DNA from: Octopus vulgaris
Lineage: Eukaryota
Direction: 5' to 3'
Assembly (NCBI GenBank): GCA_951406725.2
Contig: OX597814.1
Span: forward strand, 133,300,001-133,364,000
DNA: 64,000 bases
The notes below the pieces were generated by a model that saw only the letters and a list, made by a program, of their open reading frames with translations, made no database searches and had not been told where the DNA came from. A program made the translations under genes and the position numbers. The stretch's first letter is position 1. The number at the start of each line of letters is the position of its first letter. Positions 1 to 64,000 of the stretch are shown here, piece by piece.

Positions 1-1147
1 TGTTTGAACCGAGTCAAGTGTGAAATGGAGCCTGTTGAGTGTCGAGCAGTGATCCGGATTTTGTATTTGAAAGGACGCACACCACGGGAGACTTTTGATG
101 AAATGAAAGTAACTTATGGTGATGATGCCCCATCATATGACCTTGTAAAACGCTGGAATCGTGAATTCAAACATGGTCGGAACTCTGTGGAAACAGCTCC
201 CAGATCTGGTCGCCCCTTCTGCCATTGATGAGGCATCTGTCCGTCAAGTTGAGGCTGCCATTTTGGAAGATCGACGCATAATTATTCGCCAAATAGCCCA
301 TAAGGTCAAGATTAGTACCGGGTCTGTGGAAACTATTATTCATGACCATTTGCATATGCAAAAGGTGCCTGCCAGATGGATTCCCAGGTTGCTCACGCCT
401 TTCCAGAAGCAAGAACGCGTCGAGTGCTCGAGGGTGAATTTGGAGATGTGCCAAGAAGATGAGTCAAAATTTTTCAAAAGACTGATTACACAGGATGAAA
501 CCTGGATCCATCACGATGATCCAGAGACCAAAGCCCAGTCAATGCAGTGGAAGCACCGTGACTCACCCCCTCCAAAGAAGGTAAGGGTGCAGCCCTCCGC
601 TGCCAAGGTCATGCTCACAGTCTTCTGGGACCAGGACGGAGTAGTGATGACAGATTTCCTGGCAAAGGGTACCACAATTGCAGGAGCCTATTATGCTTCA
701 CTTTTGAGGAAATTAAGAGAAGTTATCAAAATCAAGAGGCGGGGCAAGATCAGCAAAGGCATCCTCCTCCTGCAGGACAACGCTCCGGTCCACAACTCGC
801 TTGTCGCCAGATCAGAAGCACAGGCGTGCGGCTATGAACTCCTCCCCCATCACCCTACTTTCCCGACCTTGCACCCTCTGATTTTCACCTCTTCCCAGTC
901 ATGAAGTTGTTTTTGAAAGGAAAGCGTTTCCCAGATGATGCAGCCTTGATTTCTGAAGTCACGTTGAGGTTGGATGACCAAGCTGGGTTCTTCTACAAAA
1001 ACGGTCTCCAGAGCTGCATCAAACAATGGGAGAAATGCGTAACTCTGGGTGGTTGCTATGTAGAAAAAGACTAATAACTGTGCCAAGTTTCGTTGCTCTA
1101 CTGCTATGGGAAGTGGGTCAGGGGCATTACTTATTGAACGCCTCTCG
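1..1147 (+). mobile_element. Mariner (DD34D) transposon, frameshifted; 5' end lies outside the window
   Basis: ORFs 4..228 and 161..904 give HTH, WIPRLL, ITQDETW, LLLQDNAPVH and a frameshifted PYxPDLAPSDF. The right TIR ends ...TTATTGAACGCCTCTCG followed by TA (1148-1149). Close to the copy at 42231. Confidence 0.93.
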
Positions 1148-2059
1148 TACATAGAGCAATAATAATAAATTTTTTAATTGATAATGTAGTTTTCAAGTAA
1201 TCTTAAACGGAAATAGAATAAAAAGGAAGGTTAAAATATTTGAACAAATTATTGGCTAGAATATATATTTTATAATTTATACTGAATACTCAACCCTTAT
1301 CTATAGCAATAGTTATCAGTTTTTATATGATGAAATCCTGCTTTATGCACAATTTTACTTCCGTGATCGAAACTTGTTCCTGATTCCTTCTGTTCGTAAC
1401 TCTCTTTTGCACACAGCTCTTACTGAATCAAACGCACATGAACAGAAATGGAATCGTATCACGTAGTAATAGACATGTGAGAAGGAAGAAATTTCTAATG
1501 GTTTACAAATATTTTGAAAGGAAAAGTAATGCTGTTCTAGGATCAGTCTTTAGAGCCTTGATATTCGAAATTTACTAGGAATCATAGAAAATGAACATTG
1601 CATTTGACGCTAAAGAAACGAGTGGGTGAGGATCAGTGTTTACCCTCCAGCGATATTTCGACTTTCATTCACGTAGAACATATAAATAAGCATTGAAGGT
1701 TCCGTTTCAATTATTTCTGATGTTTATTTATTTATACACCTATTTATTTGGAATCATTACTAATTTTGGGACTATAAAAATGATGCCCATTCCACTAACA
1801 CAAATTTCTCTCAGATATTTCTTATCACAAATTCAAGAAATCTTGATTGAATGTCAAATGATAAGCTACTGCTCGTTCTCCTGTAAATAGAAGGATTAGT
1901 ATGAGAAAATATGTATCACTGGAAAAAAAGAATACAAAATAATTCTTCTTCACGATATATCGCAGGATCTCTTCTCGTTTTTGAAAAAAATGTTCATTGT
2001 TTCATTAAAGCACAGATGTAGAATATACAACAAAAGGAATTATCATTGTTAATATTACA

Positions 2060-3090
2060 AGGGCATTCGATTAGCAGAATCAAAATACCGTCAGACAAAA
2101 TGCTTATTAGAAATTTCTTTTGTTTCTTTATATTCTCTGTTCAAATCCTGTTGAGGCCAAATTTTCTTATCGTGTTCGTTAAAATAAAGTGCCAGTGAAG
2201 ACCTGAGATTACTGTTATCGACTAACTCCCTCCCTTCAAAACTACTGGCCTTGTGTTGAAATCAAAACGCATCATCAATATCCCTAGAAAAGCTATGAAT
2301 TGGCAGAACTGTAAGAGAACCAGATAGAAAGCCGTGCAGTATTTCTTTTGGCTATGTGTTCTTAAGTCAATTTTCTGTTTCATTTTGTACGCTCGTTAAA
2401 ATAAAGTATTGGTGAAGTATTGACATTGAATGCATCGATGAACCTCCTCCTTAAACCCACTTCTTTTGCACGTAATTTAGATATAATTTAACAATTATCA
2501 TTATAAGAGCTGAAGATGAAAGAAGAATAGAAGTGTGACCAAAATTCCCACGTAAATGTAGTTATGACTTCTTAAGTTTTCAATCAAATCATGCCGAAAT
2601 AAAGATGGCATACCATCACTTGTCATTGAGTTGGAGGAAATAAAATAAGTGCCAATTCATAATAGCTCTTTCCACCAAAATATCTCAGCTTGTATAATTA
2701 TTTCTAAAACCATTGAAATAACGGTAGATTGGCAAAATATCTAGTTTCGGTCATTTATATTCAAGGTTCAAATCTTGTTGATGTCAAGTTACCTTTAAGC
2801 TTCAAAGATTAATGAAATATTGTATTACTCAAGTATTGGGATAATGTCATCAAATAAAACCTCCCACCAGATTTGCTTGACTTGTGCCTTAATTAAGAAC
2901 AATTGTTATTAGCATTGTAAGTGTGGTGGATTGGCAAAGAACTGTGTTAGACAAAATGACTTGTTATTTACTTGCTTCTCCATGAGTTGTGAGTTAAAAT
3001 CCCTCTGATGCAACGTTGGTATGCATCTCTTCGAGATTGACAAAGTATAATACTATTGGGGTTGACATATTTGTGTAGCCCTTCTCTCAG
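2060..3090 (+). mobile_element. Cluster of about four highly decayed tRNA-derived SINE copies
   Basis: Repeated degenerate matches (TTGGCAGAA...TTCAAATC...AAAATAAAGT..CAGT...CTTGTGCC) to the better-preserved SINE at 40696. Confidence 0.5.
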
Positions 3091-3304
3091 TATTATTGTT
3101 ATTGATGCGACGGGTGACGGAATTGATAGAATGTCGTTTCTTCATTGAATTACAATCCTACAATATTATTGCGTATAAATATAATTTCCAAGGGACTGTT
3201 TATATATTGAAGTGCATTTTTTTATAATTATGCCCAATTTTATTGGAAATAAGAGGGAATGTTCCCGGTTTTAATTCATTCATTCTAATTAAGTTTTTCC
3301 TTTT

Positions 3305-3820
3305 ATGCCCTTGCTCCAATTAGGTTGTATAAACGTACGCGGCCTGTGTTCGGATTGGAAGCAAGCTGCCTCCTTGACGACCTCAGGTCTCATGGAATAG
3401 ATTTAGTATTTGCTACTGAAACCAGACAGAGCGGGCTGTAGGCTTTTTCACACCTCCTAAACGGCTACGAGAAATTTTTTTCTCCAAACCAACCTGGAGT
3501 GGGAGGAGGACTTGTAGTTCTACTCAGTAAAAACCTGGATTTGGAGATAAGAACGGTATTTGTAGATCCGGAAAGCAGGTTGGTTGTCTTAGATGTGACG
3601 CACAACAGTGGTAAGGTATTCAGGTTGGTGGCTGTCTATGGTCCCTGTAGAACTAGGCAGTCGGACTAATTCAGAAGGCTTGATAAATTTCTGAGAACGT
3701 CGCACACGTTAGTATTGTTAGGTGACTTTAACACAATCTGCGATGCACGCGTAGTTTGTATTGGCTTGAACTCGGATAGGAGGGGAAACCATTGCCTCAG
3801 CGATCTGCTAAGTCGTTTTC
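3305..3820 (+). pseudogene. APE endonuclease N-terminus of a Tx1/L1-like LINE ORF2, decayed
   Basis: Manual translation: MPLLQLGCINVRGL...GIDLVFATETR...GVGGGLVVLL...DPESRLVVLDV...RLVAVYGP...VLLGDFN, with frameshifts and a stop. Confidence 0.8.
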
Positions 3821-3977
3821 AGTTAAAATATTAAACAGAGAACACTACTGGAAAATACGAAAACTAAAAGAAGCAGCACATATGCCAGGTCACAACCTCC
3901 TAATCAGACTGAGTGTAGATATGAGTAGCATATGGGAACCGGCATTAAGAAAGGATAGGAAAATATTAGATTTATAA
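3821..3977 (+). pseudogene. 3' tip of a PLE GIY-YIG ORF, fused to the APE fragment
   Basis: KILNREHYWKIRKLKEAAHM resembles the K-I-L..E....R...EA..I C-terminus of PLE GIY-YIG domains. Confidence 0.5.
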
Positions 3978-4249
3978 GCCCTAAACGTTGTGTTAACAAC
4001 AAACAAGCGGACGACAAATATCCGTCAAATGTAAATAATGTAAAATGTAAAATATTATCCCCTCAAAAGGCATATCTACTCATTCTTTCAAATATATGTA
4101 TATATATATTATATATATTATATATTATATATATATATAAAGTTTGGAGATGATGTACAGGTATTTTATATTAGAAGAAATGAGGTACTCAGAAATTCGG
4201 ATGGTTTTATATTTACATATATTTTATTTGTATATTATTTGTGTATATA

Positions 4250-4325
<76 letters not shown>

Positions 4326-4588
4326 AATACAATCCAATATAATAACCTACACCATATGAAAGGAACTTAGAGAAAATTTCATTGAAAAATAGCATGTTTT
4401 CTGAGTCATAAAGAAACAGGGTGAGTAGGAGTGGGACACTGGTATGCTGAAGAATACATTAATCACAATAAGTAGTCCCTAACGTACAAAGATGTTGGCA
4501 TGATCGCGACTGGAACGCTTTTAATTATAGATCTGCTTAATAATAGCTGACCTGAGACAATAGAACATAAAAATACCTCTGAAAGGCT

Positions 4589-4872
4589 TCATCATCATCA
4601 TCATCAACATCGTTTAACGTCCGTTCTCCATGCTAGCATGGGTTGGACGGTTCGACCGGGGATCTGGGAACCCAGAAGGCTGCACCAGGCTCCAGTCTTA
4701 TCTGGTAATGTTTCTACAGCTGGATGCCCTTCCTAACGCCAACCACTCCGTGAGTGTAGTGGGTGCTTTTTACGTGCCACCCGCACAGGTGCCAGGCGAG
4801 GCTGGCAACGGCCACGGTCGGATTGGTGCATTTTACGTGCCACCGGCACGGAAGCCAGTCGAGGCGGCGCTG
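4589..4872 (-). mobile_element. Retroposon 3' end with (TGA)n tail (RTE-type LINE or RTE-dependent SINE)
   Basis: (CAT)n followed by CGTTTAACGTCCG...CCATGCTAGCATGGGTTGGACGG. Same (TGA)n tail type as the RTE at 14.9-15.5 kb. Confidence 0.55.
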
Positions 4873-4879
4873 CGCTATA

Positions 4880-5392
4880 TGATCAAATAAACCTTACATA
4901 GAGGTGCGAGTGGGGGTATACTCGTGGGGGGATAGTCAAGTAAGACAGGGGTAGAAACTTCCGGTATTGGGGTAGAAACTTCCGGTATTGGTGTAGAAAC
5001 TTCCGGTATTGGTGTAGGGACTTCCGGTATTGGTGGAGGTGGTGGGAGGGCGGGCGAACCTCGAAGCAACGAGTTTGAATATAATTCCTAGGAAAGTTAA
5101 AGTCTTAGCTGGCCATTTTTCTGAAAATCCGTGTTTTGTCAGGAAGATGCAGCGAGTATGAGGAGGGAACACGATCGTCCGCTGGTTTAACGAGTTTGAA
5201 TATAATTCGTAGGAACGCTTAAAAATATGAATGAAACAGGTTGAAAGTTAAAGTCTTAGCTTTAACTCGAAGCAACGAGTTTGAATATAATTCGTAGGAA
5301 AGTTAAAGTCTTAGCTGGACATTTTTCTGAAAATCCGTGTTTTGTCAGGAAGATGCAGCGAGTATGAGGGAGAGAACACGATCGTCCGCTGA
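4880..5392. repeat. Small repeat with four 21-bp tandem units and a duplicated ~125-bp block
   Basis: GTAGAAACTTCCGGTATTGGT/G x4 (~4951-5033). Block ~5060-5183 recurs at ~5267-5390. Ends in (TA)n. Confidence 0.75.
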
Positions 5393-5410
5393 TATATATA
5401 TATATATAAA

Positions 5411-5465
<55 letters not shown>

Positions 5466-7208
5466 CTGGGGGAAACAACCAAATGATTGTAATATGGTTT
5501 TATGACATTCAGATAGATCTATTTCGATTTTGGGCGCGAATTACGCCCAGATCCACATTGCGTTTTTCATTTCGAAGCTCTTTAAATATAGTTCCTGTTG
5601 ATATACATATAGTATTGATCTGCTTATCATGGACTATAGCCCTGTACACATTGTTTTAGGCATTACCGATCTAGAATGTTATATTCCCGAAATAACTGGG
5701 CAATTGAAATGCATCTTGATGACGCCTCAGATTGTTTTATCGGTCGCAGCTCTATTTTAGTTAATCCTGCTCCATTTATTACTTTACTCTGATTCAAAAC
5801 TTTTTTTCGTTTATATTCTTATGAGGTTGTCGCACTCTCCTCTACTGCCTGCTTCTGCTTCTGGCTATTTCTCTGTTGTACATAACGTTTATCGAATAAT
5901 TTATCGCCCTGCCCATCTATATTCTATATTTGTTTAACTGTTCGCTTCTTAACTTGTCCTAATCTTATGGTTTTCTACTTTATTCTTGTAATTTCTGTTA
6001 CCATTCATTGGAGACTAAGTTGTCATTTGTTTGAATATTTTATAACTTCATTCGGTCTCCGATACATTATAGAAGCATGAATCTATCTCAATGTTTGACG
6101 CCTAATTTATTTTATTAACCTCAGAATGTTGAAAATATTCGGTAAAAATAAATCATAAGTCATGTAATTCATTTTCAATGAAGAGGAGTAAATAAGTATA
6201 TATAACAATTACTCCATGCCAATGTCTCAACCAAAACATATAAAAAAAACAAATAAACAAATAAATGGCGGTGCCCCAGCATGGCCACATCTCGTGAGCT
6301 GAAACTAGATAAAATTAAAATAAAAACATTGAAGAAATGTAGTTGGCCAACAATCGAAAATTTGATTCTTTTTTCTATCAATTGAATATCATCAAAAATA
6401 TACAATGCATTCAGCCTTTTGTATAGAACCCATTGTTAGGAGCTCAGTTTGCACCCTGTATTCCAACTAGGATCTCTAAACTAACATCAACACTAACTTT
6501 TTAACTTACATCTTTCGCATGGTCTGTTAGAACACAGAACGATGATCATGATACTGATGCTAGTGATTAATTATAATTAAGCTGATGGTGAAGTGAACAG
6601 TAATAATGGTAACAAAGACGATGGAGAGGAGGAGGAGGACGACGACGAGAATGGGTCTTGCATTTGATGACTAAGAATGGTAGGAAGAAAAATGTGACAG
6701 CCATACTGCTTTTGTTGTTGCATGAAATGTTTTTAAAAAAACATCTATCCTTTGAAAAGCCCTTACTTTCAAGGAAATATACTCTAGTGTTTCCTGCAAT
6801 TGTTCTCGTTAAATAAAAACCATTGATACAATAAATGCACTTTGTTTATTTTTAATTCAATAGAATCTCAGGAAAATAAATTTCTTCTTTTTAATTCACT
6901 CACTAACAATGAACAATGTGCTTTAAAGTGCGAATTTTAGAAAAGAAAACAAATGGGAAAAAAGAAACTTATGCTCTGCATCATTTAATTGAAATATTTC
7001 ACTTTTTCCTCGTCATTCTGCCATACGTATTCACATATCGTATTCAAAAATACATAAATATGTGCGAGTACGGGTGTATGTATTTGCATATGTATATGCA
7101 TATATATGTGTATGTATATGTATATGTTCATATATGCATATATATGTATATATTTATATATATATATGGGTATATACATGTTTATATAAGCTCATATACA
7201 TATATATT

Positions 7209-7253
<45 letters not shown>

Positions 7254-7336
7254 GTATGTATGTATATGTTCATATATGCGTGTGTGTGTGTAAATTTATG
7301 TATGCATGCATGTATACTTATGTATATATATAATAT

Positions 7337-7414
<78 letters not shown>

Positions 7415-7949
7415 TTATGTACATTTGTCTGCGTATGTGAGTATATGTGTAGTAATGGATCGATGAATATATTTGTGTGCATGTGTGTATGTGTGTGTGT
7501 ATGCGTGCGTGTGTGTGTACGTAATTCTACGTTCAAATGTTTATCTGTTTTACAGCAACTAAAACAATAGAAACGGTGTAACTAAATTCAAATGACAATT
7601 AACTTTAAAAACAAATTTTATTAATTTTGAATGAGGAAAAATTTCTATATTTATAGAAATTATCATGATTTCCCAAAGGACATTACCGGAATAAAAGAGG
7701 AAAAAATAGAGGAAAATCAATTACAGCTTTCATACTCAAGATGACTCGGCTCACCTGTATCTTATTCTTACATTCTTATGTTCTCAATATAAGTTTCCTT
7801 TTTTTCTACTGCTGGTTCAATGTGGTACTATTTTGAAAGTACAATACTTAGTTTAAGATTTCTCTGTGCACATGACTGAAATTTTAGGAATACAACTTTA
7901 ATGAATTATGAAAATGTGTTCACTATTGTTGTTTTTTTTTGTTAGTTCC

Positions 7950-8243
7950 TTCTCAAGCCATGCTTGGCTCATAAGGACCAGTTTCCCATTTTCCTTGGCG
8001 TAGAGGTTCCCCACCTGAACGGAACGCCGGTCTACTGCAGGTGAGCAGCAAGATACTGGAGGAAAGAGTGAGTGAAAGTTGTGGCGAAAGAGTCAGCAGA
8101 AGTTCGCCATTACCTTCTGCCGGAGCCGCGTGGAGCATAGGTGTTTCGCTCATAAACACACACATAACCCGGTCTGAGATTCAAACCTGCGATCCCTCGA
8201 CCGCGAGCCCGCTGCTCTAACCACTAGGCCATGTGCCTCCACA
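7950..8243 (-). mobile_element. tRNA-derived SINE
   Basis: Minus-strand head TGGCCTAGTGGTTAGAGCAGCGGGCTCGCGGTCGAGGGATCGCAGGTTTGAATCTC has A-box/B-box-like motifs and no tRNA acceptor 3' arm. Confidence 0.75.
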
Positions 8244-8639
8244 AATGTGTTCACTACTCGACAGTATAACTAGTTGCGGGAAGGAACATTAGAGCATCGG
8301 TACAATGCGTGGCACTATTAGTTCAAGATATTCTCGGTCTGAATTCGAATGTCATCAGGTTAAAATGTTGCTCTTCATCTTTTCTGGGAATGTCAAATTA
8401 TGTGTCATTCATGAAGTCTTTTCTTTTGTACTCTCTCTTTCGGAATGGGCTTCGTTGCGTAATGGGAAGGATCGTGGAATACAAATCACGACAGTATTTT
8501 TTATTTCAGAACTGGAAAGGTTTGAGCGCACGTGCATATGTGTGTGTTTGTGTGATAACACAACCGTCCAAGGCTGGTCCAATGAATGATTCAACACGGG
8601 TAGGAATTTAAGAAAGAAGACAATATATGAGGACTTCTC

Positions 8640-8750
8640 CACCAGGATTTGCGGAGAGAATGGACGCAGTTAACCTCAGGATTACAGAGGTACACTTCAT
8701 TAGAGAGAAAGCACCCGGCTTGAACGGTCGTGATATACTGAATACATGGA
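8640..8750 (+). pseudogene. PLE GIY-YIG C-terminal relic
   Basis: RITEVHFIREKAPGLNGRD resembles [19 protein letters not shown] of the PLE ORF at 20051. Confidence 0.45.
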
Positions 8751-10809
8751 AATACATCAAATGCTTTCAGAATCTTTAACTGGCACTAGCTATCGCCAAG
8801 AAAGATGAATGGATGGATATATGGATGGACAGTTATTAAAATATATAACTTAATTTTGTTGAAATGATTGACTATGAATGAAAATCCCCGACATATATTC
8901 AATGATCCGCAAAGGGATGCTCATAGTTGCTTTTGTGAATAATATATTTTTCGTATTATTCTAGTTTAAGAATGTAATTAGTATGATCTAATATAGATTT
9001 TGTTGTTTAGCACAAGTGTAGACCTGATCGAGAGAAACTATGACCAAGTAGTTCCAGCCAGGACAATCTTGTTTAATTTCTTAATGTATCTAAAAGTGTT
9101 ATCCATCGTTTTCATATATTTTTCGAATTTTCAAGGTTGTTGGGTGTAATTTGAGGATGAAGTTGGAACTATGCGAATCTATAGTTTTCATCATTGTGTA
9201 TTATGAGAGTAGTTTATTGATTTATCGATTTTATTCATTTACAGTCGGAGGAAGGACAAACTTAATCCATCTTAGATTTAATGTTAATTCTTCGAAAAAC
9301 GAAATTATTGTTTCAGAAAATTGAATCATAGAAATTTGAATTACAACTCTTATAATATTTAACATTATAATTATCCACTTTTGTAGAACTTAAAGAAAGA
9401 GAAAAAAATGTAGGTGAAGTCTGTGAGAATTTTTGTGAATTAGAGAATACAAATGCCTCGAGACCTAACTGATAATTTGCACTAGGGTTATCTTCATTGA
9501 AATTATCGATGGAGAATATTACTAGCACATAGATGGGGGTTAACCAATTATCATTGGTTCATCAAAGTTTCAACGCCAAATGAGTTGAGTCTATACACTT
9601 CTACGTAGAAGTCAGTTCACTGCTCGAAACAACAAGGATTAGTTTTAGTTTTGTTACTCAAGTGTAAGGTTTCGATTATTCTGGATTATGATATACGTAC
9701 TCATATAAAAGCATGCTAGGCTGAATGAATTCCATTACTACCATAACAACGAGGTCTTGAAAGAATTGTAAATCTATTGATTCGAAACAATATATGAAAT
9801 TCATTATAACAATGAAATATGGCATTAATTATAGATGTGCTTTACCATCTATATTGAAAATTTAGTTTGTATTATACTAAAGAAAGATGGTAGATTTATT
9901 CTATTAATGTTCATTATATATTCAGTACATAATGGGAGCATGAATTGTTTGTTGCAAATAATAAGCAATTTAATTAATTATAGTGTTAACTAGATAATCC
10001 TTGATAACCTTTAATGCAAGCCAATCATAAACTTTGCATCATGAACCCAAGTTTCCTCTTTAATGCCAGAAAAAAGTTCATCATGCAAGATCTTGAAATA
10101 TTTAGTGAAGCATCACCAGCAATTGCTATAGCTGCCACTTCCAACTCTACTGGTAACTACACCGTTACCACTACGGTTACCACCAACAACCCCCCAACTC
10201 TATCGCTGCTATCACTGCCACTAGCACTACTGCTGCTGCTACTACTACTACTACTACATTCCTATCCCTGTACTGATAGTATTTCTGATGCAACAAAATC
10301 TTCAATTATTTCAAAAGACATATATACACAGTTAGTATTAGCATCGTTGCTAAATATCAAAGTGATATATTATGCCTTTTTAAAGGGTACATTTTCCAGT
10401 TACAGAGTATAGATGATATTAAGAAATATTTCAAATCACTTTGGCAAAATGCTTAGCAGCGTTTCATCTATCTTTACATTCTGAGATCAAAGTCTGCCGA
10501 GGTAGACTTTGCCTATCATAGACTTTGCCTATCGATAAAATAAGTACCAGTAGAACAGTGAGGACGATGTAATCGATTTAACCCCTCCTCAGTAATTGCT
10601 GGCTTTGTGCCAAAATTTGAAATTAATATTTCACATAGCTAACTTTCAGCTAATATTATGAATGCATTGCACAGTTTTTGTATCAAAGAGTTTTAACAGC
10701 GATTTATACGTATATCTTGTAGCTAAACGTTCCGATGAAAAATATACGTCTAACGACAGTTTTGGACACCCTGCGAGGTAGCCTAATCGGCCGCTCCTTC
10801 CCCAACTGA

Positions 10810-10990
10810 GGCTATCTTCGACGACAACAGATACAAGGGTATAAATTGGCAGCCCTATCCGGTCTGCTCACTGCACGTACCCGTTACTGTACACATAAAC
10901 CAACACAGGTGCACACGTACATGCATACACACACACATACACACACACGAGTACGCACACACACACACACATACACACATACACTCGTAC
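10810..10990 (+). repeat. Dispersed repeat, copy 1 (copy 2 at ~12433-12620)
   Basis: GCTATCTTCGACGACAACAGATACAAGGGTATAAA...CACTGCACGTACCCGT...GGTGCACACGTACATGCA occurs at both loci, each followed by a (CA)-rich tract. Confidence 0.8.
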
Positions 10991-11032
10991 ACACACACAT
11001 ACACATACAAAAGTTTTAATTTTTATTCGTGT

Positions 11033-11230
11033 TATTGTTATATTTCGAGATGGTTGTTTTTCTTCCTTTCTTCTATTTACCAAATAAACATACGTACGAT
11101 ATGATCGTTCTTCTCTTTACCTATAAGCTGAAATGAAGAACGAGTACATAGTGCGTGTGTTTATTTGGGAAAAAGAACGACCGCCCCGAAATATAACAAT
11201 ACCTGTTTCAACACAGGATTTCACATCAGC
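11033..11230. mobile_element. Short inverted PLE pseudo-LTR relic
   Basis: TATTGTTATATTTCG...(spacer)...CGAAATATAACAATA inverted arms. The right arm continues CTGTTTCAACACAGGATTTCACAT, matching the 3' end of the PLE at 19.3 kb. Confidence 0.65.
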
Positions 11231-12432
11231 AATGTTGCAAACCAAATACCTATTTTTATTCATGAGTTTTCACATTTCCTTAATAGTCGTTTGCTTTGTT
11301 AGGATAAATAACGCTCCATTATCTTTTGTTTCGAGTCGTTCTGAGGGAATCTATTGACTAAGAGAAAAGCATTATCGCAGGCATTCCTGTAGTGACCATC
11401 CAGTTTGATTTTTCAGGCATATTACATTTAGGATTAAACTTTTAATTCTGGCATCCCTTTTTGAAGATGATCTGGGATTGTGATTTATATTCTGCATAAT
11501 TATGTTGGCCAGGCTAAATGGAAAAATGATGCCATTACTTAAAAAAATTTTCATCACTGGAATCAAATTGGTTTATCTTTAACTCGAAGGTACTTTCAAC
11601 AAACAGTAAATATTCTATGTTTATTCGTATCATGTTGCTATTAATGAAGCTTTCTTTCAATTCTTCTAGATTTTGTGGGATTTTCATACACACACACTCG
11701 CACATACACATGCTTGCATGTATATATTTACGTATATATGCATTATCCGAGGCAGGAAAACTTTTCCGATTTAATATATGGCTTAAGAGAACAAAAGAAT
11801 GGAGACGAATCGACTACTTGTCGTTTTCATGAACTTGCCGAACTAAATTGAAACTTAGTGTTTAGTGTATTGGTTTTTAATTTCAAGCTAGATTTTCTTT
11901 TTCATTTTGAAAGACTGACTTTTCACATCATAATTATTGACTTGTGTGGTAAGTAATTTGAACATATGTCAAATTTAATTATTCAAATATATTGTGAGTC
12001 CTCGTTTCTTTTGTAACATTCAATAACCTGAGGCACTCATTATTTTATTGGGAAGAAATATAGGTGTAATATATACCCTGTAATTCTGTCCGTTCACATC
12101 GGTGCAATCGAGTGTAATTACCCAGATATTACACAGCACACATTCCAGGCGGGTATTCTTTGCTGGTAAATTGTTTTGTTATTCAATTTCAGGAAGTCAA
12201 CGAGAAAAAGAAATGTTTTGTTATTTAATTTAAGAAAGAATGATAATTGCACTTCATCCTTCAGAAAAGATCTAGACGTAGTTGATGATAACGTAGATCA
12301 GTAAACTGGAATAGGTTTCCAGTGGATCACGATTAAGAAAAAGAAATGTTGCAGAAACTATTTTGTAAGTTATGTTAGTAAGGTATGATGGGAATGACAA
12401 GTGCATTAGGTAGTGTAGGATAGTGTTTAGGA

Positions 12433-12620
12433 AGCTATCTTCGACGACAACAGATACAAGGGTATAAAGTGGCTGCCCTATCCAGTCTGCTCACTGCACG
12501 TACCCGTCACTGTACACATAAGCCAATACAGGTGCACACGTACATGCATACACACACACGCACACATGCACGAGTACGCTCACGCACATGCACACACACA
12601 TACACTCATACACACACACA
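12433..12620 (+). repeat. Dispersed repeat, copy 2
   Basis: Direct copy of ~10810-10990. Confidence 0.8.
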
Positions 12621-13859
12621 TACATCGACGCCAGTGCGTAACTGGTACTTAACTTATCGACCCCGAAAGAATGAAACTTATTTCTTATTTCTTATTTCTT
12701 TATTGCCCACAATAGAGGGGACAAACAAGGACAGACAAAGAGATTAAGCCGATTAGATCGACCCCAGTGCGTGTGATAGTTCAGGAGATACAGGTGATGT
12801 ACTGCTGATTAGGGACTGTAGGGTTAGTCAATCGTTGGTATTAACTTGTAGTAGTGTTTGTTTGTCACATTACGTTTATTAGTATATATTTTACTGGGAC
12901 TGGAGGCGATTGTAACTATGTTATGTACAGTTTTGAATATTTCCCGGAGAAAGTATCCTACCCAACACAGTATGACATTCTTGTTGTAATTACTGATGCT
13001 ATTAGACATAGACGTATGAGTCATTGAGGACATTGCTGCAGATTTTTAAGTTAGAACTCGTTAGAACACTCATACGTGCACTGGTATTGATAAACCCGAG
13101 TCGGCCTTCCGACAAGTGCGTTCATCGACCAACCCTGAACATAGGCAGGATGATTTGCTGACGTTCCGAGCGCCATGCGATATCATGATGGTTGGCACAA
13201 TCGACTCGAGCAAATCCGCCTATCAGTCTTTCTTAGTTTGAGGTATGGATTAGAGGCTTGCTTCTCTTCAATATAGATACATAGTTGTACTTGTCTGTGG
13301 CATTATGTGAGCGCTTAATTCACTGCTTCTGTTTTTTTTCTTTTTTATTTTGGCTGAGTATACAGTACATGTTATAGATTGAAAACATTATACTAAGTCC
13401 GCAGTATAAATATAGTTTATGTAAAGGATATACTTTACTTTGTGGTGTGATGTAATAAGTATTTGGGTTTATGAATGTCGGATTGCCCTCTGTTGTTTTG
13501 AATATAATGCCAGAAGTTGCTTTATAAGCTGAGGATTAACTGCTTTATTTATATGTTAATGAGTGTCGTTACATACATTATGTTGTGCTACGTATGCTAA
13601 TATAGATTGCTGGTGTGACCACAATCATAAGTTGCTATGAAGCCGCATTGATTTGGTGCCTCACAAAGCCATATGTTATTTCTATATGTATGTACAGCGC
13701 TTATGATTTGTAGTATTGCTCTTTTGAGTTAGTTCAATATGCAAGCTGTATAATTGAGTTAGCGCTAAGCAATGAAGAGACAAATAACTACTAGCAAAAC
13801 TGTTGAAATCAGTTCACTTTTCTTAGAAGACTATTTTATTTTCAACGAAAATATTGGGC

Positions 13860-14010
13860 GTTTGTGCTTCGTACGCGAGATATGCAGGCTCTGCAAGAAG
13901 ACAAGATATTCGCTAAAACACACGTTGTCTCGTTCTGGGTCTTTTCAAGCAGATTATACTCGGTGACACAATGAAGTACTGCGGCAGCTGGAGGAGGTTA
14001 CTGCAAGATG
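13860..14010 (+). pseudogene. Decayed zinc-knuckle region of an RLE-type (R2/R4-like) non-LTR element
   Basis: ICRLCKKTRYSLKHTLSRSGSFQADYTR*HNEVLRQL fits the C..C......H..S.C......Y..RHN.V motif. Confidence 0.55.
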
Positions 14011-14867
14011 GTACAAACGAAAAAGTAAAAGAGAAACAACAGAAAAGGCATTAAATTTGTGTAGGAAGAGTAAAAGGAAATAGGTGGTGGAAAGTTTGTT
14101 CTTTGTTTTTGTATTTATGGAATGTTAGCAGTAGCAACTGACTGGAAGATGTTAAAGGATTACTAAGTGATGCAGATGATGCTATATATGGTAAACGTGA
14201 GCTTGGGCTTCATTTATTTCTTTTGTTATGGGTAGCTGTCCATGTATCCACTAGGACTATGGCTGCATAATGATCACGAAAGGCGGGAAGATGCGCAAAG
14301 TTGGTTGAAAATGATAGAGATGTGGAGGGAGGGGATCTGTTTGGATGTGCGAATGTCATTGTCTATATAATTGTATGTGTTGCTAATGATGTTTAACCCA
14401 GATCTGCCTTAATGATGCAGACCCTGAATCAAAGGCGTTTCTGTTATGACTAATTTGTCTTTATTTCTCTGGCATTGCTTATTTAGAATTATATTATCTA
14501 ATGTTTCTTCTTTAAGGAAATAAAGAAAATTTGATATTAGGTGAAAGATTTGTTTGCTACTCAAAGCAAACTGAATACATAGAAATCTTTCCTTCGCTCT
14601 ATTTATATATGTTGATATATATGTTTATTAGTGTTTCAGTATGTTTTAGTTTGCGTGTAGGAACATGTAAAAGGAATTATTTGCAAAATCGTGTTGAGTT
14701 CAAATGTCTACGTGTACGAATTATTGGATTATCAACTTCTGGGATTTTCGCTCAAAGTGATTGCATGGCCGTTTTGAACTTCTGAATAGTTATTGAACTA
14801 ATTCCCCGGCGTATGCAGCACGCGATCTAGATTTACTACATTGAAAGTGCCTGTCCAACAGTGATTG

Positions 14868-15483
14868 CATCATCCATACTCTCAACAATGCGCCCTTAAA
14901 TATGGTTTCTGATTACAAATATCTTGGGTCATACATATCATCATCTGGAAAAGACTTTCTAACTAGAAAGGGTATGGGCTGGTCAGCCTGTAATGACATG
15001 CATAAGATCTGGTCATCAAATCTAAGTAGAGACTTCAAACTTGAAATCTTCAAAGCCACAGTCGAACCAATTCTACTATATGGCTCAGAAACCTGGACAT
15101 TATCAAAGAAGCTTGAGAGGCGGTTGGATAGAACCTACACTCGCCTCCTTATGAGAGCTCAAAATCTCTCGTGGAAGCGCCATCCAACCAAAATGCAAAT
15201 ATATGGGAAACTACCACCTGTGTCATCTCTTGTGAAAGGTAAGAGAGTCCAGTTTGCTGGACATTGTTGTAGAGCTGAAAAAGAGGTAATTTCTACTCTT
15301 CTCCTCTGGAAGCCATCTACTCGCAATACCAGAGGGCGCACACTCTCCTACCCTGATGTAATCTCCAGGGATACAGGCATCCAGCAACAGGACCTCCGTA
15401 ATGCCATGATGGACCATGAAGTCTGGCGTAGCATGGTAAATTTCATTGTCTCGAACACGGTCGAACAATGATGATGATGATGA
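14868..15483 (+). mobile_element. RTE-clade LINE, 5'-truncated 3' end
   Basis: ORF 14902..15471 has DYKYLGSYI, EPILLYGSETWTL and QFAGHC motifs. (TGA)n tail follows the stop directly. Confidence 0.88.
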
Positions 15484-16914
15484 CTACATTGAAGAAATAT
15501 TTCTTTTTGTAGTTGTTTATTTCTCAGCATCAGTCCATAAATTCCAGTTGACTTCTTGCATCCAAGATTTCTCGTTATTTGGTTGATGCATATACCTTAC
15601 CAACATGAACTTAATACTAAGTTTGTTTCAATATACTAGTTTACTACGAAATAAGTATGTCATGCATAATTTTTTGGTAAAATGTTAATGCCTTTATTAG
15701 TGAATATCGAATAATATATAACTGAATATAATATAATTCCGCAACGGTTACTTCTGAAAAGAATTGAGATACAAAGTTACATGAAAATCTAAACACTAGG
15801 TTTTGCGAATTGGTTTATTGTTAAGAATTACTGGTTTTAAATAATCTGCTTCAATTAAGGAATTAATATAGTTGTAAAGTAATATTCTCTTGTCGACGAT
15901 AATCCATTTTTTCCACTTTTAAAAGCTCCATCTTACCTTCTGATGAATTTCATCGTTGTTCCTGCTTCACAGAGGGATAAATATTTAATATTTATGCATA
16001 TTACAAATTAAACACGTGAAATTAATGTCATACTTTGCATTCTATTAGAGAGTTTCTTAAATGATTTTGTAATGAATATTAATAGCATTGCTACATTTTT
16101 TCAAACCTATATAAATATCTGTCTGACAAACATTAGGTATATTCTTTTTGAATTTACAAGATGCTATTGCAAGTACTTGCTTTTACCAAAAATGTGAGGA
16201 AGGCTATGTGTACATCGATAAAAGTACAGTACAACAAAATGAGAGACGAGGTAAAATAAAACATGAGTTAGATAGACATAAATCTACATTTAAACCGTAA
16301 TCCATAGAATTTATCCAAGTTTCATTACGTCACAAACAGAATAATCAAAGTGACCTATATTAAATTTTTAATTCAGTGCTCACACGAACATCTACGTCAG
16401 TGATTCGCAAATTGGTCTCTACCGCTCATGGTGGCAGCAATGAAGAGGCAGTAATGTTTCTGTCTTATAGTTAAGTTTCATTACAGACGCTTCCTTTGTT
16501 ACATAAAACTAAAAGTTCTGTATGGTAGCAACCGCCCAATTGTTTTAAATGGGCGTTTCATAAAAAAAAATTCCATTTTTGTAACACTGAGCTAGACAAG
16601 CATAATTCAGTTTACTTCAAGGAAAAGATAATATAATGAAAATTAATAGTTTTGACATAAGATAATATTAAATTGATTGCATATTGCATACAAAGTAAAA
16701 TTTTTAATAGGATAAAATGTCCTGAATTGCATCTCTGCTATTGGAAATCATAGTAATTCATTACAGAGACGGTAATATTGATCGCATGACTATGAACTAA
16801 CTTACAGGCAGTTATTTAGGTAAATCAAGTGCAGCTCAGTATTTCTATTTTTTTTCTGATAAAGCTCATAAGTTCTGAACGTGTATAACGTGTGATGGAA
16901 GATTTTATTGGTTT

Positions 16915-17104
16915 GAACTCATTAGGAAGTGCATTTACTTTTTGATCTGCACTAAATCTTTGATTAAAAATATATTTGTATAGAGTAGCTTTTCTTTCAA
17001 ATCCAAAAGAACTCATTAGGAAGTGCATTTACTTTTTGATCTGCACTAAATCTTTGATTAAAAATATATTTGTATAGAGTAGCTTTTCTTTCAAATCCAA
17101 AAGA
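16915..17104. repeat. Perfect 94-bp tandem duplication
   Basis: GAACTCATTAGGAAGTGC...TCAAATCCAAAA starts at 16915 and again at 17009. Confidence 0.92.
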
Positions 17105-17126
17105 GCAGTCAGCCTAGAGTACATCA

Positions 17127-17160
<34 letters not shown>

Positions 17161-17666
17161 AGTAATATCATATCACTGGTTTTGGTAATAAAAGACAACG
17201 GTTTTCCCGTCAATATAGTTGAAATTGTGTAAGCGCAGTTAAGTCGAATATATGTTATGCAATGAATATAAGTTACGTAATGAAGAACTCCTCCGTGCAG
17301 ATGCAGCGTTTTTGTAACATATTTAGGGAAACTACAAACAGTCTGCTGAAAACTTGGCAACTATGGTCGGATTCAGTGTTTTAAAAGGAAAGACAAAAAG
17401 ATAGGAAAAGAAATATGAAAGTTATTTATCTTTTATTTTATATTACATTTTATTAAGATAAAGCGGTGTTCACACGTTTTCAGTGAGTCCGTTACTAGTT
17501 CATTGATTTTGAGAAGGCAAGAATGACAAGAGATTGTCTGCAGTGCTCAACTATAACAATTATCACAAAGAGCTATATTTGGAACTACAACTTAAAGTGG
17601 TTTCTCTCTGATCCTTATGCTTCATCAATATACATAGGCAAAAAGTACATGCAGTAACATATACAT

Positions 17667-17834
<168 letters not shown>

Positions 17835-18243
17835 CATGCGCTGCAACAATGCTTCGCTGCATCCATCATTAATTGGTGATTCCCTATTATTCTTGCCGGA
17901 TGGCGCCTCTAAGACACTCAGGCGACATCCCTTAAACCCATGGGTCTCTTTAGATACACGTTGATCGTGAAAATTTTAGAAAGTCGGAGTGCAAATCCAA
18001 CCTCAAATCGTTTAGCTGCCTTGTATGGCGTGCTGAGGAAACGTTGTTCTATTCTGTTACATATTGTTCCCCACACACCACTAGAGGCGCGTGAAATAAA
18101 GTGGTTTGCTCAAGTACATAACACGCCGCCCGCCGCGTGCATCGCCCTAATCATAAGGCCTTGCACCTTCACAATATATATGCATGTTGCTCTCTATATA
18201 TAAACATAAAAAATGAAATCACTATATGAAGTACAAAATTATA

Positions 18244-18799
18244 TTTGGTTGTCCGGAAAGTTCGTGCCGATTTTTAAAGGAAAGAAAAAGATCAATAAAT
18301 ACTTGACATTACATTTTTAATCAACCAAATATGAACCATTTTGTTGCACAATGCGTGTCTATCTTTCCTTTAACTTGAAAATACCCTCTTCCCAGAACTG
18401 AGGTGGTTTCATGGCAAAGTATTCATCAAGGTATCTTTTTACGCCATCGAAGGAATTGACATTTTTACCTATTCTGCAGAAACCTGAATAAGTGGAAATC
18501 CGAAGGAGCAATATCTGGTGAATATGGAAGGTGGGGTAACACATCCCAGCCGAGCTGCAGCATTTTTATCTGGTTCCCAAAGCATCAAGTGCCGAAAATG
18601 AACTTTCTTATCCTCCATTTTAAAGGTTACAGAATTAACACATGTTATAGGAACATAAATCTTCTTCCACTAAAAGATAGCATAAACTGTGCTCTAAATG
18701 AAGGTGTAATCAAATCCTATTTTATGGACTCAACCATGTTCTAAAATAAGTCGAACGGTAAGCTACTATAAATCGGCACGAACTTTCCGGACATCCCAA
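18244..18799 (-). mobile_element. Internally deleted non-autonomous mariner (556 bp)
   Basis: ~30-bp TIRs (TTTGGTTGTCCGGAAAGTTCGTGCCGATTT / AAATCGGCACGAACTTTCCGGACATCCCAA) flanked by TA. The minus strand joins N-terminal MEDKKVHFRHLMLWE (ATG 18618) to LGWDVLPHLPYSPDIAPSDFHLF and FWEEGIFKLKER. Confidence 0.92.
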
Positions 18800-19259
18800 T
18801 AGTAATCTAAACTTAGATCTTATAAAGTCCTTATTCTTGCGTATTTTCAATTTTCGATACGATTTTAACTTAAATTAACCAACTGATATAGGCTTACATA
18901 TTTAACCAAAATGAGGATTACTAAACAAAAAATTAAAGATACTGAACATTAAACTTTAGAATATCTAGCCTATGAAATGAAAGTAACAGGATTCGAAAAT
19001 TAAGATGATTGGAGTCATGGAAGTAAACTAAGAACAGGTTGGAGAGTCACAAAAATACTGTAGAACAGAAAAGAGGAATAATGAAGACGTAGAATGAAAC
19101 GAAAATGAATTTGAAGAGAAGTTAGAGAAAGTATGAAGGAATCTCGGTGAAAGAAAAATCGGGGATACGGAAGAGGTATTACGAAATACATTCTTCATCA
19201 GCATATCATAAAAGTAGACTTGATATGTGTGTATGTATATATACATACATATATATATA

Positions 19260-19308
<49 letters not shown>

Positions 19309-19483
19309 GTTTAAATATTTGTTGTGCAAGATTTTTTATGTGAAGTCGTGTGTTGAAACAGATATTGTTATATTTCGGAATGGTCATATTGCCAGTTTAG
19401 CCAATAAAAACACACGCACTATATATTTGGTGTTATTTTGCTTCAGTGATATTTATTTTTTACATTAATCTTAATCTTATTTC

Positions 19484-19528
19484 GGCCAAAGTTCTTTCGT
19501 CACACTCCTGTGACCGCATCAGTGGTCC
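19484..19528 (-). ncRNA. Variant minimal type I hammerhead (inverted copy at 23201-23245 +)
   Basis: GGACCA-CUGAUGC-G-GUCAC aggagu GUGAC-GAAA-GAAC-UU-UGGCC. A9C core change and imperfect stem III palindrome. Confidence 0.6.
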
Positions 19529-20050
19529 TTTGTTTTCTTCTCACTTACTTGTGTCTCTCCTTACTAACCGTCAGCCATTTTGTATTTCTATTGTATGTCT
19601 TCATTTGCGCATGCTTATATCTCTATGTGCGTCTATGTTTATTTAGTGTGTGTGTGGGGGGATGCCTGTAATATTTGTATCTTCTGGTTATATACATTCT
19701 TGTAATTTGTATTTTGTTTTTGTTGTTGTTGCTTTTGTTCTAATTTTATTCATGTGTTTACATCCACCCATTATTATCATTACATATGCTTGTATGTATG
19801 TATAACAACAATATTAGTAATAATAATAATAAATCTAATCGAGAAAAAAAAAAAAAAAAGAATATACATATACATATATATATATATACATACATATACA
19901 TATACATATATATATATATATATATACATATATACACACATATATACACATATACATATACATATATATACACATATACATATATATAGATATTCATTTC
20001 TATTTCTTTAATTACCTGTGTATTTATTATGTTTGCAGGATCCACTATTG

Positions 20051-20662
20051 TCATATGTTGTGGTGTGCGCTATTGCTCCATTCTAGTTTTCTATTCAGGC
20101 TAGGTTTATTTTCTATTATATGTGTAGCTTCTGTAATTTGTCTAATTGTTGCATCTGTTCTATGTGTGGACAATATCTTAATCTCTATGTTATTGATTGA
20201 TCCCCCGTGTTCTTGTTCGGCGTGTTGGTACAGAATCGATGAGCTTTTACCTTCCTTGAGTTGTCTCCAATGTTCATTCACCCGCTCACCAATGCTTCTT
20301 GCAGTTTCCCCTACGTATGTTACTGTCTTGTTACTGCATCGTCCCTCTATACATCTTATACTATAGACCACATTTCTGGCTTTACAGTTCGTTTGTGGGC
20401 TAAATCTACATACAGTGCAATAGTTATCCGTACAGAGAGTTCTACTAAAAGGATAGGTTCTACCAATTATAGATCTGATAGGGTTGCCTGGCTTTTCAAC
20501 AACCTTAATTCTTAGTTTAAGTTTATCTAGGGTCCTTCTAAAGCGGTACGCTAGTTCACCTCCAGGGGTGGTGTCAACGAACATGACACTCTGGTATTTA
20601 TGGCTATCATACCAAGAGTTGGCCTTCCTTATTTTCTTTTTGTCCTTTCTATAGTGTTCCAT
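20051..20662 (-). CDS. PLE Cys-rich linker + GIY-YIG endonuclease (frameshifted continuation of the RT ORF)
   Basis: CTDNYCTVC...NVVYSIRC...[16 protein letters not shown]...[15 protein letters not shown]. Confidence 0.88.
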
Positions 20663-22875
20663 GACTTGTTCCTATAGAGTGGGCAAATCCCATTCCTATC
20701 ATTACATAATATATTATCAAATTTCTTCATGGCTCCTTTGTATACTCTGATCCTTTCTTTATGGCTGTAACCTGAGAACTGCATGCGGTGAATGAAATAC
20801 TGTATGTGTCTCTTTAATTCTGTAGGCTCGCACATGCGTGACACATTTCTCATTATTCTGACGAGGTCTGCCATCAAAATATTGAATTTGGCATTGCCCG
20901 CAATGGCTGAGTTCCGGTGGATCAGGTATTTTGAGGCCATAGGTTTTGCATAGTATGAATGAAGGATTTGGGTTTTATTTTTCACAATTTCTAGCCAGAG
21001 TTCAGTGTCTAGTACTGGTAGTCTATGGTTGGGGTGTTTAGTGGGGTAGTCTATTGTGACCTTAATACTCTGGTGGATGGAGTTAGCTATTTGCTGGATG
21101 CTCTCCATAGTATTAGTTTCTATTACTATATCAACAGTACTTTCTTGTGGGGGTGCCTTTACTACTATATTGATATCATCAACATAGCGAGAGTACATGT
21201 TTACGAGTATGGATTTCTGCAGTAGGCATTCTTTAAGCCTTCTGTCCCACCATACCATGAAGAGGTTGGCCACATCACCAGCGATACTAACACCGATGGC
21301 TGCCCCCTCGTCCTGGGCATATATTTTATTATTAAATTTAAATGTGTGGCCTTTTAGGGTAACTCTTATACTAGCTCCTAGTGCATGTGCGATCATTTTC
21401 TTTACCTGATGGACATTTGCGGGGCTCCGTATGGCTCTGGTCCATCCGCGCCATCTTTCTATATGTGTCTTCCTAGCCATAGAAGTAATTGTAGGCGGTC
21501 TACCTCTTAAACATCTACTGGGGCAGAAACTACTAAGATTATGTTTATCTAAGTATTCACTATTATATGTCAGTCTAAGTAGGAGGCCCAGTTCTTCTGT
21601 GTCGACATTACAGAACTCCACCTGGCTCTCGTTGATCATCTCCACGCACTTCTCCACTGCAAAATCTACGTCAATCGATGGGTATAGGGATACCACATCC
21701 ATGCTACCTACTATACATCCTGTCAAGTCACAAGTTTTGTTACAGTCACTGATCCTGCTTAGGAGATCTTCTGTGCTGTCACATACATCAGGTGACATCC
21801 TGATTATAGGGCGTATGATCATTGAGAGGAAGTAGGAGATTCTGTAATTGCTAGCGATATTCGCTCCACAGACTGGTCTTGTTGGTGGTCCTGCTATAGG
21901 GTCAGTAAAACCTTTATGGTCCTTGCGAAGTCCATACAGTGCCGGGATATCATTGTTCCAGGCTTGGAAATTCTTTGCAGTACGTTTCTGAGGTCCCAGA
22001 ACAATTGTCCACATCATCATGTGGGCATTGAGGACCTTTTCTCTCTCCTCATGCGCCTGTACAGTTGTTACTTTTGTATTGGCGATATGAGGTTGCATTG
22101 CCTGGATGTAGTTCGGTAAGCTGTCTATTGACATCCTGCCGGACTTATCCGTGGGAAGGCATATCACCTCTCCGTTCCTCGTGCGCTGAATGAGCTTCTG
22201 TAGGCCACATGCAGGTTTAATCCCTAGTTGTTGGGCATCTGTCTTATTCTGTCTCTGTCTCTTAATGTATAAACCTAAAATCTGTCTAAGTTTGGTCCTA
22301 GCTATAGTGAACTGTGCTTCCATGTGGTCATTAGTACGTCTTGGGATGTATACCCTTTTGTTGAAGGGTAATGTTGTTGGATAAATTCGGTTCATGCAGT
22401 AAGTTTTGTCGCATACGTTGAAGAATTGAGTGTCAAAGGGATGGGTATACATGTCAATGGTCTCTCTAGGGTTATCTTCATTATCGTTACTGTTTCCAAC
22501 ATCAGCCTTCCTATTATTATTATCACCATTACCACTACTACTACTACTACTAGTATTCCTATTACCACCACAACTATCACTACTATCCTCATTACTACTT
22601 CTACTGTTACCATCACCACTACTACTACCACTATTATTGTTATTACCTTTATTCCTACCATTGCCATTATTACTATCATCGCTAGTGATATATTCATTGT
22701 TCCTGTTTCTGGTATATGTGTTGTTTATATTAGTGTTGGGTTTTATGTCTGTCTGCTGGTCCCTGTCAATCCCCCTGTTGCGGTCGTTATTTTTGTTCCT
22801 ATGAGTATTGTTATCTGTTTCAAGTCCGCTGACTCCCTGTCCAAGGATCCTGTTGCATTCAACTTTATTCTCCAT
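20629..22875 (-). CDS. PLE reverse transcriptase
   Basis: LPTDKSG, LYGLRKDHK, TRPV, SMDVVSLYPSI, QDEGAAIG, YSRYVDDI, LPVLD. Residues of the track ORF upstream of ~22888 come from the inverted pLTR. Confidence 0.9.
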   Translation of the reverse strand: MENKVECNRILGQGVSGLETDNNTHRNKNNDRNRGIDRDQQTDIKPNTNINNTYTRNRNNEYITSDDSNNGNGRNKGNNNNSGSSSGDGNSRSSNEDSSDSCGGNRNTSSSSSSGNGDNNNRKADVGNSNDNEDNPRETIDMYTHPFDTQFFNVCDKTYCMNRIYPTTLPFNKRVYIPRRTNDHMEAQFTIARTKLRQILGLYIKRQRQNKTDAQQLGIKPACGLQKLIQRTRNGEVICLPTDKSGRMSIDSLPNYIQAMQPHIANTKVTTVQAHEEREKVLNAHMMMWTIVLGPQKRTAKNFQAWNNDIPALYGLRKDHKGFTDPIAGPPTRPVCGANIASNYRISYFLSMIIRPIIRMSPDVCDSTEDLLSRISDCNKTCDLTGCIVGSMDVVSLYPSIDVDFAVEKCVEMINESQVEFCNVDTEELGLLLRLTYNSEYLDKHNLSSFCPSRCLRGRPPTITSMARKTHIERWRGWTRAIRSPANVHQVKKMIAHALGASIRVTLKGHTFKFNNKIYAQDEGAAIGVSIAGDVANLFMVWWDRRLKECLLQKSILVNMYSRYVDDINIVVKAPPQESTVDIVIETNTMESIQQIANSIHQSIKVTIDYPTKHPNHRLPVLDTELWLEIVKNKTQILHSYYAKPMASKYLIHRNSAIAGNAKFNILMADLVRIMRNVSRMCEPTELKRHIQYFIHRMQFSGYSHKERIRVYKGAMKKFDNILCNDRNGICPLYRNKSWNTIERTKRK

Positions 22876-23387
22876 CGTGACCCCTATGATTAGATTTATT
22901 ATTATTATTACTAATATTGTTGTTATACATACATACAAGCATATGTAATGATAATAATGGGTGGATGTAAACACATGAATAAAATTAGAACAAAAGCAAC
23001 AACAACAAAAACAAAATACAAATTACAAGAATGTATATAACCAGAAGATACAAATATTACAGGCATCCCCCCCACACACACACTAAATAAACATAGACGC
23101 ACATAGAGATATAAGCATGCGCAAATGAAGACATACAATAGAAATACAAAATGGCTGACGGTTAGTAAGGAGAGACACAAGTAAGTGAGAAGAAAACAAA
23201 GGACCACTGATGCGGTCACAGGAGTGTGACGAAAGAACTTTGGCCGAAATAAGATTAAGATTAATGTAAAAAATAAATATCACTGAAGCAAAATAACACC
23301 AAATATATAGTGCGTGTGTTTTTATTGGCTAAACTGGCAATATGACCATTCCGAAATATAACAATATATATATATATATATATATAC

Positions 23388-23716
23388 AAAATGGGACAAG
23401 AACACAAAACATCCAGATAGGTGATACAAAGAAAACAAGAACGGGTCATTCGGAGTTTTCTTTCCTCAGTCGAGTTCCAGATTATATTTGCGATTTCGGC
23501 TGGTTATACTTCTCCGTTTATTTTCGTCCTTGTTTTCGTATACATTCGCTGCTCTTAGCTTAGCTTTTCCTTGGGGCTGGCCAGATTGGAGCAATCTCGG
23601 GTATAACCATCCGAAATCGCAAAGATAATCTGAAATTCGACTGAGGAAAGAAAACTCCGAATTATCAGTCTTTGTTTTCTTTGTATCGTCTATCTGGATG
23701 CTTTGCGTTCTAGTCC

Positions 23717-23722
<6 letters not shown>
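23388..23722. mobile_element. Small fold-back element with diverged ~125-bp inverted arms between (TA)n tracts
   Basis: AAAATGGGACAAGAAC...GGTTATAC versus GTATAACC...GTTCTAGTCCCATTTT. A related single arm lies at ~44205-44330. Confidence 0.75.
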
Positions 23723-23762
<40 letters not shown>

Positions 23763-23968
23763 AAGAAGGGTAGTAATATTATTTACTACCAGGTGCCCAG
23801 CACAAAAGACGAATTAGTCATAAGACAAAAATATTATTCATATAGAAAAATATTATTCATGTAGTTATACAATTAAGGGCTCCTAAATAAAGATGCCGAG
23901 TGCTGGGAACACAAAAAGGAGATGAATTTATCGAGAGTGAAAATAAAAAACGTTTACCGATAACTTTA

Positions 23969-24048
23969 ACAACTCGTACCGCGGTTTCTGCTTCTTTCTA
24001 GCAAAACACAGAATATGTTTGCTAAGGCCAGCTTCATCAGCGAGTCGC
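23969..24048 (-). ncRNA. Type I hammerhead ribozyme (array copy 1)
   Basis: Reverse complement of the fold at 24886-24965. Confidence 0.8.
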
Positions 24049-24413
24049 CTGAATTTAATCGAGGTCTGCAGCGATGTGGGGCTATGTGTTAAACCCGACT
24101 ACTAGCAGATCTTAACTTTTCAAATCTCTGCGCAGACGCAAAATTTACACGGGCATGCCGGGAAGAATTTTACGAATAAATTCATCATGTAGTATGCGAA
24201 TATAAACAAGAAGGGTAGTAATATTATTTACTACCAGGTGCCCAGCACAAAAGACGAATTAGTCATAAGACAAAAATATTATTCATATAGAAAAATATTA
24301 TTCATGTAGTTATACAATTAAGGGCTCCTAAATAAAGATGCCGAGTGCTGGGAACACAAAAAGGGGATGAATTTATCGAGAGTGAAAATCAAAAACGTTT
24401 ACCGATAACTTTA

Positions 24414-24493
24414 ACAACTCGTACCGCGGTTTCTGCTTCTTTCTAGCAAAACACAGAATATGTTTGCTAAGGCCAGCTTCATCAGCGAGTCGC
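24414..24493 (-). ncRNA. Type I hammerhead ribozyme (array copy 2)
   Basis: Identical fold, 445 bp from copy 1. Confidence 0.8.
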
Positions 24494-24885
24494 CTGAATT
24501 TAATCGAGGTCTGCAGCGATGTGGGGCTATGTGTTAAACCCGACTACTAGCAGATCTTAACTTTTCAAATCTCTGCGCAGACGCAAAATTTACACGGGCA
24601 TGCCGGGAAGAATTTTACATGTAGTATGCGAATATAAACAAGAAGGGTAGTAATATTATTTACTACTAGGTGCCCAGCACAAAAGACGAATTAGTCATAA
24701 GACAAAAATATTATTCATATAGAAAAATATTATTCATGTAGTTATACAATTAAGGGCTCCTAAATAAAGATGCCGGCATGCCCGTGTAAATTTTGCGTCT
24801 GCGCAGAGATTTGAAAAGTTAAGATCTGCTAGTAGTCGGGTTTAACACATAGCCCCACATCGCTGCAGACCTCGATTAAATTCAG

Positions 24886-24965
24886 GCGACTCGCTGATGA
24901 AGCTGGCCTTAGCAAACATATTCTGTGTTTTGCTAGAAAGAAGCAGAAACCGCGGTACGAGTTGT
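24886..24965 (+). ncRNA. Type I hammerhead ribozyme (array copy 3)
   Basis: Stem I GCGACUCG/CGAGUUGU, core CUGAUGA, long stem II with a UAGCAAA/UUUGCUA hairpin, GAAA, palindromic stem III ACCGCGGU, predicted cut after GUA (24957). Confidence 0.82.
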
Positions 24966-25330
24966 TAAAGTTATCGGTAAACGTTTTTGATTTTCACTCT
25001 CGATAAATTCATCCCCTTTTTGTGTTCCAAGCACTCGGCATCTTTATTTAGGAGCCCTTAATTGTATAACTACATGAATAATATTTTTCTATATGAATAA
25101 TATTTTTGTCTTATGACTAATTCGTCTTTTGTGCTGGGCACCTGGTAGTAAATAATATTACTACCCTTCTTGTTTATATTCGCATACTACATGATGAATT
25201 TATTCGTAAAATTCTTCCCGGCATGCCCGTGTAAATTTTGCGTCTGCGCAGAGATTTGAAAAGTTAAGATCTGCTAGTAGTCGGGTTTAACACATAGCCC
25301 CACATCGCTGCAGACCTCGATTAAATTCAG

Positions 25331-25410
25331 GCGACTCGCTGATGAAGCTGGCCTTAGCAAACATATTCTGTGTTTTGCTAGAAAGAAGCAGAAACCGCGG
25401 TACGAGTTGT
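25331..25410 (+). ncRNA. Type I hammerhead ribozyme (array copy 4)
   Basis: Identical to 24886-24965. Confidence 0.82.
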
Positions 25411-25775
25411 TAAAGTTATCGGTAAACGTTTTTGATTTTCACTCTCGATAAATTCATCCCCTTTTTGTGTTCCCAGCACTCGGCATCTTTATTTAGGAGC
25501 CCTTAATTGTATAACTACATGAATAATATTTTTCTATATGAATAATATTTTTGTCTTATGACTAATTCGTCTTTCGTGCTGGGCACCTGGTAGTAAATGA
25601 TATTACTACCCTTCTTGTTTATATTCGCATACTACATGATGAATTTATTCGTAAAATTCTTCCCGGCATGCCCGTGTAAATTTTGCGTCTGCGCAGAGAT
25701 TTGAAAAGTTAAGATCTGCTAGTAGTCGGGTTTAACACATAGCCCCACATCGCTGCAGACCTCGATTAAATTCAG

Positions 25776-25855
25776 GCGACTCGCTGATGAAGCTGGCCTT
25801 AGCAAACATATTCTGTGTTTTGCTAGAAAGAAGCAGAAACCGCGGTACGAGTTGT
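25776..25855 (+). ncRNA. Type I hammerhead ribozyme (array copy 5)
   Basis: Identical to 24886-24965. Confidence 0.82.
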
Positions 25856-25950
25856 TAATGTTATCGGTAAACGTTTTTGATTTTCACTCTCGATAAATTC
25901 ATCCCCTTTTTGTGTTCCCAGCACTCGGCATCTTTATTTAGGAGCCCTTA

Positions 25951-26013
<63 letters not shown>

Positions 26014-26188
26014 CGGCGTATGTACACTTTGGTTGAAATGATTAATACGGAAAACAGAGTGTACTGGAAGCTTTAATTAGGACAACAATCGTTTCAGCTT
26101 AATTCTGCACTGCTCCCTAGTGTGCGGGGAAGGATTTAATGGAAGCGAATGCACGCCTACCTAAGCTTTAATTCTAAATACAAATTAC

Positions 26189-26234
<46 letters not shown>

Positions 26235-26835
26235 ACAGACAGATAGACAGATAGATAGATAAACAGACAGATAGACAGCTAGATAGACAGATAGATAGGC
26301 AGACAGACAGACAGCCTGCTTTTATGCGTATGCATTTTAACACGAATTTAAGTAAAATAACAATTACCTATATATTTATATTTTATTACCATAACATAAA
26401 TTGAAATGATTTTTGCTATGCCAGCGTATATTTGACGGAATATTATCTATACTCATATTAATAGTCAGAGAAATAACTTTAACTTCGCTTACTAAGACAC
26501 ATTTAATATTGAATTACGTACATGTTATTTCATTGAAACGCTTTGATTATTAGAAAAGTCGGGCCTAAGAAGAATATATTTCGACGTTCGTAAGATACCC
26601 TGACGGTTTAATTATGCAATGTGATACAAATCTACAGGATTTATATCAAGAAATTTATATAATGTTATCTAGAAGTGACATGAAAGAAATCTTATTTCTT
26701 GTTGAGTATTAATATATGTGCGTCTCTTCTATTATCTTTTCTCATGCACAAACACACTCTCTCACTCCCCTCTCTATCTCTATCTCTCTCTCTCTCGATG
26801 TATATATTGATATGTATACTTATATACACATACAT

Positions 26836-26874
<39 letters not shown>

Positions 26875-27189
26875 AATTCCATGATCATTAGCACAATTAT
26901 AATTAGGGTTCAGCAAAATTTGCTTCACCACATACCGAAATTTAGAAATAGTAGTTAAATACTATTCCACTACCATAAGATATCTCCCAGACAGCAATAC
27001 TCTACAACTCACGCAGGTGAAGAGAAAAAATAACGAATCTACCCGTCTTTGATTAACTATATACGCGTTTCTGAGTTAAAGAGATTTAAAAAGATGTAAA
27101 GTCATATTTCTACTCACTTATTCCCTTCTACAGAATAATATTTCAATTTTAAATTTGAGAGCACTGATAATTAACATACGTACTCGACC

Positions 27190-27610
27190 AAGCGCCATTC
27201 GATACCGTGAGCGCTACACCATTTGTGTGATGTGGAAAATATTCCATCAATATTACATAAATGATGTTGGCATCAACTTTAAAACCCACCTAAGATTCGC
27301 CCCCCATATTATCAGACACATAACAACATTACGACACAACTACTCTATCTCAACCGGTCTAGCTCTCTTTAATATTATACCAAAATACATCAAAACGGAA
27401 ACAGATCCCATAAAATCCAAAACTTCTCTGGATAAATTTCTCGAAAGAATCCCGGACCAACCTCCTACGCCCAGTTATACCTCCAACAATAATAACTCTT
27501 TGCTAGAGTGGGTCATGTTGTCATATCACTGAGGTGTGAATCACGATCAAAAATACTTCACGAGTTGTGGTGCTATTAAGTTAGATATGACCTGGCCCAA
27601 ACCAATCTAA
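27190..27610 (+). mobile_element. CR1/L2-group LINE 3' fragment
   Basis: RYRERYTICVMWKI...LFNIIPKYIK...KTSLDKFLERIPDQP...NSLLEW is a typical C-terminus of this group. Confidence 0.75.
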
Positions 27611-28342
27611 GTTACAAATATATGTCTAAAGAGAGAAAATAAATATAACAGCACATTGCAGGATTTGAGGAAAATCTGACAAATTGTTTTTATTTGGAAA
27701 CTATCTAATATTTATCAGATTTTCTTTTCTTCATTATCACAAATTAAGAATTCGTTAGTACATTACCCGTAAAAAGAATAAAATAAAATAAAATCATGAA
27801 AGAAATTCTGGATTGCAGATTATATTTTAAAACAAAAAATTCAAACCTGAAATATTAATTCTTTAATGTATTAAAAAATAAAGTAAAACATCTAATGAAT
27901 CAAGACATAACATTAAGAAAATTGTTTATTTTGAATTATATTGCTCACAGAGTGGAGATTAGAAGAAAGTAATAAATGTTTTTAAATGAAGTAGTAATGT
28001 ATAAACAAATGTATATCTGCCAACTGAGTTGGCAGATGGAAGCTTAAGTTTGCATATTTGATGAATGCCAAATTAGGATTTCCATTGGTTACTTAGGAAC
28101 CATGATGGAATTTATCCTGTTTAGAATATATAACTGACAAAGTAAATATTAACGCCATTAAAAATTCTGCTTATAATATTCAATACTGAGCGCGATCGCC
28201 TGTGCAAGTGCACACGTACAGACATGCATACATGGGTACATACATAAGCACATGCAGACAAATATATGTATGGGTGCGTGTGCATGTGTGTATATGCATG
28301 GATACATGAGTCAACAGATACACACATATATATGTGTATGTA

Positions 28343-28400
<58 letters not shown>

Positions 28401-28426
28401 CATATGTATATATATATGTGTGTGTG

Positions 28427-28473
<47 letters not shown>

Positions 28474-28484
28474 TCTTTACTCTT

Positions 28485-28862
28485 TTACTCTTTTATTTGT
28501 TTCAGTCATTTGACTGCGGCCATGCTGGAGCATCGCCTTTAATCAAGCAACTCGACCCCGGGACTTATTCTTTTTGTAAGCCCAGTACTTATTCTATCGG
28601 TCTCTTTTGCCGAACCGCTATACTTAAACACATTAGCATAGGTTGTCAAGCAATGCTAGGGGGACAAACACAGACACACCAACACACACACACACACACA
28701 TATATATATACATATATACGACGACAGGCTTCTCTCAGTTTCCGTCTACCAAATCCACTCACAAGGCATTGGTCGGCCCGGGGCTATAGCAGAAGACACT
28801 TGCCCAAGATGCCACGCAGTGGGACTGAACCCGGAACCATGTGGTTGGTTAGCAAGCTACTT
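28485..28862 (-). mobile_element. tRNA-derived SINE body, split by the insertion at 28863-31120 (head resumes at 31121-31152)
   Basis: Rejoined minus strand reads GGCGCAGGAGTGGCTGTGTGGTAAGTAGCTTG|CTAACCAACCACATGGTTCCGGGTTCAGTCCC...TTGGGCAAGTG. Related pieces at ~41090-41345 and ~41505-41570. Confidence 0.8.
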
Positions 28863-31120
28863 TATTTCAAAACATTTGCCATAAAGGCAGTACACAGATT
28901 AAGTTAGCTTTGCGGGCTGGACGGGGACATTAATGAGGTGAATGATAATGAAAGAAAGATGATAAGGATGGGAGAAGACAAAAAGCGCCCGCCGACTTTC
29001 GCTTCTCTAAAACATTGTTCTTTTTAAAGATAAATACAAAACGAGGTATTAAACCTCTTACAATTTTTCCAATTTTTCGACTTAGCAGTCCATTATTAAT
29101 ACAATACGAGGTATTAATCCTCTTACAATTGTTCAATTTTTGGACTTAAGTCCATTACTAATAATAACAGTTCAATAATTACATATCGTCCTCGAAATAG
29201 CTTGTGCCCGCGCCCTCCACCATCAACCACGCCTCCCTCAGAACGTAATCAAGTTCCGAGTTCGCGTCGCCCGGGACCAAGTTATAATCTTCATTGAGCT
29301 CCTTTAGCCCAAGCGTCACGTCGAACGCCACGACCTCCACAGCTACCTGCGGAAGCCATTCGGGGTCCTGTGTGAAGGCTAAAGGTGCTCCCTTGTAGTG
29401 CTCTTCCATCACTTTTTCAATTTCTCCTCCTCTATAGAAGAGGACCAATATGTTCAGTTCTTTCGTTGGCGGCACAGTTCCCGCCAACGGTATTCCTTCT
29501 CTTGTCGGTGGCACAACCCCAACCGACGTAGTTCAGGGACATTCCGGTGCTACACTGACAGCCGGTAATGTCCCGTTTTTTCTTCCTCTTTTTCTTTTTT
29601 TTCCCTTTTCAACTGAGGGAGGGTGCGTCTCCTCTGTGGCTGGAAGATTCGCCTTCCTCTCCTCATCCCTATTATCCTTTGGTGAGCACCCATTGTTGCT
29701 CACCTTCCTCTTCGGCCTCTGTTTGAGGAGTCCTCTGCTTTCTCGGCCGTAATCGTTCCCTCTTCTAGAGGGGTTTTACTTAACTGTTCCGGGATCCTAT
29801 TTTGTTCCCGAGGACAGTTCTTCTTTATGTGGCCGGACTCCAAGCACCGATGACACTTAGGGGGGCGACCCTCAAGCATCACCGGGTACCTGCACCCGGC
29901 CATTTTCAAAAAATCTAGAAGAACCAGATTGGCTGATTGGGTCCACAGGGTCAAAATTGCTTTTGACCCAACCCAAGCAGCCGCAGGAAGAACTTTTACA
30001 TTGAGGAGCTTAGTTTCGCTGTCACCCAGACCCCGGCGGATAGTCTCCTCTATCCACTCGGGTTCTATGTCGGGTGGCAGTCCGCAAATCCAAGCTTTCA
30101 TCAATTTCTTTTTTTTGTACGTGGGCAGGAATAAGATTTCCTTACCCTCCAGGGGTTTGCTAGCAAATTTGCAAGCCTCTTCAGGGGTGTCAAATAGCAA
30201 CCACACCGTTGCATATTTGACACCCCTGAAATGAATTTAATTGTTGGCAAATACTCTTCCAACTCCTTTTCAATTGCCGTCTTTTCGAATAGGGCGATGG
30301 TGTCGCGTGCCTTGGAGTAGGTTCTCAGCACCACCGTCCTATCTTCACGGTCTTTTAACCACTTTTTAGGTGGTATGATTTCCCACTCCAAATTTTTTTT
30401 TATTTTTCATTGCCATGTTTTTTTTTAAATATATTCAAATTAAACTCAAAAAGCAGGAAGAAAAAGTTCAAAAGTCCAAATAAAATTTGATAGATTTTTG
30501 AAAAAACAAAAAGGAGAAAGCACAACAGAAGGGAAGAAATTAACGGAAAGTCGCAATAAAGAAAGAAAACAAAAGGGGGGTGTTAAATGAAGTTCAAAAG
30601 AAAGTTAATAAACAGAAAAAACACAGCAAAAATATTCTGGCCTTGCGGTACTCCCGGCCTGGGTTGAACCTGGAACGCCGCAACTGCAACACAACCTCCA
30701 CAAAAATGGGTCCGAAAGGTAATCCAATAGTGGCTTATTTTTATAATTTTCTTGCGAAGTACTCTGACAAGGGAATAAATTCAACAAACCCAAACACAGC
30801 ACTGGCTACCGCCAACGGTAATTTTAACAGTAACTGTATTGAATTCCGAGGATACGCCCCTCCACTGTTTTTTCTTTTTTTTTTTTCAATGAACACAAAA
30901 ACGGCAGCCGCCGAGAGCAGGCGAAATTGTCTCAGAGTTGGACACAACTTACTGAAATAATAATTGGTACGCAATAAATTATGCCCAACTCACAATAAAC
31001 AAAATCACTTACCTCGACAACTTTCCGTTTTTGGTCTTTTTTCTTTAATTGGACGGAGCTGGTTGACTCGCGTCCACTCGCGTCCAGGAAGCAACTGACT
31101 AACTGCGCATGTGTGTTAGA
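28863..31120 (-). mobile_element. ORF1-only Tx1/L1-like non-LTR element (HAL1-like) with a 10-bp TSD
   Basis: TSD CAAGCTACTT at 28853-28862 and 31121-31130. AATAAA at the minus-strand 3' end. Frameshifted gag-like ORF; no RT or EN. Confidence 0.8.
29179..30416 (-). pseudogene. LINE ORF1-like protein with RRM-like region and CCHC zinc knuckle, frameshifted
   Basis: ORF pieces 30101..30391, 29700..30206 (WICGLPPDI...GRPPKCHRCLESGHIKKNCP) and 29179..29514. Confidence 0.82.
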
Positions 31121-31150
31121 CAAGCTACTTACCACACAGCCACTCCTGCG

Positions 31151-31215
<65 letters not shown>

Positions 31216-31333
31216 TATATATATATATGCTAATGAATGGATGTATGTACATATTTAAAATATATACGTTCAAATGTACTTCTAGATATATCAATATGTA
31301 TTTATAACTGTATGCATATATGTCTAGGTATAA

Positions 31334-31546
31334 GTCGGCGAGCTGGCAGTATCGTTAACACACAAGGAAAAATGCTTCTTGGCATATCGCCCGTCTTTAC
31401 GTTATGAGATCAAATTCTGTTGGAGTCGACTTTGCCTTTCATCCTTTCGGGGTCGATAATTTAAGTAACAGTGAAACACCGGGGTCGATGTGATCGACTT
31501 ACCCGCTCCTAAGTAATTTCAGGTCTTGTGCCTTTAATAGAAAGGA
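31334..31546 (+). mobile_element. tRNA-derived SINE with Meta/MESC-like core
   Basis: GGCGAGCTGGCAG head and GTCGACTTTGCCTTTCATCCTTTCGGGGTCGATAA core. Confidence 0.85.
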
Positions 31547-32149
31547 TGTATGTGTGCGTATGAATTTATATACAAATTTATATTCGCGTCTTTGTATTTG
31601 TAAACAAGCAACATGCAAAGCAGATACAAAGTCGCATCTATCTGCAGATATAGAAGCGACAGAGACATTCACACCAAAGAAAGTTGTATTTTGTAGAGAA
31701 GAACGAAATTATTCATCGTAAAGGTACCATCTACATTTAAAAAGAATGTCACACCCATAATCTTATTGTCACAACCACACCTCTGTCAGTTGCACAATCT
31801 TTGTTTATATAAAACAATTCAACATTGTAATAAATGCACCATTTCCCCCCACTTAACGTCTCAGTTAATGATGGTAAATGTGATGGGAATTTTGTATGAC
31901 AAGAAAGAATCGGTTATAATGAAACTGAATCAACACTTCAATGCACGTCTGATGGACGATTACAACTATTCTAAAATCAATTGATTCGAAGATAATATAA
32001 TTTGTGTAATGTCTCACCATCATCCAAATATACACATATATGGTGACTGCCCCCTCGTTATCGAGTATGACCCCTGCACGAAGCTTAATCAATGTTATTA
32101 TCGTGCAATGCCTGTACAAAACGATCTTTTTTAAAGTGAGGAAACGCTG

Positions 32150-32595
32150 TGCACTGAGTCAATCCCACTCAATAAGCAACAGCAGCCATAATCCGAAAAG
32201 AAGAATAAGTCAACATCATCGGTAACCACTGAGCCGCAGGTTTTATGTCGGAGTTATCTCAGTTACTTGAGTAACCTTCTCCTAGAAGGTTACCCTAACA
32301 AAGGCTAGAAGCCCCCCACTCCCAATGGTTTAACCGGGCGATCGGGTATTTAGTCAGATTATTTCAATGTCCCCGCGCATGATAAAGCCTTAAGACATTT
32401 ACTGGATGGCCGTTCACTCTCAATAGTTCCTCCGCCCTTTTACGGGTTTTGTTTTTCATCCGACAGGGCGTCCAATAAACACCCTCCTCACCAAGCAAGC
32501 TTGGTTGGGTTGCCGGTTTAGTGGCCGACGACCCGACCATGCAACAGGTTGCACTGGGTTACATGTTACAAGTAGCATTCGAAAGTGACCTGACA
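32150..32595 (-). mobile_element. Probable RTE-type LINE 5' UTR fragment
   Basis: GC-richer block with GGTAACCTTCTAGGAGAAGGTTACTC...AAAACCTGCG, resembling RTE 5' UTR motifs (recalled, not aligned). Confidence 0.4.
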
Positions 32596-32610
32596 TAAAT
32601 ACATACATAC

Positions 32611-32668
<58 letters not shown>

Positions 32669-32717
32669 AAACAAGTCAAAAATAGAAAATGCTAAGATGA
32701 TTTTATAGTGAATCTTT

Positions 32718-32755
32718 CAGTACCGGTTTCGGTCATTTTGAGACCTTTTCAACTG
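32718..32755 (-). ncRNA. Minimal hammerhead, U3-A8 core variant
   Basis: Reverse complement of the fold at 40413-40450. Confidence 0.75.
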
Positions 32756-33401
32756 TAACGATTAAATAATTAAATTTAGAAAAATTAGAAGAAAAGTTTT
32801 TTTAAAAGAATATTTCTGTAGTAGTGTTCAGATATAAGTAGCATTCTGCCTTTCTCTGACTCCCTTGTTTGCACTTGTGTGTTCGAGGTCGTTTTGAGTT
32901 CTTGGTAGGATAGGTGAAGAATAATGAGGCTGATGTGGAGAGGGGGTGAGGAAATCTGGGAATGCCTTAATGGTCGTATTTTGAATGGTCAGTGGCTGAC
33001 AGTAGTCGCAGTTCAATTCAGGAATTGTTTATGGAATTTGCGTAGGCGTTATACTGAAAGACATTAGTGACAAGGTTAAGGGGTGGAAGGTGGAGAAGTA
33101 GAAGAAGAAGGAGATGGCGATGTTGATGATGATGATGATGAAGAAGAAGAAGAAGAAGAAGAAGAAGAAGAAGAAGAAGAAGAAGGAGAAGATGGTAGTG
33201 ATGATGGTGGTGATGATGATGACGACGATGATGATGATAATGATGATGATGAAGAAGAAGAGGAAGAAGAAGAAGAAACAGAGAAGGGAGAATATGAATG
33301 GGTGTAAGTTTAGCTGTGATGGGGCTGATTAGTAATGGATTCTATGGAGTGTAATATTTGTGTGTGTATATATATTTCTTTTATTCTAAAGTTGAGGTAT
33401 A

Positions 33402-34710
33402 TTAATTGTTTGTCGTAGACCCGTTAAGAAGTGGCTTGTATTTTGTAAGAAAGAGATTTTCTTTACTTATTCGTTGTCTCGAGGTTGTATCGTCCCTAAA
33501 TTGGTAGAGGGGGAAAATTCTGAAGTTTGGTGTTTTTTTGTTGGCGCAAGTATCTATGTGTTGGCTAAAAGCTATTTTTCTGTTTTGGGGAATTTTTATC
33601 TGGGATCTGTGCAAACCATTTTTTGTTTGGCCTATGTACTGCTCTTGACACCAGGAGCAGGTTAGTGAGTATATTAGGTTCTCCGAAGCACATGTGAAGT
33701 TGCTTTTCACTGTAAACCGTTGTCCCTGTTTGAAGGAGAACTCTGATCCCTCAATTAGATAGTCGCATATCCCGCAATTGGGTCTTCCACATTTTTTTAC
33801 TGTCGGCTTCTGTGTTGAAGAGTGAATTCGGGCTTGTGTAAGGAGACTTTTCATGGATCTAGGCTGTCTTTTGCTTTTTATGATCGTGTGTGTTTGGAGG
33901 ATTGTGTTCATTCTGTGGTCTTTTTTTAGGAGGGGTATGTTGTGGAGGATGGTGTCGAAGGCTTCGTTATTGAGAGGGTTGTGTGTGGAGATGTATGGTA
34001 AGGCTTTTGGTTGTAGGTTTTTCTTTGATTTGGGATGTCTCAGTTCCTTGATGTTAAGTTGAAGGGCACGTTGAATGCACTTGTCAATAAGTGAAGGTGG
34101 ATAGTTCCTGGTGATAAGGGTATCTTTTAGTTCTTGTAGTCGTGTGTCTCTGGTGTTTGCGTTAGAGACTATAGTGCATATCCTTTTTGCTAGATTGAAG
34201 GGGATATTCATCCTGGTGCGTTTGGGGTGGCATGAATTGAATGGAAGATATTGCTTAGAGTCTGTAGGCTTATAGTATATGTCTGTTTCTATTATATTAT
34301 TAGCTTTCTTAATGAGGATATCGAGGAAGGGGAATTGTTGTTGGCTATATTCCATCGTGAATTGGATGTTTACGTCCAGTCCGTTTAAAATTTTCTGGAA
34401 TTCTATGAGTTTTTCTATATTTTTATGCCAAAGGATGAAACAGTCATCTAGATATCTCTTCCAGTTGTTTTCTATGTAGATAGAGAAAGGGCTGCCATAT
34501 CTTTCTAGAACCTTACGATACAGACTGATCTCTAGGTATCCTATGACCAGGTTGGCAAAGGAGGGGGCCATTCGTGTACCCATCGCAGTCCCCGATTTTT
34601 GTCGGTAGAAGTTGTCATTGAAGGCGAAGAAGTTATTTTCCAGGATGAATTTAACCCCTTCTATCACAAATTCTTTTTTGATGCGGTGTGGTAGTTCGTT
34701 GACGTGATTC
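33402..34710 (-). pseudogene. Truncated PLE RT/GIY-YIG ORF
   Basis: Nearly identical to the C-half of 37422..39575 but lacks RKRMAL (18 nt) in the GIY-YIG domain. The Met-rich N-terminus comes from the microsatellite. Confidence 0.9.
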
Positions 34711-35112
34711 ATCATCATCTTCTTCATCATCATCATCATCATCAACATCGCCATCTTCTTCTTCTTCTACTTCTCCACCTTCCACCCTTTAACCTTGTCA
34801 CTAATGTCTTTCAGTATAACGCCTACGCAAATTCCATAAACAATTCCTGAATTGAACTGCGACTACTGTCAGCCGCTGACCATTCAAAATACGACCATTA
34901 AGGCATTCCCAGATTTCCCCACCCCCTCTCCACATCAGCCTCATTATTCTTCACCTATCCTACCAAGAACTCAAAACGACCTCGAACACACAAGTGCAAA
35001 CAAGGGAGTCAGAGAAAGGCAGAATGCTACTTATATCTGAACACTACTACAGAAATATTCTTTTAAAAAAACTTTTCTTCTAATTTTTCTAAATTTAATT
35101 ATTTAATCGTTA

Positions 35113-35150
35113 CAGTTGAAAAGGTCTCAAAATGACCGAAACCGGTACTG
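35113..35150 (+). ncRNA. Minimal hammerhead, U3-A8 core variant
   Basis: CAG-UUGAAAA-GGUC ucaaaau GACC-GAAA-CCGG-UA-CUG. Confidence 0.75.
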
Positions 35151-35314
35151 AAAGATTCACTATAAAATCATCTTAGCATTTTCTATTTTTGACTTGTTTT
35201 TTCATATATATCAACTCGTGTGTTCCTTTCCACCCATATATATATATATATGTATATATATGAAAAAACAAGTAAAAAATAGAAAATGCTAAAATAATTT
35301 TATAGTGAACATTT

Positions 35315-35352
35315 CAGTACCGGTTTCGGTCATTTTGAGACCTTTTCAACTG
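35315..35352 (-). ncRNA. Minimal hammerhead, U3-A8 core variant
   Basis: Reverse complement of the fold at 40413-40450. Confidence 0.75.
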
Positions 35353-36549
35353 TAACGATTAAATAATTAAATTTAGAAAAATTAGAAGAAAAGTTTTTTT
35401 AAAAGAATATTTCTATAGTAGTGTTCAGATTTAAGTGGCATTCTGCCTTTCTCTGACTCCCTTGTTTGCACTTGTGTGTTCGAGGTAGTTGTGAGTTCTT
35501 GGTAGGGTAGTAGAGGGAAGGCTGGTGAGGAAAGGGGGTGGGAGAATCTGGGAGTGCCCTGATGGTCGTATTTTGAATGGTCAGTGGCGGCTGGCAGTCT
35601 CAGTTCAATTCAGGATTGTTTATAGAATTAGCGTAGGTGTTATACTAAAAAACATTAGTGACAAACTTAAGGGGTAGGGGGTGGAGAAGAAGAAGAAGAA
35701 GAAGAAGAAGAAGAAGAAGGAGGAAGGAGAAGATGATGGTGATGGTGGTGATGATTATGACGACGATGATGATGATAACGATGATGATGAAGAAGAAGAA
35801 GAAGAAGAAGAAGAAGAAGAAGAAGAAGAAGAAGAAGAAGGAGGAGAAGGAGAAGATGGTGGTGATGATGGTGGTGATGATGATGACGCCGATGATGATG
35901 ATAACGATGATGATGAAGAAGAAGAAGAAGAAGAAGAAGAAGAAGAAGAAGAAGAAGAAGAAGAAGGAGGAGAAGGAGAAGATGGTGGTGATGATGGTGG
36001 TGATGATGATGACGCCGATGATGATGATAACGATGATGATGAAGAAGAAGAAGAAGAAAAAAACAGAGAAGGGAGAATATGAATGGGTGTAAATATAGCT
36101 ATGAAGGGGCTGATTAGTAATGGATTCTATGGAGTGTAGTATTTGTGTGTGTATATATATATTTTTCTTTTATTCTAAAGTTGAGGTATATTAATTGTTT
36201 GTCGTAGACCCGTTAAGAAGTGGCTTGTATTTTGTAATAAAGAGATTTTCTTTACTTATTCTTTGTCTCGAGGTTGTATCGTCCCTAAATTGGTAGAGGG
36301 GGAAAATTCTGAAGTTTGGTGTTTTTTTGTTGGCGCAAGTATCTATGTGTTGGCTAAAAGCTATTTTTCTGTTTTGGGGAATTTTTATCTGGGATCTGTG
36401 CAGGGCCATTCGTTTACGCAAACCATTTTTTGTTTGGCCTATGTACTGCTCTTGACACCCGGAGCAGGTTAGTGAGTATATTAGGTTCTCCGAAGCACAT
36501 GTGAAGTTGCTTTTCACTGTAAACCGTTGTCCCTGTTTGAAGGAGGAAA

Positions 36550-37284
36550 TTGAGGGCCCAACTTCTGAAATTGAGGGCCCAAACGAATGAGGATAAAATA
36601 AAATCCACCGATGAAGATATCAACGAAGAAATTCGCAAAATGACCCAAGGCCCAGATCAAGAGAAGTTCTCCAAACTATGGAAAGAGGACTGTGAAAAAG
36701 AAGAACTAAAATCTCTCCAACGCTGGGAGAAAAGCGCCACTTGGTTCTCAGACTATGAAGCCGTCTTTCAAACAGAGCACGCCTCCAACAACCCTTTCCA
36801 GAAAATAAGAAAACCAAAACAACACCCAAACACCGATACACACCCGTCTAAAAATCGGAACCTTCACTACTATCAAAAAAAGAATACAGGACCTAACCCC
36901 AACTCTGTAAGCAGCCAGCGATACAATATCAGGAATACCCCCACTTCAAGCAGAGAAAGGATAAATCAACACCCACAGCATAGACACTGCAACCTCATCC
37001 CCACCCAAAGGAGTTACCAACGAAATCTTCGTCCCATTAACCGGTTAAACAACCATGCACAACAAACCCACACCACTTGCAATGATTACCAACGAAGGCC
37101 TCCTAGAACACCACACCCGAATATGGGATATCGGGATGCTCTCCTCAATACTGCTCCAAGAACACACACCACAAATCACAACAGGAGACCCCTAATCAAC
37201 AAAGAACAACTATATACTAGCTACCGTCCCAACCACCGCATTCATTTTTTAGACCCAATACGCAAACACAGAGACACAAGATAG
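36550..37284 (+). CDS. PLE upstream ORF (helical then basic/disordered), 5'-truncated
   Basis: 244-aa open frame ending ...IHFLDPIRKHRDTR*. Overlaps the RT frame (-1) by ~60 nt. Confidence 0.75.
   Translation: MRAQLLKLRAQTNEDKIKSTDEDINEEIRKMTQGPDQEKFSKLWKEDCEKEELKSLQRWEKSATWFSDYEAVFQTEHASNNPFQKIRKPKQHPNTDTHPSKNRNLHYYQKKNTGPNPNSVSSQRYNIRNTPTSSRERINQHPQHRHCNLIPTQRSYQRNLRPINRLNNHAQQTHTTCNDYQRRPPRTPHPNMGYRDALLNTAPRTHTTNHNRRPLINKEQLYTSYRPNHRIHFLDPIRKHRDTR
37245..37251 (+). promoter_or_regulatory. Candidate -1 ribosomal frameshift slippery heptamer T TTT TTA
   Basis: In-phase X XXY YYZ within the only overlap (37221-37281) between ORF1 and the RT frame. Confidence 0.75.
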
Positions 37285-39575
37285 CACCAAACAAGCAGGA
37301 GGAACCAAAAGTAATAAAAATTATTAATCTAACTCACAAGGAACTAACAGCAAACCAAATAAACATACTTTCCAAAGGACTCAAGTTTACACCCACCCCA
37401 CAACACCCCAACTACAATGAAATGAAAGAAGACATCGCAGAATTCTGCAGAAAATTAAGACTTACTGAGGAGCTATACGATAAATACAACGAGGACGAAT
37501 CGTTAGCCAGAAATAGGAGTAACTACACCCCCTCGAAAGGTAAGAATAAAACACTTGATGATTTCTGTGACCACATATCAAATTACCCATATCAACATAT
37601 GCACAAACAAAAACACAAACCAAACTTCAGCAAAAAAGAATGGGCTGAGTTGAACAAATTAAAACTAGATAAAACAATAACAATCAAAGAGGCCGATAAA
37701 GGGAGTGCTGTTGTCTTAATGGATACGACATTTTACATAACTTTGGTACTTTCTATGCTGGAAGACACAACATACTATGAAAAGGCACAAAACTACAGTC
37801 AACAAAAAATAATGAGGGAACTAAAATCCATATTAAACCCATACAAAGCAGGGCTCACCGACAAAGAATATGATTATATGACCAATTTCACAAGTAAAAC
37901 TAGCCAATTCTACGGTATACCTAAGATCCACAAAAGTGAAAAAATAAGCAACGCATGCAAGATAGCTACAGACAAAATAATTAAAGTCCCTAATCCTAAT
38001 GACCTCAAATTGAGACCCATAATAGCAGGTCCCGCATGCGAAACCCACCGCCTCAGTAACTTTTTAGACACCCTGTTAAAACCACTCCTCAAACATGTCA
38101 AAAGCTATATAAGGGACGACTTAGATATGCTCAATCACCTACCGAATACTATAAACAAAAACACCATACTGGTATCCTTCGATGTAGTCAACCTCTACTC
38201 CAATATCCCCCACAACCTAGGACTAGAGGCAATCCAATTCTGGCTAGAGAATCACGCCAACGAACTACCACACCGCATCAAAAAAGAATTTGTGATAGAA
38301 GGGGTTAAATTCATCCTGGAAAATAACTTCTTCGCCTTCAATGACAACTTCTACCGACAAAAATCGGGGACTGCGATGGGTACACGAATGGCCCCCTCCT
38401 TTGCCAACCTAGTCATAGGATACCTAGAGATCAGTCTGTATCGTAAGGTTCTAGAAAGATACGGCAGCCCTTTCTCCATCTACATAGAAAACAACTGGAA
38501 GAGATATCTAGATGACTGTTTCATCCTTTGGCATAAAAATATAGAAAAACTCATAGAATTCCAGAAAATTTTAAACGGACTGGACGTAAACATCCAATTC
38601 ACGATGGAATATAGCCAACAACAACTCCCCTTCCTCGATATCCTCATTAAGAAAGCTAATAATATAATAGAAACAGACATATACTATAAGCCTACAGACT
38701 CTAAGCAATATCTTCCATTCAATTCATGCCACCCCAGACACACCAGGATGAATATCCCCTTCAATCTAGCAAAAAGGATATGCACTATAGTCTCTAACGC
38801 AAACACCAGAGACACACGACTACAAGAACTAAAAGATACCCTAATCACCAGGAACTATCCACCTTCACTTATTGACAAGTGCATTCAACGTGCCCTTCAA
38901 CTTAACATCAAGGAACTGAGACATCCCAAATCAAAGAAAAACTTACAACCAAAAGCCTTACCATACATCTCCACACACAACCCTCTCAATAACGAAGCCT
39001 TCGACACCATCCTCCACAACATACCCCTCCTAAAAAAAGACCACAGAATGAACACAATCCTCCAAACACACACGATCATAAAAAGCAAAAGACAGCCTAG
39101 ATCCATGAAAAGTCTCCTTACACAAGCCCGAATTCACTCTTCAACACAGAAGCCGACAGTAAAAAAATGTGGAAGACCCAATTGCGGGATATGCGACTAT
39201 CTAATCGAGGGTTCTGAGTTCTCCTTCAAACAGGGACAACGGTTTACAGTGAAAAGCAACTTCACATGTGCTTCGGAGAACCTAATATACTCACTAACCT
39301 GCTCCGGGTGTCAAGAGCAGTACATAGGCCAAACAAAAAATGGTTTGCGTAAACGAATGGCCCTGCACAGATCCCAGATAAAAATTCCCCAAAACAGAAA
39401 AATAGCTTTTAGCCAACACATAGATACTTGCGCCAACAAAAAAACACCAAACTTCAGAATTTTCCCCCTCTACCAATTTAGGGACGATACAACCTCGAGA
39501 CAAAGAATAAGTAAAGAAAATCTCTTTATTACAAAATACAAGCCACTTCTTAACGGGTCTACGACAAACAATTAA
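37248..39575 (+). CDS. PLE reverse transcriptase + Zn-finger linker + GIY-YIG endonuclease, uninterrupted
   Basis: Frame is open upstream of ATG 37422 (IINLT...ILSKGLKFTPTP). Motifs: ADKG, YGIPKIHK, LRPII, SFDVVNLYSNIP, GTAMGT, RYLDDCF, CGRPNCGIC, NLIYSLTC...YIGQT...RMALH. Confidence 0.95.
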   Translation, partial: FRPNTQTQRHKIAPNKQEEPKVIKIINLTHKELTANQINILSKGLKFTPTPQHPNYNEMKEDIAEFCRKLRLTEELYDKYNEDESLARNRSNYTPSKGKNKTLDDFCDHISNYPYQHMHKQKHKPNFSKKEWAELNKLKLDKTITIKEADKGSAVVLMDTTFYITLVLSMLEDTTYYEKAQNYSQQKIMRELKSILNPYKAGLTDKEYDYMTNFTSKTSQFYGIPKIHKSEKISNACKIATDKIIKVPNPNDLKLRPIIAGPACETHRLSNFLDTLLKPLLKHVKSYIRDDLDMLNHLPNTINKNTILVSFDVVNLYSNIPHNLGLEAIQFWLENHANELPHRIKKEFVIEGVKFILENNFFAFNDNFYRQKSGTAMGTRMAPSFANLVIGYLEISLYRKVLERYGSPFSIYIENNWKRYLDDCFILWHKNIEKLIEFQKILNGLDVNIQFTMEYSQQQLPFLDILIKKANNIIETDIYYKPTDSKQYLPFNSCHPRHTRMNIPFNLAKRICTIVSNANTRDTRLQELKDTLITRNYPPSLIDKCIQRALQLNIKELRHPKSKKNLQPKALPYISTHNPLNNEAFDTILHNIPLLKKDHRMNTILQTHTIIKSKRQPRSMKSLLTQARIHSSTQKPTVKKCGRPNCGICDYLIEGSEFSFKQGQRFTVKSNFTCASENLIYSLTCSGCQEQYIGQTKNGLRKRMALHRSQIKIPQNRKIAFSQHIDTCANKKTPNFRIFPLYQFRDDTTSRQRISKENLFITKYKPLLNGSTTNN

Positions 39576-40412
39576 TATACCTCAACTTTAGAATAAAAGA
39601 AAAAAATATATATACACACACAAATACTACACTCCATAGAATCCATTACTAATCAGCCCCTTCATAGCTATATTTACACCCATTCATATTCTCCCTTCTC
39701 TGTTTTTTTCTTCTTCTTCTTCTTCATCATCATCGTTATCATCATCATCGGCGTCATCATCATCACCACCATCATCACCACCATCTTCTCCTTCTCCTCC
39801 TTCTTCTTCTTCTTCTTCTTCTTCTTCTTCTTCTTCTTCTTCTTCTTCTTCTTCTTCTTCATCATCATCGTTATCATCATCATCGGCGTCATCATCATCA
39901 CCACCATCATCACCACCATCTTCTCCTTCTCCTCCTTCTTCTTCTTCTTCTTCTTCTTCTTCTTCTTCTTCTTCTTCATCATCATCGTTATCATCATCAT
40001 CGTCGTCATAATCATCACCACCATCACCATCATCTTCTCCTTCTCCTTCTTCTTCTTCTTCTTCTTCTTCTTCTTCTTCTCCACCCCCTACCCCTTAAGT
40101 TTGTCACTAATGTTTTTTAGTATAACACCTACGCTAATTCTATAAACAATCCTGAATTGAACTGAGACTGCCAGCCGCCACTGACCATTCAAAATACGAC
40201 CATCAGGGCACTCCCAGATTCTCCCACCCCCTTTCCTCACCAGCCTTCCCTCTACTACCCTACCAAGAACTCACAACTACCTCGAACACACAAGTGCAAA
40301 CAAGGGAGTCAGAGAAAGGCAGAATGCCACTTAAATCTGAACACTACTATAGAAATATTCTTTTAAAAAAACTTTTCTTCTAATTTTTCTAAATTTAATT
40401 ATTTAATCGTTA

Positions 40413-40450
40413 CAGTTGAAAAGGTCTCAAAATGACCGAAACCGGTACTG
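40413..40450 (+). ncRNA. Minimal hammerhead, U3-A8 core variant, in the sense pLTR
   Basis: Stem I CAG/CUG, core UUGAAAA, stem II GGUC/GACC, GAAA, palindromic stem III ACCGGU, cut after GUA (40447). Confidence 0.78.
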
Positions 40451-40695
40451 AAATGTTCACTATAAAATTATTTTAGCATTTTCTATTTTTTACTTGTTTT
40501 TTCATATATATCAACTCGTGTGTTCCTTTTCACCCTTATACATATGTATATATATATATACATACATACATACATACATACATACATACATACATACATA
40601 CATACATACATACATACATACATACAAATATATATATAACTAGTGGTTTAGTCATTTTGATTGCTATATCTAGCATGCCGGTACTACTTGTTAGT

Positions 40696-40914
40696 GAGGC
40701 GGCGAGCTGGCAGAATCGTTAGCACGTCGGGCGAAATGCTCATCAGTATTTCATCTGTCGCTACGTTCTGAGTTCAAATTCCGCCGAGGTCGACTTTGCT
40801 TTTCATCCTTTCGGGGTCGATTAAATAAGTACCAGTTACGCTCTGGGATCGATATGATCGACTTAATCCGTTTGTCCTCTCTTTGTTTAGCCCCTTGTGT
40901 GTAGTAAAGAAATA
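40696..40914 (+). mobile_element. Full-length tRNA-derived SINE (Meta/MESC-like core) with a 16-bp TSD
   Basis: Head GGCGGCGAGCTGGCAGAATCGTTAG, B-box GAGTTCAAATTCC, core TTTCATCCTTTCGGGGTCGAT. TSD GGTACTACTTGTTAGT at 40680-40695 and 40915-40930. Confidence 0.92.
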
Positions 40915-41345
40915 GGTACTACTTGTTAGTATTATTAATTGATAATTTTTTTTTACCGTTACGGGTTCTTTTACGCATGCTACGCCACTGATATTGTTAT
41001 AAACAATAATATCCTCATGTATATTTATATATATATAATAGCAGAGATACCCGACCTTGCTCGGCATTAAAACGGCCTAATTTTTTTATTGTTTTAATTG
41101 TTTCAGTCATGTAACTGCGGCCATGAGGGAGCACCGTCTTCCGTAGAAAAGATCGACCACAGAATTTATTCTTTGTAAGACTAGTACTTATTCTATCAGT
41201 GTATTTTGCTGAACCACTAACTTATGGGAACTTAAATACAGTATCATCGTATGTCAATCAATGGTTTGGGTACAAACATAGACACACAGCCTTCTTTCAG
41301 TTTCCGTGTTCAATATACACGCACAAGGCTTTGGTCGGCCTCTGG

Positions 41346-41472
<127 letters not shown>

Positions 41473-41762
41473 TATATATATATTTATATTTAAATATTCT
41501 TTTATTCTTTTATTTGTTTCAGTCATTTGACTGCGGCCATGATGGAGCACCGTCTTTAGTCGAACAAATTGGCCGCAGGACATTATTAACCATACCAATA
41601 CCAATAGTCCCACTAACCTCATACATCCCATACACCATGCATATTCCAGTATTTATATCTATCTTAATTGCATCAGTTCCAGAACTGCTTACCTTCCTTG
41701 CACGTAATCTTTTCACTCAGATACTATTAGACCCAACACCGTTTGGAAATCGGTGTTCATTC

Positions 41763-41801
41763 AAAGTCAGTGATCAGCTCTGACGATACCGGTATGACTT
41801 T
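41763..41801 (+). ncRNA. Degenerate minimal hammerhead, G3-C8 core variant
   Basis: AAAGUCA-GUGAUCA-G cucuga C-GAUA-CCGG-UA-UGACUUU. 7-bp stem I and palindromic ACCGGU, but GAUA instead of GAAA. Confidence 0.6.
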
Positions 41802-41994
41802 CAATCTCTATAATGATTCATAATAATTATTTTTATACGTCATAATTCCACCTCAAATTACTTAATTGTACCTTTGCTTCCTTTAAAAAATTTTATTTTA
41901 TATATCTAATGTGCATTTTCTTTGTTTCCTTTTTACTCTTACCCTATTTATACCACGTGTAGTCTTTTTCTTTGAAACCTATTTCTATTATGCA

Positions 41995-42025
<31 letters not shown>

Positions 42026-42038
42026 ACATACATATATA

Positions 42039-42086
<48 letters not shown>

Positions 42087-42230
42087 TAAATATACATATA
42101 CAAATTTATATATGTATATACATATATTTATACATACATATGTATACAGATATACAAAGTGCATACATAGATGCATTCATCTATATGATATATAAAAAAA
42201 ATTTCTGAGATGAATGCATCTTTGTATTTA

Positions 42231-43518
42231 CGAGGAACGTTCTATAAGTAATGCCCCTGACCCACTTGCAGTTGTTTGATCTAGCTGACATTTTGCATGT
42301 GCAATTATTTATATCTTTATAGATTAAGTGGCAAATTACAGCTCTGAACTGATTGTGGTTTCTGATTTACAGGTGCTTGAACTGAGTCAAGTGTGAAATG
42401 GAGCCTGTTGAGTGTCGAGCTGTGATCCGGTTTTGTATTTGAAAGGACACACACCACGGGAGACTTTTGATGAAATGAAAGTAACTTGTGGTAATGATGC
42501 CCCATCATATGACCTTGTAAAACGCTGGAATCGTGAATTCAAACATGGTCGGAACTCTGTGGAAACAGCTCCCAGATCTGGTCGCCCCCATTCTGCCATT
42601 GATGAGGCATCTGTCCGTCAAGTTGAGGCTGCCATTTTGGAAGATCGACGCATAACTATTCGCCAAATAGCCCATAAGGTCAAGATTAGTACCGGGTCAG
42701 TGGAAACTATTATTCATGACCATTTGAGTATGCAAAAGGTGTCTGCCAGATGGATTCCCAGGCTGCTCACACCTTTCCAGAAGCAAGAACGCGTCGAGTG
42801 CTCGAGGATGAATTTGGAGATGTGCCAAGAAGATGAGTCAAAATTTTTCAAAAGACTGATAATACAGGATGGAACCTGGGTCCATCACTATGATCCAGAG
42901 ACCAAAGCCCAGTCAATGCAGTGGAAGCACCGTGACTCACCTCCTCCAAAGAGGCAAGTGTGCTGCCCTCCGCTGGCAGGTCATGCTCACAGTCTTCTGG
43001 GACCAGGACGGAGTAGTGATGACAGGTTTCCTGGCAAAGGGTACCACAATTACAGGAGCCTATTATGCTTCACTTTTGAGGAAATTAAGAGAAGCTATCA
43101 AAATCAAGAGGCGGGGCAAGATCAGCAAAGGCATCCTCCTCCTGTAGGACAACGCTCCGGTCCACAACTCGCGTGTCGCCAGATCAGAAGCACAGGCGTG
43201 CGGCTATGAACTCCCCCCCATCCCTCCTACACTCTTGACCTTGCACCCTCTGATTTTCACCTCTTCCCAGCCATGAAGTTGTTTTTGAAAGGAAAGCGTT
43301 TCCCAGATGATGCAGCCTTGATTTCTGAAGTCACTTCGTGGTTGGAGACCAAGCTGGGGTCTTCTACAAAAACGGTTTCCAGAGCTGCATCAAACGATGG
43401 GAGAAATGCATAATTCTGGGTGCTTCCTATGTAGAAAAAGACTAATAACTGTGCCAAGTTTCGTTGATCTACTGCTATAGGAAGTGGGTCAGGGGCATTA
43501 CTTATTGAACGCCCCTCG
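42231..43518 (+). mobile_element. Full-length (1288 bp) decayed mariner, irritans-like TIR
   Basis: ~37-bp TIRs CGAGG..CGTTC.ATAAGTAATGCCCCTGACCCACTT, TA on both sides. Transposase has frameshifts and a TAG at the QDN motif. Confidence 0.95.
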
Positions 43519-43710
43519 TACATTGTATACCATGGAGAATTTCATTAATATGGATTGAATGAATATATACATCGACCTTTTAATCTGTTTTTTTATATTC
43601 TTGTTTTTTTATATTCTTGAAGCTCTATCAGAGCGCTAATTGGTTGAGCTGTATAAAGTGGATATCTATATCACTTATTTCTTCATTGTTCTACATATGT
43701 ATACTTACAT

Positions 43711-43773
<63 letters not shown>

Positions 43774-43814
43774 CATACATATATATATATATATACATAT
43801 ATAACCATACGTAC

Positions 43815-43877
<63 letters not shown>

Positions 43878-44430
43878 TACATAATGAAAGTAATCGAAAT
43901 TGAAACCATATAATAGTGAAAATATTAATAGAGATGTTATTGTTTCACTTTTGACTCAATACGAAAATAGTATAAGAGATAAGAAATTGCTCTGAAGTAG
44001 AATTAGGCAAGAAGTTAAAAAATTTGGGAGCCCATGACAATGCATGGATCCTAAGTAAGGCACATGTAAAATTTGGATGAAAACCGTTGGGTAGCTCTCG
44101 AGTTTTAGTGATGCACACATACAGACAAACACACACACACATTCTCAGCTTTATATATATATTATAGTATATGATATATATATATATATATATATAAACA
44201 GTAAAAAATAAATACAGACATGGACAAGAACATGAAACACCAAAGGGACGACACAAGAACCACAGGACGGGACATTCGAAGCCCTCAGTCATCAGTGAAG
44301 AACCAGATCATCTTCGCAATTTCGGCTGATATATATATATATATATATATAATTGCAGCATGGAAGGTGTTTGTAATCCATTTAAGAAACACACAAAAGC
44401 CGTTCGATTCACTTCAACATTTAAGTTTAA

Positions 44431-44481
44431 TTTGTCAAAATATTTTCGTCGCTATAAGACCGCGACCTGTTCACTGACAAA
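44431..44481 (-). ncRNA. Minimal hammerhead, G3-C8 core variant
   Basis: UUUGUCA-GUGAACA-G-GUCGC ggucuuaua GCGAC-GAAA-AUAU-UU-UGACAAA. 7-bp stem I, 5-bp stem II, palindromic AAUAUU. Confidence 0.75.
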
Positions 44482-45111
44482 AATCCGTGCTGCACCTGAG
44501 AAAGTAACAGTTAGTTCGTTATATATATGTACGTAGGTATGTGTGTATGTATACATGCATGTATGCATGCATGTATGTATGTATGTACGTACGTACGCCT
44601 GTGTGTATGTAAGTATGTATGTATGTATGTATGTGTGTGTATATGCACGCACATGCACACTATAAACTTAAAGCTATAAACCTGTAGTGATGGATAGATG
44701 TAGACTGACCATTCATCGCAACAATATCAAATTTCAACCTCCCCGCCGAAACTAGGAAGTGATTTACGACCCTCACCCCTAAGACAAAACTCTAAAACCT
44801 ATTATCAGACATTTTAGAGTTTTGTCTTGGGGGTGAGGGTCGTAAATCACTTCCTAGTTTCGGCGGGGAGGTTGAAATTTGATATTGTTGTGATGAGTGG
44901 TCAGTCTACATTTATCCATCACTACATGTTTATAGCTTTAAGTTTATAGTGTGTATGTGCGTGTATATACACACACATACATACATACACACAGGCGTAC
45001 GTACATACATACATACATACATGCATACATGCGTGTATACATACATACACACATACATACGTACATATATATAACGAACTAACTGTTACTTTCTCAAATG
45101 CAGCACGGATT

Positions 45112-45162
45112 TTTGTCAGTGAACAGGTCGCGGTCTTATAGCGACGAAAATACTTTGACAAA
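45112..45162 (+). ncRNA. Minimal hammerhead, G3-C8 variant (one stem III substitution)
   Basis: Same fold with AUAC in place of AUAU. Confidence 0.68.
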
Positions 45163-47029
45163 TTAAACTTAAATGTTGAAGTGAATCGAACGGCTTTTGT
45201 GTGTTTCTTAAATGGCTTACAAACACCTTCCACGCTGCAATTGTTTTCGTTTCAGCACACGATCTCAGATCAAATCACTTGCTATGCAAGTACATCTCCG
45301 TAATATATATATATATATATATTCGTGTGTGTGTAGAGAGAGAGCGAAAGAGACATATAGATATACATATAAAAATATATGTGAGTGGTTTTGTGTGTGT
45401 ATCTTTGTGTTTGTATGTGTGTACGTGTGAGTGTGTGTGAGTGTGTGTATGTGTATGTGCGTGTGTGTGTGTGCGTGCGTTGTGCCTCAAGTCGACTGAT
45501 ACTTTAGGAATGAATTTGGAGTCAAAACTATAGTCACAGATCAAATAATCTTAAACGGGAAAACCAACACCGTTCTTTCAAACACCGTGTTTTGAAATTC
45601 TAGAATTTATAGTAATAATTCGCAATTGATGCCATACTGTAATTGTCATGCACTTATGATCGCTCTGTAATGTGAACAGCGTTCGTACTTGTATACACTT
45701 GATCTTGCAATTTTAATTCAACTTAACTATTTCAATCTATTCAAGTTGAATATCTGTTTAAATTCAAGTTGAGTATCAGTTGCTATTTTCACAATGGATG
45801 TCAATATTTTAATCTTTGGAGACAATATGGCATAAATTAGCTAATTTTTCCTTTGCGAAAATATTCTTGAAACGCACTTCATAACCGAATATATTTTGTG
45901 AACACGAAACTATATAAAGTTCGATATGATTATATTTTATACATGACTACATTATATTCAATGTAATCATGGGATAACGCCTTTAAAGAGTCACATCTTA
46001 CTTTCTATCGAATTCTTTCATGCTGACGTTTTGATGAAAAAAATTCATTACTACGAATACTTTCTTTCATGTAACTCTGTTGTATTGCTGGGTCAAATAG
46101 CTTATATGTATTAAGTATTTCATTATAATACGTCGCAGATAATCATGCAAAGATACACAGGCACACAATCAAAAGTGAGTCATAAATTAGATAGAGAGAA
46201 TTGATGATGATAAGCCTATATATTAAATGTTTCATGTAGCGATCTAACATATAAATGTTAATAAACTATCAATATTAAAATACTTCAACGTTAATATACT
46301 TAAATGATACTAAATGAACATACCAAAACTGAGACTGAAACAACGTTATTTAATACAAATTACTTGCGATAGCCAATATCTGTTCACTGAAATACATCAT
46401 TTATGTTTCGGAAAACGTTACTTGCATTACTCCTACGTATTCTAACCACACTTTAAGTAATTCTTTCGGTGGGATATCAACAGTATTTATCTAACTTGAA
46501 TACGAAAATCTAGTTTCCGATTATATGACAGACCTACTAAGGATAATTTATACGTAGGGATTCGACGATTACGATATGAGTGAGATAGGTTTCCTTCAAA
46601 AGGAAATTGGAAGAGGGATATTGGTATTAATTCTGAGTACTGTATGCTAATGAAACTCACTTTCTATATTCAGTATTTTGGGGCGGTGAACTGGTAGAAT
46701 CATCTAAGCGTCGAAAAAAAAAGGTTTTTCAGCTGTTCACATTCTCCGTTCAATTTCCGCCGAAGTCAACTTATGAAACCTGTCACGTACTGATGTCCTT
46801 GATATTGACTAGCCATCATGCCTCAAAATTTCTGGTCTTGTGCCTAAATTAGAAACCACTATTCAGCATTTAATTTGCAAAGTGAGAACTTATTTGTTGC
46901 ACATATCTTTACAGCCAGTTGAACTGATCTTATACGTATGTATGCATGTCTCTTCTATTTTATAATTATTATAATCTTCCACCGAGGAGGGAGCCGGTCT
47001 CCAACAAAGATACAAGGCGCCATCTTTGG

Positions 47030-47350
47030 AAAGTAGTTAACACAGACAAATTCACATTTGTAACTTGAGAAAAGGTTTGCATATTTTTACTGTTTCACTC
47101 ACAGATTGCACTTGTAATATATGAATTAGCCGGTCGATTTCTATTTCTGAACATCCCAATTTATCCAGATTCTCCTTTAAGCATTTACTAACAAAACCTA
47201 GTGCTAAAATTGTTGTTGGTATGAATATGAATTCATTATCTGGATATAGAAGCTGAACGTCTTGCAGCAGTTGTCCATAGATATCCTCTTTTACTTTGAT
47301 TTTCAAAGAGATATCTATATCTGCGTGGCAGCTGACCTCAATGATGGTAC
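47030..47350 (-). pseudogene. C-terminal restriction-like endonuclease fragment of an R2/R4-like non-LTR element
   Basis: TIIEVSCHADIDISLKIKVKEDIYGQL...FIPTTILALG fits the IIE.S.P......K...K...Y..L...IP....LG pattern. Confidence 0.75.
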
Positions 47351-47435
47351 GTATGTGTGTATGCATTTATACATACCTATATATATATATATATGCGTAT
47401 ATATGTATATCTATCTATCTATCTATCTCTTTCTT

Positions 47436-47479
<44 letters not shown>

Positions 47480-47703
47480 GGACTCAATAGAGAGGACTCA
47501 ATAGCAATTACACCCCCACCAAAGGTAAGAATAAAGCCTTAGACTGCTATTGTGACTACATAACTAATTTCCCGTTTCAATTCATCAAGAAACAAAAACA
47601 CAGCCCTAACTTCAACAAAAGAGAATGGAACGACCTCATCAAACTAAGAGAAGACAAAACAATAACAATTAAGGAGGCAGATAAGGGCAACGCGATAGTA
47701 ATA

Positions 47704-49541
47704 ATGAATACAAACAATTATAAAAATTTAGTGCTATCCCTATTAAGAGATGAAACGTATTATGAAAGGGCCCAACAGTATAACCAGCAAAAAATAATGC
47801 ATAACCTTAGGACATTAATCAACACATACCAAGAAGGACTCACGAACAAGGAGTATGAATACATCACTAACTTCAAATGCAAATCGAGTTTGTTCTATGG
47901 TATCCCTAAGGTACACAAAAGCCAAACCATTAGAGAAACGTGCAAAACATCCACCGACACACTCATCAAAATCCCTTCACCAAATGATATTAAACTAAGA
48001 CCGATAATAGCAGGACCAGCATGTGAAACTCACCGCCTCAGCAATTTCTTAGACACACTTCTTAAACCTTTCCTAAAACACATCAAAAGCTACGTAAGAG
48101 ACGATATAGATATGCTCAACCACCTCCCTAAAACAGTCAATGAGAAAACCCTTCTAGTATCATTCGACGTAGTTAATCTTTATTCTAACATCCCTCACAA
48201 CCTAGGAATAGAAGCGATCACCTTCTGGCTGAATAACTACCCCTTTGAACTCCCAACTCGCATAAACAAAGACCTTATAATAGAAGGACTTAGATTCATT
48301 TTAGAGAACAATTATTTTATTTTTGACAATGATTTCTACAGGCAAAGATCGGGAACAGCGATGGGCACGCGTACTGCACCATCTTTTGCCAACCGAGTGA
48401 TGGGATACCTCGAGAAAATACTATACCGGATGACACTCGAGAAATATGGAAACACCTTCGCCACCTATATCCATAACAACTGGAAAAGATACCTCGATGA
48501 CTGTTTCATCATCTGGGACAAAGGTATAGAGAAACTTGAGGAATTTAAAATACTATTAAATGGAATAAATGACAATATACAATTCACGATGGACCACAAC
48601 GAAAAAGAATTACCATTTTTAGACATCCTCATTAAGAAAACCGGCAACAAAATAGAGACAGATATCTACTATAAACCGACAGACTCTAAACAGTACCTAC
48701 CCTTTGATTCATGCCACCCACGACACACTAGAATGAATGTCCCTTTTTGTTTAGCTAGAAGGATTTGCACCATAATATCAGACACAAACACCCGACACAC
48801 ACGTCTCACAAATAGAAACTATCCACAGCCCCTAATAGACAGTGCAATCCAACGGGTACTTAAATTAAGTATAGAAGACCTGAGACAAACAAAACCAAAA
48901 AAGAAAGAACAATTAAAAACCCTTCCCTACATTTCTACACACAACCCACTCAACAATGAGGCCTTCAACACCATACTACAAAGCACAGCCCTACTAAAGG
49001 GAGACCCAAAGATGAACGGATCCTCGAAACACACACCATCATTAAAAGTAAACGGCAACCAAAATCCTTGAAAAGGATTTTAACCCAAGCTACACTGCAC
49101 TCAACATCAACCACAAAACCAGCAGTTAGAAAATGTGGAAGGCCCAACTGCGGAATCTGTGTCATCTTGAAAGAAGGATCAGAATTTATACTGGAACAAG
49201 GCCACCAGTTCACCATTAGAACAAACTTCACCTGCGCATCAGAAAACTTAATTTACGTCATAACATGCGCAGGCTGCAATAGGCAGTATATAGGCCATAC
49301 AAAAAATAGCTTACGTAACAGGATGGCGGTGCATAAATCACAAATTAGAAACCCTGATTACCGCAAAATACCGGTCAGCGGACACATAGATAGATGTGCT
49401 GGAAATGTAAATCCGAAATTTACAACTAACCCGCTCTATAAATTCAGTGACAACGCAACCTTCACACAACGCCAAAATAAAGAACTATATTTCATAAAAA
49501 AATTTAGACCAAGTTTAAACACCCTGGGCCAGGAATACTAA
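47704..49541 (+). pseudogene. PLE RT + GIY-YIG, one frameshift (~49020) and a short in-frame deletion
   Basis: YGIPKVHK, SFDVVNLYSNIP, RYLDDCF, CGRPNCGIC, NLIYVITC...YIGHT. Confidence 0.9.
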
Positions 49542-49704
49542 AACAAAAGATAAGTCCTCCGAAAAGGAGAAGTAAAATTCCACCACGACCGCTACTTCAA
49601 ACAGACACTCACTCTGACGGAAATATACCTAAGTAAAAAAGGGAAAAAATTCTTTCGTGCAAATCTGACCCTGATACACACGATACAGCTAAGGGTCACA
49701 CCCG

Positions 49705-50255
49705 ATTCTGATTGGTCAACAAGTTGATGACGTCTAGCTCAGCTAGAATGGACAGGATACAAACAGGGGACAGTCATTAGTCAGAATATTGATGACGTCC
49801 TTTTCTGCTTGAATAGTCACCTAACAAGTACACACACAGGGGGCAGATCTAATGTAGCTATAAGTCGTGATTGGGCAGAATCTGCATGACGTCCCGTTCT
49901 GCTTGACTAACGAAGCGACTGGTCAGGACAGGAAACAAACAAGAGGCAGTTATAATGCAGCGATTGGTCAAAATAATGATGACGTCCCGTTCTACTTGAC
50001 TAACGAAGCGACTGGTCAAAACAGGAAAACAAACAAGAGTCAGTTATAATGCAGCGATTGGTCAAAATAATGATGACGTCCCGTTCTACTTGACTAAAGC
50101 CACCTAACGAAACGATTGGTCAAAACGTTGATGACGTCACGCTACGCTAAATTGACCACCTAACAGGCATTATAAAACCGAGCACTTCACAAAAACTCAT
50201 TAGAACCACCCAGCGAACATCCACCATGGGTCATCACATTTGCTTAAGGTAAAAA
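49705..50255 (+). promoter_or_regulatory. Candidate pLTR Pol II promoter: repeated ATTGG + TGACGTC, TATA box, Kozak ATG, splice donor
   Basis: Six TGACGTC (perfect TGACGTCA at 50132-50139), most preceded by GATTGG. TATAAAA 50171-50177, CCACCATGG 50221-50229, AG|GTAAAA at 50249. Confidence 0.6.
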
Positions 50256-50515
50256 TGAATTCCTCGCTCTTTCGGAAACATCAATCTTCTGTATTGACCG
50301 CTTTCCACCACTTTGATCTGTTTTTTGTATTGAATACGTATCGCCACCGTGGGCCACTGCATCGAACACTTTGAACATATACTTCAAACTATATATCAAC
50401 TATACATGAACTATATATCAACTATACATGAACTCTAAGATGTCTGACTCCGTTGTGTATTATAAATGAATTTCTTGTGTTTGACGGATTGAGCTGTCTT
50501 TTTTTATATATAACT

Positions 50516-50557
50516 TTTTTTGATAAAGTTCATTTCAGGAACTGAAACATGTTATAA
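50516..50557 (+). ncRNA. Minimal hammerhead, U3-A8 variant, weak stem I
   Basis: UUGAUAA-AGUUC auuucag GAACU-GAAA-CAUG-UU with palindromic ACAUGU. Confidence 0.62.
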
Positions 50558-50617
50558 TGTATATATATAAAAATTAAAAATTGTATAATACAGCAGCATT
50601 TTCGAACTTCATTTTTT

Positions 50618-50679
<62 letters not shown>

Positions 50680-50682
50680 ATA

Positions 50683-53041
50683 CTAGACTACCCGTGACCC
50701 GTTGGATCACCAGTAGTCCAAGGTACCCGAAAAAATCCATGATCCGATTACGTGAAACTTCTGTTATTGCGTGTGTGTTCACATTTCAGTGGTACCTTAC
50801 TTTCAAAGCATTTTCCTCATTACACGCCGGCTTGACTATGTATAAAGGTACCCGGAAAGCCGCGTATCTCGGTATCCCCTGGTCCGATTTACGCAAAACT
50901 TGAGTTATTCAGTTTGTATTCACATAAGTATCCGATTCATTACTTCTGCTTTTGTCTCTTTCTTTCTGTTTCGCCAGACGCTAGGCTCTTCAAGTGTCCG
51001 ATTCTTGATCTCTCCTGCTTCTGTCTCTTTCCCTCTGTTCCTCCAGATGGTCAGCCCTTGCTGCTTCATAAGTCTCATCGACCCTTCTGTTCCCATGTCT
51101 GTCCCGATCTTGGATAAATATTTCGTAAAGGACCTGTTCGTACTTGGTGTGTAATAATTTTTTCCACGGGTCTGTTCGAGTGCATTCAACGTATCTCACC
51201 TCCAAATCCACCACAGGCCACTTTCTGCCAGAAAAAAGGGGTGAGGGGTTGTGGGAAACTCAAAGTTTCCCGGGAAACTCTGAGTTTTCTCCCAACGTAG
51301 TTTTGTTTCGTGGTGTTTCATTTTCTTTTCCAGGTTATTCCGCATGCTTTCAACGAAAGTGACATCGATATCACACGTAAATGGCTCCATTGGGTCATTG
51401 ACGGTTCAGGTTATAAAACATTGAAGCTGAATTCAATGTTGCGTTGAAATGAAGGAATTTATTCATACTTGTCTTAGATTTTTTTTTACCTTCCACGTTC
51501 TGACGCCGGAAGGAATATTTTCACATTTTCATGTTGTTACAGTCTGTGCGCAAGAATACTTTTGATGGCAACATTCCTAATTGACTGGGTAGCCTTCAGA
51601 AGCACTCTGACATTCCCCTTTCATTTCCTGTGTCTAAGGGACACATACAGTTGACCGTGTCGGAATACAGGTCATTCCAGATAAATCAAGACGTTGTCCA
51701 TAGTTTGTCTTTGTGCTTAATGAATTGTCATAGCGAACTGGGAATTGGCTTTGCTGCAAAGGAATACCCTCACCCTCGGATAGATTAACTGTTATTCTTG
51801 GTATCATAACGATTTTATTTCTGAAAGCGGCAGTGTTAATTCTCGCTACTATGAGACTGTCCTGCAGTTCTTCCATGATCATACGCGTTCCATCACAAAG
51901 CCTTGGAGGATTCAAGTTTCTCATTAGAATTATGGGCGATCCTTTTATCAATTACAGCTTATGTGGTAGCAGTGCTGATCAATCGAATCAAGGAATTCAG
52001 TCTGGAAATTTGTGGCATAGGCACCATCACTCACAGAATCATAAGATCGGTACTCTTTTATGATTCTAGGGAAGCGTCTGATACATGTGGAATTGATGCT
52101 TCTCATCACTTGATTAAGAAGTACTAAGATGCCCTTTTCTCGAAACCTTTTCACCTGGATCGTCGATTCCCAACAACAGTTTTGATTCGTGGGTTTTTTT
52201 TTAGGTTATGTCGCATGCTTTCAACAAATATGACATCGAAACAGGCGTAAACGGCTGCTTTCCACAGAAAAGGAAAGATTTGGCTACTATTTCTTGCACA
52301 CCCTCCTACTACGTAAGAGCTATTTCGGGTTCTTTATCGCAAATAGCTGTTATGTGGTAGCAGGACGTGCTAGAAATAGCAGCCAAATCTTTGGATGTGA
52401 GATATGTTGAATGCACTCGAAAAACTCCTATGGAAAAAATTATTTCACACCGAGGTTATGAACGGGTCTTTTACGAAATATTTACCGTATTTTTAGAGCC
52501 ATTTTCACTTTAAAATAATTTTGAAATGTGCCCGCAAAAATATTTGCAATGGTATTCACTTGAAAACAATTTTAAAAAAGATGAAAACATTTTCTGTTTA
52601 ACGAAAGCTGAAATATAAGCACTTACTGTACAAACATCTTACATTTTTAAAATCACATTCACTTAAAAATGTTTCTAAATGATTAATCTGTGTTTAACAA
52701 AAGCGAAAATATAAACATTTACTGTTAAAAACAACTAGAATCTTCGTTAGCAAGTTAAAGACGTTTGCCAATCTCAATATCTCTAATCGAAAGGCTAGAA
52801 TTTCTTTCCTTTCGGGGCTAAGTTACTTTCGGAGTGTTTTCCAATTATGCACCGATTTGGCTATTTATACCCGCTAATTCCTCAATATCTCAAGAACCAG
52901 TTGTCCGAGTTACTCGAAACTTGTTTTATTCCGTTTTTTTATTAACATTTCACGAGGGCCTTAATTCATAGCATTTTCCAATTATGCGTCGGTTTGGCTG
53001 TGTAACATTGCAAGCAAGCAAGATTGAAGTTCATTTTTAAT

Positions 53042-53134
<93 letters not shown>

Positions 53135-53269
53135 AAGAAGAAGAAGAAGAAGAAGAAGAAGAATAGAAGTGAAATGTACAGTTTACATAGTTGTAACATA
53201 TTTATTATATATTTTTGCATTACAACCCAGCACGTGGGAATATTCACTTTATCGAAATTCTTTTTTTAC

Positions 53270-53345
<76 letters not shown>
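50683..53345 (-). mobile_element. Decayed Helitron (5' boundary uncertain)
   Basis: Minus-strand 3' end has hairpin GTGATCC-aac-GGGTCAC then CTAG|T (CTAG 50683-50686). Internal PIF1 helicase relic and E/R-rich repeat relic. Confidence 0.72.
51634..52150 (-). pseudogene. Helitron PIF1-like helicase C-terminal fragment
   Basis: KGSPIILMRNLNPPRLCDGTRM...VMIPRI...SQFPVR...GQRL, plus HGQLYVSL in another frame. Confidence 0.88.
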
Positions 53346-53349
<4 letters not shown>

Positions 53350-55087
53350 TTAAAATTTCTAAGCCTCTCTAAAGGAGACTATGGCAGCGGTACTGGATAT
53401 TAATAGTTATCGCCAAGCTAATAGGGCAGTTCAGAAATATAGGACGAATGCTGCCGTTGATTAGCTCCAAGAGGCGATCGTCTGTAGCTAGCTATGTGAC
53501 ACACGAACCTGTGTCCATTATAACCTTCGAAGTATTTTGCTATCTTGCTTATAACTAGCTATTTTGCTCATATATACTCACATAGAGATGGATGGATGGA
53601 TAGATGGATGGATAGATGGATGGATGGATGGATGTCCGAAGCAAAGCATCCTTACTTATCAAATGCATACTTTGACTATATAATAAGCATCAGCTGAAAT
53701 GTGAAAGGTTAACCATGTAAGTACTGCTATGTTATAACAAACTGAACGCTTAGTAGTCGAGTTCACTCAGCTGGAAGTATTTCCAGTGGATGTCATTGCT
53801 AGTCATACTGCTATGTATTTTGATAACCCTGCCCAACGGATGCTCATTTTACCTATCTATAGTAATGAGCAATAGTTTTCTATCGTGAAGATAGCGCAGT
53901 ATTCACTAGATTGCAAACATGCCGATAATTGACACGCATGTATACATATATACATTACCTTGTAACACTGGAATACATTCATGCATCAATCATTATACAT
54001 TGGCGTCAACTTTGGCACAGAGTCAGTTGTTCCGGTGAAGAGGCTAAGTCGATTACATTGACTCTAGTGTTGAACTAGTACTTATTTTATTGACCCTGAA
54101 ACGATAAAAGCAAAGTCGATACCGGTGGCATTTGAACTCTCGATAAGCAGTTTACCCGGCGTGATAAAGATCCTTCCACATCCCCGCCTTATTCATAAAT
54201 ATATATTGTAATATTGTAATATATTTTTTTTTCTGAAGAAACGTTTCTAAAGAACTTTTTTTTTTCTGAAGTACCAGGATGTACAAGGCACGTACTCGGT
54301 CCCATGGTGTATGAGCAACCGATTTGTCTCTGAATGGGACATGATTATTTGCAGGGTTAAAAACCAGCAAATTTTGAGGGGGATTACATCAACCCCAGGA
54401 TTTAAGTGGTCCTTTATATCTATCGTTCCCGGAAGGAGGAAAATAAAGTTGATTTCCCAAAGATTTCAACTGGGAACCTAAAAAGCCACGAGAATAATTT
54501 ATATGAGCGGATATTTGTACTTTTATACTAGCGTTAACAGATATGAATGGTTTCGCTATTTTTCGGCCTAATCTTATGAAATTTACATCATAAACATATG
54601 TTTAAACTCACCGATTTGTTTTATAGGAAAGCTAATACGAGCAAGCAGTTAAAGAGTGTGTATGTAGCATAAACGCCGAGTTTTGTATTTTGATTCAGAC
54701 ACATATAGTCTTAACGTAAAGCTGAAGCAGTTTCAACGCGACACAGTTTCTGGCAAGGTTATATCTCAGAAATTTACGTACATTTCATCTGGTGGGCTTA
54801 CATAGAGTACCCCACCATCCAATTTCAATTAGATGTTCTGGGTTGACCCAAGGCTAAGAAAATTACTTTTGTCCAGGGCATCAGCTGAAGATTGTTATTG
54901 CAAGGGGAACTACTTACCTATTCAGTCATATTCCCCTAAATAAAAATAAAATAATATCAACACTTTTAACTTCAAGATTCCTTTTATATTTACCCATTTA
55001 ACATTTAAACCGGCCATATCCGGTCCAAATATGCCTCCTGGTTTAATTTCAAACTGGCCAGCTCTAGCCTCTCAAACTTACCCTATT

Positions 55088-55640
55088 ATGTGAGACCCAT
55101 ATTGAAGTACGGGATTCAAACCTCTTCTCCTCATTTCCTCAAAGACATACAGCATCTCGAAAGAGTCCAGAAGCTGACTACCCGCATGGTTCTTGATCTC
55201 AAGCATTTGTATTATGAAGAAAGGCTGAAGACGCTCGACTTTTATTCTCTAGAAAAACGACGGCACTTTGGTGATCTCATTCTTGCTCACAACATCATAA
55301 GCGGAAAGTGTAACCTCTCGAAAGAGCTGTTCTTCACTCCTGCTCCAGAGCGTCGGCTGCGGGGTCACTCCGAAAAGCTCTATCTGCGACGATTTCATCT
55401 CAATCGAAGGAGAGGGGCTTTCTATGTCCGGGTTGCGGATCAGTGAAATAAGCTGCCGGACGAGATAGTGAAGATGCCGACGACCGCTCGGTTCAAAGTC
55501 TCCCTTGACCACAAGTGGCCTGAACTCTTTACATGAACACCACCCTGTACATAACTCCATGTCCCCTTACATGGCCTTGCTTTCTGCTTTTTGTGTCAAA
55601 AAATTAACTAACCAACTAACTAACTAACTAACTAACTAAC
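55088..55640 (+). mobile_element. CR1 LINE 3' end with (TAAC)n tail
   Basis: VRPILKYG...LERVQK...YEERLKTL...LEKRR..GDLI...LRGHSEKL; ends in ACTA tandem tail. Confidence 0.9.
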
Positions 55641-55879
55641 ATGTCATCCTAAAAATAAGTAATAGCATCATAAAAATCTTAAAGCTATGAGACTACTAGA
55701 TTACTTCAAGATAATACTGATACGTAAGCTTTACATTTTGCAGAGTAATTTGAACACTAGACTGTTAAAGTGATATGAGTTCTGACAAGTCTTAAAGAGA
55801 AACAAAAGCGAAACAGGGGAAAACACAGTTCAGTTACTATTCTTGTACGTATGTACACACAATCACATACGCGTATATG

Positions 55880-56016
<137 letters not shown>

Positions 56017-56774
56017 TAGATATATACATACATATATATCTTCATATATGTTATATATAATCATATATATATACATACATAAGTACATACAAACATACAT
56101 ACATATTCCGTACGTACATACAGGCATATATTACATACATAAATATACGCATGCATAATGTTTATTGATGGAAATAATCTCCTTTGGTTTTCTCATAATA
56201 GTATAATAAAAGAATGTAAAGCCGAACAAAAGTTAAATTCCGTTGATAACATGACATGATTCTGAACCAAACTGAGACAACTTATGAAGACCTACAGATA
56301 TTTTTGCTACGTGATATCATACTCGAATATCAATTTGCCATAATTTCTTTCCAGTTATCTTATGTCTATAAATGTTATATGAACACATTAAGTTCATACA
56401 TATTATATCTATTATATCATTCCCAATGTAAGTATCATAGGCGCGCACGTTCAAGAGTAATGATTTATGTCTATTTAGATTACTTCATATATTTGATGAC
56501 TCAGATCCAAGATGCAAGCTACATACTTTCTAAATGTTCTTTAGTAACACATTCATATTTACATCACTTCAATCATTTGTGAAAGCTAACATGTTTGCAA
56601 CTTAAAGCATATTTATGGCTCTAGACAGGCACTAGTGTGCCAACATCAAATATTTTAAGCACGGAAATTCATCGAAATATTAACTCAGCTACTTGAGTAC
56701 GACAGAAAATGCTTCAATATTACATGAAAAGGAATTGAATTATGGTGAACTTTATTCCAAATTGTATTTCAATA

Positions 56775-56950
56775 TTGGTTTCAAATTTCGGCACAAGGCT
56801 AGCAGATTTAAGGATGAGGTTAAGTCGATTACAACGACCCCATTGTAGAACTTGGATTTACTTTTCGATCCCGCAATGAGAAAAGGTGAAATAACCATCG
56901 TTTGAATTTGAACTCAGAACGTAAAAACGGATGAAATGCCGCTAAGCATA
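56775..56950 (-). mobile_element. Decayed SINE (same family as 40696)
   Basis: Reverse complement of GCTTAGCGGCATTTCATCCG...GTTCTGAGTTCAAATTC and the CTTGTGCC tail. Confidence 0.65.
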
Positions 56951-57083
56951 TCCCTTTTGTTTTTTCTGTAATCTCTTGAATTCTTGTCTAGATATTGACA
57001 CAGAAACTCTAACTTCTTTCGTTACATATTTATTTCTTCTAAATAACACAATGAGGGATTATTTGGATGAGTTCTGCTCATTG

Positions 57084-57131
<48 letters not shown>

Positions 57132-57142
57132 ATATCGATCAA

Positions 57143-57362
57143 GGCGGCGAGCTGGCAGAATCGTTAGTACGCCGGTCGAAGAGCATAGAGGTATTTTGTC
57201 TCTCTTCAAGTTCTCACTTCAAAAATCCGCCGAGGTCGACTTTGCTTCTCATTCTTTCGGGGTCGACAAATTAAGTACCAGTGAATTGATAATTGACTAG
57301 TCGCTTTCCCCAAAATGGCTATCCTTGTGCCAAAATTTTAAACCATTATTATTATTATTATT
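57143..57362 (+). mobile_element. tRNA-derived SINE with (ATT)n tail
   Basis: Same head and core as 40696. Confidence 0.88.
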
Positions 57363-57409
57363 GATGTGTGAGTGCGTGTGTCTGTGTGTATGTCTATCTG
57401 TGAAGAGAG

Positions 57410-57710
57410 GGTGAATGTGCGTGGCCTATATGTTAGGCGCGTTGCACTGACGATCGTGGGATCGTGGTTTCGATTCGCAGATAGCTCCGCGTTGTATTCT
57501 CGAGCAAAACACTTCATTTCACGTTTCTCCAGTCCACGTAGCTGTAAATAGGTAACGCTGCGACGGTCTAGCTTTCAGATCAGGGGGACTGCTGGCCTAC
57601 ATACTTGGCCGGGGGAATTTCATCATTCGAAAACCTAAACGACGGAAAGAGTATTGTGACCAGTGATATATAACAGCATTCCGATAGTCTGGTTGATCAC
57701 ATGATCACAT
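57410..57710 (+). mobile_element. Decayed tRNA-derived SINE (second family)
   Basis: TGGCCTATATGTTAGG...GGTTTCGATTC...TCGAGCAAAACACTTCATTTCAC. A similar minus copy lies at ~60895-61118. Confidence 0.6.
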
Positions 57711-57825
57711 GATGCATACATAAATACACACATGTAAATACATACGCACATACATTTACTGAAATACGTTCATATATATGCATGTATGTACTATGTATGC
57801 CTGTATGTATGTTTAACACACTCAC

Positions 57826-57863
<38 letters not shown>

Positions 57864-58173
57864 ATGTATTATATAGTCAGGAAGAATGTACATAAATAAT
57901 TCATAGTAGTTTGCTCAATAAAAGTGCGCAACAATTATTCATAAAGATGAAAAATTCTCCGAGGCGACTACAACTGGCTGGAAAAGGAATGAATAAGCAA
58001 AAAAATTCAAATTGTAAGAAAGAATAAAAATCACAGATCACCGTCATTCATAATTTGCAGAATGGCCAGATTCGAAACAAAAATACTTAAAGAAAATTAA
58101 ACTATGAATGCTATAAGAACGCAAATCACATTGAAGTACATGAAAACGCAAATCGCTCAATACGTTGGATACC

Positions 58174-58280
<107 letters not shown>

Positions 58281-58285
58281 GCACG

Positions 58286-58322
<37 letters not shown>

Positions 58323-58953
58323 GTCTATATAAAATCTGCTTGTTGGTTTGCCCGATATACATTAGTTAGAGATGTGAAGGGAGAGTGAAGAAAGAAGAGA
58401 GGAAGAAGTAGAGAAAGCTGATTAATAATTAATACACTTCGGCCAAATGGTCACATGGTCAACTGAAGGTAGAGGCGAACAATGAGAGAAAAAGACGACG
58501 AGAGAAAAAAGAGGGAGAGAGAAATATTAATAGGTTGGGTGGTAGGTTGGGGGAAAGAATATTTATTACGTAGTTAAGTTAGCTGAAGAGAAAGGTAGAT
58601 AGAGAGGTGTGGACAGGGGAGGCAGTTAGATTGAGAGACCGGGGCAGAGGCGGTGGTGGTGGAGGTAGTGGTGGTGGTGTATTGATAGTGAAAGTAATTT
58701 TTTTATTGAACTATTTTTTTATAGCGACCCTCACTTAATGCATGCGCGTAAGTTCCATTATTTATCGTCTACTTCCTTTTAAAATTGATATTAAGCCTAG
58801 AGAATTTGGATTCACAAAAAACAACGCTGCAAGTCCAGGATAGGACTACACAGCCACAGCAGGAAATGTATCAGGACATGAAATATAAAAGCCGGACTAG
58901 ACTACTTCATGCGCAACTCCATTGTCTCCCGAGACAGAAAGGATGCCAATACA

Positions 58954-59024
<71 letters not shown>

Positions 59025-59086
59025 TGTCTGTCTGTGTGTGTGTGAGATGGACTCTCCCATTATTACACACGCGCACACACACAAAC

Positions 59087-59185
<99 letters not shown>

Positions 59186-59639
59186 CGTATATACATATTA
59201 TACTCTCATAATAGTATAACAATTGACAATTCGAAATTTTGTGTTGCAATGGAAAACCTTACGTTATTAGAAAATCACCCTTTAAGGGGCTAATTGAACC
59301 TTTTTTGAAACTTCTTGTGTTAATTATTTACACATTTTCTGAAATTATGATTTCCAGCCAAAATACAGACAGCGCCTCTAATATCAACAGGATTACCTTC
59401 CCTGTCATGAACAGGAGGAGGTGAACCCAGAAGAAAACCAGAAATATACGACAAATTCTACAAAGGACACCCCAATGTGCAACAATAAAAAAGAACTGAA
59501 AAAGAAAATGAATTAAGCAAACCAAGTATAAGCCAGGAAAACCTAAATGTTAACCAGGCTAACCTAGAAAAATATAAAAGCTTAGCAAAGTGTGAAGGGA
59601 ACAATATAAGCTTAACCCTAACCGGTGGTATAAATTCAA

Positions 59640-60020
59640 CAAACAGCTAGAAAAACAATAGTATTTAAAATTCTTTCACTAAAAACGAAAACAATCGCAC
59701 ATATGCTAAAGGAAACAATAGAAAAGTGCCTGCAGCCTATATGGAGCGATACCAAATACGTAGCAAGAAGATAAAGATACGGCAGTGTGGAGGTAAGTTT
59801 CGCTTCCGAAACAAAGAAGCAAAGGAAGACTCCACAGTGTCTTTGAAAACCAACGAATGGATGCTACTGCCCACTTATATGGGTAAACGTATGTCTAAAA
59901 TATAAATTGGGGAGGTCCTACCAGAAATTGGCTCGTAACCGCTGTTTTGCTCGATTTGAAATGTAGCGTTTCCATACTGCAGGTCACGAAGCTGCACCAA
60001 CAAAACTGGTAGGTCAAGGC
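59640..60020 (+). pseudogene. Diverged relic of the same ORF1 family as 29179-30416
   Basis: KTIVFKILSLKTKTIAHMLKETIEKCL...YGSVEVSF...LLPTYMGKRMSKI*IGEVLPEI aligns by eye with RTVVLRTYSKARDTIALFEKTAIEKEL...YATVWLLF...FLPTYKKKKLMKAWICGLPPDI. Confidence 0.65.
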
Positions 60021-61164
60021 CTCGAATTCATCATACACAATACAAACATACACACCACACACACCTGACCCGCATACTCCAGAATCAACAACACGGCAAT
60101 CAACACTAAGAACATACAATTAACAGAACACATAAGCAAAAACCTGTATATCACATTTCAACATTCCTTCCTCACCTTCACGAATGCCTGAACACATCCA
60201 ATTGATAATACTTGGCTGTCACTCATATACGGAACTACAAGAACCATATCCTAATGACATTAGAACATCACAATTTAATGTTACTAAACACATTTACCGG
60301 AATTTAATCAACGAAGCCCCACAAGCCACGTCGGGAGGGGAGGATAAAACTACACCTCTCCCCAATCTCCAAAACGCAACCAAGAATGCCACACAGGACA
60401 CACCGGGAGGGGAGGATAAATTCACATTATCCCTCCATCACCAAGTAAGCAATTAATTCCTTTCATCATGGTTTCTTTCAAGTTTGGCAGTGCGAATGTT
60501 TGTCAATGTGGTTGATGAGAGAGAAAGGAATTAAGACGGACGACTTTCTCGCTAGCCAAGTTTCATTAAATTATTTTTCTTACTTTCTCAGAAGAATAAT
60601 AAGGCTAAAGAGAGAGCTGTTACCACTGTGTGTGTTCAGGACTAGGTGGATGCAAATTGCTCGATCGTTCAGAATGTGGCCAACATGCTACCGTAAGACT
60701 CCGTGAGAGCAGTGCTATCTCATCATTATTCTATGTATAATTTTTATTTTGTTATTTCTTTTCATATTGTTTTCCATCTGCCCATGTTGTGGACCCCTAA
60801 TTGTTCTTGACTGTCCTATATGGTCCATCTATATCGGCCCTAGTGGCTAATAAAGAACTAAATTTCTTACTGAAGAACACAGATGATTTGCTAATAGTGA
60901 TCAAATATTTGTGTAGACATAAGCTCACCCTCTCCATCAGATCGACATTACCTGTACAGGTGCAACGGGTGCCACATGTTAGATGTCGAAAAGACCGCAG
61001 AGCAACGTGGAATGTAGTGCTTTGATCAAGAACACAACGCAACGCCCGGTCTGGAAATCGAACCCACGATCTCACAATCGTGAGGGCAACACATTTGGCT
61101 CTAAGCCATATGCCTTCAAATATATATGTATATACGTATGTGTGTGACTCTATGTACGTGCTTG

Positions 61165-61209
<45 letters not shown>

Positions 61210-61992
61210 GTATATATATATAGATAGGTCCATGGATACATTACATGTATAAAGCATAAATACTATGTATAATTATATATCACACATTAGCGACGAAGGC
61301 AGTATTATTGCCGAATGGCAGCCTTTGTATATTATTTAATATGTATGTGTTATAAGATCACCTTAATACTACAGAATTATTACTTTTGAGGTTATCTCTA
61401 CAGATATTCTATCGAAATTATAGCCAGCACTGATGTTTTCATGGTTGCATAACGAAATACCGCGTACCTACACAATATTAATAACTACAGAATTAGTCCT
61501 GAGAAAATCACTGGTTATTGGCGTCTTTTGCATATTAGCAAAGAGTTATAGACAGGAGACAAGGAAAATAATATTTACATTATATATGACAAAAATACGA
61601 AAATAAAAATATCTGTGTAAGTTTGGTATCGGTTACAACTAATTCAATAACATTGCATTTCAGTCCACACTGCCTATAAATACTTATTTACGATAAATAA
61701 TTCATGACTGATATAAATTATGCCTGGCTATGTAGTGATGCCTGACATCTCCTGCGATACTTACGAAACTAAGTTATCCTATAAGACAGCATGTACGATA
61801 ACTAAGTCTGAAGAAGTTTGAATAATCGTATGAAGAAGTGCTGTCCATCTCTATTTCAACCACTTAGAGAAGTCTTGATGTGTAATGATGATTCTAGCGT
61901 GATGCCACTGAAAAATAAAACATCAAGCAATATTAAGATTTCGTTGTACAGATTGTCTTTATTTGTGAATTATGTGTGTGTGTGTGTGTGTG

Positions 61993-62040
<48 letters not shown>

Positions 62041-62214
62041 ATCACGTGATCGACCAGACCATCAGATGTTGCTACACATCGCTGGTCACAATGCGTTCGC
62101 ATTGTTTTAGCCTTTGAATGACGCCACCCCGCTGGCTAAGCGAGCAGGCCAACAGAAGAAAGAGTGAGATGAAAGAGTGGTGAAAGAGTACAGCGGGATA
62201 TATATATTATATCA

Positions 62215-62251
<37 letters not shown>

Positions 62252-62459
62252 TAACACTATGCATAAGGATTCACAGGGCATCAAACCTGTTTAGAAATAT
62301 GAGTCAATATCACAAAATCAACCTCCACAATCACCAAAGTATGACAGAGACAAATGTAACCGAGTGAACGGATAAAGAGCCAGTGGGCCATATCTGAAAC
62401 CATGGTACATGAATATCCGAATGGCATAATCCTTAATGTCATGTTAGTATGTTTTTCTT

Positions 62460-63000
62460 AAATTCTTTATATAGTGGTGATGTTCGCGGGAGAGTAGGGT
62501 CGCACCGATAGAGTCGTCAATATCACGACCGTATTGTTTAGGATTGAGACCAGTGAAACGTGAGGATATTTGGGCCTTAACGTATTGGGCCCATTCTCGT
62601 CCCGATGACCACTCCCGAGATCTGCTGGTAAAACTCACCCGCGAACGAGAAGCAGTTAAGTAAGAGGACAAGTTCGGCCAGACGATGGAGTGTGGACGTG
62701 TCAGGTTGGAGGTTGCGTCGAAGGTCAATGACATTTTAAAGTGCACGCAGCTCCTCGTGGTGAGAAATCACCGTGTATATACTCTTGATGTAAAGAGTGA
62801 AGAGAAGTTTAGAGGAGCCAGGAGGGAAGGAGAAAGAGTTGAATAAACGAAAAAACGGTTGGTGGGAAGCCACTAGGGGGCAAGAACAAGGTCAAGATAT
62901 CTGAAGATGAGTTCGGTGGGGCTATTGCAGGCGGAAATGAAGGGGCAGCCAGGATTGTTAGGATTGTGGATTTTGGAGAGGAAGTAAATTGTGGGGGTGC
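62460..63000 (-). pseudogene. Decayed, internally deleted PLE reverse transcriptase
   Basis: PTIYFLSKIHNPNNPGCPFISACNSPTELIFRYLD...KSIYTVI and YGRDIDDSIGA. Confidence 0.75.
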
Positions 63001-63378
63001 AAAAAATAACTGAGATGTAGTTGAATTAGGTACTTAAGTTGAAGCACCAAATTAGTACGGTATTATCTGTACAACTCAAATTAAAGTAAATAGAATCAAA
63101 ATAAAATAGGCTAAAAAACGACATACAGTTATTAGAAATGTAGTATATTTTTAGCTATATTAGTAGCAACATAGACTCTTTCCCTCCTCTTGCTCTATTA
63201 GAGAATTTGAGTAAAATTATATTAATATGTCCAACTGACAAAAAATTATATTTATTTATGCAGCTGAGGATAGGCCTGCATTTCAATTGATGTAATGCTT
63301 GCATTATTCAATTAAATGGAGCAGCTTGAAACGGTCGTACTGCATCACATCTTGATATCCTGTTGTTCACTTTGATGT

Positions 63379-63442
<64 letters not shown>

Positions 63443-64000
63443 ATTGTATTTTCATGCAACCTGCTATTGAAAAGACCGTTCGTTGAAAGGACCAATGAAA
63501 CAAAACCATTTTCAAAAGTGAATCTATCAAAGTAATTGTATATTTATGCAGGTAATTTTGTTTCAGTCTAAACAAAACTGTCCGACGAAAGGAAACGTGA
63601 AACACTGAGTAACAGATTTTGTGATATTTTTGCTGCTTTTTTAATAAAGCATATTACTCTACCTCCGGTATTTGATTTCTGTTTTTTCCCCCTTGTTTCG
63701 CATTTTGTGCTTACTCTTGTGTAACCCGCTGCTTCTTCAGAATGTTTGAGCGACTCTCTACAAGTGAGAAGAAGAAACAGCTGAAAGAAATGAATCTTTA
63801 CCCATTGGATTTTTCCCTAAAAAGTATACCCATCCCGGCATAGAAGCAATATCTCAAATGGGAGGATTTTATCCGAAGAATGAGATGGAAAGCCTTCCTC
63901 TTTGACACGAACCAACAATCTAACAGAAACAAATACGGCCATAAATCTAAAATTCCACCACCTATTTCAGAATTAGAAGCTTTTGAAAAAACCTTTTCGA

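Follow-up and report, generated by a model that had tools for sequence, protein, structure and literature searches.

The window, i.e., the whole stretch of DNA that was analysed, comprises 64,000 nucleotides of Octopus vulgaris, and a retrotransposon with two overlapping reading frames lies on its forward strand. The downstream frame is intact over 784 codons from stop to stop (37221–39575) and encodes a reverse transcriptase (RT) and an endonuclease (EN), while the upstream frame, here called ORF1, covers 247 codons (36541–37284); they overlap by 64 nt. The RT frame is -1 relative to ORF1. The overlap contains the heptamer T TTT TTA in phase, the ORF1 codons there being TTT and TTA, and the RT frame there reads F-F-R-P-N-T-Q. 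This arrangement has the slippery part of a canonical -1 signal, an X XXY YYZ heptamer in phase within a 0/-1 overlap. The first ATG of the RT frame is found at 37422, downstream of the conserved motif IINL..KGLKFTPTP. An initial annotation of this DNA had given the same RT opening, ORF1 closure, overlap and heptamer phase, and had placed a pre-RT motif of Penelope-like elements (PLEs) ahead of the first ATG; all of these were reproduced by a check of the sequence and its frames. The features of the element and of its neighbourhood are as follows.

32610–34710, - strand: a shorter second copy from this family with the 3′ half of RT, EN and pseudo-LTR, 96% identical; it ends short of the frameshift site
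34754–35260, + strand: extra pseudo-LTR copy, 89.5% identical to 40060–40560
35254–36545, - strand: the element's 3′ end (39221–40511) copied in inverted orientation, 98.5% identical by self-BLAST, adjoining the 5′ truncation
36560–37284, + strand: 3′ part of ORF1, a helical conserved core to about 36807 followed by a basic low-complexity tail (pI 11.5); an ORF1 profile of 88 members recognises the core (E 1.7e-21, probability 99.4%)
37218–37220, + strand: stop codon (TAG) closing the RT frame upstream; a common family variant at 37217 puts a second stop just ahead
37221–39575, + strand: intact -1-frame ORF of 784 aa for RT, CxxC linker and GIY-YIG endonuclease (Pfam; Cys650/655/658 invariant)
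37245–37251, + strand: slippery heptamer T TTT TTA, the predicted -1 frameshift site; T TTT TTA/G in 8/8 close relatives
37282–37284, + strand: ORF1 stop (TAG), 11 codons past the slippery Leu codon; equal 33-nt spacing in relatives L048, L049, L056, L062, L069 and L118
37320–37400, + strand: conserved PLE N-terminal motif (IINL..GxKF), invariant or near-invariant in a 48-row alignment
39576–40537, + strand: 3′ UTR containing a pseudo-LTR and trinucleotide repeats, then a (TACA)n/(TA)n microsatellite
40402–40466, + strand: weak motif resembling a hammerhead ribozyme, within the pseudo-LTR (Rfam HH9, E 0.53, 19.7 bits where the gathering score is 52)

In the RT–EN ORF, Pfam RVT_1 is matched by residues 263–450 (E 3.5e-8) and GIY-YIG by residues 688–775 (E 3.8e-4), the latter with 21.1 bits, just below the cut-off of 22.6. 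An alignment of 48 RT proteins shows the CCHH residues of the endonuclease to be kept, C694 and C697 invariantly and H716 and H733 nearly so, and the N-terminal GxKF and DKG motifs of PLE-type RTs are likewise invariant or near-invariant. The linker joining RT to EN, C650-x4-C655-x2-C658, conforms to CX2-5CxxC with a spacer of Neptune length in a by-eye comparison with the published supplementary Fig. S2, and the RT4 region resembles, again by eye, the Neptune rows of that supplement (PMC8557442). By this likeness in the linker and RT4, its relatives in the tree being unnamed, the element is classified from its sequence as a Neptune-type Penelope-like retrotransposon. The Neptune clade of endonuclease-bearing PLEs reportedly goes back to Arkhipova in 2006. 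RT homologues with names are mostly bivalve, and the best 120 of 438 are 433–839 aa long, though up to 1,372 aa was permitted.

The element's own DNA starts at 36560, and the stop-to-stop frame of ORF1 begins in unrelated inverted DNA. Contigs from all four sequencing runs examined diverge from the window before 36560 and carry up to 332 nt more of element DNA upstream. The window copy is 5′-truncated and has lost the start of ORF1, so that the mechanism discussed below pertains to full-length copies of the family; the window copy records the slippery site of an active family. As in PLE-type insertions, there are an inverted 1.3-kb copy of the 3′ end and four pseudo-LTR copies, whose palindromic layout is typical of Penelope-like elements, and the array terminates in (TA)n and (TACA)n microsatellites. 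The hammerhead-like motif recurs in 4/4 pseudo-LTR copies (Rfam HH9 19.7–22.9 bits, far below the gathering score of 52), and a hammerhead-like pattern is also found in the terminal repeats of four relatives (L046, L048, L053 and L049). Where the inverted 3′ copy meets the truncated copy in sense orientation, a 16-nt direct repeat is present (36546–36561 and 36567–36582), resembling a trace as left by a template jump in reverse transcription.

Some in-phase X XXY YYN heptamer is expected by chance in about 16% of overlaps of this size, and T6-purine specifically in about 0.3%. The weight of the case for frameshifting lies in conservation among relatives and not in the lone window site. Copies of the same family were examined through contigs of public runs, 20 of the 24 listed runs containing 82–91% of the window's words; four (X1, X12, X19 and X20), whose RNA status is uncertain, were compared with the window. 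Contigs free of gaps span the junction in three of the four: X1 with three changes in 1,141 nt, X19 with eight in 844, and X20, from a diverged subfamily 84% identical, with 35 in 217. Record 9 of X12 stops 20 letters beyond the heptamer and was excluded from the bridging count, and one low-depth contig of X19 is decayed, with eight gaps. Of 223 substitutions the comparison lists 40, and of 891 records 32, and rare variants are lost from contigs; within it, no substitution falls in the heptamer, and none of the nine listed indels lies within 37245–37251. Two substitutions listed in the overlap are both silent for ORF1, while another creates a second RT-frame stop at 37215–37217. Between the ORF1 stop and the first ATG of RT, eight variants are listed: four silent, two Lys-to-Arg, two other and no stops. 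The initial annotation had pointed to an extra T in other copies as the sign that a single continuous ORF had merely been interrupted; no added T occurs among the listed indels.

For more distant comparison, the 48-protein RT alignment was used to fetch 45 + 80 = 125 loci, 70 of which hold the RT N-terminal motif. Close relatives were defined as the loci with at least 95 bits and upstream DNA (seven) plus L056, which is of the same family as L069; L086 likewise reaches 95 bits and comes without upstream DNA. In all eight, the RT frame is closed 20–46 codons above the motif, and ORF1 lies in the frame requiring a -1 shift. The in-phase heptamer is T TTT TTA in six (L046, L047, L049, L053, L056 and L069) and T TTT TTG in two (L002 and L048). 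These relatives represent about six to seven independent families with 36–46% RT identity. L046 is complete as a tandem unit of 3,699 nt, and L048 likewise as an element set between 342-nt direct repeats; L046, too, is bounded by direct repeats. ORF1 carries breaks farther upstream in L002, L056 and L069, and in L047 and L049 the contig ends within it. In a quick RT tree of 39 locus rows with at least 380 open codons, one outgroup and 13 proteins, from which L049, L053, L056 and L069 were omitted as too short, the window element and the five close relatives of sufficient length form one clade (SH-aLRT 98). Among all 70 loci, an upstream ORF of at least 90 codons stands in the -1 arrangement in 17, with an in-phase heptamer in the overlap in 14 of them and without a canonical one in three; of the remainder, four have a long upstream ORF in the other offset, 20 have one long ORF (other clades), 19 have neither, and 10 lie near an edge.

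These results bear on the alternative of one continuous ORF that a deletion in the T run, peculiar to this copy or introduced in sequencing, has interrupted. Homopolymers are indeed prone to indels, and one long ORF is found in the 20 related loci of other clades. In addition, two homologues known as proteins only continue in a single frame from the tail of ORF1 to the RT motif; these, the gene model P0041 and P0136, which ends soon after, may be gene-model artefacts or decayed copies. A broken single ORF is contradicted by the gap-free contigs, by the equal offset in 8/8 close relatives and by the ORF1 homologues, the best 150 of 921 of which include no fused ORF1–RT protein and are all at most 546 aa. 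Furthermore, many stops stand upstream in the RT frame, and ORF1 has a stop of its own. Longer, fused relatives of the window ORF1 were also absent from 260 candidates, which is weak evidence. Such a break has next to no probability, and the heptamer and its offset are, judging from the sequences compared, not a copy-specific indel.

The heptamer and offset are conserved beyond what the protein requires. In nine loci, the window and its eight close relatives, T6-purine occurs in phase at 0 of 6,294 other codon slots, and T TTT TTA/G encodes none of 22 other Phe-Leu pairs as compared with 9/9 at the junctions. This contrast bears on the possibility that RT–EN is translated separately, from its own or a non-AUG start or by re-initiation, with Phe-Leu merely a protein motif of the ORF1 tail. 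Many database RT proteins, as gene finders call them, do start a few residues above the motif, and the published account of a killifish Neptune gives it two ORFs that do not overlap and, in the available text, mentions no frameshift (PMC12602865). However, a protein motif would tolerate synonymous codons, which the junctions do not show, and the first ATGs in relatives lie at +4 to +114 codons, within or past the motif and at positions that are not conserved. Separate translation is thus very improbable, and it is counted as support for an ORF1–RT fusion that no AUG precedes the conserved N-terminal motif of the RT.

The T run followed by AG could also be a splice acceptor, in which case spliced RNA would join an upstream exon to the RT frame and unspliced RNA would serve for ORF1. 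T6-AG is present in 8 of the 11 T6 loci, the residue following Phe-Leu begins with G in 41/57 homologues, and PLEs are known to keep introns (PMC8557442). But the other three loci (L002, L048 and L062) have T6-GT with no AG, and AG is impossible in the remaining 16/57 homologues. A donor in the right phase within 900 nt exists in just 3/11 loci, that of the window lying outside the element, and none is shared; splicing would also leave the ORF1 offset unfixed at -1. Moreover, other clades have A AAA AAC (L074 and L070) or T TTA AAC (L077 and L080) at the same place, which are not acceptors, and none of 15 listed joints in the contigs of uncertain RNA status ends at the AG that follows the heptamer. 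Splicing is therefore considered improbable. Slippage of RNA polymerase on the T run, adding one U to some transcripts, would have an equal coding effect without any ribosomal slip, and a six-T run is present in 11/11 T6 loci. Six-nucleotide runs are short for slippage by polymerase II, the T run always begins on a codon boundary of the RT frame, as a polymerase would not need, and T TTA AAC of L077 and L080 offers no long run. Polymerase slippage, like separate translation, has very little probability in our estimate.

The preferred reading, with a probability of about 0.87, is that RT–EN is made as an ORF1–RT–EN fusion by programmed -1 ribosomal frameshifting on U UUU UUA. A majority of ribosomes would terminate at the ORF1 stop and leave a helical protein of 400–470 aa with a basic tail. 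In a minority, tRNA-Phe and tRNA-Leu on UUU UUA would re-pair one base back by tandem slippage into the -1 frame, and the slipped ribosomes would translate 776 RT–EN codons to yield a fusion of about 1,150–1,250 aa in low amount. The initial annotation had proposed the window site as a candidate for such an event, and its retention in the close relatives gives this proposal support. Points against it are the missing stimulatory structure, the likeness of T6-AG to a splice acceptor, the three -1 loci lacking a canonical heptamer, the four loci with the other offset, the 20 with one long ORF, and the proteins P0041 and P0136. Across a large branch of Neptune type, whose ORF1 family has no name, a real and conserved programmed -1 frameshift is very likely.

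The absence of an obvious downstream hairpin, noted in the initial annotation, was borne out: none of 5 segments around the site is more stably folded than its shuffles (z from +0.3 to +1.3). Across 16 junctions, local folding gives z under -2 against shuffles in only two, neither a hairpin nor a pseudoknot was recovered 5–9 nt downstream of the heptamer, with no pseudoknot signal, and a search for long-range pairing found no partner shared across junctions, its duplex controls being run on a coarser step and biased weak. The distance to the ORF1 stop is more regular. The 33-nt spacing is found in seven DNA loci with the window included, and in 25 of 69 ORF1 homologues Phe-Leu stands exactly at -12 from the end and never nearer, the last ten residues being unalignable. 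On an ORF1 tree (FastTree on 65 ORF1 cores), the 11-codon spacing is clustered, with 22/30 rows of one clade and 2/35 of the other, and changes nine times against about 19.5 in shuffles, so that inheritance explains part of the regularity. It is possible, and on balance doubtful, that ribosome traffic rather than RNA structure drives the slip, a queue behind the terminating ribosome parking on U UUU UUA at the 11-codon spacing. Queuing would have the ORF1 stop kept at least one ribosome-length (11 codons) downstream of the slippery codon, and RT output would then be coupled to the translation load of ORF1.

The core profile of ORF1 matches at least 921 clusters at 50% identity. Phe-Leu occurs within the last 40 residues in 69 of 99 homologues with a tail, as compared with 6 of 9,228 other tail positions, and this dipeptide near the ORF1 end is read as what the heptamer leaves at the protein level. 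Six ORF1 homologues gave no match above the Pfam cut-off. An AlphaFold model of L046 ORF1 consists of long helices up to residue 260 and then a disordered tail, its confidence being high at 100–270. A PDB sequence search with ORF1 retrieved designed coiled coils only (best E 2.7e-6); Foldseek gave no match at E 0.001 in PDB and viral structures, the ESM Atlas search came back blank, and VIA-align with the ORF1 model returned only generic helical bundles (best Z 8.9). From the basic tail and the position of the ORF, ORF1 is predicted to coat or chaperone the element RNA.

U UUU UUA is the slippery heptamer of HIV-1 gag-pol. The element shares with gag-pol this identical heptamer and the logic of an abundant first protein and a rare RT fusion, and the comparison drawn in the initial annotation holds for this expression logic. 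It does not appear to extend to the identity of the protein: ORF1 is predicted to be all-helical with a basic disordered tail and gave neither a Pfam nor a fold match to Gag, whose hallmarks would be a capsid fold or a CCHC zinc knuckle, and its model matched no fold beyond generic helical bundles. In HIV-1, the frameshift is stimulated by a stem-loop (PMC8915115). The window element differs in having no downstream stem-loop, in a 0-frame stop after 11 codons and in not being a virus.

Endonuclease-bearing PLEs, including the Neptune clade, are described as single-ORF elements in the passages concerned (PMC8557442, PMC6431247), and two ORFs are ascribed there only to PLEs without endonuclease (Arkhipova and Yushenova, 2019, PMC6431247). 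Unlike this description, two overlapping ORFs are present in the window and in 8/8 close relatives, with a separate Pfam-less ORF1 joined through a conserved -1 site. The initial annotation called this class one usually drawn with a single ORF. A frameshifted ORF1 is already in print for some PLE type, the legend of a published Fig. 1 mentioning an ORF1 set apart by a frameshift that comes with a pseudoknot (Craig, 2021, PMC8557442), so that for PLEs in general such an ORF1 is no novelty. The type in that legend, where the clade is left unspecified, and the window element both have a helical or coiled-coil ORF1 upstream of a PLE RT and joined to it by a frameshift, in the window element a predicted one; in contrast, the window element bears an endonuclease, and no pseudoknot was found. 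The type with frameshift and pseudoknot is reportedly that of the endonuclease-free Athena/Terminon elements of Arkhipova et al. in 2017. Those elements lack a C-terminal endonuclease and are telomeric, whereas the window element has GIY-YIG in its RT ORF and microsatellite flanks. In literature other than Arkhipova 2006, Gladyshev 2007, the 2017 Terminon paper and Repbase, no description of a Neptune frameshift was found, nor anything on a U6A heptamer acting alone; the available text of PMC3846280, PMC5718144 and a 2026 retrozyme preprint holds nothing on PLE frameshifting.

Esterase ORFs have been reported in Neptune-like PLEs (Schneider, 2013, PMC3905857; Rodriguez, 2017, PMC5408684). Like these, the window element has an extra N-terminal or upstream ORF together with an endonuclease, and three loci of that kind (L074, L077 and L080) also carry a -1 heptamer, while the window ORF1 is not an esterase. 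In the available text of the two papers no frameshift is mentioned for such elements, the word occurring once in an unrelated context in PMC5408684 and not at all in PMC3905857. In the esterase-ORF1 sister clade (L077:1–2445, L080:357–2177 and L074:181–1725), ORF1 has an SGNH/GDSL esterase-like domain, a NADAR domain is above the Pfam cut-off in L077 and L080, and A AAA AAC or T TTA AAC stands directly before the ORF1 stop. A distant PLE (L118:1417–3348) has a 643-aa ORF1 without Pfam match and T TTT TTA 33 nt from the stop, as in the window.

Telomerase has its sister group in endonuclease-bearing Penelope-like elements. Ratio control of the gag-pol type would enter an old non-LTR lineage, in which several independent heptamers are spread over the clades. 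In annotations that begin with the RT, one third of the coding sequence would go unrecorded along with the enzyme's true N-terminus, and a biochemical or mobility assay based solely on the RT ORF would be working with the wrong protein. If the site works, it would do so with no usual RNA roadblock and would offer a small, natural test case for the extent to which eukaryotic -1 frameshifting can be driven by a U6A heptamer by itself or by ribosomes queuing at a nearby stop.

Among the fetched loci, many bins of bacterial genomes contain Penelope-like elements of animals (L001–L045), probably host DNA that was mis-binned; in viral contigs, four pattern matches were seen and none was confirmed. 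Elsewhere in the window, a second family of the same clade is located at 47491–49541 (+ strand), with an RT 68% identical; it is 5′-truncated, inserted after (TA)n, and has a frame break before the endonuclease. A distant Penelope-like element at 20051–23022 (- strand) has a 797-aa RT frame with an Asn/Ser-rich N-terminus and GIY-YIG in a separate frame, and falls far outside the clade of the window element in the quick tree. A 208-codon frame at 14845–15471 matches DUF6451 weakly (E 0.001, below cut-off), and remnants of Mariner-type transposases are found at 149–904 and 42412–43209 (Pfam Transposase_1 and HTH_48).
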